DNA from: an uncultured Nitrospiraceae bacterium
Lineage (GTDB): Bacteria > Nitrospirota > Thermodesulfovibrionia > Thermodesulfovibrionales > Dissulfurispiraceae
Assembly (NCBI GenBank): GCA_963705105.1
Contig: CAVPIW010000005.1
Location: 480,001 to 544,000, forward strand
Reading direction: 5' to 3'
Length of the DNA: 64,000 bases
In this document: positions 1-64,000 of the stretch, piece after piece
Position numbering within the stretch: the stretch's first letter is position 1
How the letters are laid out: each line of letters begins with the position of its first letter
Notes under the pieces: model-generated
What the model was told of the DNA's origin: nothing
The model's input: the letters and a program-made list of their open reading frames with translations, nothing else
The model's database searches: none
Position numbers and translations under genes: made by a program

Positions 1-4
1 AACC

Positions 5-100
5 GTCATTCCTGCTTGTCCGGAATCTTTCTTTGTTCGGAAGGATTCCCAACGCCCCCGCATTATTTAATAATAATAAGTGCGGGGTTGCGGCAATGAC
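5..100. repeat. REP-like imperfect inverted repeat (GTCATTCC...GGCAATGAC type)
   Basis: gtcattcctgc...ggaatc at 5-27 and gattccc...gcggcaatgac at ~44-100, with an inner cccgcattatt/aataataagtgcgggg hairpin. Confidence 0.45.
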
Positions 101-197
101 GACCTGTCATGTTCTGCTCATGACGTGCCTAATACCTTTTACATACCACGAATCAAGCCGGCTGTCAACAGGAATTCCTGCGGGAGTATAATTTCAT

Positions 198-2573
198 ATG
201 CACTTCAGACTCCTTCTTGCCATCGGCCTCTGCTCGGCAGCGAGCCTCGCCTTCGAGGTGAACCTCATGAGGGTCTTTTCCGTTACCCTCTGGTATCACT
301 TCGCCTACATGATCATCAGTATCGCCATGCTCGGCATCGGGGCAAGCGGCACCGTGCTGTCTCTCTTTCCTGGAGTGAAGGACCTCGGCAGGCTTGGCTT
401 GTACAGCCTGCTCTTCGGCCTGTCTGTGGCGCTCAGCTACGTCGTCTCCAACCTGATCCCCTTTGACCCCGTCGCCCTTGCCTGGTCGAAGACGCAGATC
501 CTCTCCATCGGCTTGTACTATATCGTTCTGTCCTTTCCTTTCTTTTTCTTCGGTCTCATGATCGCGACGGCTCTCTCGTCACTGAGCGCCAAATCGGGCC
601 TCATCTACGGCGCCGACCTGACCGGCGCCGGTCTCGGCTCCGTGGTGATCCTTGTGCTGCTCAACGTGCTTGCACCTGAGCGGGCGGTGTTCCTGCTCTC
701 GCTTGCCGGCTTTCTGGCAGCCATCATTGTCTCGTCGAAGGGCACAAGAATTGCGGCTTCAATCTGCGCCTGTGCGGCGGTATTCATCCTCTTCACCGGC
801 CCGGACTTCATCGCCCCCCGGATTTCTCCGTACAAGGGGCTCCAGGCCGCCCTGCGATTCCCCGGCGCCGAGCACCTGAAGACATACCACAGTCCCTTCT
901 CGCGTGTCGATATATTCAGGAGTCCCTCTGTCCGCTTTGCTCCGGGGCTGAGCCTCCGGCATCTCGACGAACTGCCCGGGCAAACCGGCCTTGCCGTTGA
1001 CGGGGGTGACGTGAACGCCGTCACAGATGCACGGGGCGGAACGTCCCTGGCGTTCCTCAGGCGCCTGCCGTCAGCCCTCCCCTACGAGCTCGGCAAGGGG
1101 GACGATGTGCTCGTCATCGACCCGAAAGGGGGCCTCCAGGCCCTGGTGGCCGTTCTTTACGGGTGCCGGCGCATAGACAAAGTCGAGACGGACCCCCTCA
1201 TCGTCGGCATCATTCAGGGTGACCTCAGCGAATACTCCGGTGACATCTACGGAGACCGCACGTGGTCAGGTCTCGGGAGGTCCTGGCTGCGCGGAAGGAG
1301 CGACACCTTCGATATTGTCGATATATCACTCATGGGTGCGAACCCCGGCGGCACCTTCGGCATCGCCGAGGATTACCGGTTCACCGTCGAGGCCTTCAGG
1401 GAGTATCTCCTTCACCTGAAGAGGGACGGCATACTGGGCATCAGCCTCTATCTCATCCCTCCCCCGCGGATTGAACTGAGACTCGTCAGCTCCCTGATCG
1501 AGTCCATGGAGGGGCTCGGCATCGGGGACCCCTCCCGGCACATCGCCGTCATCAGGAGCTGGGGGACCATCAGCATCCTCGCCAAGCGGACACCTTTCAG
1601 CGATGAGGATATCTCAAGGATACGCCGATTCTGCGCGGACCGTCGCTTCGACATCGTTCACTATCATGGCATCGGGGAGGAGGAAACGAACAGGTACGTG
1701 CGGTCGGCGGGAAACGAATACTACCGCGTGTTCAGGGACCTTCTCGGCGCGGGGACGAGGTCAGTCTTCACGGAGCAGTATCTGTTCGACATCAGCCCGG
1801 TCCATGATGACAGGCCCTTTTTTCACCACTATCTGAGGATCAAAAACATGGGCAGGATATACGCCCTGATGGGTGAAAAGTGGAATTACTTCATAGAGGA
1901 GGGATACATCCTGCCGGCCCTTTTCCTGCAGGTGCTCGTCATCAGTATCGTGATCATCCTTCTGCCGCTGCTCCGCAGAAAAGCGACGCCGGCAACTCCC
2001 CGCCCCGGATCGTGGTTCCTGCTGTACTTCGCCTTTCTCGGCACGGGGTTCATGTTCGTTGAGATCCCCCTCATCCAGAAGACGATCCTCCCTCTCGACT
2101 ACCCGCCCTATGCCGTTGCGGTCGTGCTTTCGGCGGTGCTCATCGGATCTGGCGCCGGGAGCGTCATGAGCCACCGTGTGCCGGCCCTCGGCAGGCCGTC
2201 CTCCGTTATCGTGACCGCGATTCTCGCTGCCGCCTATGGTGTCCTGTTGCCGCACATCACCGATGCAACAGGGTCAATTTCTCTGTCCGTGAAAATACCC
2301 CTGACCTTTATCATGTTCCTGCCGCTCGGTTTTTTTATGGGCATTCCTTTCCCCCTCGGGATAAAAATTCTCGGCGCCGCCCGGGAGCAGGACCTTCCCT
2401 GGGCCTGGGCGATCAATGGCTGCGTCTCAGTCCTCGCCCCGCTGCTGACGATCATGCTCGCCATGGCGGCCGGGTTCACTCTCGTCCTGTGGGCAGGCGC
2501 TGTATGCTATCTCTGCGCCTTCTGCCTGCTGCTGCTTTTCCGGAGAAAGTCATACGCTGAAATCAGTCGATAG
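198..2573 (+). CDS. Integral membrane spermidine-synthase-like SAM-dependent transferase
   Basis: 791 aa; N- and C-terminal TM bundles flank a SAM-fold region (VLVIDPKGG, KVETDP, FDIVDIS, DYRFTVEAF, VHDDRPFF). Confidence 0.8.
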   Translation: MHFRLLLAIGLCSAASLAFEVNLMRVFSVTLWYHFAYMIISIAMLGIGASGTVLSLFPGVKDLGRLGLYSLLFGLSVALSYVVSNLIPFDPVALAWSKTQILSIGLYYIVLSFPFFFFGLMIATALSSLSAKSGLIYGADLTGAGLGSVVILVLLNVLAPERAVFLLSLAGFLAAIIVSSKGTRIAASICACAAVFILFTGPDFIAPRISPYKGLQAALRFPGAEHLKTYHSPFSRVDIFRSPSVRFAPGLSLRHLDELPGQTGLAVDGGDVNAVTDARGGTSLAFLRRLPSALPYELGKGDDVLVIDPKGGLQALVAVLYGCRRIDKVETDPLIVGIIQGDLSEYSGDIYGDRTWSGLGRSWLRGRSDTFDIVDISLMGANPGGTFGIAEDYRFTVEAFREYLLHLKRDGILGISLYLIPPPRIELRLVSSLIESMEGLGIGDPSRHIAVIRSWGTISILAKRTPFSDEDISRIRRFCADRRFDIVHYHGIGEEETNRYVRSAGNEYYRVFRDLLGAGTRSVFTEQYLFDISPVHDDRPFFHHYLRIKNMGRIYALMGEKWNYFIEEGYILPALFLQVLVISIVIILLPLLRRKATPATPRPGSWFLLYFAFLGTGFMFVEIPLIQKTILPLDYPPYAVAVVLSAVLIGSGAGSVMSHRVPALGRPSSVIVTAILAAAYGVLLPHITDATGSISLSVKIPLTFIMFLPLGFFMGIPFPLGIKILGAAREQDLPWAWAINGCVSVLAPLLTIMLAMAAGFTLVLWAGAVCYLCAFCLLLLFRRKSYAEISR

Positions 2574-2652
2574 TCAGCAGTCGACAGTCTGAGCCGGACG
2601 CCGAAGAGGCCGACGGGGAGGCGAGGATGAAATCTTCACAACCAAGAATAAA

Positions 2653-2860
2653 CCTTATCGTTGCATACGCTTTCCGGAAAGGCGGGGCGAAGCGCCTCAA
2701 AGCCTTGCTGAAGGCGACGATACGCATTGTCATCTTCGTGTTTCAGGATTCCACTCTTTGTGTCATCGACCATTGGCTTATAGTTCGTCTTTCCTTTTGA
2801 TACAGGTGTCGCCGCAGCAAGGTTTTCGGCGCATACGCCCCGCCTTTCGGTGCATTTGCC
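2653..2860 (-). repeat. Dispersed ~200-bp inverted-repeat (MITE-like) element, copy A
   Basis: ccttatcgttgca...aaaggcggggcgaagcgcctcaaagccttgctgaaggcga...tcgccgcagcaaggttttcggcgcatacgccccgcctttc; matches copies at 22.9, 31.4 and 61.6 kb. Confidence 0.85.
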
Positions 2861-2954
2861 AAAATGGTCCTCATCATCGCATTGGAAAGGCCTTGAACCA
2901 TATCTGCCTTCCCGGAGGAGTAGCACATAACCGGTGAGAATTGACACTGAGAAA

Positions 2955-3740
2955 TCAACGTTTCTGGGCCTCGCCGATCATCGGCACGAAGGCCACCGGA
3001 GCGATCTGTTCCAGTTCGATCTCTCCCTTTTTCTTGATCCCCAGCGTCAGCATCTGGTAGAAAACGGTGCTGCCGAGGGGAATGATCAGCCTGCCGCCTT
3101 CTTTCAACTGTTTGATGAGCGGCGGCGGGATATGGTTTGCCGCGGCCGTTATGATGATCGCATCAAAGGGGGAGTTTTCAGGCCACCCCTCGTAGCCGTC
3201 GCCGTGCCGCACCCTGACATTCCTGTACCCGAGGTCTCTCAGTCTCTTGTCCGCAACCGCTGCGAGGGACTTCCGTATCTCGATCGTGCTGACGTCCTGC
3301 ACGATTTCCGCCAGCACGGCGGCCTGATATCCCGAGCCCGTCCCGATTTCGAGCACCCTGTCGGAAGGCTTCAACTTCAGGGTCTCCGTCATGAGGGCGA
3401 CGATGTAAGGCTGGGAGATGGTCTGTCCCTCCCCGATCGGCAGGGGATGATCGGCATAGGCTTTATCCCTCACATCCTCGCCGACGAAGAGGTGCCTGGG
3501 CACCTTCCTCATCGTGTCGAGCACACGAACGTCCCTAATACCCCTTCCCTTGATGTCCCGCTCGACCATGGACAGCCGCTTCGGGAGGTAAAGGTCCTGT
3601 GCAACCGCCTGGACTGCAAAAAGGACGAGCAGGATCGCCGCGAAAAGAGAGATCACGTGTCCCCGGCAGTTGCTCCGATGTCCTGTCCCGCGAGTCATGA
3701 GAACCTCCGCTGCTCTTTTCCTCATTATACACCGACACAC
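2955..3740 (-). CDS. pcm: Protein-L-isoaspartate(D-aspartate) O-methyltransferase (true start probably downstream)
   Basis: [46 protein letters not shown] motifs. Confidence 0.93.
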
Positions 3741-3848
3741 GCACGGGTTCTGAGACAGTTCCCGATCTGTCTCGTAAAAACAGCACCCTCACGCAAAGTC
3801 GCAAAGCGGGAAAGGATGAAATGAACCTGAAATGATCAATGTCTTTAT

Positions 3849-3892
3849 CAGCAAGGCCTTGAGGCGTTTCGCCCCGCCTTTTCATGCAACTA
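3849..3892 (+). repeat. Partial arm of the MITE-like family, copy B
   Basis: cagcaaggccttgaggcgtttcgccccgccttttcatgcaacta. Confidence 0.75.
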
Positions 3893-4062
3893 TTGGGTCT
3901 ATTAGCGTTCTTCGTTGTGATTATTTTCAGTCGTTCTCAGTGATCTCTGTGTCCTCTGTGGCTGAATGGCCGTCTTAATCAAGTGTGCGTATTCGACGAT
4001 AATAATTGTGTATTTTCATGCAGGTTCACTCTCGTCTAAAAATGGTACAGGGAGAAAGAGAT

Positions 4063-5184
4063 ATGGGCACAGATAACGCTGTTTTTCTTGAAGTCATTGA
4101 GTGGTTCGACAAAACCGGCAAGGAGATGGTTCACCGCATACCGGAAAAGGGGTCCGGCGAAATCAAGTACGGCGCCCAACTCATCGTTCGCGAGAGCCAG
4201 GCCGCCGTCTTTTTCTATAACGGGAAGGCCTTTGACGCCTTCGGTGCGGGCAGGTTCACACTCAAGACGAACAACCTGCCCATCCTTACGAAGGTCATCA
4301 GCTTTCCCTGGGGGTTCACAAGTCCCCTCAGGGCCGAGGTCTACTTCATCAACATGAAGGTCTTCCCAAACCTGACCTGGGGCACCCGGGACCCCGTCGC
4401 CTTCAAGGACTCCGAACTGGGGCTCATCCGTCTCAGGGCCTTCGGCGTCTTCAACGTGCGGGTGACACAGCCGGTGTTGTTCGTCAATTCCCTCGTCGGC
4501 ACCCAGGGCATATACACGACGGAGGAGATCGGCGAGTACCTGAACAAGGTCATCGTCTCCCGTCTTAATGATTACCTGGGAGAAAACTTCGATTCGCTCC
4601 TCAGCCTGCCGGGACGGTACGAGTCCTTCGCGGAGGGATTACAGAAAAGGCTTCAGGACGACTTCAGCCATTTCGGCATCACGCTGACACAGCTCTTCAT
4701 CAATTCCATCACGCCGCCTGCGGAGGTCCAGAAGGCAATCGACGACAAGAGCAGGCTTGGTCTCTTCGACGACCTCGGCGGCCTCATGAAGATGAAGGCT
4801 GCCATGGCCTTCGAAAAGGCGGCGGAGCCGCAGGGAGAGGCGGGCGCCGGCATGGGCCTGGGCCTCGGTTTCATGGCGCCGGCCATGTTCTCGTCCTTCA
4901 CGGGGGAAACAGGCGCGGCGTCTCTGCGCGGGAAATACCGCTGCACCGATTGTGATCACCCGGTCCCGAAGGAGGCGCGGTTCTGCCCCCACTGCGGACA
5001 CCAGCTCCTGATCATCGACCAATGCTCATCATGCGGGAAAAACCTGCCGCCAGGCTCTAAATTCTGCCCCCGGTGCGGACGAAAGACCGATGAGCCGCAG
5101 CAGCCGAGGAAATGCGGTCAATGCGGATCGGAGAACCTTCCCGGCTCCGTTTTCTGCAACCAGTGCGGTGAAAAGCTCGCCTGA
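4063..5184 (+). CDS. SPFH (Band 7_1) domain protein with C-terminal double zinc ribbons
   Basis: [35 protein letters not shown]; six CxxC pairs at the C-terminus. Confidence 0.88.
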
Positions 5185-6445
5185 CGGGCAGTGGACCATC
5201 GAGCACCGCTGTCCTCAGTGCGGGGCTCCCGTGACGATGGAAGAATCGGACAAGGTGCTCTCCTGCGCCTTTTGCAGGGTCAGGCTTTTCGTCACGACAG
5301 GGGAATTTTTCCGCTACGTTCTCCCGGCGCCGGACCTCGCCCCGCAGGAGACCATCCTGGTTCCCTACTGGCGCTTCAGGGGCATGATGTTCACCCGTGA
5401 CGACACGGGCCTGCGCGACCAGGTGCTCGACTCGACAGCCCTGGGGACGCGAACCATGCCTTTGCCGCGCTCCCTCGGGATCAGGCCGCAGGCATTGCCG
5501 CTGCGATTCCTTCCTCCTGACTGGCTGGGAGGCATGCTGAGCGCCGACATCCCGTTGCAGGAGGCGCTCAAGAATGTGTACAAGAGTTTTCCGGAGGCGC
5601 GAATTCCCCTTGAGGGTGACCAGCCGGCGGGGACGGAACATGAGCGACTCGTTGCCATGATCGGCGAATCGGTCAGCATGATTTACTCGCCTGTGTATAT
5701 CTCGAAGGGCAACCTCTGTGACGCCGTCCTGAAGGAACCCGTTGCCCCGGCTCCTGCGGGGATACTCGACAATGTCCTGCCTCATGGGGACGGAGAGAAA
5801 TGGAAAACAAGCTTTCTGCCTGCACTCTGCCCTGACTGCGGCTGGGACCTCAACGGGGACAGGAGGAGCCTCGTCCAGGTCTGTATGAAGTGCTCCGGCG
5901 CCTGGAGCGCCGCCGGCGGAGGATACCGGCGCATCGGCTACGGTACTGTTCTTCGGAGTGATGAAGAGGCGATCCTCGTCCCCTTCTGGAGCATCAGTGC
6001 CGATCTCACGGGAATCGAGCTGAAAACTTACGACGACCTGATGCGGTTGATGAACCTGCCCCGACAGCACGGGAGAGAAAGGGAGGACGACACACTTTCC
6101 TTCTGGATCCCGGCTTTCAAACTCAGGCCGGGCCTTTTCCTGAGGCTGGCGCGCCAGATGACGCTCCTTCAGGTCGCTGAGGACGGCAGGGAGGTACTGG
6201 AGGAGAAAAGGGTTCATGCCGTGACCCTCCCCGTCGAAGAGGCGATCGAATCCATTCGCATTCTCCTTGCCTCCCTGTCCCACCGCAGGGGATGGCTTTC
6301 CCGCTGCCTGAACGACGTATCCATCAAAATTAGAGCATACTCGCTGCTCTATGTCCCCTTCAGCCCGAAGGGCGCCGAGCTGGTGCAACCCGCCCTGCGG
6401 ATAGGGATGCCGCTGAAAGCCCTCGATCACGGCCTCAACATCTGA
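5090..6445 (+). CDS. Zinc-ribbon hypothetical protein, duplicated CxxC..CxxC..PYW/PFW architecture (start probably GTG near 5168)
   Basis: CPQCG..CAFC..VPYW and CPDCG..CMKC..VPFW; overlaps the end of the SPFH gene. Confidence 0.7.
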
Positions 6446-6708
6446 CATCACGGGAAGCGCACCCCACGCAAAGCCGCAAAGCTCGCAAAGAAAACCACGA
6501 ATGATTTGCAAATTGCTGTTTCTCGATTCCTGTGCGATTTAGCCGGGATTTTCTTAGTCCCTCTCTGCGACCTCTGTGTCCTCTGTGGCAGAAAAGTCGT
6601 TTTGCCGTTCTTTACAGGGAAAACCAGTCTTTCGCAGCGCTCAGGTCTTTTTACTTTTGCCGGAAGAATATGTTAGAGTTGAAAAATTTTACCTCATAAG
6701 GAGATTGC

Positions 6709-7665
6709 ATGAAACGGCTGGTTCTACTGGGATTCATCGTGGTCATGATGATCGCGTGCTCAAAAACGGGCGACCAAAAAACAGGGACTTATGTTGCAAA
6801 AATAGACAATAAGACGATCACCGCCGAGGACGTCAAGACTGAGATGTCGAACCTCCCCGACGTGGCGAAGGATTTTTTCAAGGGTCCCGAGGGGACGTCG
6901 CGGTTTGTCAATGAGCTCGTCAATAAGGAGCTTCTGTACCTGGAGGCGAAGAAGAAGGGGTTCGACAAGGACAAGAATTTCGAGCGGAAAATGGAGGAGT
7001 TCAAAAAGATCCAGCTCATCAGCCAGTTGCTCGAAAAGGAGATCGGCGCCTCCCTCAAGGTGACCGAGCAGGATGTGCGGGAATACTACGACAAGCACAA
7101 AGACGAGTTCGTCCTGGGAAACCAGGTGCGCATCAGCCACATTCTCGTGAAGACGGAAGACGAAGCGAAGAAAGTCTTCGACCGGCTGAGACAGGGTGAA
7201 GACTTCGCAAAGGTTGCTGCGGCGACCTCGATGGACAAGGTATCCGCCAAGGCAGGCGGTGATATGGGTGTGTTCAAGCGCGGTGAACTGAACCGTGAGC
7301 TCGAAGAGGTCGCCTTCCGGCTGAGAAAGGGCGAGGTGAGCAGGCCCATCCCCCTGAAGGACGGCATCCACATCATCAAGGTGACCGATGTGAAGGGCAC
7401 CGCCATGGAATTCGACAAGGTCAAGAACATGATCAACCAGCGCCTCACGGCGGAAAAGCAGAAACAGACCTTCGAGAAATACCTGGAGGGGCTCAAGAAG
7501 ACCTATAAGATCGACATCAACAAGGAAGCCGTCGCAAAGATGAGCGCCGAACCCCTGAAGCCGGAAGCGGCGAAACCGGAAATGCCGAAACCGGAACCGC
7601 AGAAGCCGGCGGCCCCGAAACCTGAGCCGGCAAAGCCTGAACCGCCGAAACCACAGCCGAAATAA
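6709..7665 (+). CDS. Parvulin-type peptidyl-prolyl isomerase lipoprotein (PrsA-like) with Pro/Lys-rich tail
   Basis: Lipobox MIAC; SHILVKTE, GEDFAKVA, GGDMG, GEVSRPI, GIHIIKV; KPE repeats at the C-terminus. Confidence 0.9.
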   Translation: MKRLVLLGFIVVMMIACSKTGDQKTGTYVAKIDNKTITAEDVKTEMSNLPDVAKDFFKGPEGTSRFVNELVNKELLYLEAKKKGFDKDKNFERKMEEFKKIQLISQLLEKEIGASLKVTEQDVREYYDKHKDEFVLGNQVRISHILVKTEDEAKKVFDRLRQGEDFAKVAAATSMDKVSAKAGGDMGVFKRGELNRELEEVAFRLRKGEVSRPIPLKDGIHIIKVTDVKGTAMEFDKVKNMINQRLTAEKQKQTFEKYLEGLKKTYKIDINKEAVAKMSAEPLKPEAAKPEMPKPEPQKPAAPKPEPAKPEPPKPQPK

Positions 7666-7670
7666 GAGAC

Positions 7671-7697
7671 AAGAGGGGGAGCGTTGCTCCCCCTCTT
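7671..7697 (+). terminator. Probable intrinsic terminator hairpin
   Basis: aagagggggagc-gtt-gctccccctctt, perfect 12-bp stem just after the PPIase stop. Confidence 0.7.
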
Positions 7698-7828
7698 CAT
7701 TTGCTGCCGACCCGATCCCCGATTGCCCCGCTCCTGATCGTTTCATGGGTCAACCTCGCGGTATTTTGGTCTGATACCGGCCTCCCGTGATCGATTTAGT
7801 CGACCATCTCAATTGTATACAAGTTTGC

Positions 7829-7904
7829 TTCAGACGCAAATAAGACGCAATTCAATGCCCAATTGCTGCTTTAATTGTTTCAGACGCAAATAGGACGCAA
7901 TTCA
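7829..7904. repeat. 26-bp direct repeat, two copies
   Basis: ttcagacgcaaata(a/g)gacgcaattca at 7829-7854 and 7879-7904. Confidence 0.8.
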
Positions 7905-9617
7905 TCTTTTCGGGACGAGGTGCCATTGCGCGCCTTTTCCATGACCCTGACATCTGACATCACCTTCTCGTCTGAGTTCCGACATCAATTTGAAGACCTG
8001 ATTTCTCGTTAGATCTCCTATTTGACTGATCTCCTTATTGCTCAGAGGCCGGTCTTTCAAAATGCTCAAAACTCTCACTTTGATCGCCTCGGCATCAAGC
8101 GTTCTGTCCCTGTCATAAGATATGCCATCGACAAGCATTTTATGAGCGGCCATAGTGAGCTCAAAGAAACGCCCACGCCCCTTGCCGATAGACTTAATTG
8201 TCTCCATTCTTTCAAGCTCGGTCATGATCTCGTCCATGACTCTTTCAGGTCGCTGATAGCAAATTTCCTGAGCCTCCTGCAAAGTAATTCTTCTATGTCG
8301 CATGAGATAGTGAATAATAAGCAGGTGATCGGCGCTGAGGTCATACCCCTTATCACTCAAATAGCCGATCATATGACGATAACCTTTAGTGAGTTCACTG
8401 GCCGGCAAAATCATTCTTATCGTATTATGGTCTTCATAATATTCCGGCGGTTCTTTGCCTTCCATTAAGAGATTCCTGAATATCCTTGGAACTCCCATAT
8501 TGGATCTGTTTACAAGCCGTGTCTTTTGAAGGACTTCTACGAGTCTCTTATTGCGGGCAACCGGATCGTGATGAAGAATGTTCCTGGCCGTAACACCCCC
8601 GATAAACTTGCCGGGATTGCTGATTTCCAGTCTGTCCCTGTACTGCTTGACCAAGATAGGACCGGGTCTTGAAAAATCCCGATGAGAAAAGGCATTCATC
8701 AGCGCCTCTCTTAAAGCTTCCACGGGGAATACCGGATATTCATAATGAAAGAGACCGTCTTTAACGGTCTGCACCGTATTGCCTATATTGATCAGCTCCA
8801 TCAATCTGGAGACGGCGATCAGAATGCTGTTATGTCCGTCCTCGGGCAGGATCAACTCCGTATCGGACTTCATGCGCCTGAAAGACCATTCATAATGAGG
8901 AATGTGCTCATGTATGGACTCCTTTGATCCTACAAGAAGCAATCCCGCATGGCTGAGGTGATTGCCTTCTATACAGTCCAAGTTCTTCAGAAGTTCCTCG
9001 TCATTCAGCCTCAGAATATCCTCGGGCAGATGCTGCTTCTTCAGTTCAGATCGAAGCGTTTCTAATGCAGCAGGACTGATGAGATCGCGCCACATTCCTC
9101 TAACCTTATGTGCCGAGAAATCGAACTTGCCTGAGAGGATTTCTGCCTCCAACCTCATGCTCCCTGTTAATGCCTTGCAGTCCTTCCCTATTCTCTTCAG
9201 TCCCTTTCCGCTTGTGGTAGTGGCATAGGGAAATATAGGCAGAACATGCATCAACAACAGCCTGTTGCCGTGATACTCAAATGATTCAAAGCTTGGCGTC
9301 AAATGCGGGTCGGTACTGTCGTATACTGTCGATTGAAGCTTGAAAATATCCACTTCGGCCGGCACCCCCAAGACTGCGTTTTCGATGCCGACGACCCTAT
9401 CCCTGACGCCGAAAACAACCGAGCCGCCGCCTCCATTCGCCATGCAGACAGACATCTCGACAACTTCATCAATCGAGTCTCTCAGACTCTTGTAGTTCCA
9501 TTCTTTGAAGTCCAAGTGCTGGCCTTCAAGCTCATCTGCCTGCTTTTCGTTTAGCCGCTGCAACAAGGGAATGATTTCTTCTATGGTGAACAGTTTCATT
9601 GAATACCCCTCCAGCAT
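7902..9617 (-). CDS. AlbA_2 (Schlafen-like) + HATPase_c_4 + wHTH protein
   Basis: EGQHLDFKE, MANGGGGSVVFGVRD; ALREALMNAFSHRDF, LEISNPG, RNKRL; C-terminal HTH. Confidence 0.85.
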   Translation of the reverse strand: MLEGYSMKLFTIEEIIPLLQRLNEKQADELEGQHLDFKEWNYKSLRDSIDEVVEMSVCMANGGGGSVVFGVRDRVVGIENAVLGVPAEVDIFKLQSTVYDSTDPHLTPSFESFEYHGNRLLLMHVLPIFPYATTTSGKGLKRIGKDCKALTGSMRLEAEILSGKFDFSAHKVRGMWRDLISPAALETLRSELKKQHLPEDILRLNDEELLKNLDCIEGNHLSHAGLLLVGSKESIHEHIPHYEWSFRRMKSDTELILPEDGHNSILIAVSRLMELINIGNTVQTVKDGLFHYEYPVFPVEALREALMNAFSHRDFSRPGPILVKQYRDRLEISNPGKFIGGVTARNILHHDPVARNKRLVEVLQKTRLVNRSNMGVPRIFRNLLMEGKEPPEYYEDHNTIRMILPASELTKGYRHMIGYLSDKGYDLSADHLLIIHYLMRHRRITLQEAQEICYQRPERVMDEIMTELERMETIKSIGKGRGRFFELTMAAHKMLVDGISYDRDRTLDAEAIKVRVLSILKDRPLSNKEISQIGDLTRNQVFKLMSELRREGDVRCQGHGKGAQWHLVPKR

Positions 9618-9713
9618 TCCTCAACAGCCACAGACTTCCATAATTTATCGGTTATGCAAACTGTAGTATCCTGTCAATGAAGGCACCCCGGCAGCGGCTG
9701 GCCTCGCAGTCGC

Positions 9714-10376
9714 TCATAATCGCCCCGCTTCAAGAAAACTGAAATACCCACTGCGGTTAAAAATAATGTGATCCAAAAGGGCAATCCCCATGATCTCGCC
9801 CGCTGATTTGAGCTGCTTCGTCACCTCAACGTCTGATGCAGAAGGTTCAAGACCGCCGGATGGATGATTGTGCGCGACGATGATCGCTGAAGCGCGGTCC
9901 GACAATGCATCTGCGAAAACTTCTCGTGGATGAACGGGCGTCCGGTCGATCAAGCCTATGGACACGACCCTGATATTCAGAATCTCATTAGCTCCGTTGA
10001 TACTGGCGCACAAGAAGTGTTCCTGTTTTCGATCCGCGAAGTGTCGGACGTGCGGGAGCAGATCCGCTGGCGTCTCGATCTTCGCGCCTTCCGGTTTGAT
10101 CCACCGACGAGCGAACTCTAACGCGGCAAGAATCAACCCTGCTTTAGCGGAACCAACGCCATCAAATTTGATGAGATCTTCGACCTGTACGGTCAACCCC
10201 TTCTCATCGATGACTTTCGCCACTTTGCCTGCCAACGTCATCACATCCGTTCCTGCCGTGCCCTTGCCCAGCAGCACTGCCAAGAGTTCCTGGTCGCTCA
10301 ACGAAGCGGCACCTTTGCGAATCAGTTTTTCACGTGGGCGGTCCTGCTCGGGGATATCGTTAATCCTTTTCGTCAT
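9714..10376 (-). CDS. radC: RadC-family JAB/MPN domain protein
   Basis: RPREKL, ELLAVLLG, VHPREVF, AHNHPSG, PSASD, LLDHII. Confidence 0.93.
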   Translation of the reverse strand: MTKRINDIPEQDRPREKLIRKGAASLSDQELLAVLLGKGTAGTDVMTLAGKVAKVIDEKGLTVQVEDLIKFDGVGSAKAGLILAALEFARRWIKPEGAKIETPADLLPHVRHFADRKQEHFLCASINGANEILNIRVVSIGLIDRTPVHPREVFADALSDRASAIIVAHNHPSGGLEPSASDVEVTKQLKSAGEIMGIALLDHIIFNRSGYFSFLEAGRL

Positions 10377-10380
10377 AGTG

Positions 10381-11202
10381 TTATGCCGCGGCAGATAGAT
10401 GCGTTTGAATGACTGTCACGGCCATTATGTCAAAGATCCCACCTGAGTCGGTGTACTTTGGGTCAGCCAACTCCTCGTATCGGCCAAGGTCGTTGTAGGA
10501 GACCTGTATCTCCCCGTTCACCTGGTTCCGATAGGCGCTCTCCAGATAGATTACGTCTTGACGATGTGCCTGAACGGTACTGCGTATCTCAGGATCAGCC
10601 ACCTTCTGCTCTGTAACTTGCTTGATGTAAAGGGCCTCTTCGTCGCTAATGGAGTATTTGGCTCGAATCTCGCCTATCATGTCCAGTATTGAGACTTTCT
10701 TGGGAGGTGGCCCGCTCCCCTTCTTGCCACCCCCGGGCCTGAGCTTGACCTCTCCGCCAGTGCCCCTCACCTCACCCTGAAACTTCACGGCCGCCTTTAC
10801 CACCTCAGTCTGGCGTATCTGCCTCATCAATTCTGAGACACTGCCCAGCTTGATCAACTGCGGGCCCACATATTCCGCGAACGTCACGAACTCCTTGATC
10901 TCTTCAGAGTAGGTGAAGAAGCAGGTCAGGAAGTAAAAACTCTTCACGAGCCTATCCAGCAGGTAAACAAAAGCTTTCCGGTCTTCAAGCGATCTGAGTC
11001 TCTCTTGGAACCGTACCCGCAAGCCGTTCACTGCGAACTGCACCTGGGCGTCTGTTCCCGTGGCTGCGAGCCTTACAAAGTCACGGGCGTCATCCTGCCT
11101 GAACACGCCAACTGCCAGAACCTCCGCATGTAACTTTATGCATAGCGCCGGGTTCGGTTCGTCAGGCTCGAAGGGCGTACCTTTGCGGTACTTGGCGAAG
11201 GC
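10381..11202 (-). pseudogene. hsdR: C-terminal remnant of a type I restriction endonuclease subunit R
   Basis: Frame runs upstream of 11106 as AFAKYRKGTPFEP to an abrupt junction near 11203; resembles HsdR C-terminal regions; no helicase core present. Confidence 0.55.
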
Positions 11203-11420
11203 GCACCCAACACGCAGAAAACGCTTGGCAAGATAGCTGCCGTTGGCAACTGGCGCAGAATGAGAGGCTGATTCGAGCGCGGATCAATAACTGTATGACC
11301 TGAATTGGTGCCGCCGACTCGAATGGTGACACGTGCATCCATTTCTTGCGCTAAGAAATGTGCAACCTTCCCCTTCCCCTCGCCCCCAAACTGCCCGCCG
11401 ACGACTACAGTTACCGGCAT
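11203..11420 (-). pseudogene. N-terminal fragment of an adenylosuccinate-synthetase-like (PurA/PurZ family) protein
   Basis: VVVGGQFGGEGKGK, RVGGTNSGHT, LRQLPT; similarity stops after about 73 aa (FCVLGA). Confidence 0.85.
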
Positions 11421-11421
11421 A

Positions 11422-13017
11422 TCATTTCCTTTCCAGATCTGGAATGATCAAATATTTCTCTTCTGGGATGCCGATTGCCTCATACCTCCCTGCCAGATAA
11501 AAGTAGCCCACTAATGCGGATGTCAACGCATCAAGTTCGTCATGAGAGATCACTTCTTTGTCAGACACGGGCTTTATCCCCATGCTCATCAGGTCGACTT
11601 CCAATGCTTTGAGGTCAATTCTCTTCCTTGGAAATCCTAAAATATCCTGTGCCGCTCCGGGGTAGCTCTCAATAACAAGCACTCCTTTGTCTTCCAGTGC
11701 CTTAGCCAGCCGCATGCCGCGGAGAGTAAGTCTTTGCATGCTCGGAATCAGACAAGGATAAACGTTGATGCCCCGGCGTTTAAGTATTCGTTCGCATTCT
11801 CTCATTATTCCATACTGCCTGCATTGGCAGGTGTCACTCGCACAATCCCGGCCCGACGGAAGACTCAGAGGAGAATCAATTGAGACAACCGCTGGATTAA
11901 CTTTTAAAGTCTCCTCGATAAGTTCTTCGTCTGTCTTTATCAGCCTCATATGTGCTTTATATCCGTCCAGAATACAGAATCCGGATGGTCTTGTTTCCGA
12001 GCCTGTTAAGTCAATGCCAACAGCAAGAGGCTTGAAGTCATTTCCCTTTACATCCTTGATAAGCACGTTCAATTTTAAGTCAGGCTTCTTTATGCGCTCC
12101 CGAATAACCCTTAGCAACGTTTTCCCTCCCCCGTGGATTTCCAGTGTCTTTTTCGACTTTCTAAGGCTGATGTCCGGAAGAACGAACTCTGATGACGGAG
12201 GGGTGGTATCGAACGCGCCACTCATATCATTGATGAAAAGGGCCTGCTGTCTGCGATCCTTGCCAATCTTTTTACAGACGTCTATTTTGATCTTCGATTC
12301 ATAGCAATAATCCATCAGTTTCTTCAGATCTGTCGTGTCATAGACGTTGTAACGGACCAAATTAGTCAACGCTTGGTCATCATCTTTGACAAATCTGTTC
12401 CATAGAACAGCCGCCTCTCGTCCATTGATTTTCTCGGTGTCCGCATCCCTCGTTATCCCAAGCTTTTTTTCAATGACTTTCAGCGGTCCTCCGATGCCAA
12501 GACTTTTCAATAAGTATCGCAAATCGATATGTATAGGCGGGATTCTGATATCAGGGAATTCTTTTCTTAAGAAGGGGATATCGAACAGCGTGCCGTTGAA
12601 CGTTATGATGATCTCAAATTTCGTGAGATATTGTCTTATTTGATCTAAATCGTTGTCTTTAACAAACAGCCTAATTCCCTCTCCGTCAAACGTCCCAATC
12701 AGCGTGATCACATCGTAATATAGGGATAGGCCAGTCGTTTCGATATCGAGAAAAACTGCTCTGTCAAAGAACTCCTTATAAAGACGCCAGTAATTTTTAA
12801 CAGGTAAATGGTCACGAAAAAAAAGAATATCTTTATCATTCAGTGCCGCCTTTGCCTTTTGAATATAGTCTAATAAAATTTTCTTTTTGGTCTTTCCGGT
12901 TCCGTTGACGCTGAGTCCTCTTTCGAAATCATCCCATGTAAAAATACCCTTCCCCCAATACGTCGCTTCTGTCTTGGGTCCGATCCCAGGAATGAATGTA
13001 AATGTATTTCGTATCAT
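11422..13017 (-). CDS. RNase H-like (YprB/RNase_H_2, DEDD) domain fused to a DUF429 RNase-H-fold nuclease
   Basis: FIPGIG, FLDIETTGL, TFNGTLFDIPFL, YNVYD; then GIDLTGS, IDSPLS, RECER, IESYP, DELDAL. Confidence 0.85.
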   Translation of the reverse strand: MIRNTFTFIPGIGPKTEATYWGKGIFTWDDFERGLSVNGTGKTKKKILLDYIQKAKAALNDKDILFFRDHLPVKNYWRLYKEFFDRAVFLDIETTGLSLYYDVITLIGTFDGEGIRLFVKDNDLDQIRQYLTKFEIIITFNGTLFDIPFLRKEFPDIRIPPIHIDLRYLLKSLGIGGPLKVIEKKLGITRDADTEKINGREAAVLWNRFVKDDDQALTNLVRYNVYDTTDLKKLMDYCYESKIKIDVCKKIGKDRRQQALFINDMSGAFDTTPPSSEFVLPDISLRKSKKTLEIHGGGKTLLRVIRERIKKPDLKLNVLIKDVKGNDFKPLAVGIDLTGSETRPSGFCILDGYKAHMRLIKTDEELIEETLKVNPAVVSIDSPLSLPSGRDCASDTCQCRQYGIMRECERILKRRGINVYPCLIPSMQRLTLRGMRLAKALEDKGVLVIESYPGAAQDILGFPRKRIDLKALEVDLMSMGIKPVSDKEVISHDELDALTSALVGYFYLAGRYEAIGIPEEKYLIIPDLERK

Positions 13018-13364
13018 GTCTTTAACTATATTCTGCTCGGAATTATTCCGATGCTCCTGCGTACACTGTATACCGAACATCGTCCTTATGGATCCTTTGC
13101 GCTGACCGCCGACGACATCGAGACACCTGGCGTCAGGTGGCGAAAAGAGACCCCAAGTTAAGATATATCATATTATCAGGGACTTCTCTCTTCTTGTCGG
13201 ATCAACAATTAACACGAATTATAATAGAAAACAAGAATTCTTTCACCTTCCCGTTTGAACGCGATGAAAAATATGAAGATGGTTTCCCAAAGACTGGACC
13301 GACAGGGGATTGAGACATGGGTTATCACAACCCTTCAGTTCTTATGCAAATCATTTGACGGAGT

Positions 13365-14768
13365 CTACTTGCCGATACAGAAATCGCTGAAGATGCGGCT
13401 GAGGATGTCCTCGGTCGTCACGGCGCCCACAATCTCCCCGAGATGATCGAGGGCCTCACGGATGAGCAGTGCCGTCACCTCCAGAGGCTCGTTGCCGGTG
13501 ATGGAGGCGCGGGCATCTTCCAGGGACCGGAGTGCCCCGTCGATAGACTCCTTGTGGCGGAGGTTCGTTACAAGGGCGCTTTCCGGGTCAGGGAGCCCTT
13601 TGTCCGAAAGGCACCGTTCGCAGATTGCGTCCCTGAGCGTTTCGATGCCCGATCCCGTCAGGGCCGAAACCCTGACGACCGGCAAAGGGATGGTCCCGCC
13701 GGCGAAACGGCCGATGGCGTTGAGATTGAAGTCAGCGCTTTCAATATCGGTTTTATTGACGACGAGGATCGTTCTCTTTCCGTTCACCCTGCCGACCAGC
13801 TCCATATCTGCATCGTCGATCGGTCTGCCCGCGTCGATGACAGCAAGGACAAGGTCCGCCCCTTCGATCGCCTTCAGGCTCCTCCTGACGCCCTCGCTTT
13901 CGGCAAGGTCATGGGTCTCCCGTATCCCTGCCGTGTCCATGATCCGGAGGGGGAGGCCCTGCACGTTCAGGTACTCCTCGATGACGTCCCTCGTTGTCCC
14001 CGGTTGTTCCGTGACGATCGCGCGGTCCCTCTGCAGGAGCACATTCAGAAGTGATGACTTCCCGACATTCGGCTTCCCGACGATGGCCGTCGAGACGCCC
14101 TCCCTGAAATAGCGTCCCTCGTCATGCCCTTTGGAAAGTCGGGTCAGGACTAACGAGATGTCATCGAGGGTCGTGACCATGCCGCTTTTGGTCATTTCCT
14201 CCAGGTCCTCCTCGGGAAAGTCGATGCATGCCTCGACATGGGCGCAAAGGTCAGCGAGCCGGTCCCTCAACGCCGTTATCTCACGGGAGAGCATACCCCC
14301 GAGCTGACTGAGGGCGATCTGCCTGGAACGTTCCGTTTTCGCCCGTATCACGTCGATGACGGCTTCGGCCTGTGCGAGGTCGATCCTGCCGTTCAGGAAG
14401 GCCCTTTTCGTAAATTCTCCCGGCTCGGCCAGACGGGCCCCCTCGTTGAGGACGAGAGCGAGCGTACGCCGGAGCGCAACCATACCGCCATGGCAGTTGA
14501 TCTCCGTTATGTCCTCACGTGTATAGGTCTGCGGCGCCCTCATGACGGAGACGAGCACCTCGTCGACAGGGTCCCCCGTTCCGGGGTCACGGATGAAACC
14601 GTAGAGGATTCGGCGGGATGCGGCACGATGGAGGGATACGCTCCCCGGCGAGGAGAAGAGGCGGTCGGCGATCTCTATGGCCCGTGGACCGCTAATGCGC
14701 ACGATCCCTATGCCTCCCTCGCCCTGGGGAGTCGATATCGCTGCTATGGTGTCATCGGGGAAATGCAT
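13365..14768 (-). CDS. mnmE: tRNA modification GTPase MnmE
   Basis: DTIAAISTP, GKPNVGKSS, GTTRD, DTAG, FSDFCIGK. Confidence 0.97.
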   Translation of the reverse strand: MHFPDDTIAAISTPQGEGGIGIVRISGPRAIEIADRLFSSPGSVSLHRAASRRILYGFIRDPGTGDPVDEVLVSVMRAPQTYTREDITEINCHGGMVALRRTLALVLNEGARLAEPGEFTKRAFLNGRIDLAQAEAVIDVIRAKTERSRQIALSQLGGMLSREITALRDRLADLCAHVEACIDFPEEDLEEMTKSGMVTTLDDISLVLTRLSKGHDEGRYFREGVSTAIVGKPNVGKSSLLNVLLQRDRAIVTEQPGTTRDVIEEYLNVQGLPLRIMDTAGIRETHDLAESEGVRRSLKAIEGADLVLAVIDAGRPIDDADMELVGRVNGKRTILVVNKTDIESADFNLNAIGRFAGGTIPLPVVRVSALTGSGIETLRDAICERCLSDKGLPDPESALVTNLRHKESIDGALRSLEDARASITGNEPLEVTALLIREALDHLGEIVGAVTTEDILSRIFSDFCIGK

Positions 14769-14804
14769 GCACGGTCAGGGCTGTCGTCGCCCGGGGAGCC
14801 GCCG

Positions 14805-16367
14805 TCAGGACAATGCTGCGGCTGATTCCCTCGCAATCTTTTTGTTGATGTAATACTGCTGGCCGATGCCGAGTATGTTGTTGATCAGCCAATAGAGGAC
14901 GAGCCCGGAGGGGAAGCTGATGAAAAGAAAGGTGAAGACAATGGGCATGACGAGCATGATCTTCTGCTGCACGGGGTCCATGGTGGAGGGCGTCATCTTC
15001 TGCTGGATGACCATGGTGACGCCCATGATGATCGGCAGGACGTAATAGGGGTCCTTGGACGAAAGGTCCTGGATCCAGCCCACGAAAGGAGCGCCCCTGA
15101 GCTCGATGGCGATGGAGAGGATCGTATAGAGGGCGAAGAAGACGGGGATCTGGACGATCATGGGCAGGCAGCCGCTCACGGGGTTCACCTTGTACTTCTT
15201 GTAAAGCTCCATGAGCTCCTTCTGCATCTTCTGGGGGTCGTTCTTGTACTTCTCTCTCACCTCGGTCATTTTGGGCTGCATGTCCTGCATCTTCTTCATG
15301 GACTTCTGCCCCATGTTGACGAGGGGAATGAAGGGGATCCTGACCAGAACGGTGAGCACGGTAATCGCGATGCCGTAATTGTGGAAGGTGTAATAGAACT
15401 GTTTCAGGACCCAGAACAGGGGGATCGCGAGGATCGAGAAGAAACCGAAATCGATGATGTGCTCGAGGCCGAACCCCGCCTGCTGAAGCCGGTCATGCTC
15501 TTTCGGTCCCACGTACAGGAAATAGTCGTTGCTCCCCGCAGCCGCCCTGACCGCCGCGAGCGCATGGCCGTCCCTGTTCCATACCCGTGCCTCCTCGATC
15601 TTCGTCTTCGGGACGAGGGAGGCAAAGAAGTACTTGTCTTCCTGGGCGATCCACTTGAGGCCTTCTTTGAAGTACTTCGGCTCCTTCAGGTCCTTGACGG
15701 TGAATTCCTTTCTGTCCGCGTCTTTCAGCAGAACGGGGCCGAAGTGCACGGAATCGTCCTTCTCATGGATGCCGAAATCCTTTCCGAGTGTAATCCAGTA
15801 GGACGGCGGTCCCGTCACCTCGTCCTTGAGGTCGATGCCGTACCTTCCATAATGGAAGGTATATGTTCTGCGTACGGAGATCCCTCCGCCGGAGTATTCA
15901 AAGGTGACAGAATGGGCCTGAGCGGCTGCCGTAAGTTTTGCGTCGCTTCCCCGGACGGCGAAGAGGGCTCCCGCAAACTGGAATGTTTCGTCCAGCCCGA
16001 GGGCATAGGGAGGCAGCGCATTGTCGGCCTTCAAAACGGTAGGATTTCCCTTCTGGTCCTTGTACTGTTTCAGTTCGACGCTCTTCAGCGCACCGCCCCG
16101 GCTGCTCAGAACGGCCGTATAGAGATCGCTGTCTATGCGGATTTCTTTTTCCTCGCCCTTCGTGTCCGCCGTCACGGCGACCGGTTTCCGGACCTCTGCG
16201 GGCGCCTTTGCAGGATCTCCCCCGCTGTCCTTCGCCTTGCCGTCAGGCTGCGGCGACGACGGGGGGCTCTCCTGCTGCGGCGTCTGAGGCGTCGGCATGA
16301 AAAAAAACTGGTAGGAAATCAGGACGATAAGAGACAGCACAATGGCCGTCAGCATCCGCTTATCCAC
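14805..16367 (-). CDS. yidC: Membrane protein insertase YidC
   Basis: IDFGFF, GCLPMIVQIPVFFALY, DLSSKDPYY, SGLVLYW. Confidence 0.96.
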   Translation of the reverse strand: MDKRMLTAIVLSLIVLISYQFFFMPTPQTPQQESPPSSPQPDGKAKDSGGDPAKAPAEVRKPVAVTADTKGEEKEIRIDSDLYTAVLSSRGGALKSVELKQYKDQKGNPTVLKADNALPPYALGLDETFQFAGALFAVRGSDAKLTAAAQAHSVTFEYSGGGISVRRTYTFHYGRYGIDLKDEVTGPPSYWITLGKDFGIHEKDDSVHFGPVLLKDADRKEFTVKDLKEPKYFKEGLKWIAQEDKYFFASLVPKTKIEEARVWNRDGHALAAVRAAAGSNDYFLYVGPKEHDRLQQAGFGLEHIIDFGFFSILAIPLFWVLKQFYYTFHNYGIAITVLTVLVRIPFIPLVNMGQKSMKKMQDMQPKMTEVREKYKNDPQKMQKELMELYKKYKVNPVSGCLPMIVQIPVFFALYTILSIAIELRGAPFVGWIQDLSSKDPYYVLPIIMGVTMVIQQKMTPSTMDPVQQKIMLVMPIVFTFLFISFPSGLVLYWLINNILGIGQQYYINKKIARESAAALS

Positions 16368-16384
16368 TTTTCATCTCCTCGCTT

Positions 16385-16594
16385 TCATGGAACGGGATCG
16401 ACCCCGCCTGGATGGAACGGATGACACTTTGCTATTCTCTTCACTGAAAGGGAAAGCCCTCTCAGTGCCCCGTGCGTGCTGATCGCCTCGATGCTGTACA
16501 GTGAACAGGATGGTATGAACCTGCAGTGTGAACCGAGCAGCGGGGACAGGAAGTAGCGATAGATCCTGATGAGAACGATAAGTAGTGTCTTCAC
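16385..16594 (-). CDS. yidD: Membrane protein insertion efficiency factor YidD
   Basis: [23 protein letters not shown]. Confidence 0.95.
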
Positions 16595-16614
16595 AGGTTA
16601 TATGCGGCGGAGAA

Positions 16615-16755
16615 TCACGCGGACAGACGCTTCCTGCCTTTCGCCCGCCTGTTTTTCAGAACCCTCCTGCCGCCGCTGCTGCTCATGCGGCACAGAAAAC
16701 CGTGGTTCTTTTTCCTCCTCCGCTTGTGGGGATTATACGTTGTATATGTGCCCAT
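16615..16755 (-). CDS. rpmH: 50S ribosomal protein L34 (not in the ORF track)
   Basis: [46 protein letters not shown], read from the sequence; canonical position upstream of yidD. Confidence 0.93.
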
Positions 16756-16832
16756 GACAAAACCTCCCGGGAAAATGTAAAAACAACATTATACGGCTGA
16801 CAAGCCGGCCCTGTCAATCAGGCGACTGACCC

Positions 16833-17957
16833 TCAGGGCTTCCAGTGCTCCTCGAACTTCCCCGACCTTGTGATCCACACCACATAGGGGGCATGCGCCA
16901 CATCCCCGTTGGAGGCAAACCTGATTATGCCGTGGGAGCCGGGGAATTCCATGGAGTGGATCTTGTCGGCAACTGCCCTTCCATCAGGCACGGACGCCGC
17001 CTTAAGGGCGGTGAGGAGCACCTGCGCGGCATCGTAGGCATAGAGCGAGTAGGGGCCCGGTTCCCCGAACTTTTCCCTGTATTTCTTTATGACATCACCG
17101 GCTTGTCCGTTTTCCCGGGGCGACGGGCCGAAGGTGAGAAAGGTGCCTTCAGCGGCCTTCTCGCCTGCAATCTCCACGAATTTTGTGTCGATGACGCCGT
17201 CTCCGCTCATCAGGGGGGTGGTGAAAGAAATCTCCCTGGCCTGTTTGACGATAAGACCTGCATCCGCATAGATGCCGCCGAAATACAGGAGGTCCGGACT
17301 GGCCTGTTTCACCGAGGTCAGGACGGTCTTGAAATCCTTATCGCCGCGGGTGATGCCGCCGTAGTAAACGATCTCTGCATATCCGCCGATGTGGGAGCGA
17401 AAGAAATCGGCCAGCCCCTGGCCGTATGTCGTCTTGTCGTGAATGACTGCGACCCGCTTCGCCCTGAGCCGTGTCCTGACGAAGTCGGCGGCCACTCTCC
17501 CCTGCTGGTCGTCGGTGCCGCAGACCCTGAATATCCCTTTATAGCCGCGACCGGTGAGGAGCGGGTTCGTGGAAGCGGGAGTGATCATGGGGATGCCGGC
17601 GCGATTGTAGACGTCCGAGGCCGGTATAGAGCAGCTCGAGTTGAAGTGACCGATGACACCGGTGACGCCCTCGTTGACCAGTTTATTGGCCACCGCCACG
17701 GCCTGTTTCGGGTCTGACTGATCGTCATCGGCGACAACGACGATTTTCTTGCCGAACAATCCGCCTCTGCCGTTCCATTCCTCGGCGGCGAGGGAGACGC
17801 CGTTCCTCATATCGGCGCCCATCTTTGCGTCAGGGCCCGTCATAGGTCCCGCCACGCCGATCCTGATAGTCTCCTCTCCTTTTGAACATCCGGCAAGGAT
17901 GATCAGGCAAAACAAAAAGACAGTCATTGCGGGGAATCCCCTCAGCATATTCAGCAT
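16833..17957 (-). CDS. Branched-chain amino acid ABC transporter substrate-binding lipoprotein (LivJ/K-like)
   Basis: LAGC lipobox, IGVAGPMTG, GHFNSS, DKTTYGQG, YAYDA. Confidence 0.9.
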   Translation of the reverse strand: MLNMLRGFPAMTVFLFCLIILAGCSKGEETIRIGVAGPMTGPDAKMGADMRNGVSLAAEEWNGRGGLFGKKIVVVADDDQSDPKQAVAVANKLVNEGVTGVIGHFNSSCSIPASDVYNRAGIPMITPASTNPLLTGRGYKGIFRVCGTDDQQGRVAADFVRTRLRAKRVAVIHDKTTYGQGLADFFRSHIGGYAEIVYYGGITRGDKDFKTVLTSVKQASPDLLYFGGIYADAGLIVKQAREISFTTPLMSGDGVIDTKFVEIAGEKAAEGTFLTFGPSPRENGQAGDVIKKYREKFGEPGPYSLYAYDAAQVLLTALKAASVPDGRAVADKIHSMEFPGSHGIIRFASNGDVAHAPYVVWITRSGKFEEHWKP

Positions 17958-18227
17958 CGCATCTCCTTTCGTATCGGAGTCGTGAAGCTCAGAAATACGA
18001 CGATTCCGCCACGTACAGTTGTATTGTAGCGCATATGGCATCTCTTCCGCCGCATTATACGTGGCCGAAATGCAGGGTGACGTTGATCACGGCCCCCTCA
18101 ATTTATAAAGTTTGCTCCTCTATTCTTCGATAACAATAGTGAGGTTTCCGCGGGCGCCTTGCGTGCGGACCCGCATGCTCCTCGCCGGGGAAAGAGGTCT
18201 CCCGGATTACGGCACAATGCGAGAAGA

Positions 18228-19097
18228 ATGGAAAAGATCTATTCGGTGATAAATAACGCCCGGCACGACGACGGGGTGCTGTTTCTCGTTACGCCTCGTG
18301 ATTGCCTCATCGAGGCCCAGATTTACGGCAGGATCATCATCCAGTGCAAGTCGAGGGCCCTCTCCCCTGATGACATCTATGAGACGATCAGGAAGGGGAC
18401 CATTCGGGAGGCAAACATGGTCAAGGCGGATGTGGATCCGAACGGTGTCGATCCCTCCGTCATCTCCCGCACCCTGCCGGAGGCTGCACGTTACGTCTTT
18501 AAGCCGGGCGATCCCGATGCGCTGAAACCCGCCAAACTTGTGTCACTTCTGACATGCCTGGCCCGTTCGGAGGAAGGCGAAGGCGCCGATGCCTGCCGGA
18601 CTTTCGTTCAGGAAATAGAAAGGGTTTTCCCCGGCTTTTCCTATGACTGCGGCGTCATCCAGAGAAGGCTCAGGAAGCTGGAAGATGACTACGGCATAAC
18701 CCTGCATTCACCGAACCTGCCATCTGACAAAGCCAAAGTGCCCGGATGGATAGACATGAACGCCAGAAGCATCGATGATGACTCGATCAGGATGCTCGTC
18801 ATCTGTGCGCTCTTTTTCGGAGACGGTACGGAGCAGGTCAAAAATACGGAGGTGAGGCGGGATTCCAGTCTCGGAGCAAAACGAGGCTGTGCCAGGCTGT
18901 CGAACCTTCACTATAAGGCTAACATGGCCAGCAACAAGGTATGCATATTCAGGGGATTGAAGAGGCTGGGAGAGATGCAGATACGATGGGTCTCGGAACA
19001 AAAGCCCGAGATATTTATAACGAAGTCCGATCTCGAGGTGATCGGGATCGACAACGGAGACCGTGTAAATCTCGTTTTCCATGGAGAAAGGAGGTAG
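18228..19097 (+). CDS. Hypothetical protein
   Basis: Long ORF with coding-like composition; no family recognised. Confidence 0.6.
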   Translation: MEKIYSVINNARHDDGVLFLVTPRDCLIEAQIYGRIIIQCKSRALSPDDIYETIRKGTIREANMVKADVDPNGVDPSVISRTLPEAARYVFKPGDPDALKPAKLVSLLTCLARSEEGEGADACRTFVQEIERVFPGFSYDCGVIQRRLRKLEDDYGITLHSPNLPSDKAKVPGWIDMNARSIDDDSIRMLVICALFFGDGTEQVKNTEVRRDSSLGAKRGCARLSNLHYKANMASNKVCIFRGLKRLGEMQIRWVSEQKPEIFITKSDLEVIGIDNGDRVNLVFHGERR

Positions 19098-19099
19098 TC

Positions 19100-19336
19100 A
19101 TGAAATTGGAGCTGATGACCATTGTGAACCTGGCGTTCTGCCTCGTCATCCTTTTGCTGGGGCTGAGGAGGTACCGCCAGTCGGGTGTAAGGGCCTTTAT
19201 CTTCATCGGCCTCGGTTTTCTCATGTATGGCGTTTCCCATTTTTCCCTGCTCATGGGCTGGGACCACATCAAGACCGCCCTCGTCGCCGTGAGAAGCGCG
19301 GGGTACATTCTCGTCATACTGGGACTGCTGGTGTAG
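19100..19336 (+). CDS. Small 3-TM membrane protein
   Basis: RBS aaggagg; MKLELMTIVNLAFC..., three hydrophobic stretches. Confidence 0.75.
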   Translation: MKLELMTIVNLAFCLVILLLGLRRYRQSGVRAFIFIGLGFLMYGVSHFSLLMGWDHIKTALVAVRSAGYILVILGLLV

Positions 19337-19532
19337 TCGGCATTGGCGCCCGCCTTTTTTCTGTCGGATGCCCGGTCAGGCTGCAACGGCTGCATGGTCA
19401 GATAAAAACGAAAGACAGGAGGATTATACAGAAGAGCAGTGATTCCGGCCCTGACGAATCAGGGCACGCTGTACGGATCCGTCAGTATCGGATCCCCGTT
19501 CGCCCGGACATCCCTCTTCGGTTCAAGCGCGT

Positions 19533-21281
19533 ATGGGTATTGTCGGTATATCATCGCTGGGACACCTGCTTCTCAAGACCAAGCTGATCACGGAGGAGCA
19601 ACTGCTCGAGGCTCTACGCGTCCAGAAACAGGAGGGCAGGAGGCTAAGCTCCGTCCTCCTGAAGCTGGGATACATCAATGAGGAGAGCCTGATAACGGTT
19701 CTGAGCAAGCAGTACGACGTACCCCCCGTCAATCTTGGTGAAATTCAGATTGATGCCTCTCTGCTCAAGATCATTCCTTATGAAAAATCGAAACGTTACC
19801 TCCTGATCCCCTTTGCCTGGAACGGCGATTCCCTGAAGGTCGCCATTGCCGACCCGTCGAACAGTTTCGCCCTCGACGACGTCAAATTCCTGTCAGGCAA
19901 GAAACTCTCCGTCTATGTGGCGGCCGAGTCCGCGATCCTGGGCACACTGGAAAGACTGCATCCTGAAAAGGATGTGAATGACGAGTCGCTCAAGCAGAAA
20001 AGGGGCGACGGCAAAGACGTCATGGAGACCGATGATCTCAATAAGGTCATCGGCATGGCCCTCGACGATGTGACGACGGTGGAGGACAGGGATGACGAGG
20101 GCATTAAGGAGATCGATGCGCCCCTTATCAAGCTGGTCAACAATGTTCTCCTGAATGCCATCCAATCCCGGGCTAGCGATATCCATATAGAACCCTACGA
20201 GGATGTCCTTCTGGTCCGGTATCGCATCGACGGCGTGCTCCAGCCTTTCATCAAACTCCCTGTCAAGATAAAGAGCGCCGTGATTTCGAGGATCAAGATC
20301 ATGTCCCATCTGGACATATCAGAGCGCAGACTGCCCCAGGACGGGCGGATCAAGCTCAAACTCGGCAACAAACGACAGATCGACCTCCGTGTGTCCACCC
20401 TTCCGACGCTCTTCGGCGAGAAGGTCGTCATGAGACTCCTCGACAAATCGAACCTGCAGCTGGATCTGGCAAAGCTGGGATTCGAGAAACAACCTCTCGA
20501 TGATTTCATGGAAGCCATCGAGAAACCGTACGGCATGATTCTCGTGACGGGTCCTACCGGAAGCGGCAAAACAACGACCCTCTACTCGGCACTTGCCCAC
20601 CTGAACGATCCGGGAGTTAACATCATGACTGCCGAGGACCCCGTGGAATACAACTTTATGGGCATAAACCAGGTGCAGATCCGGGAGGAAATCGGGCTCA
20701 CCTTCGCATCGGCCCTCCGGTCCTTCCTGAGACAGGACCCCGACATCATCATGGTCGGCGAGATCAGGGACTTCGAAACCGCTGAGATCGCCGTGAAAGC
20801 CGCCCTGACAGGCCATCTCGTCCTGAGCACGCTCCATACGAACGACGCACCGAGTACGATGACGAGACTCATCAACATGGGAGTGGAACCCTTTCTTGTC
20901 TCCGCCTCGGTCATTCTCATCGTTGCACAGAGACTTGTCAGGAAGATCTGCCAGCACTGCAAACATGAACAACAGTTTTCGGAGTCGGCGCTGCTGAAGA
21001 TCGGTTTTTCTGCGGATCAGATCAAACAGGTGAAATGTTTCTCCTCGAAGGGTTGTCCGGCCTGCAACAATACGGGATTCAGGGGAAGGATGGCGCTCTA
21101 TGAAATAATGCCGGTGAAGGATGAGATCAAGGAACTGATCCTCCAGGGCGCCTCTGCCGTGGAAATCAAGAGGGAGGCCGTGAGACTGGGCATGATGACG
21201 CTCCGGCAGAGCGGCATCAGGAAAATCATCGAAGGTGTCACCTCTGTCGATGAAGTGCTCAGGGTGACCTTTGAAGACTGA
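19533..21281 (+). CDS. pilB: Type IV-A pilus assembly ATPase PilB
   Basis: MshEN-like N-terminus, ASDIHIEP, GPTGSGKTT, LRQDPD, GEIRD, TLHTN, CxxC pairs. Confidence 0.95.
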   Translation: MGIVGISSLGHLLLKTKLITEEQLLEALRVQKQEGRRLSSVLLKLGYINEESLITVLSKQYDVPPVNLGEIQIDASLLKIIPYEKSKRYLLIPFAWNGDSLKVAIADPSNSFALDDVKFLSGKKLSVYVAAESAILGTLERLHPEKDVNDESLKQKRGDGKDVMETDDLNKVIGMALDDVTTVEDRDDEGIKEIDAPLIKLVNNVLLNAIQSRASDIHIEPYEDVLLVRYRIDGVLQPFIKLPVKIKSAVISRIKIMSHLDISERRLPQDGRIKLKLGNKRQIDLRVSTLPTLFGEKVVMRLLDKSNLQLDLAKLGFEKQPLDDFMEAIEKPYGMILVTGPTGSGKTTTLYSALAHLNDPGVNIMTAEDPVEYNFMGINQVQIREEIGLTFASALRSFLRQDPDIIMVGEIRDFETAEIAVKAALTGHLVLSTLHTNDAPSTMTRLINMGVEPFLVSASVILIVAQRLVRKICQHCKHEQQFSESALLKIGFSADQIKQVKCFSSKGCPACNNTGFRGRMALYEIMPVKDEIKELILQGASAVEIKREAVRLGMMTLRQSGIRKIIEGVTSVDEVLRVTFED

Positions 21282-21366
21282 ACGCCCCGATCTCCGCCGG
21301 CGGATGAACGCTAAAGATTCTGCGGAATACACCGAAATAAAACTAAAAAACAGAAGGTGATCTGAG

Positions 21367-22761
21367 ATGCTCTCAAAACTGACGGTCTTCGGAAATTCGA
21401 GAAAAAGCCTCTACCTGCGCTTTTTCCTTGTCTTCAACCTGTCGATTCTCGCAACGGTCATTCTTGTGACCGGGGCCCTGATCGTCACAAACCCCGATCT
21501 TGACATCATCACGCTGGCGAAGTCTTTTTCCCCGATCATACTCATCTCCGTCGTCGCCCTTTTTCTCTTTTCCACCGCGAATATCATGTGGTTCCGACAC
21601 AGCGTGATTAAGCCAATCAATTCGATCGAGGGGATCATCAACGATATCCAGAAGGGGAACTACCACGAACGCATCCAGCTCACGACAAACGACGAGTTCA
21701 GCGACATTGCGAAGACGTTCAACGATACGATGGACAAGCTGCTGACCGTTATCCAGACCGAGGAGGAGAGGGAGAGGACGCAGAAGAACATCATCAGGTT
21801 CCTGAGCATCCTGAGCGCAGCTTCCGAGGGTGACCTGACACAGAAGGCCGCGGTCACATCCGATGTCTTCGGCTCCCTTGCCGACGCGTTTAATCTCATG
21901 GTCGAGGGGCTCGCCGACCTTCTGAAAGAAGTGAAACACTCGGCCGATGACGCAAACAGCAGGAGTCTCGCCCTGTCCTATATCATCCAGCAGCTCGAAG
22001 GCGGAGCGTCGATGCAGATGGGACAGATCGAAAGCGCCTCGAGTGCCGTCAATGAATCCGCCGTGTCCGCACTGGCAATTACCGACAGGACGAAAACGGG
22101 CCAGACCATATCCGGCAACGGCATCCAGGCCATCGAAAGGGGCACGAAAATAGTCTCGGATTCCATCGACGGAATGCATCTTATCCGGGCGACCGTCAAG
22201 GCCATCAACAAGAGAATGAAGCTGTTGTCCGAAAAGCTGATGGAAATCGGGACGATATCGAAACTCATATCGGATATAGCCGACAAGACGAACCTCCTCG
22301 CTCTGAATGCCTCCATCGAGGCGGCGCGGGCCGGAGAACAGAGCAAGGGGTTTGTCATCATAGCAGAGGAGATCCGGGGACTCGCCGAAAGGTCGGCGAA
22401 GTCGACGAAACAAATCGGCGAGATCATCAATTCGATTCAGTCTGAGGCTGGAAGTGTGACCAAGCATCTTGAGGACGAGACAAGCTACGTCGAGATGGAG
22501 ACGAACATGGCGACGGAGACGGGATCGGTCTTTGAAGAAATCGCCGGCATCATCAAGAACGTCGGGTCGATCATGTCGGAAATCAACGACGCCGCCGAGG
22601 GGCAGCGCGGCCTGACGTCGAAGGTCGTGACATCCATGAACGAGGTTAACCAGGTATCCGAGCAAGTCATGAAGGCCGTCCACGACCTGACGGATATATC
22701 AAAATCCCTGTCCGAAAGTTCCCAGCGACTCCTGACGTCAACGGGCAGGTTTAAATTCTAA
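21367..22761 (+). CDS. Methyl-accepting chemotaxis protein (PilJ-like), 2 TM + HAMPs
   Basis: [33 protein letters not shown]. Confidence 0.92.
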
Positions 22762-22912
22762 ACTTCCCCCCTCCTTCATCACCCTGCCGGGGCAGGTCCG
22801 GGCAAGCGGACCCGCCCCGGTGACTTCCCTCAGCACCTCTTTTGCCCGCATTGACAAAACCCCGTCAGGCAGGTAGGATTAAAGAAAAAAGCCGTCTTTC
22901 CTGCCTGATTAA

Positions 22913-23126
22913 ACCTAATCGTTGCAATACACTTCCGGAAAAGGCGGGGCGTATGCGCCGAAAACCTTGCTGCGGCGACACCATAACTCCCAGAAGACAA
23001 CCTTTCAAACCAATGGTCGACCACACAAAGCGTGGAAGCCTGAAAGACAGACCTGACGAGGCGTATCGTCGCCTTCAGCAAGGCTTTGAGGCGCTTCGCC
23101 ACGCCTTTCTATGCAACCACAAGGTA
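22913..23126 (+). repeat. MITE-like family, copy C (full length)
   Basis: cctaatcgttgcaatacacttccggaaaaggcggggc ... gcctttctatgcaaccacaagg. Confidence 0.85.
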
Positions 23127-23153
23127 AACTGATATGCGGGACATCCCATCACC

Positions 23154-23534
23154 ATGACATACGCGCATCTCATCTCACTCGCATTGCTCATCTGGGCGAC
23201 GTTCTTCGGGGGAATCGGCGTCGGCATGGCTTCATCTTTCCGGTGCGGCACGCGAATCGTTTCGCCGGGAGACACGGCCTCTGAAGTCATCTACAAGTGC
23301 GGCCAGCCCGATCATGTCGAGACATGGGAAGAGACTCGCGTCAGCAGGGATTTCTATAAAAATATTCCGGGCGACCCTGATACTCCTGAATTTTACAGGG
23401 AGCCTTTTCTGGTGAAGGAATACGTCAGGGTGGAGGAATGGGAATATAACCTCGGTCCGACTCAGTTCATCAGGTACCTGAGATTCGAGAACGGCAGGCT
23501 CAGGAGGATCACGACCGGCGGCTACGGATACTGA
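23154..23534 (+). CDS. DUF2845-family exported protein
   Basis: FRCG.RIVS.GD..EV..KCG.P, EEW.YNLGP..F..YLRFENGRL. Confidence 0.85.
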   Translation: MTYAHLISLALLIWATFFGGIGVGMASSFRCGTRIVSPGDTASEVIYKCGQPDHVETWEETRVSRDFYKNIPGDPDTPEFYREPFLVKEYVRVEEWEYNLGPTQFIRYLRFENGRLRRITTGGYGY

Positions 23535-25838
23535 TCAGACAGGGAAAAGGAGGTACCTGATAAGCGTCGAAAAGAGGGAGTTTTCATCGACGGGCTTCAT
23601 GATATAGTCGGACGCCCCGATTTCAAGCGCCTTCTCCCTGTGTTTCCCGGTGCTCCGTGACGTAAGGACGACCACGGGTATGTCCCTCAGGTGGTCTGAC
23701 GCCTTGAGCTTGGCGATGAGCTCATAGCCGTGCATAAGCGGCATCTCGAGGTCCGTAATGATCAGGTCGACGGGCTTCTCTTCGAGGAGGCCCAGGGCCT
23801 CGATCCCGTTGGACGCGTTGAAAACGTCGCAATCTCTCTCGATGAGAAAGGAGCTTACATATTTTCTTACACTGAGGGAGTCATCGACGACGAGCACGCG
23901 TCTTCCCCTGAAGTCATGGACACCTGTCGGGTCGAGCGGCATGTGGTCGATGTCTTCTTCAAAGACCCGGATCGGGTTGACGACAAGCCGCATCTTTCCG
24001 TCTCCCGAGATGGTGACTCCTGAGTACAGTGTCAGCCCGTCGAGAAAACGGTTCACCGGTTTGATGATCGCCTCTTCCTGCCCGAAGATGTCGTCGACGA
24101 TCAGGCCGGACTTCCTGTTCGATATGCTGCATATGAGGACGTAGCGTACCCGTTCATTATAATGGGGCAGGTTGAAGAGATCGGAGAAACTCTTCACCGA
24201 AATGGTTTTTCCCCTGTAGTTGATCGTCGAGTCGTGGGGATCATAATCGCAGACTTCATCAAGCAGCATCACTTCCTCGATGAGATTTGCAGGGATCACG
24301 AACTCGACCGGTCCGCAGTGAAATACGAGGACATTCGTTATGGCGAGGGTGGTCGGAATCCTGAGCCGGAAGGTCGTTCCACGATTGATCTGTGTTTCCA
24401 CCTCGATGGTTCCGCTCAAATCCGCAAGATGCCTTCTGACGGCATTCATGCCGACGCCGCGGCCTGCATTCATGTCGATTTTTTCCGACGTCGTTACCCC
24501 GGGAAGAAAGATCAGGGAGAGAATCTCCTCATGGGAGGGATGCGCTCCGGGCTTGAAAATCCCGCGCTTGACGCCCTCCAGCAGCAGCCTGCCCGTGTCG
24601 ATCCCCCTTCCGTCGTCACTGATTTCGATCATGATGCTGCTGCCCTCACGCCTAGCTGACATGACGATCTGTCCCTCCGCCTTCTTCCCGTTCTGAACGC
24701 GTTCCTCGGGCGTCTCGATGCCATGACATATGGCGTTCCTGATGATGTGGAGAAAGGGATCGAAGATCCGTTCAAAGATCACCCTGTCAATCTTGGTTTC
24801 GCCGTTTGACACAATCAGTTCGACGTTCTTCCCGTATTCCTTTCCCATGCTCCTGACAGGCCGCACAAATCGCTGGAAGAACCTGCCGATTTCCATCATA
24901 CGTGAATCGGTGATGTCCGACCTCAGCAGGCGTATCATGCCGTCCATGTTTTTCATGTCTTCCTGAAAGGACTCGAGAAGCTGGGAAAGCTCCTTGACGG
25001 CTTCTGACAGGTCTTCAGTCATCTCCTGGAGTTTTCTGGAGAAGAGGTTTTGCTCGTCATACCGGTCGAATTCAAGTTCACCGAATTCCGAAAAAAGAGG
25101 ATCTACGTATCTGTCTGTTCTTGTGACGGCTGAATATTCGTGCCTGTCTGCAAAGTCGTTGACTTCGCCGAAGAGCCGTTTGCCCGCAAACAGTATCTCG
25201 TTCGAAATGTTGCCCGCTTCCTTGGTCCTTTGCAGAAGGTAGTTCTTCTTGATCGTGATTTCACTGATGAGGTTGAGCATCTCCTCGATTTTCCGGACTT
25301 CGACCTTGACAAAGTTGCCGGTGAACAGCTCGACGTCATCCCTTCTCCTGCCGATGGAGCCCCTTCTCTCAGTCGCCACGGGAACTTCCGGTTGCGCGGG
25401 CTGGCGGGAATCGCCGGATGGGCACTGTGAATGGCCGTTCCCCGGTTTCACCCTGGCGAATACGTCTTCTTTTCTTTTTAATACCGCCTCTTCGATGCCG
25501 GGCTGCTCCGTTTTTCCCGACGACACGTCCTGTATGAGGGATGAGACCGACTCAAGCATATACAGGAGAAGATCGGTGATTTCCGTCTGCACGTCGATCT
25601 TCCCGTCTTTTATGTCTTCAAGGATGTCCTCCATCGAATGGGCGATCTTGCTGATCGATCCGAGTTTCACCAATGCCGCTCCTCCCTTCAGGGTGTGAGC
25701 GGCCCTGAACAACTCCTCGATCAGGGGCCCTCTCTGTGGATCCGTCTCCAGGGAGGATATGCCGCCCTGGAGAGTTGTCATGTAGTTTTCGGCTTCGAGA
25801 AGGAAACACTCCAGAAGCTCAGCTTCAATGTTTGCCAT
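23535..25838 (-). CDS. CheA/ChpA-like hybrid kinase (Hpt-HATPase-CheW-REC)
   Basis: LFRAAHTLKG, HIIRNAICHG, DDGRGID, GRGVGM, C-terminal VVDDS/TDLEMP. Confidence 0.93.
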   Translation of the reverse strand: MANIEAELLECFLLEAENYMTTLQGGISSLETDPQRGPLIEELFRAAHTLKGGAALVKLGSISKIAHSMEDILEDIKDGKIDVQTEITDLLLYMLESVSSLIQDVSSGKTEQPGIEEAVLKRKEDVFARVKPGNGHSQCPSGDSRQPAQPEVPVATERRGSIGRRRDDVELFTGNFVKVEVRKIEEMLNLISEITIKKNYLLQRTKEAGNISNEILFAGKRLFGEVNDFADRHEYSAVTRTDRYVDPLFSEFGELEFDRYDEQNLFSRKLQEMTEDLSEAVKELSQLLESFQEDMKNMDGMIRLLRSDITDSRMMEIGRFFQRFVRPVRSMGKEYGKNVELIVSNGETKIDRVIFERIFDPFLHIIRNAICHGIETPEERVQNGKKAEGQIVMSARREGSSIMIEISDDGRGIDTGRLLLEGVKRGIFKPGAHPSHEEILSLIFLPGVTTSEKIDMNAGRGVGMNAVRRHLADLSGTIEVETQINRGTTFRLRIPTTLAITNVLVFHCGPVEFVIPANLIEEVMLLDEVCDYDPHDSTINYRGKTISVKSFSDLFNLPHYNERVRYVLICSISNRKSGLIVDDIFGQEEAIIKPVNRFLDGLTLYSGVTISGDGKMRLVVNPIRVFEEDIDHMPLDPTGVHDFRGRRVLVVDDSLSVRKYVSSFLIERDCDVFNASNGIEALGLLEEKPVDLIITDLEMPLMHGYELIAKLKASDHLRDIPVVVLTSRSTGKHREKALEIGASDYIMKPVDENSLFSTLIRYLLFPV

Positions 25839-26208
25839 TACGTGTTCTCTTCACCCGATAGGTCTCAAAAAAACTCTTTACGTCGATCAGGTCCTCCACC
25901 ATGATATCCGGGTCATAGGTGACGAAGAAAGGGGTGATCTCGGAGAGGAACCCGATGTGTTCGTTCTCGGTGTCGATGATGAGGAGCTTGGCATTGTTGT
26001 ATGAAGGTTTCTCGATCGGAAAGATCTTCGAGAGATCTATCGCGGGAATGATCCTGCCCCGTGACGGCAAGGCTCCGTACACATATTCCGGAGCGCCGGG
26101 TATGGGGAATATCCTCGCGATATCGATGACTTCCCTGACCGCTTCCGTCGGCAGGAGGAACTCCTTTTCGCTCACTTTGAACACACAGAATGTTCTTTCA
26201 TTCGACAT
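25825..26208 (-). CDS. CheW/PilI-like coupling protein
   Basis: VREVI, IPGAPEYVYG, RGRIIPAIDL. Confidence 0.85.
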   Translation of the reverse strand: MSNERTFCVFKVSEKEFLLPTEAVREVIDIARIFPIPGAPEYVYGALPSRGRIIPAIDLSKIFPIEKPSYNNAKLLIIDTENEHIGFLSEITPFFVTYDPDIMVEDLIDVKSFFETYRVKRTRNGKH

Positions 26209-26228
26209 GGGGTTTGGTTCTTCCTCTC

Positions 26229-26594
26229 TCATCGCGTTAAACATTTTTTCACCGCCCGTAGTAGATCTATCGGCTCGCATGGTTTTGTGAGATACATGTC
26301 GGCGCCCTGCCTCTGGCCCCACAGCCTGTCACTCTCCTGATCCTTCGATGTGACGATGATCACGGGGATGCTTTTCAGGACATTATCCTTCTTGATCTCC
26401 CTGCAGAGCTGATAACCGTTCTTTTTCGGCATCACGACATCGAGGATGACGAGGTCGAAAGTCTCGTTCCTCAGCATTTTCTCAGCTTCCTCACCGTCCC
26501 TGGCAACAGAGAGATAGTTGCCCGTCACGGCAAGCACGGATTCTATGAATTTAATCTCTGTGGGACTGTCGTCAGCAATGAGAATTTTCGGCAT
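26229..26594 (-). CDS. Single-domain response regulator (PilH-like)
   Basis: IADDS, LDVVMP..NGYQLCR, TSKDQESDR.WG..QGA..Y.TKP. Confidence 0.9.
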   Translation of the reverse strand: MPKILIADDSPTEIKFIESVLAVTGNYLSVARDGEEAEKMLRNETFDLVILDVVMPKKNGYQLCREIKKDNVLKSIPVIIVTSKDQESDRLWGQRQGADMYLTKPCEPIDLLRAVKKCLTR

Positions 26595-26606
26595 CTGAAG
26601 ATCTCC

Positions 26607-28820
26607 CTATGATGCCCTGACAAGACCAACCTTCATCAGGACATCCAAAATATCCCCTATACTCCCGTTGACCATTTCGCCGCTCATCATCAGGTCGCCG
26701 ATCTTCGTTCCTCCGTTAATGCCCTGGAGGACGTCGAGTTCTTCCTCGGAGAGACCCCAGGATCCCGGGTCTCTATAGGCGGTGAAGACCCCGGCATTGC
26801 TGTCCTGAATGCCCTTTGCCCCTTCGGCGCTGCAGGCCTTGTGCGCAGCTTCGACCAGGATGGGAAGCACATTCAGCCTAAGGGGCACCATGAGCAGGCT
26901 GTCCGGAAGAATCAATGTCTCGATGAAAAAGGTACCCTGGCGGAGCTCAAGGAGCGAGCAGAACGTATCCACAATCCTCTCTCTGAGGAGGGTGCTCATT
27001 CTCTCGTCCGATGCATCGCCGGAGTCCCCTGAACGGCATGTCTCTGAGGTCATATTTCCACCGGGAGACACTTCCATTGACTCAGAGCGCCTGTGACGCG
27101 ACTCGCGGGACTGTCCCAGGGACAGAAAATGCCTCTCATGCCTGCTCGTCGTCGCACAAATGAGAGCACCTCCGTCGAAATAAACCTCTGAACTCAGGAA
27201 AGGCGAGAAAACGGAGAGTTTTCCTGTCAGCCGGTTTGCTGTAATGATCTGAATGACATCGAGGAGGTGGACTGCAGACAGTTCCCCCGAAAGAGTCAGG
27301 GCTGCGCTCCTCGCCATGCCTGTGTGCTTGAGGGTGTCGTGCACACTTTTCTGAATGAGGAACGGCAGGTCCTCCGCAAAATAGCGTGAGACAACCCGGT
27401 CCATCATCTTCTCCAGATCGTCGGGCTGCTGCAGGGCAGCGTGAGATTGACCATCACTCGGGCCATGGACCGCCTGAGCCTCTTCGGCTGCCGATTGAAC
27501 CGGCACACCGGCAAGATTGTCCACCTGAAGATCACCCGCCGGGCTGACATGCCCGGGCGTGATCTCCCTGTTTTCACTCTCCCATATGGGCTGGCTGTCG
27601 GGACCTTGGACATCAGAAATTGCATATTCATCGCGCTGTTCAGGCGACGGGGGGGCCTCGTCTTCACCAACGAAGGAAAGGTTTTCTTCGGATGATGAAA
27701 CTGCGGATAACGACATCTCTTCATCGCCGGAGGAGATGTCGTGGAGGGAGAAATCCTCTCTCTTGAAAAGGAAGGGAAGGTCCGCGTCCTCCGCGACGGA
27801 AGGCTGCTCCGGCACGACCTCGTCTTCACCGACGAAGGAGATACTGTCTTCCATATCGGATCTCTCTTCCGGGACCACCGGGGCATCGGCCAGGGAGAAT
27901 TCCTGCCTGTCAAAGACGAAGGGGAGGTCCGTGTCCCCCGTGATGAAAGGCTGGTCCGGCAGGCCGGCTTCGTCCTCCCCGTTGAGGGAGATGTCGTCCT
28001 CCATCGCGTGGACTTCTTCCGGGACCACCGGGGCATCGGCCAGGGAGAATTCCTGCCTGTCAAAGACGAAGGGGAGGTCCGTGTCCCCCGTGATGAAAGG
28101 CTGGTCCGGCAGGCCGGCTTCGTCCTCCCCGTTGAGGGAGATGTCGTCCTCCATCGCGTGGACTTCTTCCGGGACCACCGGGACATCGGCCAGGGAGAAT
28201 TCCTGCCTGCCAAAGACGAAGGGGAGGTCCGTGTCCCCCGTGACCGAAAGGTCTGATGAGGGACCCTCCCGCCTGTCAATGACGAGCGAGACATCCCTGT
28301 CCATGAGAGACGTATCGGTTTGATAGTGCGTGGTGTCAGTGTGGAACTGAGAATCTCCGTCAGCAGCACTAGGAAAGGCTGAATCAACATCGTACCCGTC
28401 GACGACATGATCGACGGCAGATGTCATATCATGATGGTCTCTGCTAGTCAGGATCATGGCGTTCACTTTTTCCGTGAGCGTCTCTGACTTGAAGGGCTTG
28501 ATGAAATAATCGGCAATGCCGAATTTCTCGATGAACTTCTTGCCCACGTCCTCGCCCTTTCCTGTAATCAGAATGATGGGGACATCCTTGAGCCGGTTGC
28601 TCTCCCGGGCGGATTTGCAGAACTCGTAGCCGCTCATTCGGGGCATGATGAAGTCGACGAGGATGAGCGCCGGGGAGATATCCTCGGCCACCTTGAGGCC
28701 CTCTTCGCCGTCACTGGCCGTGTAGACCTTGTACCCTTCCTCTTCGAGCGCAAGTTCCGCCAGTTTTCTCACAATGGGGCTGTCATCTATGACAACTACT
28801 TTTCCCTTTTCCATAAGCAT
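26607..28820 (-). CDS. REC domain + acidic tandem-repeat linker + DUF4388-like domain (PilG/PatA-like)
   Basis: N-terminal REC (VIDDS, VDFIMP); 50-aa repeats; LSGELS..LLDVIQ..LTGKL..EVYFDGG. Confidence 0.8.
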   Translation of the reverse strand: MLMEKGKVVVIDDSPIVRKLAELALEEEGYKVYTASDGEEGLKVAEDISPALILVDFIMPRMSGYEFCKSARESNRLKDVPIILITGKGEDVGKKFIEKFGIADYFIKPFKSETLTEKVNAMILTSRDHHDMTSAVDHVVDGYDVDSAFPSAADGDSQFHTDTTHYQTDTSLMDRDVSLVIDRREGPSSDLSVTGDTDLPFVFGRQEFSLADVPVVPEEVHAMEDDISLNGEDEAGLPDQPFITGDTDLPFVFDRQEFSLADAPVVPEEVHAMEDDISLNGEDEAGLPDQPFITGDTDLPFVFDRQEFSLADAPVVPEERSDMEDSISFVGEDEVVPEQPSVAEDADLPFLFKREDFSLHDISSGDEEMSLSAVSSSEENLSFVGEDEAPPSPEQRDEYAISDVQGPDSQPIWESENREITPGHVSPAGDLQVDNLAGVPVQSAAEEAQAVHGPSDGQSHAALQQPDDLEKMMDRVVSRYFAEDLPFLIQKSVHDTLKHTGMARSAALTLSGELSAVHLLDVIQIITANRLTGKLSVFSPFLSSEVYFDGGALICATTSRHERHFLSLGQSRESRHRRSESMEVSPGGNMTSETCRSGDSGDASDERMSTLLRERIVDTFCSLLELRQGTFFIETLILPDSLLMVPLRLNVLPILVEAAHKACSAEGAKGIQDSNAGVFTAYRDPGSWGLSEEELDVLQGINGGTKIGDLMMSGEMVNGSIGDILDVLMKVGLVRAS
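27860..28243. repeat. 150-bp coding tandem repeat, about 2.5 near-identical units plus degenerate copies toward ~27650
   Basis: tcctgcctg(t/c)caaagacgaaggggaggtcc recurs at 27901, 28051 and 28201. Confidence 0.95.
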
Positions 28821-28869
28821 TCACCTCACCTCTGATGAGCATTTGTTTGATTTTTCAGCCTTCACGGAA

Positions 28870-29658
28870 CTACTCCAAAAGCCTCTTCATGCTGACCCTC
28901 ATCCTGTCTATCGACTTCGCCAGACCGGCGAGTTCATCTTTCGTCGTAACCTCGACTTTCTGCGTCAGGTTTCCCATGGATATGGCGTTCACAGTGGTTG
29001 CAAGGGCCGTCACCGGCTTGACCACGGTTATTTTCAGGATGAAACTGATGGCCGCTGATATGAAAATCAGAATAGCCACACAGATCGTGACATTGATCGC
29101 CAGCGTTTTTTGGATCCTCTTAAGGGCCGCAGACCTGTCCTTCATGACGTAAAGGATGCCGATTTCCCTGCCGCTGTAGTCCTTGAGCCGGGCCATGGCC
29201 AGCGCATATGCCCTGCCGCTGAAGACGCTTTCGTCTATGTGGATCCTGTCTGAAGCGGCACTCGTCTTGCCGAAGACATCAGGCTTGAGGATGCTGTCCG
29301 AGAGGTTCGGAAGTGTTGAAAAATAGGGCGCATATTCAGTGACCGGCTCAGCATGCCTCCTGCCGTTGCCGTTTTTTGCGGTGGCAGCGTTTTTTGAGAC
29401 GAGAATGCCTCCTTCGACCTCATAGATCTTCCGGATCTCATCGAGACTTGACACGAGCAGGGGAAGCTGCTGATCGCTCCTTATCTGGCTTCCCATCCTC
29501 CTCTGACCGAGGTCGAGGGCGTTGTCGAGAGACTCTTTCGCCATGTCATTCACAATCGCAATGTGCGATTTATAATTGAATATGGCGATAAAGCTCATGA
29601 CGAAGACGAGGATTGCGAGAACCGGCAGGATCGTTTTTGCCGTCAGGCCGAGGTTCAT
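28870..29658 (-). CDS. 2-TM sensor protein with C-terminal HAMP and no output domain
   Basis: Two TM helices; KPV..L......ISMGNL...DEL..LA..IDRMR.S. Confidence 0.8.
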   Translation of the reverse strand: MNLGLTAKTILPVLAILVFVMSFIAIFNYKSHIAIVNDMAKESLDNALDLGQRRMGSQIRSDQQLPLLVSSLDEIRKIYEVEGGILVSKNAATAKNGNGRRHAEPVTEYAPYFSTLPNLSDSILKPDVFGKTSAASDRIHIDESVFSGRAYALAMARLKDYSGREIGILYVMKDRSAALKRIQKTLAINVTICVAILIFISAAISFILKITVVKPVTALATTVNAISMGNLTQKVEVTTKDELAGLAKSIDRMRVSMKRLLE

Positions 29659-30248
29659 CTGGCCACCTTTTCCCGCTGGGTTATGATCGCATGGGCTTCC
29701 TCGGAGAAATGACGCCTGTCTGCAGGATCATCGATTTCTTTTTTCAGGAGATCGATGAGATGAATGAAGTCTTTTCTCTGCATTGATGCTGACGAATCCC
29801 AGTTCTCTTTCACGATCCTGCCGAATATCTTTTCTCCTGCCGGTCCGACCTGCCTCACGAATGCCGTCATGATCGCCCTCCGTAACGGCTCGATGCCGTC
29901 GGCCGGGCGTGCCTGCCCCGCCTCCTGGTCCGTTCCGCTGAAACCTTTGAACAGAACGGTCTTGCGCGACGTCATGATCATTCTGATGATGTCCGACGTG
30001 GAAGGAAGGTCTGTCGATGCCCTGTCGAGTTCGGTCCCGGGAATGAAGGAGCAATCCCTGAGTTCCATCGACGAGAAGATGTCCAGACAGTCTTTCCCCC
30101 GAATATTTCCGCAGACGATGTGATAGATCTCTCCGCCCCTGAAAAAAAGTTTGAGCAGGTTCGGACTCCCTCCGATGGCGACGGAGAGGAGACCGGTTTT
30201 CCCGTGCTTGTGAATTTCAGTCAGTACTGTCGTCAGATTTCGTACCAT
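29655..30248 (-). CDS. Hypothetical protein (DUF4388/PatA_N-like N-terminus)
   Basis: KTGLL..KLFFRGGEIYH; QVGPAG; coupled to the HAMP gene. Confidence 0.6.
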   Translation of the reverse strand: MVRNLTTVLTEIHKHGKTGLLSVAIGGSPNLLKLFFRGGEIYHIVCGNIRGKDCLDIFSSMELRDCSFIPGTELDRASTDLPSTSDIIRMIMTSRKTVLFKGFSGTDQEAGQARPADGIEPLRRAIMTAFVRQVGPAGEKIFGRIVKENWDSSASMQRKDFIHLIDLLKKEIDDPADRRHFSEEAHAIITQREKVAR

Positions 30249-30603
30249 GAAAATCCTCTGTCGATCCCGGATCCCGGTGTGTTTTTTGGTGCACGGAGAC
30301 TCCGGGAATGCAATGTATCTTCTTGAAATTCAGTGATTAAATTCCGAGCGGCCTTAAATGGGCAGTCTGTCGCGCCTCCGTACACCATATGCTTCATTAT
30401 CGGATGATCGGCGGCGAACTTAACCTGATTTCATTGCGATCACGGGTTGTCAGCCTTTAATGAGAAAGATGCTATGGTTCAAAGCCTTTCCAATGCGATG
30501 ATAATTCATCAATCAAGGTGTCGGGTGCCTGCAGTCTGCCATGCTTTTGACACCGGTCGACACGGAAAAGGGTGGTGACCGGGAGCTGACAAATGCCGCA
30601 GTA

Positions 30604-31140
30604 TCAGAAGGGGCCGGCGGACAGGATGAGGAGGAACTCCCCGACCATCGACCTGCGCAGGTCGATGGCTATCTGCATCTGTGCGACAAATTCCCTGTAG
30701 GGTCTTGCCGGGCCTTCGGCCATGTGACGGAGCAGTGCGTCGCAGAAATACCAGGTGCAGCGGAAAGGACGGTCTGTCCGTTTCATCCGGCATCCTGTCG
30801 TCGAGAGGAAGTGGCAGGGATCCGTGTCGGGCAATCCACTGTTATAGAGAGGCGGTTTGAGCCCCCGGGCTGCGACGAAAATCATGTCCCTGTAGTCGTG
30901 ATAGGAGTGCCTGTTGATACAGCAGACACGCAGGCAAAGGGGGCAAACGGCGGACGTGAGCTGATCGACATATGGTTCCATTGCGGTGATTGATTCAGCA
31001 AAATTACGGGCCAGCCTCTTGACGCCGCGGAGCTTTTCGGACTGCACGGAGAAAAATTCATCAAGCTCCCTGACCGCCCTGTCGAAGCGGTCACGGCGGC
31101 GGCCCGTCGGGTCATCATCGAGCAGATATAACAGCTCCAT
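30604..31140 (-). CDS. Cys-cluster protein (YkgJ/CxxCxxxCC-like)
   Basis: CPLCLRVCC, CHFLSTTGC, RPFRCTWYFC. Confidence 0.7.
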   Translation of the reverse strand: MELLYLLDDDPTGRRRDRFDRAVRELDEFFSVQSEKLRGVKRLARNFAESITAMEPYVDQLTSAVCPLCLRVCCINRHSYHDYRDMIFVAARGLKPPLYNSGLPDTDPCHFLSTTGCRMKRTDRPFRCTWYFCDALLRHMAEGPARPYREFVAQMQIAIDLRRSMVGEFLLILSAGPF

Positions 31141-31185
31141 ACGGGTATGGTATAGTAAAGGGTAATTTTGATCAATGGCCGCACC

Positions 31186-31359
31186 ATGAACATGACCTGC
31201 AAGGAATGCTCCGGAGAGCTGAGACTCGTGGCCGGTTGAAAATCGGTCGTGTTTCGCTGCACGTTGTGCAGCAGGATCTTCCAGATCTCGGAGTACCTGG
31301 ACGAAATCGACGAGAGGACATGGGCGATCATAGAGCGTCGCCCCTGCAACCGCGTATAG
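31186..31359 (+). CDS. Dual-CxxC small selenoprotein (in-frame TGA 31237-31239 read as Sec)
   Basis: MNMTCKECSGELRLVAG-U-KSVVFRCTLCSRIFQISEYLDEIDERTWAIIERRPCNRV; SECIS-like hairpin downstream. Confidence 0.78.
31256..31272 (+). promoter_or_regulatory. Putative bacterial SECIS hairpin
   Basis: gctgcac-gtt-gtgcagc; G-starting loop 23 nt after the TGA. Confidence 0.6.
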
Positions 31360-31375
31360 AATGGGAAATATAAAC

Positions 31376-31579
31376 ATTATCGTTGCAATACACTCCCGGG
31401 AAAGGCGGGTGTATGCGCCGAAAACTTTGCTGCGGAGACACCTGTATCAAAACCAAAGATGAACTATACGCCAATGGTCGATGACACAAAGAGTGAAATC
31501 CTGAAACACGAAGCTGACGATGCGTATCGTCGCCTTCAGCAAGGCTTTGAGGCGCTTCGCCCCGCCTTTTCATGCAACA
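31376..31579 (+). repeat. MITE-like family, copy D (full length)
   Basis: attatcgttgcaatacactcccgggaaaggcggg ... gccccgccttttcatgcaac. Confidence 0.87.
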
Positions 31580-31592
31580 GAAAGGTAAACAA

Positions 31593-32189
31593 ATGGAACA
31601 GTATCTGAACAGATTGAGGGACATTTTTCGTGCCATCGACAGTTTTTATGATATGGCGATGAAGCACTATGATTTCAGCTGTGCCGGATGCGATGACAAC
31701 TGCTGCGTCACCAAATTCCAACACCATACCATTGCGGAGGAATATTATCTCCGTGAGGGGATCGAACGCTTGGATGAAAGCAGGAAGGGTGCATTGAGGA
31801 CCAGGGCTGCCGCGGTTGCGGCGAAGCACCTCGCCTCGCCGGAAGACGCGAGGGTCATGTGCCCGTTGAACGAGAACGGACTGTGTGTCCTGTACGAGCA
31901 TCGTCCGATGATCTGCAGGATTCACGGCGTTCCCTTCGAGCTGCACAAGCCCGATATGTCCATCGAATACGGAACGGGCTGTCACCGCTTCCAGGCTGAG
32001 AAGATGCCTCTGAATACAACATATTTCCTGTTCAACAGGACGATCTTTTACAGGGAATTGGCCAAACTGGAGGAGGAGGTGAGAAAATCGCTCTCCTTCG
32101 CGGGACCATACAGAAAGACGACGGCGGAGATGGTCCTCGCCATACTCGGGGAGGACCCGGGAGCTGTGCAATGTCCACCGTCATCATAG
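31593..32189 (+). CDS. YkgJ family cysteine cluster protein
   Basis: CAGCDDNCC, CPLNENGLCVLYEHRPMICRIHG. Confidence 0.85.
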   Translation: MEQYLNRLRDIFRAIDSFYDMAMKHYDFSCAGCDDNCCVTKFQHHTIAEEYYLREGIERLDESRKGALRTRAAAVAAKHLASPEDARVMCPLNENGLCVLYEHRPMICRIHGVPFELHKPDMSIEYGTGCHRFQAEKMPLNTTYFLFNRTIFYRELAKLEEEVRKSLSFAGPYRKTTAEMVLAILGEDPGAVQCPPSS

Positions 32190-32692
32190 ATGGCTACAAT
32201 GTCATCGGCACCGACCACCGCGACGCGGAAAAGGTCCGCGAGGTCTTCGTCAGCCGCCTCATAGCGTACAGGAAGGCAACGGGTCACGACATCACCGTCG
32301 TTTTTGACGCTTACAACAGGGGATCGCTCCGTGAGACCGCAACGGTCCGCGGGGGGGTGAAGGTCATCTTCACGCGCCATGGCGACAGGGCCGATGATGT
32401 CATCAAGAGGATCATCGCCGACAAGAGCAGGGAGCGTATTGTCATCACCTCCGACAGGGACATCGAACACTTCGCTTGGTCGGCAGGCTCGATCCCCGTT
32501 CCCTCGGACCTCTTCTCCGAAATACTGAAGGACCATGGGCGGGACCGTCAGTCCGGACAGGACGGAGGAGGATCCGCAGAGGAAACGCGTGACCCCGATG
32601 AACCTGATTACGCCGGCAGCCGCCCCCGGGGGAATCCTCACAGAACGTCCAGGAGAGAAAAAGCGCTCAGGCGGGCACTGGGCAAATTGTGA
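32171..32692 (+). CDS. NYN domain RNase (YacP/Rae1-like)
   Basis: IIDGYNV, VVFDA, ADDVI, ITSDR. Confidence 0.88.
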   Translation: MSTVIIDGYNVIGTDHRDAEKVREVFVSRLIAYRKATGHDITVVFDAYNRGSLRETATVRGGVKVIFTRHGDRADDVIKRIIADKSRERIVITSDRDIEHFAWSAGSIPVPSDLFSEILKDHGRDRQSGQDGGGSAEETRDPDEPDYAGSRPRGNPHRTSRREKALRRALGKL

Positions 32693-33598
32693 GTGTTCCC
32701 TTTCGTGCAGAGGCATGGCAAACCCTCATACAGGGCTTCCGATGCGATTACCCTCGTCTTTTGCGCTTTTCTCATCGTCCTGACGGCGGCCTACTTCCCT
32801 GAAATCCCCGCGTCAGGACCCCTTCTCCTGATCTACCTTTCACTCATCGTCTTTCAGGTCATTATCGTGCACATCAGTCCGCTCAATTCCTTCCTCTCCT
32901 ACACGAGGGACATCATTTTCCCGGTCATCGCCGTCGTCATCCTCTTCGACAGCCTCGGCCTCATCGTCCATGCCGTCAATCCCCGTGACATCGATTACCT
33001 GCTCATACAGATCGACTACCTCCTGTTCGGCCTCTACCCGACGGTCTACCTGGAAAGGTTCGTCCATCCCGTCCTGACGGACATTCTCCAGATCGCCTAT
33101 TCCACCTATTATTTCCTGCCTGTCACCCTCGGAGTGATGCTGAAGCGCAAGGGCGAGCGGCAGGCCCTCGAGCGGACCCTGTTCACGGTTCTCCTCTGCT
33201 TCTATCTTTCCTACGCGGGCTATCTGCTCTTTCCCGCCTTAGGCCCTCGGTACGCGATGAACCACCTGCACGAGCAGGAATTGGGAGGATTCCTTTTCTC
33301 AGAAACGATCCAGAACATCCTCAACCTTCTGGAGGGAGTGAAGCGCGACGCCTTTCCGAGCGGGCACACGGCGATCGCCCTCGTCGTGCTGTACCTGTCA
33401 TACCGCTACGCGAGGACAGTCTTCCGTATGCTGCTCGTGCCTGTCCTGCTCCTGGTCGTCGCCACCGTCTACTGCAGGTACCATTATGTCATCGATGTCA
33501 TCGCGGGCGTCGTCCTCGCTGTTGTAAGCGTCATTTGCGCTGAAGTATACTATAAATTCGCCGCAGCCGGGAGGACGACGTCCCCGGGCGACCGGTGA
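32693..33598 (+). CDS. PAP2-family membrane phosphatase/phosphotransferase
   Basis: FPALGPR, AFPSGH, YHYVIDVIAG. Confidence 0.88.
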   Translation: MFPFVQRHGKPSYRASDAITLVFCAFLIVLTAAYFPEIPASGPLLLIYLSLIVFQVIIVHISPLNSFLSYTRDIIFPVIAVVILFDSLGLIVHAVNPRDIDYLLIQIDYLLFGLYPTVYLERFVHPVLTDILQIAYSTYYFLPVTLGVMLKRKGERQALERTLFTVLLCFYLSYAGYLLFPALGPRYAMNHLHEQELGGFLFSETIQNILNLLEGVKRDAFPSGHTAIALVVLYLSYRYARTVFRMLLVPVLLLVVATVYCRYHYVIDVIAGVVLAVVSVICAEVYYKFAAAGRTTSPGDR

Positions 33599-33891
33599 AA
33601 GACAGCGGGATGGATATGGACTTTCCCTATGTGAGGGTGAAAGACGGCATCGTCATCGATGTCAAGGTCGACCCGAGGTCGTCGAAAAAGGAGATAGCCG
33701 GTGTGACCGGAGGCCACCTCAAGGTCAGGCTCACGGCGCCGCCCGTCGGGGGAGCGGCCAATGAGCAGCTCATCGAGGTGCTCTCGGACCATTTCGGCAT
33801 ACGCAAGAGCGACGTAATAATCCTGAGGGGAGAAACATCGAGGTATAAAAGGGTGAAACTGGCAGGGGTGAATCCATGCTTCAGAGCATGA
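33595..33891 (+). CDS. DUF167 (YggU) protein
   Basis: VKVDPRS, LTAPPVGGAAN, GETSRYK. Confidence 0.88.
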   Translation: MKDSGMDMDFPYVRVKDGIVIDVKVDPRSSKKEIAGVTGGHLKVRLTAPPVGGAANEQLIEVLSDHFGIRKSDVIILRGETSRYKRVKLAGVNPCFRA

Positions 33892-34724
33892 CTGGGTATG
33901 GCGCTGCAGAGCGTGATTGTTTCAAAGTCGAGGTGCGGTCCCTCAACCACAGGTATCTCGACATTTCGGTGAAAATGCCGTCCGTCCTGCTGGAGCACGA
34001 AATCCCGATACGGAACATGATTAAGGAGAAGTTCACGAGGGGCAAGTTCGATGTCGTCGTCACTCTGACGCAGACGCAGCAGGTCCGTGTCAGGATCAAC
34101 CGGGACATGGCCCGGGAGATATACGGCGCCATTTCGGCACTCCAGAAGGAGTTGAACATACCGGGCCATCTCTCCATGGATTTCATCGTCGCCTTCAAGG
34201 AACTCCTGTTGTCCGAAGAGGCTGCGTACTGCAGGGATACCCTCCTGAACGTGCTCAAGGAGACCCTTGTCCAGGTCGAGGAGATGAGGAGGAAAGAGGG
34301 GGCGCATCTGAGGCGGGAGATGGAAAAGAGCATCGACCGCCTCGAACATATCCATGGTGAGGTCAAGGAATTTGCAAAGGACCTCGGCCCCCGCCATCGG
34401 GAAACACTTCTCCGGAGGATTGCCGAACTGATGGAAAACCACGGCATCGATGAGACGAGGCTTGTCCAGGAGGTGGTCCTCATGGTCCAGAAGAGTGACG
34501 TTTCGGAGGAGATCGCCCGGTTCGCGAGCCATATAGAGCAGAGCAGACACCTCCTGACCTCCGGCGGCGGCGTCGGGCGAAAGTTCGACTTCCTCCTCCA
34601 GGAAATGAACAGGGAGACGAACACCATCGCCGCCAAGGTCGATGATTTCAGGATGATCAGTGCCACGACGGAGCTTAAGACGGAGATTGAAAAGCTCAGG
34701 GAGCAGGCCCAGAACATCCAGTGA
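33876..34724 (+). CDS. yicC: YicC/YloC family endoribonuclease
   Basis: [41 protein letters not shown]. Confidence 0.93.
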
Positions 34725-34746
34725 CGGGTTTGATCGGACAGGACTC

Positions 34747-35022
34747 ATGACCGTAAACAACCTCCTCGTCAACATCGGATTCGGCAATGTCGTCGCCGTT
34801 TCAAGGATCGTCGCCGTCGTCAACCCCGGGTCCGCCCCGGTAAGGAAGATGAGGGAAGAAGCCCGGGACAGGGGAAAAGTCGTCGACGCAACAGAGGGCA
34901 GGAAGACGCGATCCATCCTCATCACCGACAGCGATCACATCATCCTCTCGGCACTGCAGGTGGAGACCCTCGTTCAGAGGATAGCCGGACCGGAAGTGGG
35001 GGATCTCCGTGGCGGCGCCTGA
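34747..35022 (+). CDS. DUF370/RemA family protein
   Basis: [30 protein letters not shown]. Confidence 0.9.
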
Positions 35023-35635
35023 GACCAGGGGAACGCTATTCGTCGTCTCCGCGCCCTCCGGCGCCGGGAAAACGACGCTCTGCAGGAGGATTTGCGAGCT
35101 TCATCCGGAAATCGGGTTGTCCGTGTCGCACACGACGAGAAATCCCAGGCCGGGAGAGAAGGACGGCGCCGATTACGTCTTCACCGACAGCGCGGCATTC
35201 CGTCATATGATATCGGCCGGTGAGTTCCTCGAGTGGGCCGAGGTGCACGGGAACTTCTACGGCACCCCCCGGAGCGGCATCGACCGGATCACCTCATCCG
35301 GCAGGGACGTCATCCTCGATATCGACGTGCAGGGGGCCCGCCAGATCCGGCAGAACTACGGCAGAAGTACCCTCATTTTCGTCCTCCCGCCTTCGATGGA
35401 AACGCTCAGGAGCCGGCTCTTCATGCGGATGAGCGATTCCGAGTCGGTCATACGGAGAAGACTCGACAAGGCGAGGGAGGAGATCAGGCACTACCGCTTC
35501 TATGATTATGTTATAGTAAATGACATTCTTGATCACGCAGTGAAGACTCTCCAATCGGTCATTCTCGCCGAAAAGGCGCGGCAGGAAAGGATTGATCACA
35601 ACTGGGTGGAAGAGACATTTTTCCGGGAGGATTAG
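35009..35635 (+). CDS. gmk: Guanylate kinase
   Basis: [29 protein letters not shown]. Confidence 0.96.
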
Positions 35636-35637
35636 GC

Positions 35638-36030
35638 ATGGACATCATTACGCTGCCGATTGAGCATGATAAGGAGAAGATCGAAAGCAAATACAGGCTT
35701 GTTGTCATTGCCGCACAGAGGGCGCGGGAGCTCTCTCTCGGCGCCGAACCGAAACTGCAGTTGAAGACCGGCAAAGTGACGACGACGGCCCTTCTCGAAA
35801 CCATTTCGAACGCCATCGAATTCATAACCGGCGATGAAGCGGCCGTCGCCCGCGAGCAGGCAGAGAAAATGGATTTCAAGAAAATGATCGAAGACAAGAG
35901 AAGGCCCATGGAGGACCTTTCGGACCTCGAGAAAGACCTCAAGGTCTATCTCCATGAGAAAGAGGCGACGGAAAAGGCGCTTGAAGAACTCTTCATCGAG
36001 GGAGAAGACAGGGAAGAGAGTGAGGAATAG
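35638..36030 (+). CDS. rpoZ: RNA polymerase omega subunit with acidic C-terminal extension
   Basis: SKYRLVVIAAQRARELS; gmk-rpoZ-coaBC synteny. Confidence 0.9.
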   Translation: MDIITLPIEHDKEKIESKYRLVVIAAQRARELSLGAEPKLQLKTGKVTTTALLETISNAIEFITGDEAAVAREQAEKMDFKKMIEDKRRPMEDLSDLEKDLKVYLHEKEATEKALEELFIEGEDREESEE

Positions 36031-37214
36031 TGCTTGACCATAAGACTATTCTCCTCGGGGTGACGGGGAGTGTAGCCGCCTACAAGGCGATCGACATCGT
36101 CAAGGGCTTGAAGGAAGAGGGGGCCTCTGTTACCGTTATCATGACAGAGGCCTCGAAACGTTTTATAACACCTCTTTCGCTCGAGCTCGCTTCTGAATTT
36201 CCTGTCCACAGCGACATGTGGGAGCACCCCCTGTCGCACATCCGCCTGCCCTCCTCGGCCGATCTCTTTCTCGTCGCGCCGGCCACGGCGAACACGATCG
36301 GCAAATTTGCCGGGGGCTTGGGTGACGACCTTCTCAGCACCGCCATGCTCGCCTTCCGTGGTCCCGTCGTTGTCGCGCCGGCCATGAACTGGAGGATGTA
36401 TGAAAGCCCCGTTTTTCAGGAAAACCTGCGCCGGCTCCTGTCCGCGGGTGTGAAGACCGTCGGCCCTGAAAGGGGAAGTCTCGCCTGCGGAGAAGAAGGC
36501 ATCGGAAGAATGGCAGAAACGGAAAAGATCGTCGAGGCCGTCCGCCGGGCACTGACGCATCAGGATTTATCGGGCGAGCGCGTCCTCATCACCGCCGGTC
36601 CGACCCGTGAGTATGTCGACCCCATTCGGTTCCTGTCGAACAGGTCCTCAGGGAAAATGGGGTTTGCGTTGGCAAAGGTGGCCCGGAGAAGGGGCGCAGA
36701 GGTGATCCTCATCAGCGGGCCGTCCATTGCCGAGCCCCCCCCGGATGTCCGTCTCGTGAGGGTCGAAACGGCGAAGGAGATGTTCGGCGCCGTCATGGAG
36801 CATCTGGGCGAGGCGACGACAGTCATCATGGCGGCGGCGGTGGCGGACTACACGCCGGTGGTCACAGCGATGGCGAAGCTCGAAAAAACCGATGCGATGA
36901 CCCTGAACCTGACGAAAACCGATGATATTCTCGAGTCCGTCGGCAGGACCGAAGGCAGGCCGTTCACAGTCGGATTTGCCGCAGAGACAGGAGAGAAGAC
37001 CGGCCGGGCGAGGAAGAAACTCGGGCGCAAGCATGCCGACCTGATCGTCTTCAATAACGTCCTGAAGCCCGGGTCGGGTTTCGACGTCGATACGAACGAG
37101 GTCGTGCTGATCGACGCAGGCGGGGAAAAACGTCTCCCCCTGATGTCGAAGGAGCGGACGGCCGGCGCGATTCTGGACAGGGTGCGGGAACTGAAGGGCC
37201 ATGGACAGGAATGA
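36030..37214 (+). CDS. coaBC: Phosphopantothenoylcysteine decarboxylase/synthase
   Basis: GSVAAYK, PAMN, ACGEEGIGR, SNRSSGKMG, AAVAD, GFAAET. Confidence 0.96.
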   Translation: MLDHKTILLGVTGSVAAYKAIDIVKGLKEEGASVTVIMTEASKRFITPLSLELASEFPVHSDMWEHPLSHIRLPSSADLFLVAPATANTIGKFAGGLGDDLLSTAMLAFRGPVVVAPAMNWRMYESPVFQENLRRLLSAGVKTVGPERGSLACGEEGIGRMAETEKIVEAVRRALTHQDLSGERVLITAGPTREYVDPIRFLSNRSSGKMGFALAKVARRRGAEVILISGPSIAEPPPDVRLVRVETAKEMFGAVMEHLGEATTVIMAAAVADYTPVVTAMAKLEKTDAMTLNLTKTDDILESVGRTEGRPFTVGFAAETGEKTGRARKKLGRKHADLIVFNNVLKPGSGFDVDTNEVVLIDAGGEKRLPLMSKERTAGAILDRVRELKGHGQE

Positions 37215-37716
37215 GTATATCGAAAAGCTGAAGGCGCGGCTCAGCGAGAAGCCTGACTCACCCGTCTTCCTTTCTCTCGCGGGGGAATACCGGAATCGCG
37301 GCGACATGTCCGCGGCGATGGAAACCCTCCTGAGCGGCGCCGGCAGGAGGCCCGACATGGTGAATGCCCGCCTGTCCCTTGCCGGGATGTACCTGTCCAA
37401 TGCCATGATCGGGGAGGCGAAGGCCGTGTACAGGGAGATCGTCGAAAGGGACCCCGGGAACATCGCGGCCTGGAGAGGACTCGGCCTGTCCCACATGAAA
37501 CTGGGTAGCGACAGGGAGGCCGCCGATGCCTTCAGGAACGTGCTCGCCCTTGATCCGTTCGATGAACAAGCGCGGAAATATGTCAGCACACCGGCGACGC
37601 CAGGGGAAAAGGAGCGTGTCGTCAATGACCTCAGGCGTTTTTCGGAAGCCCTCAGGCACCGCTTTACCGGCAGGGCCTCGTCGCGGCAGCACCCCGGCGC
37701 GTCCGGACCGGCCTGA
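37201..37716 (+). CDS. Tetratricopeptide repeat protein
   Basis: TPR-like helices (LAGEY, ARLSLA, AWRGLG, LALDP). Confidence 0.8.
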   Translation: MDRNEYIEKLKARLSEKPDSPVFLSLAGEYRNRGDMSAAMETLLSGAGRRPDMVNARLSLAGMYLSNAMIGEAKAVYREIVERDPGNIAAWRGLGLSHMKLGSDREAADAFRNVLALDPFDEQARKYVSTPATPGEKERVVNDLRRFSEALRHRFTGRASSRQHPGASGPA

Positions 37717-37743
37717 TCGGCCGCACTGCCGATGAATCGACCT

Positions 37744-37860
37744 TGTTGTGTCATCGACCCCTGGGTTAAAACACTGCCTTTTGTAACTGCAACGGCATCG
37801 CCGCACCAGGGTTTTCGGCGCATACACCCTGACTTTCCTGAGGGGTACTGCAACGATAGG
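37744..37860 (-). repeat. MITE-like family, copy E (partial, diverged)
   Basis: tgtgtcatcgacc...tcgccgcaccagggttttcggcgcatac...tgcaacgatagg. Confidence 0.75.
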
Positions 37861-37868
37861 GTCAGTCG

Positions 37869-38933
37869 ATGAGCAGAAAAGAGCGTGTCCAGAGGGCTCT
37901 CAGGGCAAAAAAGCTCGACGCATTTCTCGTCACGCACATCAGAAACGTGGGGTACCTCACCGGTTTTCGCGGTTCCTCCGCCTTTGTCTTCGTGACCCGT
38001 GACAGGGGTTTTTTCTTCACCGATTTCAGGTACCGGGAGCAGGCGGAGCAGGAAGTCAGCGAATGGGAAATCGGCATTGAAAAGGGGAAAAGGGTCCAGT
38101 CGATACGCCGCCTCGTCGAAACGCTCGGCGTGAAGAGTATGGGCTTCGAATCGACCGTCGATTACGGGTTCGCGGAACGCCTGAGGGGATTGCCCGTCTC
38201 CCTGTTTGCCCGGCGCGATCTTGTGGAAGCGATGAGGAAGGTCAAAGACGACGACGAGATCGCACAGATACGGACAGCCGTGAGGCGCGCCGAATCGGCC
38301 TTCCTGCAGATCAAGCCGAAGATCAGGGTCGGGGTGACGGAAAGGGAAATAGCCCTGCGACTGGAAGACAGGTTGCGACGGGCGGGATGCGGAACCATCC
38401 CCTTTGAAGTGATCGTTGCTTCGGGAAAAAACTCGTCCATGCCTCACGCGAGACCGACGGACAAAAAGATAGAGGCCGGGGATTTTGTTATAATTGACTG
38501 GGGCGGCGAGTCCGATGGGTACTTCTCGGACATGACCAGAACGCTCCTCATGGATGGGGGTGATTTGTCCTTTTCCCGGAAGATCTATGAGATCGTCAAT
38601 ACGGCCAGGGAAAGGGCTGTCAGATCGGTCCGCGCCGGAGCGAAGTCGCGCGACATCGACAGGGAAGCAAGGGAGTACATCAGGGCGAAGGGCTTCGGCG
38701 AGTTTTTCGGCCACGGTACGGGGCACGGTGTCGGTCTCGACGTCCATGAGGGACCCCGCATTTCGCCCGTCTCGGCCGGGACTGTGTCCGAGGGGATGGT
38801 CTTCACGATCGAACCGGGCATCTACATACCGGGACGGGGTGGTGTCAGGATCGAGGACATGGTGCTTGTCAGGGGCGGGGCTGCCCAGACCCTGACGGGC
38901 CTCGGCAGGGCGCTCGAAATAGTGCGGTCATAA
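37869..38933 (+). CDS. Xaa-Pro aminopeptidase (M24B)
   Basis: TDFRY, PHA, DWG..SDMTRT, HGTGHGVGLDVHE, EPGIY, GVRIED. Confidence 0.93.
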   Translation: MSRKERVQRALRAKKLDAFLVTHIRNVGYLTGFRGSSAFVFVTRDRGFFFTDFRYREQAEQEVSEWEIGIEKGKRVQSIRRLVETLGVKSMGFESTVDYGFAERLRGLPVSLFARRDLVEAMRKVKDDDEIAQIRTAVRRAESAFLQIKPKIRVGVTEREIALRLEDRLRRAGCGTIPFEVIVASGKNSSMPHARPTDKKIEAGDFVIIDWGGESDGYFSDMTRTLLMDGGDLSFSRKIYEIVNTARERAVRSVRAGAKSRDIDREAREYIRAKGFGEFFGHGTGHGVGLDVHEGPRISPVSAGTVSEGMVFTIEPGIYIPGRGGVRIEDMVLVRGGAAQTLTGLGRALEIVRS

Positions 38934-38964
38934 CCCGCTGACGGGATACAGCATGGACCCTGTC

Positions 38965-39023
38965 GTTGCATGAAAAGGCGGGGCGAAGCGCCGCCTTTCC
39001 CGAGGGTGTATGCAATGATAAGG
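38965..39023 (-). repeat. MITE-like family, copy F (minimal: only the two termini joined)
   Basis: gttgcatgaaaaggcggggcgaagcgccgcctttcccgagggtgtatgcaatgataagg. Confidence 0.75.
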
Positions 39024-39053
39024 TAGAGAAAGGACGTTTTCAGGAGGTGTTCA

Positions 39054-39614
39054 GTGATTACGACAGGTGATTTCAGGAGGGGAACGAAGATTGAGTTCAA
39101 GGGCGAACCATACGAGGTCATAGAGTTCCAGCATGTGAAGATGCAGCAGCGGGCCCCTATCGTGAGGACGCGGATCAAGAGCCTGAAGACCGGCAGGGTC
39201 CTCGAAGAGACCTTCTCGGCAGGCGAAAAATTCGAATCGCCCGGTCTCGAGGAAAAGGAGATGCAGTATCTCTATGCCCAGGACGACCTGCATTATTTTA
39301 TGGACACGGAATCGTACGAGCAGATCCCCCTCTCCGCAGAGCAGCTCGGCGACGCCAAAAAATTCATTAAAGAGAACATGAACGTTCGCATACTCTATTA
39401 CAAGGGTCAGCCCATGACCGTTGAGCCGCCCATGTTTGTCGAACTGGCCGTGGCGGAGACGGAGCCGGCCCATAAAGGGGATACGGCGTCAGGGGGAAAC
39501 AAGCCGGCGAAACTCGAAACCGGTGCAGTCGTCAAGGTCCCCTTTCACATTTCCATAGGCGACGTGCTGAAGATCGACACAAGGACATCTGAATACATAG
39601 AGAAGGTGAAATAA
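39054..39614 (+). CDS. efp: Elongation factor P with atypical tip loop
   Basis: MQYLY, FMDTESYEQ, KGDTA, KPAKLETG, VPFHI..GD..KIDT. Confidence 0.95.
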   Translation: MITTGDFRRGTKIEFKGEPYEVIEFQHVKMQQRAPIVRTRIKSLKTGRVLEETFSAGEKFESPGLEEKEMQYLYAQDDLHYFMDTESYEQIPLSAEQLGDAKKFIKENMNVRILYYKGQPMTVEPPMFVELAVAETEPAHKGDTASGGNKPAKLETGAVVKVPFHISIGDVLKIDTRTSEYIEKVK

Positions 39615-39703
39615 CCGATGATGCGCCCCGCCTTGGGAGCAAGTCATCAGGAGCTTTGCACCGCAACGGGGAGACGCGGATGCGGCGGGAAACGGAGGCC
39701 GTC

Positions 39704-40138
39704 ATGGAACTGAACGAATTGAAGGAACTCTTCGCCCTCCTGAAGGACACGGACATCTCGGAGTTCCAGATGGAAAAAGAGGGTGTCAAGATCAAGGTCC
39801 GCCGCGAGAGACTCTTCAGCCATCTCGGCGTTGAAAGACCGGGCTTCTTTGAGAAAATGGGCCTTCCGGAGGGGGAGATCAAACCGGAAGGGAAATTCGT
39901 CACCATCACATCGCCGATCGTCGGCACTTTTTACCGTGCGCCGGCACCCGATGCCGAGCCTTTTGTCGAGATCGGCTCGAGGGTCAAAAAGGGGCAGGTC
40001 CTCTGCGTCATCGAAGCGATGAAGCTTATGAACGAGATCGAGAGCGAAACGGACGGCGTGGTGGAGAGGATCCTCGTTGAAAACGGCCACGCCGTAGAGT
40101 ACGGGGAACCCCTCTTCATACTGGAGCCCCTGGAATAA
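39704..40138 (+). CDS. accB: Biotin carboxyl carrier protein
   Basis: SPIVGTFYRAP, EAMKLMNEI. Confidence 0.95.
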   Translation: MELNELKELFALLKDTDISEFQMEKEGVKIKVRRERLFSHLGVERPGFFEKMGLPEGEIKPEGKFVTITSPIVGTFYRAPAPDAEPFVEIGSRVKKGQVLCVIEAMKLMNEIESETDGVVERILVENGHAVEYGEPLFILEPLE

Positions 40139-40144
40139 CCTGCA

Positions 40145-41536
40145 ATGAAACTCTTCAAGAAGATCCTTGTCGCAAACCGCGGTGAAATAGCCCTGCGGAT
40201 CATCAGGGCCTGCAGGGAGCTCGGTATCAGGACCGTCGCCGTCTATTCCGACATCGAGCGCGACTCGCTCCATGTCCAGCTTGCCGACGAGTCCATCTGC
40301 ATCGGCCCTGCGAGCCCCGCCCAGAGCTACCTTCACATACCGGCAATCCTGAGCGCCGCCGAGATCACCGATTCAGGGGCGATCCATCCGGGCTACGGGT
40401 TCCTGTCGGAGAACGCCCATTTTGCCGAGGCCTGCGCAACCTCTGGCATCGTCTTTATCGGCCCCTCGCCGGAGAGCATCCGCCTCGGCGGCGACAAGGC
40501 GAAGGCCCGCCAGATCATGAAGAGGAGGGGTATTCCCGTGGTGCCCGGCAGCGAAGGGCCCATGCAGTCGGAGGATGCCGTCCTGAAGACAACCCGGAGG
40601 ATCGGGATGCCCGTCGTCCTGAAGGCATCGGCAGGGGGCGGCGGCAGGGGGATGAGAATAATCAGGGACGAGCAGGAGCTCTCTCAGGCCTTCCATATCG
40701 CCCAGCGGGAGGCCCTCGCCGCCTTCGGCAACGGCGAGCTCTATGTGGAAAAATACCTCCCCTCGATCCGCCACATCGAGGTCCAGATCATATCGGACGG
40801 AAAGGGCAACATCATTCACCTCGGCGAGCGGGACTGCTCGATCCAGAGGAGGCATCAGAAACTCGTCGAGGAAGCGCCGTCTCCCGTCGCCAGCGAGAAG
40901 TTCAGGAAGAAGATCGGCGAGTACGCCATCAAGGCCGCCAAGGCGCTGAAATACAAGAGTGCAGGCACCGTCGAATTCATCGTCGACAGCGAGCAGAACA
41001 TCTACTTCATGGAGGTCAACACGAGGGTGCAGGTCGAACACCCCATCACGGAGGAACTGACGGGTGTGGACATCGTGAAGGAGCAGATCAAGATCGCGGC
41101 AGGACTGCCTCTCTCGTACCGCCAGGGCCAGATCAAGGTGAGCGGCCACTCCATCGAGTGCAGGATCAATGCCGAAGACCCCGAAACCTTTATCCCCTCG
41201 CCCGGCAGAATCACCCTCTTCCTCAGTCCCGGCGGCCCGGGCACGAGGCTCGACACGGCGGCCTATCAGGGGTGGTACGTGCCATCCCAATACGATTCTC
41301 TCATCGCCAAGCTCATTGTCCGCGGGAGAAACAGGGAAGAGGCGATTGCACGGATGAAGAGGGCCCTCAGCGAGTTCAGGATTGAAGGCATCAAGACCAC
41401 CATTCCCTTCCACCAGAAGGTCTTCTGCCATCCCGAGTTCATCAAAGGCACCTACAATACCGAGTTTCTCGATCGCGTCATCGCGCCGGACAAGTCGCTC
41501 CCTCCGCCAGACACCGCACCTGTTGAGACCGAGTAG
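40145..41536 (+). CDS. accC: Biotin carboxylase
   Basis: ANRGEIA, HPGYGFLSEN, GGGGRGM, EVNTRVQVEH. Confidence 0.96.
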   Translation: MKLFKKILVANRGEIALRIIRACRELGIRTVAVYSDIERDSLHVQLADESICIGPASPAQSYLHIPAILSAAEITDSGAIHPGYGFLSENAHFAEACATSGIVFIGPSPESIRLGGDKAKARQIMKRRGIPVVPGSEGPMQSEDAVLKTTRRIGMPVVLKASAGGGGRGMRIIRDEQELSQAFHIAQREALAAFGNGELYVEKYLPSIRHIEVQIISDGKGNIIHLGERDCSIQRRHQKLVEEAPSPVASEKFRKKIGEYAIKAAKALKYKSAGTVEFIVDSEQNIYFMEVNTRVQVEHPITEELTGVDIVKEQIKIAAGLPLSYRQGQIKVSGHSIECRINAEDPETFIPSPGRITLFLSPGGPGTRLDTAAYQGWYVPSQYDSLIAKLIVRGRNREEAIARMKRALSEFRIEGIKTTIPFHQKVFCHPEFIKGTYNTEFLDRVIAPDKSLPPPDTAPVETE

Positions 41537-42155
41537 ACTCAGCCCCCTCTGTTTCCTGACGGCCGAGACGGCTTCGACCGCCGACCTCATGGACACGGTC
41601 AGGAAGGTGCTCGACGGCGGCGTCTCATGGGTACAGTACCGCCAGAAGAACAAAGAGCGCAGGGCCATGTACGTCGAGGCCGAAGAGATGCGAAAACTGA
41701 CGGCGAGCTACGGCGCCTGCCTCGTCGTAAACGACTTCGCCGACATCGCCCTTGCCGTCGACGCCGACGGTGTGCACCTGGGACAGGACGACCTGCCCCT
41801 CCGGGAGGCGAGGAAGATCATGGGGACAGGAATTGTCGGCATATCCACCCACAGGCTCTCCGAGGCTATCGAGGCTGAAGCGGGCGGGGCTGATTACGTC
41901 GGCTTCGGCCCCCTCTTCCCGACGACGACGAAGGATGCCGGCGAACCGAAGGGCGTCCACGCACTGGAGTCCGTCTGCACTCAATTGCGTATCCCCGTCA
42001 TCGCCATCGGCGGCATCAAGGTCTCCCATGTGGAAGCCGTCTTCAGGGCAGGCTGCGCAGGGATCGCCGTCTCGTCGGGCCTCCTCTTCGGCGACATCAG
42101 GGAGACGGCCCGGGAGTTCATGTCCTGCATCGGTCGAACCGCCTCCATCAGTTGA
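41523..42155 (+). CDS. thiE: Thiamine-phosphate synthase (start approximate)
   Basis: VQYRQK, VND, GVHLGQDD, GISTH, PTTTK, AIGGI. Confidence 0.93.
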   Translation: MRPSRLSPLCFLTAETASTADLMDTVRKVLDGGVSWVQYRQKNKERRAMYVEAEEMRKLTASYGACLVVNDFADIALAVDADGVHLGQDDLPLREARKIMGTGIVGISTHRLSEAIEAEAGGADYVGFGPLFPTTTKDAGEPKGVHALESVCTQLRIPVIAIGGIKVSHVEAVFRAGCAGIAVSSGLLFGDIRETAREFMSCIGRTASIS

Positions 42156-42231
42156 CAAAGGACATTTTGTCCTGATACCCTGTAGCCTTGCCGGGACGAA
42201 TCCGGCTGCTTTTATGCGGACAGGAGGAACC

Positions 42232-42822
42232 ATGAACGTCCTTTGCGTGCTCGGGAGCCCCAGGCTCAAGGGAAACAGTGCCAGGATCGCGCAGCATTTC
42301 CTGCGAAGCGCCGAATTGCTGGGGGCGAAAACGCAGACATTCGCCCTGAACACCCTCATATACCGGGGCTGCCAGGCCTGTTACGCCTGTAAAAAGAAAC
42401 TCGACCGGTGCATGCTCGACGACGATCTCACACAGGTGCTCGACGCGATGAGGGAGGCCGACGTCATCGTGTTGACGACACCGATCTATTTCGGGGACAT
42501 CTCGGGACAGCTCAAATGTTTCATCGACAGGACCTTTTCCTTTCTCGTGCCCGATTTCATCACCAACCCGAATCCGAGCCGCCTTCCTGCCGGCAAGAAG
42601 CTCCTGTTCGTCATCACCCAGGGACAGCCCGATGAGGCCCTCTTTGCCGATGTCTTTTCCAAGTATGAGAGGTTTCTGAAATGGTTCGGGTTTTCGGAAT
42701 CCTTCCTCATCCGTGCCTGCGGCGTTTCGAAGCTTGATGACGTGGAGCACCGTGACGACATCATGAGGCAGGCGGAGGACCTGGCAAAGAAACTCGTGTC
42801 GGCCGAAAAGACGAAGGGATAA
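42232..42822 (+). CDS. Flavodoxin-family iron-sulfur flavoprotein
   Basis: GSPR.KGNS, CQACYAC....RC, TPIYF, KCFIDR. Confidence 0.9.
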   Translation: MNVLCVLGSPRLKGNSARIAQHFLRSAELLGAKTQTFALNTLIYRGCQACYACKKKLDRCMLDDDLTQVLDAMREADVIVLTTPIYFGDISGQLKCFIDRTFSFLVPDFITNPNPSRLPAGKKLLFVITQGQPDEALFADVFSKYERFLKWFGFSESFLIRACGVSKLDDVEHRDDIMRQAEDLAKKLVSAEKTKG

Positions 42823-42836
42823 AGGAGGTATGACCC

Positions 42837-43004
42837 ATGCCTGCATATGAGTATTACTGCAACGACTGCAAACACGATTTCACCGCTTTCCTGACGATCA
42901 AGGAGTATGAGGCAAAGCCCAAATTGAAATGCCCCCGTTGCGGCAGCGATGGGGTGCAGCGCAAGATAACGCCCTTCTTCGCCAAGACGAGCAAGAAATC
43001 GTAG
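42837..43004 (+). CDS. FmdB family zinc-ribbon protein (not in the ORF track)
   Basis: MPAYEYYCNDC...CPRCGS...FAKTSKKS; RBS aaggagg. Confidence 0.88.
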   Translation: MPAYEYYCNDCKHDFTAFLTIKEYEAKPKLKCPRCGSDGVQRKITPFFAKTSKKS

Positions 43005-43088
43005 ACATTCATCGGGAATACGCACAATGACGCCGGACATGATCATGGAATACAGACATCGCTGCGCCTCCGGGAAAGGGGGCCACAT

Positions 43089-44642
43089 ATGAATCTCGTC
43101 ACGGCCTACGCGGTCACGTTCATCGCCAGTTTCTGCACCCTCGTCATCGAAATCGTCGCCGGCCGCATCCTGGCCCCCTATGTGGGCGTTTCGCTGTACA
43201 CATGGACGAGCATCATCGGCGTCGTTCTTGCCGGCATCAGCATCGGCGCCTATGTGGGCGGGCGCATTGCCGACCGCTTTCCCCGGCGGAAGACCCTGGG
43301 ACTCCTGCTCCTCATTTCGGGATTCGCGGCCCTCTCCATCGCTCCCCTGACGAACCTCTTCGGTCCCCTTTCATTCAATATGCCCCTGATGTGGCGGATC
43401 CTCCTGATCACGACGCTCATCTTTTTCATCCCGAGCTGCATCCTCGGGACGATCTCGCCCGTCGTCGTCAGGCTTGCCATCCAGGACCTCGAAAAGGTCG
43501 GCCATGTCGTCGGCAAGATCTACGCCTTTTCCACCCTCGGATCGATCATCGGCACCTTCATGGCCGGGTTCTTTCTCATCTCCTGGATGGGCACGAGGAA
43601 CATCATCCTGCTCATGGGCGTCATCCTCATCATCACTGCCGTCGTTCTCGGTGCGCTCTTCAAATCAACAAAACCGGCCATAGCCTTCCTCGCTCTTCCC
43701 CTCGTCCTCCTCTGGGGGACCTATGACATCGCCTTCAAGCCCGACCTGGCGGCGAACACCTATCATTACAAGGAAAGCGATTACTACACGATCAAGGTGA
43801 ACAAAACCGTCGGCTCGGACAAGGAGACACGGTTCGAAGCCCTCATCCTCGACAACCTCATCCACTCCTTCGTGAATCTCCGGGACCCCCTGCACATCGA
43901 GTACAGGTATGAGAAGATATACGCCGAGGTCCTCAAGTGGAGATACGCCCGTGACGGGGCCTTCAAGAGCCTCACCATCGGCGGCGGCGGATATACGTTT
44001 CCGCGGTACATGGAGATTTATTATCCGAACTCGCAGATAGACGTCGTCGAAATTGATCCCGAAGTGACGAAGATCGTATACAGCCACCTGGGCCTGCCGA
44101 AGGATACAAGGATCAGGACTTTCAACACCGACGGACGGTGGTTCGTCATGAACTGCAGGGAGAAATACGATTTGCTTTTTGCAGACGCCTACAACGACCT
44201 GTCAATCCCCTATCATCTCACGACAAAGGAATTCGCCCGGTTAATGAAGGGCATCATGAACCCCGGAGCGATTCTGCTGACGAACATCATCGACAATTTC
44301 CAGAGGGGCTCCTTCCTGCCCTCCTACATCAGGACCCTGCGGGAGGTCTTCGGCGATGAAAACGTCCACATCCTCTCGGTGAGTCCCCAGTTCGAGAAGA
44401 TCGGCATCAGCACCTTCATCGTCCTCGCCTCAAACGGGCATCTCAACATTAAGGACTTTGACGCCTACGTGAAAAACGCCTTCGGCGGACAGGCCGCGTC
44501 GGCCGTCGTGCCCGAAAAACTCGTCGATGAATTCCTGAAGAAACGTCACTCCATCGTCATTACCGACGATCACGCCCCCGTCGACAACCTCATCGCCCCC
44601 AACTTCGAAGAGAGATTCGGGTATAACCGGAAGAACCGGTAG
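43089..44642 (+). CDS. Fused membrane domain/spermidine-synthase-like methyltransferase
   Basis: EIVAGRILAPYVG, IGGGGY, VVEIDP, DGR, DAY, ITDDHAP. Confidence 0.9.
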   Translation: MNLVTAYAVTFIASFCTLVIEIVAGRILAPYVGVSLYTWTSIIGVVLAGISIGAYVGGRIADRFPRRKTLGLLLLISGFAALSIAPLTNLFGPLSFNMPLMWRILLITTLIFFIPSCILGTISPVVVRLAIQDLEKVGHVVGKIYAFSTLGSIIGTFMAGFFLISWMGTRNIILLMGVILIITAVVLGALFKSTKPAIAFLALPLVLLWGTYDIAFKPDLAANTYHYKESDYYTIKVNKTVGSDKETRFEALILDNLIHSFVNLRDPLHIEYRYEKIYAEVLKWRYARDGAFKSLTIGGGGYTFPRYMEIYYPNSQIDVVEIDPEVTKIVYSHLGLPKDTRIRTFNTDGRWFVMNCREKYDLLFADAYNDLSIPYHLTTKEFARLMKGIMNPGAILLTNIIDNFQRGSFLPSYIRTLREVFGDENVHILSVSPQFEKIGISTFIVLASNGHLNIKDFDAYVKNAFGGQAASAVVPEKLVDEFLKKRHSIVITDDHAPVDNLIAPNFEERFGYNRKNR

Positions 44643-45026
44643 AACCGGCCGATTTCAGACACCCTCAAGGGCATACGTAATCTTCACGTTTCAAGCTCCC
44701 GTGGCAATCACCATAACATCGTAGACGGAATTTCAGACGGTCAAGGGAATAATCCTCGCAGAAGTCCGCCCTGGAAGAACATCCACGCAAAGTCCTAGTT
44801 TCAATCAGAAACCCTCAAAGTTCTGGCCACTACAAGAGGTGGTGTAAGGCTTCAGGACAAAGACTTTAAAAATAGACTAAGGTGTAAGAGATAGGACTTG
44901 GAACAGACAAGTCTCATCTTCTTCGTACGACCGCTTCTCTTGACGATGGCTGCTGGTTAAGCTATCCAATGAAATCAAAGATACTCCTATAACATAACTG
45001 GTATGAAACCGTGTATAATTTGCTGA

Positions 45027-48000
45027 ATGGCTATCACAGGTCCACCAGCGGAAGATAGTCCCATCGAGCTGACAACAATGTTGCGTCGGGTAACCACAGA
45101 CCTGCAAACTGAGTTTGTCCATGGTCGGACTCTCTATGGAAAGTACCTTGACAAGTTATCAGAACGGCAATACGATGATGAGGCAGTCATTCATGTCGGC
45201 GATCATGTAACCGTCATTACCGAGGCCCCAGCCAATTTTATCCCACGGAGACATACGAGTTTGGTGTGGTATTGGTCGAACTATCTGTGGCCTTGTTACA
45301 CACTGACTACGTGGTGGAAAACACTCGATGGCCATACAATTCGTCGGATCGCTTTCTTCCCTATAGGTACTCCCGCCGCAGATCTTATGTTCTCCCATCC
45401 TATTCGAGTTGCGCTCATCAACAAAGAGAAATGCCTCGATGCTTTTGATATCGATATCGCAAAGCTCGAAGATAAATACTGGAGTAACATCCCTTCAGAT
45501 CGTGTGACAAAGCATATTCATGAATTGCAGGGAGCAAAGGCATATGTGTACAGATACCTAGTTGCTAGGCTCGCAAAAACGAATCCGGCTGGCGAGTTGG
45601 AGAAAGAGTGGTCTAACCGTTTGAACGGTTGGTTTGAGACATTCTTTAATAACTTAGAAACCCTGGAATTCCAGGCAGAAATAGAGAAAGAAAGTGAGGC
45701 AGTAAGGCAGACTCAGTTTGCCCACTTATTTGATAATGATAATCCCTTAGCAAGTATCTATCATGAATTCGTCAGGCTCTTTTGGAAGGAAATGGAGAGC
45801 CCGGTGGCATTCGTAGGCCTTGTAGATGCGGAGCTTGCGGATGCGCCTTTTTCGATGACGGTAATGCGTTGGCTCTTAAATTGTGCGTGGCTTTCCCCTC
45901 GAGGGAGGTCATGTCAATAGGTGTGTAAAAAGCCATCAGGCGGCGACCCTTTCGGCAGCCCCTTCCTGCCCAACGGCAATGCCGTCAGTGAAGTGTTTCC
46001 CCTCGTAGACATCCCTCAGTAACCAATATCCCTTCAGCCTGCGGTATCTCGTTCAGCGAACCCAGTACTCCAGACGACGCCGCCGCACTTGGACTCAATC
46101 GATTAGCATCCGGCCTAGCGTAAGCGAACTCAACCGTGATCCACCACATTGGACGTCCAGAAGGACCAGTGCTATCGGCAATAATAGAGTATCTTGGGCT
46201 CCAAATCATGCAGCTCCATCGCCTCGGGAAATCCCTCCGAACCGGCGGAGAAAGTGTCCCTGAGCCTCTCATATTCTGCCGCGTCTCTGCATAGTGGTTT
46301 TTGTGAGATACCCGCCTGCCACGGGAACAATTCTCTTCCACCCACCCTTCACGTTGGTTATCTTATGGTTCCAACACCTCTGCACCTTGCCCTCGGGATG
46401 AAGCTCTCCCAACGCTGACCATATCCCCAAATGACCATCGGCAACCGTCAATGTGCCCAGCTTCAGTCCCCGAGCGGTCAGATCCCTCAGGACCCCTGCC
46501 CAGGATTCCTTGCTCTCCCGATACCCGCTCTCGCAGGCCAGCAGGATCTTTTCCCCCGTAACCAACGCCCCGATGATCACCAGCAATGCTGCTTTGTCTT
46601 TCTCCAACCCGGCCTTCACGTATATCCCGTCCGCCCACTGATAGACGACCTCAAGCCCGGAAAGATCCCGAGCAATCCACTCGTCGTATCCGCACTGCCA
46701 TTTGCCCTTCAGCCGCTGGATCGACGAGGACGACAGCGGCGCCCCTTCTCCCAATAACCCCCGAAGCGCTAAATCAAAATCCCCCTGCGCCAGTCCGTGG
46801 AGATACAATTCCGGCAGTAACTGCCCCACTTCTTTTGACCGACGTATGAATAACGGCAGGACCTTGCTCTCAAATCGCTCCTCCGCTCCCCGCACACGGG
46901 GCCGTCGGACCGTGATCGTCCCGTTCATCAGCGTGAACTTCTTCCGCTTCCCGTGTCCGTTCCAATACCCCCGCTTGCCATCCACCTTCTTGATCCTCTC
47001 GGATTTCTTCCTCCCCAAAAATATCTCGACTTCTTCTTCCAGTATGTCCTGAATGTACTCCTGTACTTTCAGCCGAACTATGCTTTCCAATGCCTCGTAT
47101 GTCGCTCTTGACGGCTCAACTGCCTCGGTGATACTCTTGTCCATGGTGGTGTCTCCTTTCTCTGTGTTGATCCCAAGTCACCTGATTAAGGATACACCGC
47201 CTTCTTACTCATTTACACACTTTTTGATCTTACCTTCCTCGAGGAACGGATTGTGGAAAGAGTCTCGTATCCATTGAACTGGACGGCTCCCGTGAGACTC
47301 TCTCCCTCGTGGAATCTCTTCCCGTTGGCTACACCGAATACTTCTGGCATAGGACCTCTCTTGCGCTGCCGATGTATCATGGGCGACTTCTTGGGGCAGG
47401 CAGCTGTCCCGTTGATTTAGATGTTGTAAAGGACCGCGTCCCGCTCTACAAAGACGATGTTGACAAGGGCAAAGAGTTCGTAAAGTCTCTCCTCATGGAG
47501 GCCGTATCCTTCAAGCAATGGACCATCCCTCACGGCGCGTATGTTCAGATGGATATTGGGCCGTTCAAGGCTGTCACACACCTTGAACGCAATAATGACC
47601 GATGCTGTGTTCTTGTCGATGACAGTGGGCATTATTTCAACATCTGGGTAGATCCTTATGCCCAAAACTTCTCCTTTTTACGCAATGACGACTCTAACCC
47701 GGAAGCACTCGCTAGAGTAATCCATGTCATCTTGAAGGAGAAGGGGCTGCTGAAACAGTCGGTGCAAGACATGAGGCAGAATGAGTCGATTGCTACGGTC
47801 ATGGATGCCGAAGACTTGTGTGGACGCGTTAGGGAGCGAATGGCTCTCGAGGATGAACGGTTCACCCTCGGGTTCAAGATTCTTTTAAGCGCGATTATCC
47901 GCGATTTCTGGGTGGTTGAACAGCGAGAGCGTGTCTTTGGGAGGGGGAGACCGATCCGCAAATCCCCGCGACTGAGGGCTGATTGGGGCAAAAAGACGGT

Positions 48001-48753
48001 TATCTATTTGCCACGTATAAGATATGTCGGGGAGGTGACCAGTGGTGAGGAGCAGTTGCATGTAGTCGCTAGGGCTGCGCATTTTGTCACAGGACATCTG
48101 AGACGGGCAGTGCAGGCAAACGAGCAGCAAATAATGCTTGCACGACGCTTCGGCATTATTGTTCCAGAGGGGTTTACCTTCGTCAGGCCGCACCGCAAGG
48201 GGGACAAGGCTCAAGAGCCATGTTATGGTCTTTCATCAACAGTTTCGGGTCAGGCTTTACCGGACCGACAACTTCGTCCCCGTCCGCCTTGCCGTGAGCC
48301 ATACACGAAGTGGCTAATTGCGAACGGCTATGAAGTGGAGCATCTGGCAGGTGGCAGAAATGGGGACGGCGGTGTGGACATCCAGGCCAGCAAAGAAGAT
48401 GAGCACCTCTTGGTTCAGTGCAAATTCTGGCTCACGCAGAAGATTGGCCCAACGTTATCCGGGAGATGTTAGGGACACTAGAGACGTTTCCGGCAGGCTC
48501 AAAGGGAGTGATAATAACTTCTTCTGAATTTACGGAAGGGGCTAAGACTTTGGCGCTGGAACATAGAATACAGTTTATTGAGCCGGAGACAAACCTAAAA
48601 GCCGGTGAACGTCAATCAACCCGTCAGGTTATCCAACTCACAACCTGCTTAACTATGCACCCAAGTCGCTATCTTCCACGTCTGCTCAAAGCACTTGTTC
48701 CCTTGTTCGAATCATTGTATATGTTTGTACGAATATTCCTCAGTCTAAGGTAG
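45027..48753 (+). pseudogene. Large Mrr_cat-type (D..QxK) restriction-endonuclease domain gene split by IS256 and frameshifted near its 3' end
   Basis: Removing 45905-47244 joins ORF 45027 in frame to ORF 47309; C-terminal GDGGVDI..VQCKFW..VIREMLG..IITSSEFT; 3' end uncertain. Confidence 0.75.
45905..47236 (-). mobile_element. IS256-family element; transposase 3' half degenerate
   Basis: Imperfect TIRs gaggtcatgtcaataggtgtgtaaa / aaggtaagatcaaaaagtgtgtaaa; 8-bp TSD cctcgagg (45897-45904, 47237-47244); ORF 46269-47144 with WADGIY, ADGHLG, QRCWNH. Confidence 0.9.
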
Positions 48754-49487
48754 GATGGAAGAAGTGGACACCAAAGTCGGTAAACTAGAGAAAGACGGAG
48801 GTGTCAGGATGAAAGGTATTCCACAGGGACGGTACACGAAGGAATTTCGAGAGGAAGCAGTGAAAATGATTATGGAAGCAGGCATGTCATTGCCGGTGGT
48901 AGCACGTCTGCTCATCGTAGACGCCGTCGAGTTGAGCAACTGGGTCAAGGCATATAAGGCTGGCAATCTCAAGGAAATCGGCAAGAACTATCGGCGGCTC
49001 ACCGAGATAGTGATGGAACTGGCACGAGTCAAGAGAGAGCTTATAGAGACGAGGATGGAGCGAGATTTGTTAAAAAAAGCCGCCGCGTACTTTGCGAGGG
49101 AGACGCAGCCTGGTCCTCGATGGAGGAATACCCAGAATCCTTTCCCCTCCAGGAGGCTTTGAGACTCCAGCGGATACTTGCCGGGTTTTTCGCCCTGCGC
49201 AATCTGCAAGGAAAATCCGCGGCTGGAGGTTGAAATCCAGGCGGCACATGAGCGCACACGGGGGACGTACGGCCGGGACCGCTGATGGAGCATCTTGCCG
49301 TCAACGGGGTGAAAGACGCCTGTGCCTGCATAAGAGACCGCAAGGAACAACTCGTTGAACTCTGCAAACAGAAGAGGCGTTCAAGGTGACAACGGACCGC
49401 GGCATACACTTCCTGGGCGGACAATCTGCTACAGCAGGAAATTCAGGCGACGGCGCCGGGCCGCGTGTGGGTCAGCGACATCACGTA

Positions 49488-50599
49488 TTAACCGTCTCAT
49501 AATAGAATGGAGTCATGCTGCATACTTTGTCGTCTCGTTCTTGAAATATGAACGGACGCGATCTGGTGTTTTTTGAATAAAGCGCAAGTGACTTATGACT
49601 GCCCCACGCATTTGTTCAAGGGTTATCAGAGCTTGTCTGCCGATCGAGTTGTTTTTCAGATCATTCCAGACACGCTCATCAGGATTCAGCTCAGGAGAGT
49701 ATGAGGGGAAGAAGAACAGACGAAATCTCTTCTTGATGGGTTCCGTTTCAATAAATCTGGTGACAAGATTCGCCTTGTGTATCGGATGACCGTCGACAAT
49801 CAGGAAGATCATACGTTCGGTGCCATGAAGCAGCCGCTTGATGAATTCGATAAACACAGAAGCGCCCACGCGACCTTTGACGGTCATAAAACGGAACTCT
49901 CCTTGTGCGCTGACAGCAGACAGAATGTTCAAGCTGAAGCGCGCACCGGTCGTGCTGACCACAGGGGTCTTCCCCTTGGCAGACCATGTCGTTCCCGCAT
50001 GATGATCCGAACGCACTCCCGCCTCATCGCCAAAGAATATCTGTGCCTTCAGACGGCGCGCCATACGCCGAATGCGGGGATACTCCTCTTGAAGCCATCG
50101 TTGCACTTCTTCGGGTTTTTGCTGATATGCACGCCAGACAGGTCGCTGCGGGGTCAAGCCCAACTGCGACAGCAACCGACACACGGACGCCTTGCTCAAC
50201 TTGACCTTAAAGCGCTCATAAATCAGTTGCCCAATCATCTTGGCCGTCCACAGAGCATAGGTAAACTTCAACTGCAAAGGATTCTTCAAGGTCACGGTCT
50301 GATAAATCCAGTGCAGCGCAATCGCATCCAATTTAGGCGGGCGACCGCCTCGCTTGCTGGCATCCAGAGAGCCCCAGCCCCCCTGGCGGTATCGCGCAAG
50401 CCACCCGTACATTGCTGCCCTGCCAATGCCAAGGGCTTTTGCCACAACCTCAGGGTTTTGACCATCTTGCACGCTCTGTACTGCACGCTTCCTCAGTTCC
50501 GTCAGTGTCTTGTGATCAAGTCGCCGAGCATCGTTCGTTTTCATGCATAATAGTATACCAAATTATTCACAAAAGTACATACTATTATGAGACGGTTAA
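49488..50599 (-). mobile_element. IS630-family element, apparently intact
   Basis: Perfect 18-bp TIR ttaaccgtctcataatag; TA duplication (49486-87, 50600-01). Confidence 0.93.
49513..50544 (-). CDS. IS630 transposase
   Basis: [26 protein letters not shown]. Confidence 0.93.
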
Positions 50600-51110
50600 T
50601 ATATCCCGACGGAGGAAGGGTGGCTGTATCTTGCAGCGCATAAGGACCTTTTTACAGGAGAGATTGTGGGGTATGCCATGGGGCAGAGGATAACACAGAA
50701 CCTTGTCAGGGAATCGCTGGTACGAGCGGTGCGGGCGAAACGTCCAGCTGACGGGCTGATACACCACTCTGACCGGGGAAGTGAGTATTGTGCGTATGAC
50801 TTCGGGAAGTTGCTGAACCACTTGAAGATGAATGCTTCAATGAGCGGTACGGGAAACTGCTTTGATAACGCTCCGATGGAGAGCTTCTGGGGGATGTTGA
50901 AGAGTGAGCTGTGCATCACAGGCGCCATCTGAGAGGCATGAGGCGACGGGTGAAATCACCGAGTATATTGAGATAGTTCACAATCGGCAACGGCGGCAGG
51001 CAAGACTTGGGTATCTTTCACCTGCTGCTTTTGAAAGAGCATACCACATGCATGTTCGGGCAGCATGAGAGGTTTGGTGTCCACTATTGACAACCGACCC
51101 CATATATAGC

Positions 51111-51913
51111 TTACGGTCCCGGTTTCCCCGTTAAATTAAGTAACGATTTTACGAAACTCAAAATCGACTCCCATTTATTGGCTATTATTCCTCCAATAGC
51201 GCCAGAAATAATGCCAGCCAGTACGAGCCATATGCCACTATTAACAATCTTGTAGCGCTTCAAGCTTTGTTGTGTTTGATGTAACTCTGCGTACTTTTCA
51301 AGATTATAAACACGGCCAGCGAGCTCGCCAACAGGTCCACCAAGAAATTCTTTAGTATCTTCTGCTGATATAGAGCCTAACTTATGGCGCTCAGAATATA
51401 AAGAATGTTCCAATGATCCTTCAAGGACACGCGGCCTATAGTTAGCGCCATAAATTCGGTCCGGATTAGGCGCAACAGGGGAAAGTAAGAGTTTCGCGAT
51501 TCTATCGCTCTCCCGAATTCTATACGGCGTATTACCTTGATTCAGTTGTGTGATAGTAAGCGGTCCACCGAATCCTGGATCACTGTGGAAATAGGATGAA
51601 AAACCCCGTGAGAAAGCTGAGTATGGCTATTGCCTATGATCCGAACTAGAAAAGGATCTGATAGGTCAATAATCTCTTTTGATACAATTGTTACAACCTC
51701 CCCTGGTTGAACGACGTACCCTTCAGAAGCTATATCAATCGTTATGCTGCGGTTCCGAGATGTCAATCTATTGCCAGCGCGAAGATCATATGCACACCGG
51801 CTGAACTGCTGTGGTGCAAACGTACCATCCAAGAAAAGCTTACCGCTATCAGCAAGAATGATGATATCCCTGTCTATAAGAAAATTCTGAGTCCGTTTCT
51901 CAAAAATTGTCAT
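51111..51913 (-). CDS. Degenerate dCTP deaminase/dUTPase-fold domain fused to a C-terminal TM helix (1-nt frameshift near 51580)
   Basis: AYDLRAG, VQPGEVV; adding one G gives STVDPGFGGPLTITQLNQG..DRIAKL, continuing into ORF 51111-51413 with TM GIWLVLAGIISGAIGGIIA. Confidence 0.7.
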
Positions 51914-52490
51914 CGTCCGCCAGCCCCGAATAGCGTGGTGCTCTAAACTGAAGATTAGCTGGGAGCACATCGGTTTGACCTTCATATTGCTCTTGTTCAA
52001 GACGCAATGAAGCCTCACCTACGACTCTTTCGAAGGTTACCATTCCAATTCCAATGCCAAATGGAAGTAAGATATCGAAAGAACCCAAGTTTTTTATTTC
52101 GACGACGATTGTGCGATGCTCAAGGTGGTTACCGTCAATGATTGAAGAGGTGCAATGCACCATAAGACCGAGCCGTGCGAGAGTGCTGCGACCATCTAAC
52201 TTACACATAAGCGTCGGGCTTATCTTGAATGCCTCAATTGTCGAGCCAAGAACAAAATCGCCAGGTTTGAGCTTAATAGGTCCATGATCGAGCATGTGAG
52301 GAACGTGACGCGGCTCAGAAGGTTCTGAACTGCTCAGGTCGACAATCTGGCCTCCTTCCGGAACAAGCAAGCGACTGCTTAAATGCACACGCAGGCCAAA
52401 TGGCCTGAGTTGTTTTTCATCGAATTTAGGAAGGACAGATATTAGCCCTTGGTCAACGAACTCTTTGATAATATCACCTGGAAGAATCAT
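51900..52490 (-). CDS. dCTP deaminase-like protein (paralogue 3)
   Basis: MILPGD, LKPGDFVLG, LDGRSTLARLGLMVH, IVVEIKN, YEGQ. Confidence 0.88.
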   Translation of the reverse strand: MILPGDIIKEFVDQGLISVLPKFDEKQLRPFGLRVHLSSRLLVPEGGQIVDLSSSEPSEPRHVPHMLDHGPIKLKPGDFVLGSTIEAFKISPTLMCKLDGRSTLARLGLMVHCTSSIIDGNHLEHRTIVVEIKNLGSFDILLPFGIGIGMVTFERVVGEASLRLEQEQYEGQTDVLPANLQFRAPRYSGLADDDNF

Positions 52491-53033
52491 TTAAGCCTCC
52501 TTGCTTTTACTCTCTTTACGAAAGTCACGATGTATCTGAGACCCCCACGGCCCCATCGAGCCCTGATACTTCCCAGAATACAACTCAATATCACCTTCGG
52601 GTCTCCAGAATGTAACTTGCCCTATTCGCATGTCGGGGTAAATCCGCACCGGCTGCACCGCATGAAGCTGGAGAGTCCATTGATTGTGCGATCCAATATC
52701 GATAATATCTGCCGTCACGTGGATAAAAAGCCCAAGCCTTGCAGTGGAAGAACGCCCTCTAATTATCGGAACATAGTGGTCACTGCCCATGATTTCCATA
52801 GTATGCCCCAAATAAATCCAGCCTGGCTCCAGCACAAGGCCACTTTCTGAAAAAGGAACTTCAATGGTAGGATTGTCTTTCTTACAATCAAGAATGTAAT
52901 TCTTATAACGCTTGATAATAGGGCCAAGGCGAAAATCATAGCTGTTTGGGCTGATCTGGTCCGGAGTGAAGGGACGAATGTCTATTCGGCTCGAGCCATG
53001 CTCTTTGGCTATTTGCTGTCCCGTAAGAATCAT
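52491..53033 (-). CDS. dCTP deaminase-like protein (paralogue 2)
   Basis: MILTG, PNSYDFRLG, GRSSTARLGLFIH, WTLQL, RIGQVTF, YSGKYQG. Confidence 0.9.
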   Translation of the reverse strand: MILTGQQIAKEHGSSRIDIRPFTPDQISPNSYDFRLGPIIKRYKNYILDCKKDNPTIEVPFSESGLVLEPGWIYLGHTMEIMGSDHYVPIIRGRSSTARLGLFIHVTADIIDIGSHNQWTLQLHAVQPVRIYPDMRIGQVTFWRPEGDIELYSGKYQGSMGPWGSQIHRDFRKESKSKEA

Positions 53034-53577
53034 TGCTTGTCTCTCTTCTTATGCTGGATAGAGTGGTAGTCAATGACAAAGCGACTAGGCGTTGGCAAGC
53101 ATGTGTCTCGGTAACGACCTGAGTAAGTCTCAGCGTTGCCCTCGGGCCGCCAAAAGCTTACTTGCCCTATTCTCATAAGAGGATAAATGCGGAGTGGTTG
53201 AACAACTTTGAGCTCAAGCGTCCAATTATGAACGAGGCCGAGTTGCCCCAAGTCGCTTGATAGCTGCAAAAAAAGTCCAAGGCGCCCAACGATGAGCGGC
53301 CAATTAAAGAAGCGACAAAAACTGGACTGCCTATTTTCTCATAAGTATGACCCAGATAAAGACGCACCGGATGCAGCAAGATACCATCGGTGGGGATATC
53401 CATTGTCTCCCAGTGGCCCTCAATGCGTGGATCAGACAATTCGCTCCGAGGGATGCCAAGCTGCGGACCTAAGCGGTAATTGTAACTGTTTGGATTTGTC
53501 AGGCTACGATCATATGGATCAATAGTTATATTGCCGGAACTGACCTGTTCTTGAATCTCACGGCTGGTTAAAATCAT
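53030..53577 (-). CDS. dCTP deaminase-like protein (paralogue 1), 1-nt frameshift near 53286
   Basis: MILTS, PNSYNYRLG, GRSSLG; adding one G restores RLGLFLQLSSDLG..WTLEL..RIGQVSF..YSGRY. Confidence 0.82.
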
Positions 53578-54151
53578 CGAATAGCTCGTGCAGGAAAGAT
53601 GTCACTTCAGTCTTAAGGTCAGCTAAAGTGCCATTGTTTGTAATTATATGATCCGGCTTGATTGTATCAAGCCCCTGTTCTGTAGGATGTTGTGAAGACT
53701 CGAGACTTATATCGCCACGTGACCTTCTTCGTTCAATACATGTTTCATGCGATGCCTGTATCTTCACCACGATAAATTTTAACTCTGAAATGAACTCATA
53801 GTCTGGCTGCCGCATGTCATCGCACACTATTAAAGAGTTGGAAGATCGGCCATCCATTTCCGCCAGAGTATCCTGCAATTTCTTGTCAAACCGATCAGTT
53901 AAGACTGACGGGTTAATTTTTCTGAGGTGGGAACCAAGGAAATTCAACAACTCACCATCCTGGACATAGAAACTGGCTAATGGTTTTCCCGCGATCTGGT
54001 ATAATGCGTTTTGGCATTCATACAAAGGATCTGCAAGTCGCAACCTCCGCATTATTATCTGCCTATCAGCGCATAGATCAATTAATAATTTGGTGGTGGT
54101 ACTTTTACCAGCACCAGGACTTCCGTATAAAGCAAGCTTCTTGACCGACAA
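53558..54151 (-). CDS. Deoxynucleoside monophosphate kinase-like P-loop protein
   Basis: GSPGAGKST, LADPL, CDDMR, HPTE, IITNNGT, as in phage-type dNMP kinases; RBS aaggaggg before TTG. Confidence 0.8.
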   Translation of the reverse strand: MSVKKLALYGSPGAGKSTTTKLLIDLCADRQIIMRRLRLADPLYECQNALYQIAGKPLASFYVQDGELLNFLGSHLRKINPSVLTDRFDKKLQDTLAEMDGRSSNSLIVCDDMRQPDYEFISELKFIVVKIQASHETCIERRRSRGDISLESSQHPTEQGLDTIKPDHIITNNGTLADLKTEVTSFLHELFDDFNQP

Positions 54152-54349
54152 TAGACCCTCCTTGACGAAACGGTATGGAGTAAGGGGCTAAGTAGCGTTG
54201 TAATATAACTGCAATTTCCTTTTATTTGCAAGAACTAACAAAGACAAAAGATGAACATACAAATATGCATGAAAAGAAACAACAGGGCTTGGCCGAGGCT
54301 TGCTGAAGCGTTGCAGAAGCTCTGCAAGGCGAAGGACAAGCATGGAGGG

Positions 54350-54771
54350 AGCGAAGGCGTGAGCTTGCTTCCATCAGCTCGCGCCATACCTTCCGTAACG
54401 CGTCGTGCGCTGATCTGCCCGCCGATATCCATAACTGCAGTCATTGAATGCAGGTTCATACATGGGTTCCAGCCAGCTCTTCAGCGCCTGCTGACAGACC
54501 GATCCCATACCGCCGGAATGCCGAGAGGTCGCATCTCCTTTGGTTTACCGCGTTTTGGTATCGGCACTCTCCGTACAGGCATCGGTGCATACCGGTCACT
54601 CCTCAGTTCCCCGTGAAGCTTCTCAAGTTCACTGGCCGAGACCGCATCGATGCCCCCCGCGCCGTGGTTCTCCTTCACCTTCTTCCAGACCAGGTGCAGA
54701 TTACTCGGCTTGTACACCTTGTCAATCAGCAAGTGTACCTTCTTCCGCTTGATCGCGCTTACTTGCTCCAT
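54350..54771 (-). pseudogene. Group II intron reverse transcriptase N-terminal fragment
   Basis: LIDKVY, WKKVKENHGAGGID, PVRRVPIPK, RPLGIP..DR; frameshifted EP.F..CSYGYR; truncated before YADD. Confidence 0.88.
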
Positions 54772-56857
54772 CGTCGCCAGTTTCCTCTGATGCAGGCTCC
54801 AGGTCTTTCTCTCAGGGAACTATCCTTCGCCTACACCCTACTTGACAAGGTTCAACACATCGTTTACTTATTTTAGGTTCAAGAGATCGTTTACTATCGC
54901 TCTTTGACAATGATGTAGCCACAGCCGATTTAATCATGAACATCTGTTTTGCGGAGGTGTTCATGAAGAAGACTCTCCTGAAGCAACGGGTATCGGCAGT
55001 ACAGCGATACCTCAAAGGGGAAAGTCCCAAAGTATCTGCTCTTCATTGAGAAAGACAAAGCCGTGGCTGTACAAATGGATAGCTCGGTATATCCCAGATG
55101 ATCCAACATGGTTTGAAGACCAGTCCCGGCGACCCCTTACAAGCCGATCCCGGACGCCTACGGAAATTGAAAAGATCGTGGAGATGGTTCGGTTAAGCCT
55201 GTACAATAAGGGACTGTTTTGCGGCAAGCAGGCTATCCAATGGGAAATGATTGACATGGAGATTCAACCGCTCCCTTCCCTAAGCACGAGAGGTCGTATC
55301 TTGCGCCGTCTCGAATTGAGTCATCGACGGACCGGGAGATATGAGCCCAAGGGCAAGAAGTATCGGCTGAACTCTCGTCCGCAGTTCCAAATCAGAGACG
55401 CACCTTATGCTGATGCTGATTGGTCCCATGTGTAGTCTCTCCGGCCAACCTCCTTGTAACCCGGAAGCCTTGATCCGCACTAACGGTGTGAGAAGAGTCG
55501 AGACATTCTGGTCGCGGCGCAAAGCGTTGTGGATGCTGTTTACGCAATTTGGCTGCGGATGGGAATCCCGGAGAATCTTCAAGTGGACAACGAATGGGCC
55601 TTCTTTGGAAGTCCGGTGCACCGCGAGGCATGGGTGCCTCATCGCTTGGGGTTCGTTACGCGTCACGACGGTCCAGTCCACGCGCAGCCTGGAGAAACGG
55701 GATCGTCGAGAAGTTCAATGATCATTATGAGCAGAAGTTTCTCGCCAAGGTCATGATTCCCTCAAGGACGCAGCTTCACCAAGAATCGCTTGAATTCGAG
55801 CATAGGCACAACAGCACCTATCGCTATAGCAAGATGAAGAGGAAAACTCCTCTGAAAGCATAGGCTGACACAGAAAGGAAATTAATCTTCCCAAGCAAGA
55901 GCGATACCCCGAGACATCCCTTGGATAAGCCGGAAGAGGGATACTACCACTTCGTGCGATTCATTCGAGGCAACTGCCGGCTAAACATCTTCGGCGAAAT
56001 GTTTCTTACTCCCCCGCAAAGCCAGTACGAATACTCTGTGCTACCTGTCGTAATTGTCACAGATCAAAAGCGCAGCTCTTGCTGGACATGACAGATCGAA
56101 GAAGACAAATATCAGCTGCGATAATTGTTGATACCGGTCACGGCATCGTGAAGCATATCGACTCTAAATGAGTAAACGATGTCGTGACCCTTTCTTGAGT
56201 AAACGATGTCCTGAACTTTATCACCTACTCACTGCTTCCTTTGGATCTTTCAGACTCAGTTGAGTGAATCGCCTTCCCCTGGCACGTCACCGTTTGGATG
56301 ATGGCAAGCTGCCCCTTCCCGGACAGTCCCGACGTTACTGCTGTTCGCCGGTTCAAGTACAATAGGCTCTTCCGATTCCTCGCACCGCTACAGCGCCGAT
56401 TTCGGGGTTGCCTTATAGAACGCCTTACTTGACCACTATGCTTGTCTGATAAGGACGGCTATGCATAGCAACCACCATCCCGGCTATTCATAACCACCGG
56501 CCCTTGCACGGCGCCCTCGTCAAGACGATACGAGGTCTCCGTGGGTCACCTGACTGTATTCCCTATCAGGCCGCCCGCACACACCTTGGTACGACGGTTG
56601 GATTAGAACGCCTTCGCCTCCATAGTGCAGGCTCAACCTCGTCCCGTCTTTGGCCGACCGGTTCATCGCTGGGGCAGCCCCCATCGATTACGGCCTGGTA
56701 GTTCTCCACAAGCCCTTCTGATTCCACCTCGCGGTGGACACCCTGCCCTCCGGGTCTCGCCCAGCCCCCGAGACATTACTCCCGGGTTCGGATATGAGTC
56801 CCCTAATCTGAGACTCAGTGGGACTTGAACCCACCTGACAGCCACGCTGCCACGCAC
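54772..56857 (-). mobile_element. Group II intron 2, 5' ribozyme region leading into the RT fragment; interrupted by IS481
   Basis: Starts GTGCG at 56857 (gtgcgtggcagcgtggctgtcaggtgggttcaagtccc); contiguous with the RT ORF once the IS is removed. Confidence 0.7.
54843..56223 (+). mobile_element. IS481-like element with frameshifted transposase
   Basis: TIR tgacaaggttcaacacatcgtttact / tgataaagttcaggacatcgtttact with internal repeats; 6-bp TSD cctact (54837-42, 56224-29); HTH and rve fragments (LQVDN, WRNGIVEKFN). Confidence 0.85.
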
Positions 56858-57250
56858 ACTATGGAACTGTCCGACTGCCTGCCCCCGTGCATCACCGGAT
56901 TATGGACTCCTCCTTCCCGGTGCGTTCCTCCGTACCCGGAGAAAAGACACAGGCTCTCCCGGTTCTCGCCATGAAATTTCGATACATGCAAGGGATCTCT
57001 GAACGCGCTGGGTCAGACATGTGCTCGCCCTTTCGCTCATGCCCGCATTGCCTTCCGCTTTCGTTGACAGCGTCGGCACCCTGGACTTACGCTTTTCGCG
57101 GCTCAATACCCTGCCAGTGTATTTGGCTTTGTCGGATTGCTTCGTCTATCCCCTTACGAGCACCTAGTCCTGACTCGGGGCCGTTGTGTTTGTCTGCACC
57201 ATAAAGTGAGGCTCTTGTATTCCAACTACAGGCCGATTTATCCGGCGCTC
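56858..57250 (-). mobile_element. Group II intron 1, 5' remnant (domain I region)
   Basis: gagcgccggataaatcgg...ggccccgagtc...tattgagccgcgaaa...gccgacgctgt...gcggaaggcaa...gagaaccgggag...agtcggacagttccatagt, motifs typical of bacterial group II introns. Confidence 0.65.
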
Positions 57251-57402
57251 CAACGATAAGGTAAGGTGATTAGACGGCAATTGACAAAACATCAACGACA
57301 TTTTACGATTTGTCCAGTAAGTGGCGGCGATGGTGGGGCAGGGGACAATGTTACAGATGCCTCGGTAACGGCCTCCTGTGATTGTCCTTCAGTCTGCAAC
57401 CT

Positions 57403-59034
57403 CTACTTCTTAGCACCATACCCAGATAGGCGCTTCCAGTAGGCGGCATCAACTCTCAGGTGCGTGAGCCGCGCCGGGTCTATCCACCTGAGGAATGAGG
57501 ATGCGGTCTTCCAGTTGCCAGCGAAGTTGCGCGTGTGAATGAGTGTGCATTTCTTGCGCGTGCGGGTTAACCCAACGATGAACTTGCAGATTTCGAGATC
57601 CTTGATTGAGGTGGGGTCGTGTGGCAATGCTACGTCATGTAGCCCGGCAATGAACACATGCTGCGCCGAAAAACCCTGGGAACCTTCGAAGGATGTCACC
57701 TTGATTGTCGGCCGAATCTCTGCATCGGCTTCGAGGGCCATCTGCTCAGCTCGGTCGTCCGGTTCACACCCCTCAGCCTGCGATACGACCTCAGCTTTGT
57801 AGTCACCAGGAATGACATCTTTCAAGGGAATGCAATTGTCCGCAGTGGCTCGAAAAGCGTCGCCGAGGAATGCGGGCTTGTCTGTTCCGAGCACGATCTG
57901 CCATGCGAGATTGGATCGAGAGTTTGCCTTGAGAATAGACGAACCTATGTCCCGGGTGCCGAGCCCTCAGAGTCACGCTGGGTCAACTCATGCCCGCACC
58001 CTCGAGGTATTGGACGACTTGATCTCGGTAGGGCTGCGCTACGATGACGAGCGCCGTTGGATAGCCCTTTTCCAGCGATTCCCGAATCTCGTCCTGCGGA
58101 ATCCTGCTGATTGCCTCTGCGATGAGTGCCCCATGTAGTTCGATCACGCCGTTGAACGGAAGTCTCATTCTCTTCAATCAGGAGTACTTCGCGCTCTCGA
58201 CGCCATTCGCTGGCGGGAAGTGCTTGTATGGCTTATCAATTCGCCCAGGGAGCCGTTCAAGCTGCTTCGCCCTGGTAATGATGTCGTTCACCGCATCGAC
58301 GACCACCTTGGGACACGCTTGCAGAAAGGGAGCACCTCAACCTCTAATCCGAGCGCCACGCGGCAATACGACAGCAACTCGCCGATACCAGGAGGATAGA
58401 GCTTCAGAATCTCTTGCCTCGAGGATCACTAGCGAGTGCGTCTATAATCCGCTTCCAGGGCATTGAAGTCTTGGTACTCATCGATGAGAACCAGTTGAAA
58501 CGAGTCAACCGTAGCATACCCAGCTGACAGTCCCCGGTATGCGCGAAAGACGGTATCATCGAAGTCGACGGCATCGTAGTAGACACCTCGGTCAAGATAC
58601 CACTGAGTGTCCTCGTCATGTCGCAGGGCGCGCATCTTGCCGACGAACAGGGGCGCGCCAACGCCCCTGATGAGCTCGAAATCGTCTGCAATCAGACTTG
58701 CGAGTCCGGGGCAACATGTGAACTCTTCGGAGAGCGGCTCCCTGAGTAGCGCGTGCCGATGAAGCAGACCGAGACCATAGGAATGGAGGGTGTAGACCTG
58801 AGCGAAGTCCCCGAGATCGGCTTCAAGGTCGTTCCTGAGATTGTTGATGAAGGTCAAAACAACTCGCTCCTCATGTCCGCCCGGAGCCAATTCTATCATG
58901 CGCTTGAAGAGCGTTGTCTTCCCAGTCCCAGGGCCTGCGATCACAAGCTTTTTGGCGCTCGACGAGGCCAATACACCCTCTATCGCCGCCCGGAGTTCGG
59001 CCTCTTCAGCCGAGTAGTAGTCTTCTTTCGTCAC
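57403..59034 (-). pseudogene. UvrD/Rep-like SF1 helicase (GajB-like size), multiple frameshifts
   Basis: AGPGTGKT, VLTF.N, TLHS, LIDEYQD; C-terminal TSFEGSQG..HVFI and IVGLTRTRK. Confidence 0.8.
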
Positions 59035-59332
59035 TAACCCCTTTCGCTGACGGCGTTCGCTCTAACATTATATCTAATATAGTGACAGCCTTCCTCCACA
59101 TGATAGCCAATAACAGGGAGGGCGTCAAGCTCCTAAAGCAGCGAAACCCTGGATTCTTGGTCCTAAGAAATAGTGTCCCGTATCAATCAGACAACTTCTA
59201 TTTGGTAACGATGGACTTCTTCGGGAATCCGCGCTCTTGCTGAAGTGGCCCCGGACGAGACTTGCAGGTGACATCTTGCCTCCAGGTATTGATGCGTTCA
59301 CATCTGCAAAACAGGTTGTAGCAGGCTACGAC

Positions 59333-60076
59333 CTAAAATATGACCTGGCAGGGAATCCCTTCCTTTGCAAATGCGGTCCGTAATTCCTCTGCCTTCCGCT
59401 GAAAGAATTCGTCTTCCATAGCCCATTGCAGCCCGTATTTCTTATATGCCCAATCTGCGTAATGATAATTCAGCCTGTCGATGAGGACATGGTCGACCTT
59501 GCCCTTCAGCCCCTGTACGAGCCCCTCGGCGCCCGGAAGGACAGGCGCGATCATGGCGAAGGTCCTGATCCCCTCTGAGTGAAGCTTTCCCAGCGAGTCG
59601 ATTCTCTTCATCGACGGCGGCGCCCCCGGCTCGAAGATCTTCCGTATTTTCTCATCGGCGGTCGTTATGGTGAAGCCGACCTCGGCATCGCTTGATCTCT
59701 TGAGAATCTCAATATCCCTGAGAACGAGAGGGGACTTGGTCTGAATGGTGCAGGGCCAGCCGTTCTCCACGAGGATATCAAGACACCTCTTCGTGACGAG
59801 ATACTTCCTTTCCAGGGGTTGATAGGGATCGCAGACGCCGCTTATCCATACCCTCCCGACCCTTTTCCTTCTCACCTCGGCAGCCAGAAGCTCAGGGGCG
59901 TTTATCTTGACATCGACAAACTCTCCCCATGGTTCCCTGTGGCCGGTAAAACGCTTCATAAACTTGGCATAGCAGTACACGCACGCATGCCGGCAGCCCA
60001 CATAAGGATTCAAGGCGTACTCATAAACCTGCGATTTGGACAGTATGCTCTTTGCTTGTATCTCCCTGATCTTCAT
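59333..60076 (-). CDS. Radical SAM protein (SPL/Rv2578c-like family)
   Basis: NPYVGCRHACVYCYA, DPYQPLE, TKS, FEPGAP. Confidence 0.9.
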   Translation of the reverse strand: MKIREIQAKSILSKSQVYEYALNPYVGCRHACVYCYAKFMKRFTGHREPWGEFVDVKINAPELLAAEVRRKRVGRVWISGVCDPYQPLERKYLVTKRCLDILVENGWPCTIQTKSPLVLRDIEILKRSSDAEVGFTITTADEKIRKIFEPGAPPSMKRIDSLGKLHSEGIRTFAMIAPVLPGAEGLVQGLKGKVDHVLIDRLNYHYADWAYKKYGLQWAMEDEFFQRKAEELRTAFAKEGIPCQVIF

Positions 60077-60121
60077 ATCCTGAAGTCTCTCACGATGCCG
60101 GAATCAGTCACAGCAGCCTGA

Positions 60122-60232
60122 ACCTTATCGTTGCAATACACTCCCGGGAAAGGCGGGGCTGGGGTGAATGCGCCGAAAACCTTGCTGCGGCGACTCCTGT
60201 ATCGTGACAGAAGACGAGGCATACGCCGATGT
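60122..60232 (+). repeat. MITE-like family, copy G (partial)
   Basis: accttatcgttgcaatacactcccgggaaaggcgggg..gcgccgaaaaccttgctgcggcga. Confidence 0.8.
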
Positions 60233-60287
60233 CAGGAAAATTGGACATCTTTTCCGACACTGACACTGTTTTCAGACCGCTTCGCAG

Positions 60288-60575
60288 TTATTCTACCTCG
60301 TGAGGCCATTTCCTCGAGGCATGAAGCACGCGCAGTATCTCGACAGTGTCGTTCTTCACGCGGTAGGGGATAATATAAGGCAAGGCGGATAAAACAAGCT
60401 CCCGTGTTCCCTCTATCCTGCCGGGCCGCCCGGAGTCCGGATATTCTGCAAGGACATCAACGCTTTGCCTGATAAGAACGGCTACCTTGGCTGCAGCCTG
60501 CGGCTTGTCCGAGGCGATATATTTCCTGATCTGAATGAGATCGGTGACGGCGTCGTCGAGCCAGCTTATCCGCAC
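60288..60575 (-). CDS. Type II TA toxin, RelE/ParE family
   Basis: W...A..DL..I..YI..D.P.AA, GRPGRIEGTREL, YIIPYRV, ILRVLH. Confidence 0.92.
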   Translation of the reverse strand: MRISWLDDAVTDLIQIRKYIASDKPQAAAKVAVLIRQSVDVLAEYPDSGRPGRIEGTRELVLSALPYIIPYRVKNDTVEILRVLHASRKWPHEVE

Positions 60576-60835
60576 TGCGGGGGCTCCTTCTCATTTTCCG
60601 CCCCCCATGTATCGAGCCATGCCGAAACATCCTCATGGGAGGCGAACCTCGCGCCGGGACTGTCAGCCCTGTTGACGGCTTTCCTTATGGTCCTCACCTG
60701 CCATTCGTTCTGTTCGAGGTAATCCTGAATGGCAAGTGTGACAATGTATGTTTTTGAACGTGAAACAGCCTCCGCCAGGCGTTCGAGTCTCTCCTTAGTC
60801 TCCTCATCGATGCGTATTGTTAATGTCGTGCTCAT
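60566..60835 (-). CDS. Type II TA antitoxin, CopG/RHH family
   Basis: MSTTLTIRID..KERLERLA..RSK; overlaps the toxin start. Confidence 0.9.
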   Translation of the reverse strand: MSTTLTIRIDEETKERLERLAEAVSRSKTYIVTLAIQDYLEQNEWQVRTIRKAVNRADSPGARFASHEDVSAWLDTWGAENEKEPPQCG

Positions 60836-60946
60836 TGCGCACACCTCCGTAACACAATATAACACAATGCAAAACAAAAGCGGAATTGAGGATGCAAGTC
60901 TCAGCCACTTGCTATTGAAATATTACCGTTTTCTCCCGTTATGCAA

Positions 60947-61567
60947 TCATACCTGAAAGGCATTCTTTTCCCTGTACACGAACATCGTGAAGTCGTAGGC
61001 CATGCGGTCGTGACGGAGCGAGACGAAGGGGGAGAGGTTCTTGACGGTAAAGGTGAATAACTCCTCGGGTGACGTGTAGTTGAGCTCGAAGTCCTTCTTC
61101 GGATTGAGCGCTGACAGGGCATTGAAAGCGAGCCCGATCCTGCAGCGCCGGAAGAGTTGCACGAGCGCTCTCCTGATCAGGTCATCGACGCCCTCGACTT
61201 TGAGGTTGAAGACCCCGCAGAGGAGGATGTAATCGAAGTCCTCAGTCAGATCGTCTCTGTCGATGTCGAAGACCCTGAAGTCCACTCCGGGGAACTTGCT
61301 CTTTGCGAGGTCGATGAGCTTTTCGTTGATATCATATCCGGTATAGTCGACGCTGATGTCCCGCTCATCAAGAAAGGCGTAAAGGTCGCCCTTCCCGCAG
61401 CCGAAGTCGAGGATCTTCGATCCGCTGATGTCCCCTATGTCGAGCAGCGCCTGATAGTGCTCCCGCTGCCCCTTTGACGTCCACCGCACCGCCTCGGGCC
61501 TGTCGCCGTGGAGCATGAGGTTTTTATCGAAAAAAGATATTACGTATTCCTTTGAAAGATCATCCAT
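60947..61567 (-). CDS. Class I SAM-dependent methyltransferase
   Basis: ILDFGCGKGD, YTGYDI, FDY. Confidence 0.88.
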   Translation of the reverse strand: MDDLSKEYVISFFDKNLMLHGDRPEAVRWTSKGQREHYQALLDIGDISGSKILDFGCGKGDLYAFLDERDISVDYTGYDINEKLIDLAKSKFPGVDFRVFDIDRDDLTEDFDYILLCGVFNLKVEGVDDLIRRALVQLFRRCRIGLAFNALSALNPKKDFELNYTSPEELFTFTVKNLSPFVSLRHDRMAYDFTMFVYREKNAFQV

Positions 61568-61602
61568 ATGACACCCCCTTGCCACATCATTATGGCAAAT
61601 GG

Positions 61603-61892
61603 ACCTTATCGTTGCAATATACCCCCGGGGAGAGGCGGGGCGTATGCGCCGAAAACCTTGCTGCGGCGACTCCTGTATAGAAAGGAAAGACGAACTATAA
61701 ACCAATGATCGATGACACAAAAAGTGGATTCCTGTAGGGGCCGTTCCCCGAACGGCCCGACATGAATGACGCTTCCCATACGGATCATTTCAGGCAAAGG
61801 GCTGAACAAAATAAACCTTTTACGGACACTCACACTGACACTGACACTGTTTTTCAGAGCGCGTCGCCCCGCCTTTCTATGCAACTACAAGG
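61603..61892 (+). repeat. MITE-like family, copy H (with interior insert)
   Basis: accttatcgttgcaata...ggcggggcgtatgcgccgaaaaccttgctgcggcga ... gccccgcctttctatgcaactacaagg. Confidence 0.82.
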
Positions 61893-61925
61893 CAGACCAG
61901 CAATCGTGAAACCCTGCCGTTCTTA

Positions 61926-62840
61926 TCAGCGTCTCTCTTCCTCGCGGCTCCGCTGAAGAAATACTATGGAGACGATCACGAGGCCTGCCCCGGCCATCTG
62001 AACGGGTTCGAGGACCTCGCCGATAACGACGAATGACAGCACACCTGCTATGACCGGTTCGAGCGTCGCCGTGACGCTTGCCCTTGTCGCGCCGATTCTC
62101 GCGATGCCCTCGTTGTAAAGTCCGAAGGGCACAACCGTTCCGAATATCCCGACATAGAGGATCAGAAGCCAGAGTCCGGTCTCTCGCCCGTGAAAGAAGG
62201 ACTCGAAAGGGGGATGCAGCAGGTTCCAGATGAAGGCTGCGACGACCAGCGCAAGGCAAAGGACCAGCCAGGGATCGCGGCTCTTCATGTGCCGCTCGCT
62301 CATCAGCGAATACAGGGCGAAGGATATGGCGGAAAGGAGACCCGTTATGACGCCCTCCACATTCACGACGCTGACGTCGAGCCGGTATGCCCCGACCATG
62401 AGGAAGCAGCCGGTGACGGCCCCGCAAAGCACGGAGAAGAGCGGCAGCGTGAGCCTCTGATAACCGGCCAGGACGCTGTAAAGGGCTATGAGCACAGGCG
62501 CCTGGTACTGGAGAAGGATGGCGGCGGCCACAGGTATCTTGCTGATTGCGGACAGGTAGGTGAACTGGGCGGCCGCAAGAATCCCGCCGAGCAGGAGAAA
62601 CTGCCGGACGTCGCCCCGGCTGAAAACCAGGGCATGTCGCTTTCTCAACAGGATGAAGGATGTCAGGACTCCGGCCCCTATGGAAGTGCGGAGCTGCACA
62701 AGCTGGTAGGGAGACAGGCCGCTCTCGAAGAGGAACTTCGCCGCTGTGCCCGAGGCCGCCCAGAACGTCGCCGCCATGACGACGAGGATGTAACCGGTCC
62801 CGCTGCGCGGGGTGTTCCGCCTGAACTGACAAAGGATCAT
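61926..62840 (-). CDS. EamA/DMT family transporter (start approximate)
   Basis: About 10 TM; FWAASG, LLQYQAP, ATLEPV, GEVL. Confidence 0.88.
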   Translation of the reverse strand: MILCQFRRNTPRSGTGYILVVMAATFWAASGTAAKFLFESGLSPYQLVQLRTSIGAGVLTSFILLRKRHALVFSRGDVRQFLLLGGILAAAQFTYLSAISKIPVAAAILLQYQAPVLIALYSVLAGYQRLTLPLFSVLCGAVTGCFLMVGAYRLDVSVVNVEGVITGLLSAISFALYSLMSERHMKSRDPWLVLCLALVVAAFIWNLLHPPFESFFHGRETGLWLLILYVGIFGTVVPFGLYNEGIARIGATRASVTATLEPVIAGVLSFVVIGEVLEPVQMAGAGLVIVSIVFLQRSREEERR

Positions 62841-62946
62841 CGTTTGATTTACTATAATCGATAGGCCTGCGCTTTTTCCCGCTCTCTCCGTTTTTTCCGA
62901 AGGGGACGTCACCGGTGCGCAGGTTTCGCAGATTATGGTTTCGTAT

Positions 62947-63273
62947 ACCTTATTAGTTGCATGCAAAGACGGGACGAAGTGCCTCAAAGCCTTGCTGATC
63001 GAGACGTTGCCGCCGGGGAGGCAGATATGGGTCAAAGCCTTTCCAATGCGATGATGAGACATCGCCAGGTGTTCAGCGCCTGTTGCCTGACGGGCTTCCG
63101 GCATCGATGGACACGGCACAGGGTGGTCTGGTGATGATTAAGGTATCTTGGCGGAAAGGCTCTTCACCACATCAGCCTCCCCGCCCGGGTGTTCATAGGC
63201 TTGTTCCGACAGTTGACTGTTATTGGTGGCATCTTCGCCCCGCCTTTCCGGATGTTTTATTGCAGCGATAAGG
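62947..63273 (-). repeat. MITE-like family, copy I (termini with longer interior)
   Basis: accttattagttgcatg..gcctcaaagccttgctga at 62947-63000 and gccccgcctttccgg..tgcagcgataaggt at 63237-63273. Confidence 0.65.
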
Positions 63274-63322
63274 TATACAATACCGTCAGACACGGCGGTT
63301 TTGCGAAAGGAGGTTCGGAGGA

Positions 63323-63607
63323 ATGGTAAGCGCACTCGTTCTGTTAACGACTGATCGGGACAGGGTGAATGTCGTCGCCCAGCAGTTGGCCGACATCGAC
63401 GGCATTACGGAGGTCTTCTCGGTGGCCGGGCAATACGATCTCGCGGCGATCATCAGGGTCAGGGACAACGATGCCCTGGCTGAGCTCGTCACGAACCGGA
63501 TGCTGAAAGTCGAAGGCATCCAGCGGTCGGAAACGCTCATCGCATTCCGTGTCTTCTCGCGTCACGACCTGGAGTCCATGTTTTCGATCGGCATGAAAAA
63601 CCCCTGA
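63323..63607 (+). CDS. Lrp/AsnC ligand-binding domain protein
   Basis: EVFSVAGQYDL, GIQRSETLIAF. Confidence 0.88.
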   Translation: MVSALVLLTTDRDRVNVVAQQLADIDGITEVFSVAGQYDLAAIIRVRDNDALAELVTNRMLKVEGIQRSETLIAFRVFSRHDLESMFSIGMKNP

Positions 63608-63671
63608 TGGCCGAAGATCTCCCATGATGATTCGGCAGATACATTCACAGGTTTGACCGGGGTGCCGCACC

Positions 63672-64000
63672 ATGTATGAGGAATATTTCGGACTGAAGGG
63701 TCCGCCTTTTTCGATCGCCCCCGATCCCCGTTTCCTCTATATGAGCGGGCAACACCAGGAGGCCCTCGCCCATCTCCTTTACGGTCTGCGCAGCAACGGG
63801 GGCTTCGTCCTCCTGACGGGAGAGGTGGGGACCGGCAAGACGACGGTCTGCAGGCTCCTCCTGGAACAGGTCCCCGGTGATACCAATGTCGCCTTTATCA
63901 TCAATCCCCGGATCAATGTCGAAGAATTCCTGGCGACGTTCTGTGACGAACTGGGCATCGCGTATCCCGGGGGAAACCAGAGCGTCAAAGTCTTTGTGGA
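63672..64000 (+). CDS. ExeA/GspA family AAA ATPase, runs off the window
   Basis: MYEEYFGL..PFSIAPDPRFLY..HQEALAHLLYG..LTGEVGTGKTT. Confidence 0.9.
   Translation, partial: MYEEYFGLKGPPFSIAPDPRFLYMSGQHQEALAHLLYGLRSNGGFVLLTGEVGTGKTTVCRLLLEQVPGDTNVAFIINPRINVEEFLATFCDELGIAYPGGNQSVKVFV

Follow-up and report, generated by a model that had tools for sequence, protein, structure and literature searches.

A gene that ends a compact five-gene cassette in the 64,000-nucleotide stretch of Nitrospiraceae DNA analysed here (the window) belongs to a family of proteins in which a Dcd-fold head, with what appears to be a re-tailored rather than an eroded active site, is joined in a single chain to a predicted coiled coil and a predicted C-terminal transmembrane (TM) helix. 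This protein, Dcd4-TM, may well be a membrane effector that is gated by a nucleotide and works in anti-phage defence along the lines of Kongming. We observed its architecture, its residues, the conservation of its operon, a predicted trimer and a set of mobile, partly defensive contexts, from which we infer that it may bind a ligand of a particular identity, be toxic to the membrane and act against phage.

A single missing base divides one gene into two reading frames

The gene lies on the minus strand in two pieces. The N-terminal piece (51581..51913) corresponds to residues 1-111 of a 267-aa homologue and covers the degenerate Dcd domain, His97 and His106 included, and the C-terminal piece (51111..51581) corresponds to residues 112-267, with the motif-3 Asp, the lid Tyr155, the linker, the coiled coil and the TM helix. 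The reading frame switches at 51581, where the N-terminal part ends in HPISTV and the other frame runs from DPGF to DRIAKL and a stop at 51111. Using the C-terminal frame as query, five intact proteins of 251-290 aa were retrieved. An intact 267-aa protein, P0001, is equivalent to both halves joined, with seven residues differing, and an intact copy from a Nitrospirae MAG (L024) aligned with the window DNA over 2525 bp at 81% identity, with exactly one base absent at 51581. The original prediction, that a hidden frameshift separates two open reading frames of one gene, is therefore correct, and P0001 together with the L024 alignment indicates that the gene normally encodes the Dcd-TM fusion in one piece. 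The region assigned to the first frame was too long, since the N-terminal part begins at the ATG at 51913 and not at the GTG at 52018. Restoring the frame does give one protein of about 267 aa, but it would not be a normal one: six of the seven window-specific residues are found in none of 49 homologues, and one of them replaces an invariant Leu. Programmed frameshifting at 51581 was set aside, as the relatives are intact and a slippery run is absent at the site.

A Dcd head with a predicted coiled-coil stalk and transmembrane helix

An AF2 model built from 48 sequences (pLDDT 89.7) consists of a Dcd head, a linker, a long helix (residues 193-246) and a short terminal helix; an earlier model from five sequences was poor (pLDDT 49.7) and was discarded. 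Along the long helix, a three-stranded coiled-coil stalk is predicted at residues ~193-226 (51237..51338, minus strand), followed by a predicted single TM helix at residues 227-245 (51180..51236, minus strand) with a hydropathy of 2.13 and basic residues before it, in agreement with the helical linker and C-terminal TM helix first proposed. The top Foldseek matches of the model were all Dcd or dUTPase structures, and matches in a viral fold library were to dUTPase/Dcd heads only. An atlas search with the stalk and TM helix alone returned a single match at 0.78, a lead at most.

A trimer had also been proposed, and a Dcd4 homotrimer was indeed predicted, with a score of 0.83 versus 0.00 for the best of three controls; among solved pairs the mark used for this score is attained in 20 of 30 cases, among single chains in one of 23. 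The trimer runs agreed in at least 86% of contacts at a pLDDT of at least 74. The prediction itself may stem from the resemblance of Dcd4 to Dcd trimers already solved. In the model, the subunits touch through the head, through heptad positions 195-212 of the stalk (195, 198, 202, 205, 209 and 212) and along the TM helix (230, 234, 238 and 242), and segments 94-113 and 120-130 fall within the predicted subunit interface.

We then asked how general this architecture is. Among 49 close homologues, a TM helix at a hydropathy of at least 1.5 was present in 39 and borderline in three, and was missing from six full-length proteins and one fragment. In P0001 and some 40 other relatives, one chain contains the Dcd domain, the coiled coil and the TM helix, and this single-chain Dcd-TM architecture is the norm of the close family. 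Intact one-gene homologues thus bear out the fusion, but homologues without the TM helix, which the original prediction had counted against itself, also occur: six of the 49, with lengths of 204-228 aa, stop where the coiled coil ends. L015 shows that this short form is real, since there a true stop codon closes the gene within an intact cassette. The TM helix is Gly-rich locally but not family-wide, with GxxxG in eight of 42 TM-bearing homologues. Lys and Arg are richer before than after the TM helix in all 42, and an N-terminal hydrophobic stretch occurs in only one of the 49 homologues; by predicted topology, these features place the Dcd head on the cytoplasmic side.

The deaminase residues are replaced by a near-invariant set

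Residues were compared with those of E. coli Dcd, in which Ser111, Arg115 and Glu138 form what we take to be the catalytic set of dCTP deaminase; E138 mutants are named in PDB titles among the structure matches. The equivalents in close Dcd4 homologues are His, Ala/Ser/Gly and Thr, respectively, each in 48 of 49 sequences, and the phosphate-binding RSS of motif 2 is replaced by Lys/Ser-His-Ser/Thr, so the loss of the RSS, Arg115 and Glu138 equivalents had been rightly recognized. The TIGR02274 (dCTP deaminase) model scored 55 bits, below its cut-off of 92.8. The residues of the pocket hardly vary, namely His97 (48 of 49), His106 (49), Asp112 (49), Asn125 (47) and Tyr155 (49); in E. coli numbering, the motif-3 Asp128 is held in 49/49, Asn141 in 47/49 and the lid Tyr in 49/49. 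The family has 11 invariant columns across 48 sequences at 29-83% identity, and dN/dS between Dcd4 and L024 is about 0.2, that is, purifying selection. Because the site is so strongly conserved, 'degenerate' is best taken to mean re-tailored: judged by its residues, Dcd4 has no deaminase site, and its pocket is adapted rather than eroded. In common with E. coli Dcd (PDB 1xs1; TIGR02274; Pfam PF22769), Dcd4 has the fold (Foldseek E 1e-10), the predicted trimer, YDLR, the motif-3 Asp, Asn141 and the lid Tyr; it differs in the replacement of Ser111, Arg115, His121 and Glu138 and in the added coiled coil and TM helix.

The best PDB sequence matches of Dcd4 are archaeal Dcd-type dUTPases from Pyrococcus (P45; 9ln0/9ln3) and Thermococcus pacificus (8y1w), which are active enzymes. 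Like Dcd4 they have no Glu138 and possess the VDPG Asp; unlike Dcd4 they have RSS, are soluble, lack His97 and His106 and are not part of a multi-paralogue cassette. Since the motif-3 Asp is invariant in Dcd4 and these dUTPases also do without Glu138, a hydrolase has to be considered. The main alternative, which we regard as rather unlikely, has Dcd4-TM working as an enzyme: a nucleotide pyrophosphatase with changed, archaeal-dUTPase-like specificity, held at the membrane by a TM helix that only localises it, would remove or finish a modified nucleotide coming from the kinase and Dcd1-3, in pool manipulation during conflict or in self-protection. Asp112 and Tyr155 fit such an enzyme, the motif-3 Asp being the catalytic residue of dUTPases (PMC4827122), as does the dispensability of the TM helix in one subclade, and the two invariant His could be catalytic. 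On the other hand, the RSS of the archaeal enzymes is gone from Dcd4. The motif-3 Asp also binds the sugar 3'-OH and would be expected in a mere binder too. Moreover, similar domains fused to HTH regulators argue for sensing, and a cytoplasmic pyrophosphatase has no clear need for a stalk and TM helix, yet a C-terminal TM helix is found in 121 of 155 proteins of the wider family (the best 150 of 1654 representatives plus five seeds). Were the pyrophosphatase real, it would be an undescribed membrane-tethered nucleotide enzyme in an unusual four-paralogue Dcd pathway.

Dcd4-TM is the last gene of a conserved cassette

The original prediction took the gene alone. Dcd4-TM in fact closes a dense run of five genes on the minus strand, in the order kinase, Dcd1, Dcd2, Dcd3, Dcd4-TM. 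The first (53558..54151) encodes a P-loop nucleotide kinase of 197 aa that is dNMP-kinase-like (Pfam DNMK, E 2e-6, 28 bits against a cut-off of 27.1). The Dcd-fold paralogue Dcd1 (53030..53577) is frameshifted, with one base absent at 53289, and its L024 orthologue is intact at 179 aa; it has RS, Arg115 and Glu138, with Asp128 changed to Asn/Gln. Dcd2 (52491..53033; 180 aa, intact; Pfam DCD E 6e-41; TIGR02274 just above cut-off) has Asp128, with Glu138 changed to Gln. Dcd3 (51900..52490; 196 aa, intact; Pfam DCD E 1e-21) has the canonical residues RS, Arg115, His121, Asp128 and Glu138 and is predicted to be an active deaminase. Each Dcd paralogue thus carries a different catalytic residue set. 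A separate housekeeping dcd lies on another contig of the host genome. PADLOC-DB 2.0.0 gave zero matches for the kinase, the Dcd1 N-terminal piece, Dcd2, Dcd3, P0001 and ten distant Dcd representatives, and a promoter and terminator scan was near chance.

Scans with close-clade alignments picked out four metagenome loci from 11 pattern matches and two genome loci from six; as they relied on one short pattern, these numbers are too low. Dcd4 followed Dcd2-Dcd3 as the last gene in all six related loci, and Dcd1 and a kinase preceded Dcd2 in all four with a long enough contig (L014, L017, L024 and L025); the independent cases are fewer, since L016 and L017 apparently represent a single organism and L024 is closely related to the window. 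The kinase is exchangeable, being of the P-loop type in the window and L024 and ThiL-like in L014, L017 and L025. L025 also has a housekeeping thiL, which makes its ThiL-like cassette kinase a second paralogue; this kinase shares 48% identity with that of L014. The L024 kinase (6897-7244), although it belongs to the closest intact Dcd1-4 run, is truncated to 116 aa, so that in Nitrospirota two copies of the cassette carry damage, each in other genes.

The surroundings of the cassette are mobile or defensive in most of the related loci: a relaxase, a coupling protein and two SpbK-like TIR genes in L014, an integrase and an LmuA/Avs1a-like hydrolase in L015, a RES gene and IS21 in L024, and an integron-type integrase in L025. 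An attC site 3' of the L025 cassette, suggested by this integrase, was rejected, as a pattern scan found none and candidate folds were no better than shuffles (z -0.46). The distribution of Dcd4 is patchy: it was not found in the 60 relatives searched, four of which yielded weak partial Dcd matches. No relative was found in viral contigs with P0001 or A3, phage records gave ordinary Dcd/dUTPase matches only (0/47 cover 80%), and plasmids gave no full-length match to Dcd4 or Dcd3.

On plasmids, the Dcd1/Dcd2 pair occurs without Dcd3 and Dcd4 in biosynthetic-type clusters (six loci examined of 18 matches; in L018 the second paralogue is missing from an incomplete gene table). There, in Streptomyces, Nocardiopsis, Nonomuraea and Rhizobium, homologues lie beside genes for kinases, methyltransferases, glycosyltransferases, HAD, NUDIX and HIT proteins. 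These clusters speak for the view that the whole cassette serves the synthesis of a modified nucleoside or nucleotide metabolite, as a small unit in which a non-catalytic Dcd4 joins mixed Dcd trimers and anchors them at the membrane, as do the HAD or HIT genes that flank L014, L015 and L016 and the presence of four paralogues of a trimeric fold, which invites heteromers. We consider this improbable: the five-gene cassette is devoid of tailoring and export genes, distant Dcd-TM proteins occur without any other Dcd and even solo, and the trimer predicted is a homotrimer with its own coiled coil (possibly via likeness to solved Dcd trimers). A 288-aa protein, P0019, combines a Dcd2-type N-terminus with a Dcd4-TM C-terminus and is either a natural Dcd3 deletion or a chimeric assembly.

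The local copy is probably decaying

The cassette block has a low GC content, 0.43-0.49 versus 0.57, and its island is the most gene-poor 15 kb of the genome, with a long-ORF cover of 0.30, below all 270 genome windows (median 0.77). Outgroup polarisation of Dcd2-4 placed eight changes on the window lineage versus one on its sister (p 0.04), and at three further kinase differences two other strains agree against the window. Over the whole gene, the surplus of substitutions in Dcd4 compared with the other genes (7/267 vs 5/573) was not significant (p 0.06), and a small p for Dcd4 residues 37-123 comes from a post hoc choice. An indel problem across the genome was discounted, with completeness at 99.36% and 79 open frames of 1000 or more codons. 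The two frameshifts, the lowest ORF cover in the genome and the unusual substitutions together make decay likelier than error. Thus, the local cassette is probably a decaying pseudo-operon, and an assembly error behind the local lesions is the less probable account.

A broken copy in the most gene-poor part of the genome is also what would be expected if a mobile element carried the cassette as a duplicate of housekeeping pyrimidine metabolism and Dcd4-TM were a drifting relic. The conservation of the family already largely refutes this very improbable reading: Dcd4 is under purifying selection relative to L024 and keeps its invariant columns, gene order is preserved in distant organisms, and the housekeeping dcd and thiL are located elsewhere.

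The island (44700-59700) is an IS graveyard with IS256-, IS3- and IS630-type elements. An IS3-type remnant (48745..51102), split by an IS630 transposase (49513-50544), abuts the Dcd4 stop and belongs to the flank, outside the cassette. The island also contains a broken Mrr-type nuclease (47309-48753), a broken UvrD/GajB-like helicase (57403-59034) and, at 54481-54771, what by eye resembles a group II intron RT remnant without a Pfam match. An orphan ORF of 297 aa at the left edge (45027-45920) has no Pfam, PADLOC or NCBIfam match, and a ParE toxin with an RHH antitoxin (60288-60877) lies just beyond the island.

Comparison with known systems and a proposed mechanism

The original prediction drew its analogy from the sensor-TM effectors of CBASS and Pycsar. 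Cam1, PycTM and Cap14/Cap15 resemble the proposed Dcd4 effector in being oligomeric and in having a nucleotide-binding domain fused to TM helices, and Thoeris macro-TM is likewise such a fusion. Dcd4 differs from these effectors in that its head has the dUTPase fold and is predicted to form a trimer with a coiled-coil stalk, and the cassette is without cyclase, CD-NTase, TIR or Cas10; a CD-NTase or pyrimidine cyclase was found neither in the window cassette nor in the six related loci. Cam1, a CARF-TM fusion, depolarises membranes (PMC10808066). Because the cyclase is absent, Kongming is the better analogy. In Kongming (10.1101/2024.12.20.629578), dITP is made by a deaminase together with a dNMP kinase and is sensed by KomB, whose catalytic Asp is changed to His and whose binding residues are retained. 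Kongming (the deaminase KomA, the degenerate HAM1 sensor KomB and the SIR2 protein KomC) would share with the cassette the logic of a base-modified dNTP that a deaminase and dNMP kinase activity produce and a degenerate nucleotide-sanitising enzyme reads, and would differ in fold (HAM1 and ADA as opposed to Dcd), in borrowing its kinase from the phage instead of having its own, and in using an NADase effector instead of a fused TM helix. No HAM1-fold sensor, adenosine deaminase or SIR2 was found among the cassette genes, and the cassette belongs to none of Kongming, CBASS and Pycsar. The AvcD (DcdV) anti-phage dCTP deaminases also bring kinase and dCTP-deaminating activity together in defence; in AvcD systems, a zinc CDA-fold deaminase is fused to the kinase, and PADLOC showed no AvcD/DcdV match to the cassette. 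Keyword searches of the openly accessible literature, bioRxiv supplements apart, turned up no account of either Dcd-TM or the cassette. The 'DCD domain' of Bell et al. 2020 is reportedly an unrelated PUA-like domain. A predicted, unvalidated system singled out by DefensePredictor (PMC13092281) has a dUTPase domain and may overlap with Dcd-TM.

The proposal of a sensor coupled to a membrane effector is partly supported, namely by the Dcd-TM chain, the lost deaminase residues, the predicted trimer and cytoplasmic head, the reuse of the domain and the CBASS, Gabija and restriction-modification neighbours of distant relatives (see below). It is weakened by the TM-less 6/49, the invariant Asp, the lack of a PADLOC model and the Dcd1/Dcd2 pair of biosynthetic-type clusters; in addition, one helix per trimer subunit is a small pore. 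In the mechanism we favour, a homotrimeric dUTPase/Dcd-fold head in the cytoplasm would bind a nucleotide, probably a non-canonical one, in three inter-subunit pockets, and the coiled-coil stalk would link it to a three-helix membrane bundle. A change in ligand state might then cause the bundle to impair the membrane or halt growth. The kinase with Dcd1, Dcd2 and Dcd3 would make, convert or remove the nucleotide, most likely a modified pyrimidine. This nucleotide could be an activating signal upon phage infection, as in the logic of Kongming, or a constitutive ligand that keeps the effector inhibited until it is lost, as in that of Panoptes and Hailong.

Distant Dcd-TM proteins have varied partners

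A profile search retrieved 1654 representatives (E 0.001 or lower), among which ordinary Dcds are numerous. Among the 121 TM-bearing proteins mentioned above, Arg115 was present in six and Asp128 in 117, and Glu138 was outside the six commonest residues. Similar degenerate Dcd domains are fused to HTH_3, AAA and NUDIX domains or occur as tandem copies, as would be expected of a reusable sensor. The HTH_3 fusions (L080, 3603-4487; P0095, P0096 and P0167) have no TM helix and may be nucleotide-responsive regulators; in L080, a methyltransferase gene adjoins.

Ten distant TM-bearing loci were collected, three from five plasmid matches, four from 300 genomes of the host phylum (one with a borderline TM helix) and three from 400 genomes of one other phylum; the plasmid search returned nothing for three of four distant representatives. 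Six of the ten had nucleotide-type enzymes as neighbours, three were solo and one had an uncharacterised partner. A unit of Dcd-2TM, MazG-like protein and FMN oxidoreductase is conserved in L026, L027 and L028, with or without the MazG-annotated gene, a label that comes from RefSeq and has no Pfam match; the hosts are culturable. In L061 (6029-8542), Dcd-TM is accompanied by a P-loop kinase and a gene of the U32 family, whose proteins hydroxylate RNA pyrimidines; the element also bears a relaxase. L079 (1247-5346) combines an RNase H-like exonuclease, a PurA-like (adenylosuccinate-synthetase-like) protein, Dcd-2TM and a deoxynucleoside kinase, which hints that some Dcd-TM proteins may read a modified purine. 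In L081, the neighbour is a radical SAM gene.

Several of these units adjoin defence genes. The Dcd-2TM unit lies directly after a CBASS that has its own patatin effector in S. meliloti (L027, 7998-9857), directly after Gabija in R. beringeri (L028, 7998-10088) and beside PDC-S60 and PDC-M37 in Priestia (L026, 7992-10249), and L061 also adjoins MTase/SNF2/Vsr genes. No defence neighbour was seen among the selected neighbours scanned in L016, L017, L059, L060, L062 and L078. Drawn from selected neighbours, these observations are suggestive rather than evidence of enrichment.

Taken further, and tentatively, Dcd-TM trimers could be the common receptor-effector of a large undescribed immune class that signals via chemically modified nucleotides. 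The signal-making module would be swapped between clades (kinase and three Dcd paralogues; MazG and FMN oxidoreductase; kinase and U32 hydroxylase-like protein; PurA-like protein and dNK; radical SAM), and solo versions would read phage-made nucleotides directly. In the window cassette, the Dcd1/Dcd2 pair known from nucleoside biosynthetic clusters would have been co-opted for the synthesis of a new pyrimidine second messenger. If so, the nucleotide-receptor folds SAVED, CARF, macro, PNP and HAM1 would be joined by the dUTPase/Dcd fold, and a different new nucleotide signal would be predicted from each set of partner enzymes, such as that of the ~3 kb cassette.

In one genome, an extra Dcd follows a protein of 457-491 aa without a Pfam or PADLOC match at two loci (L068, 7132-9206; L069, 6980-9084).
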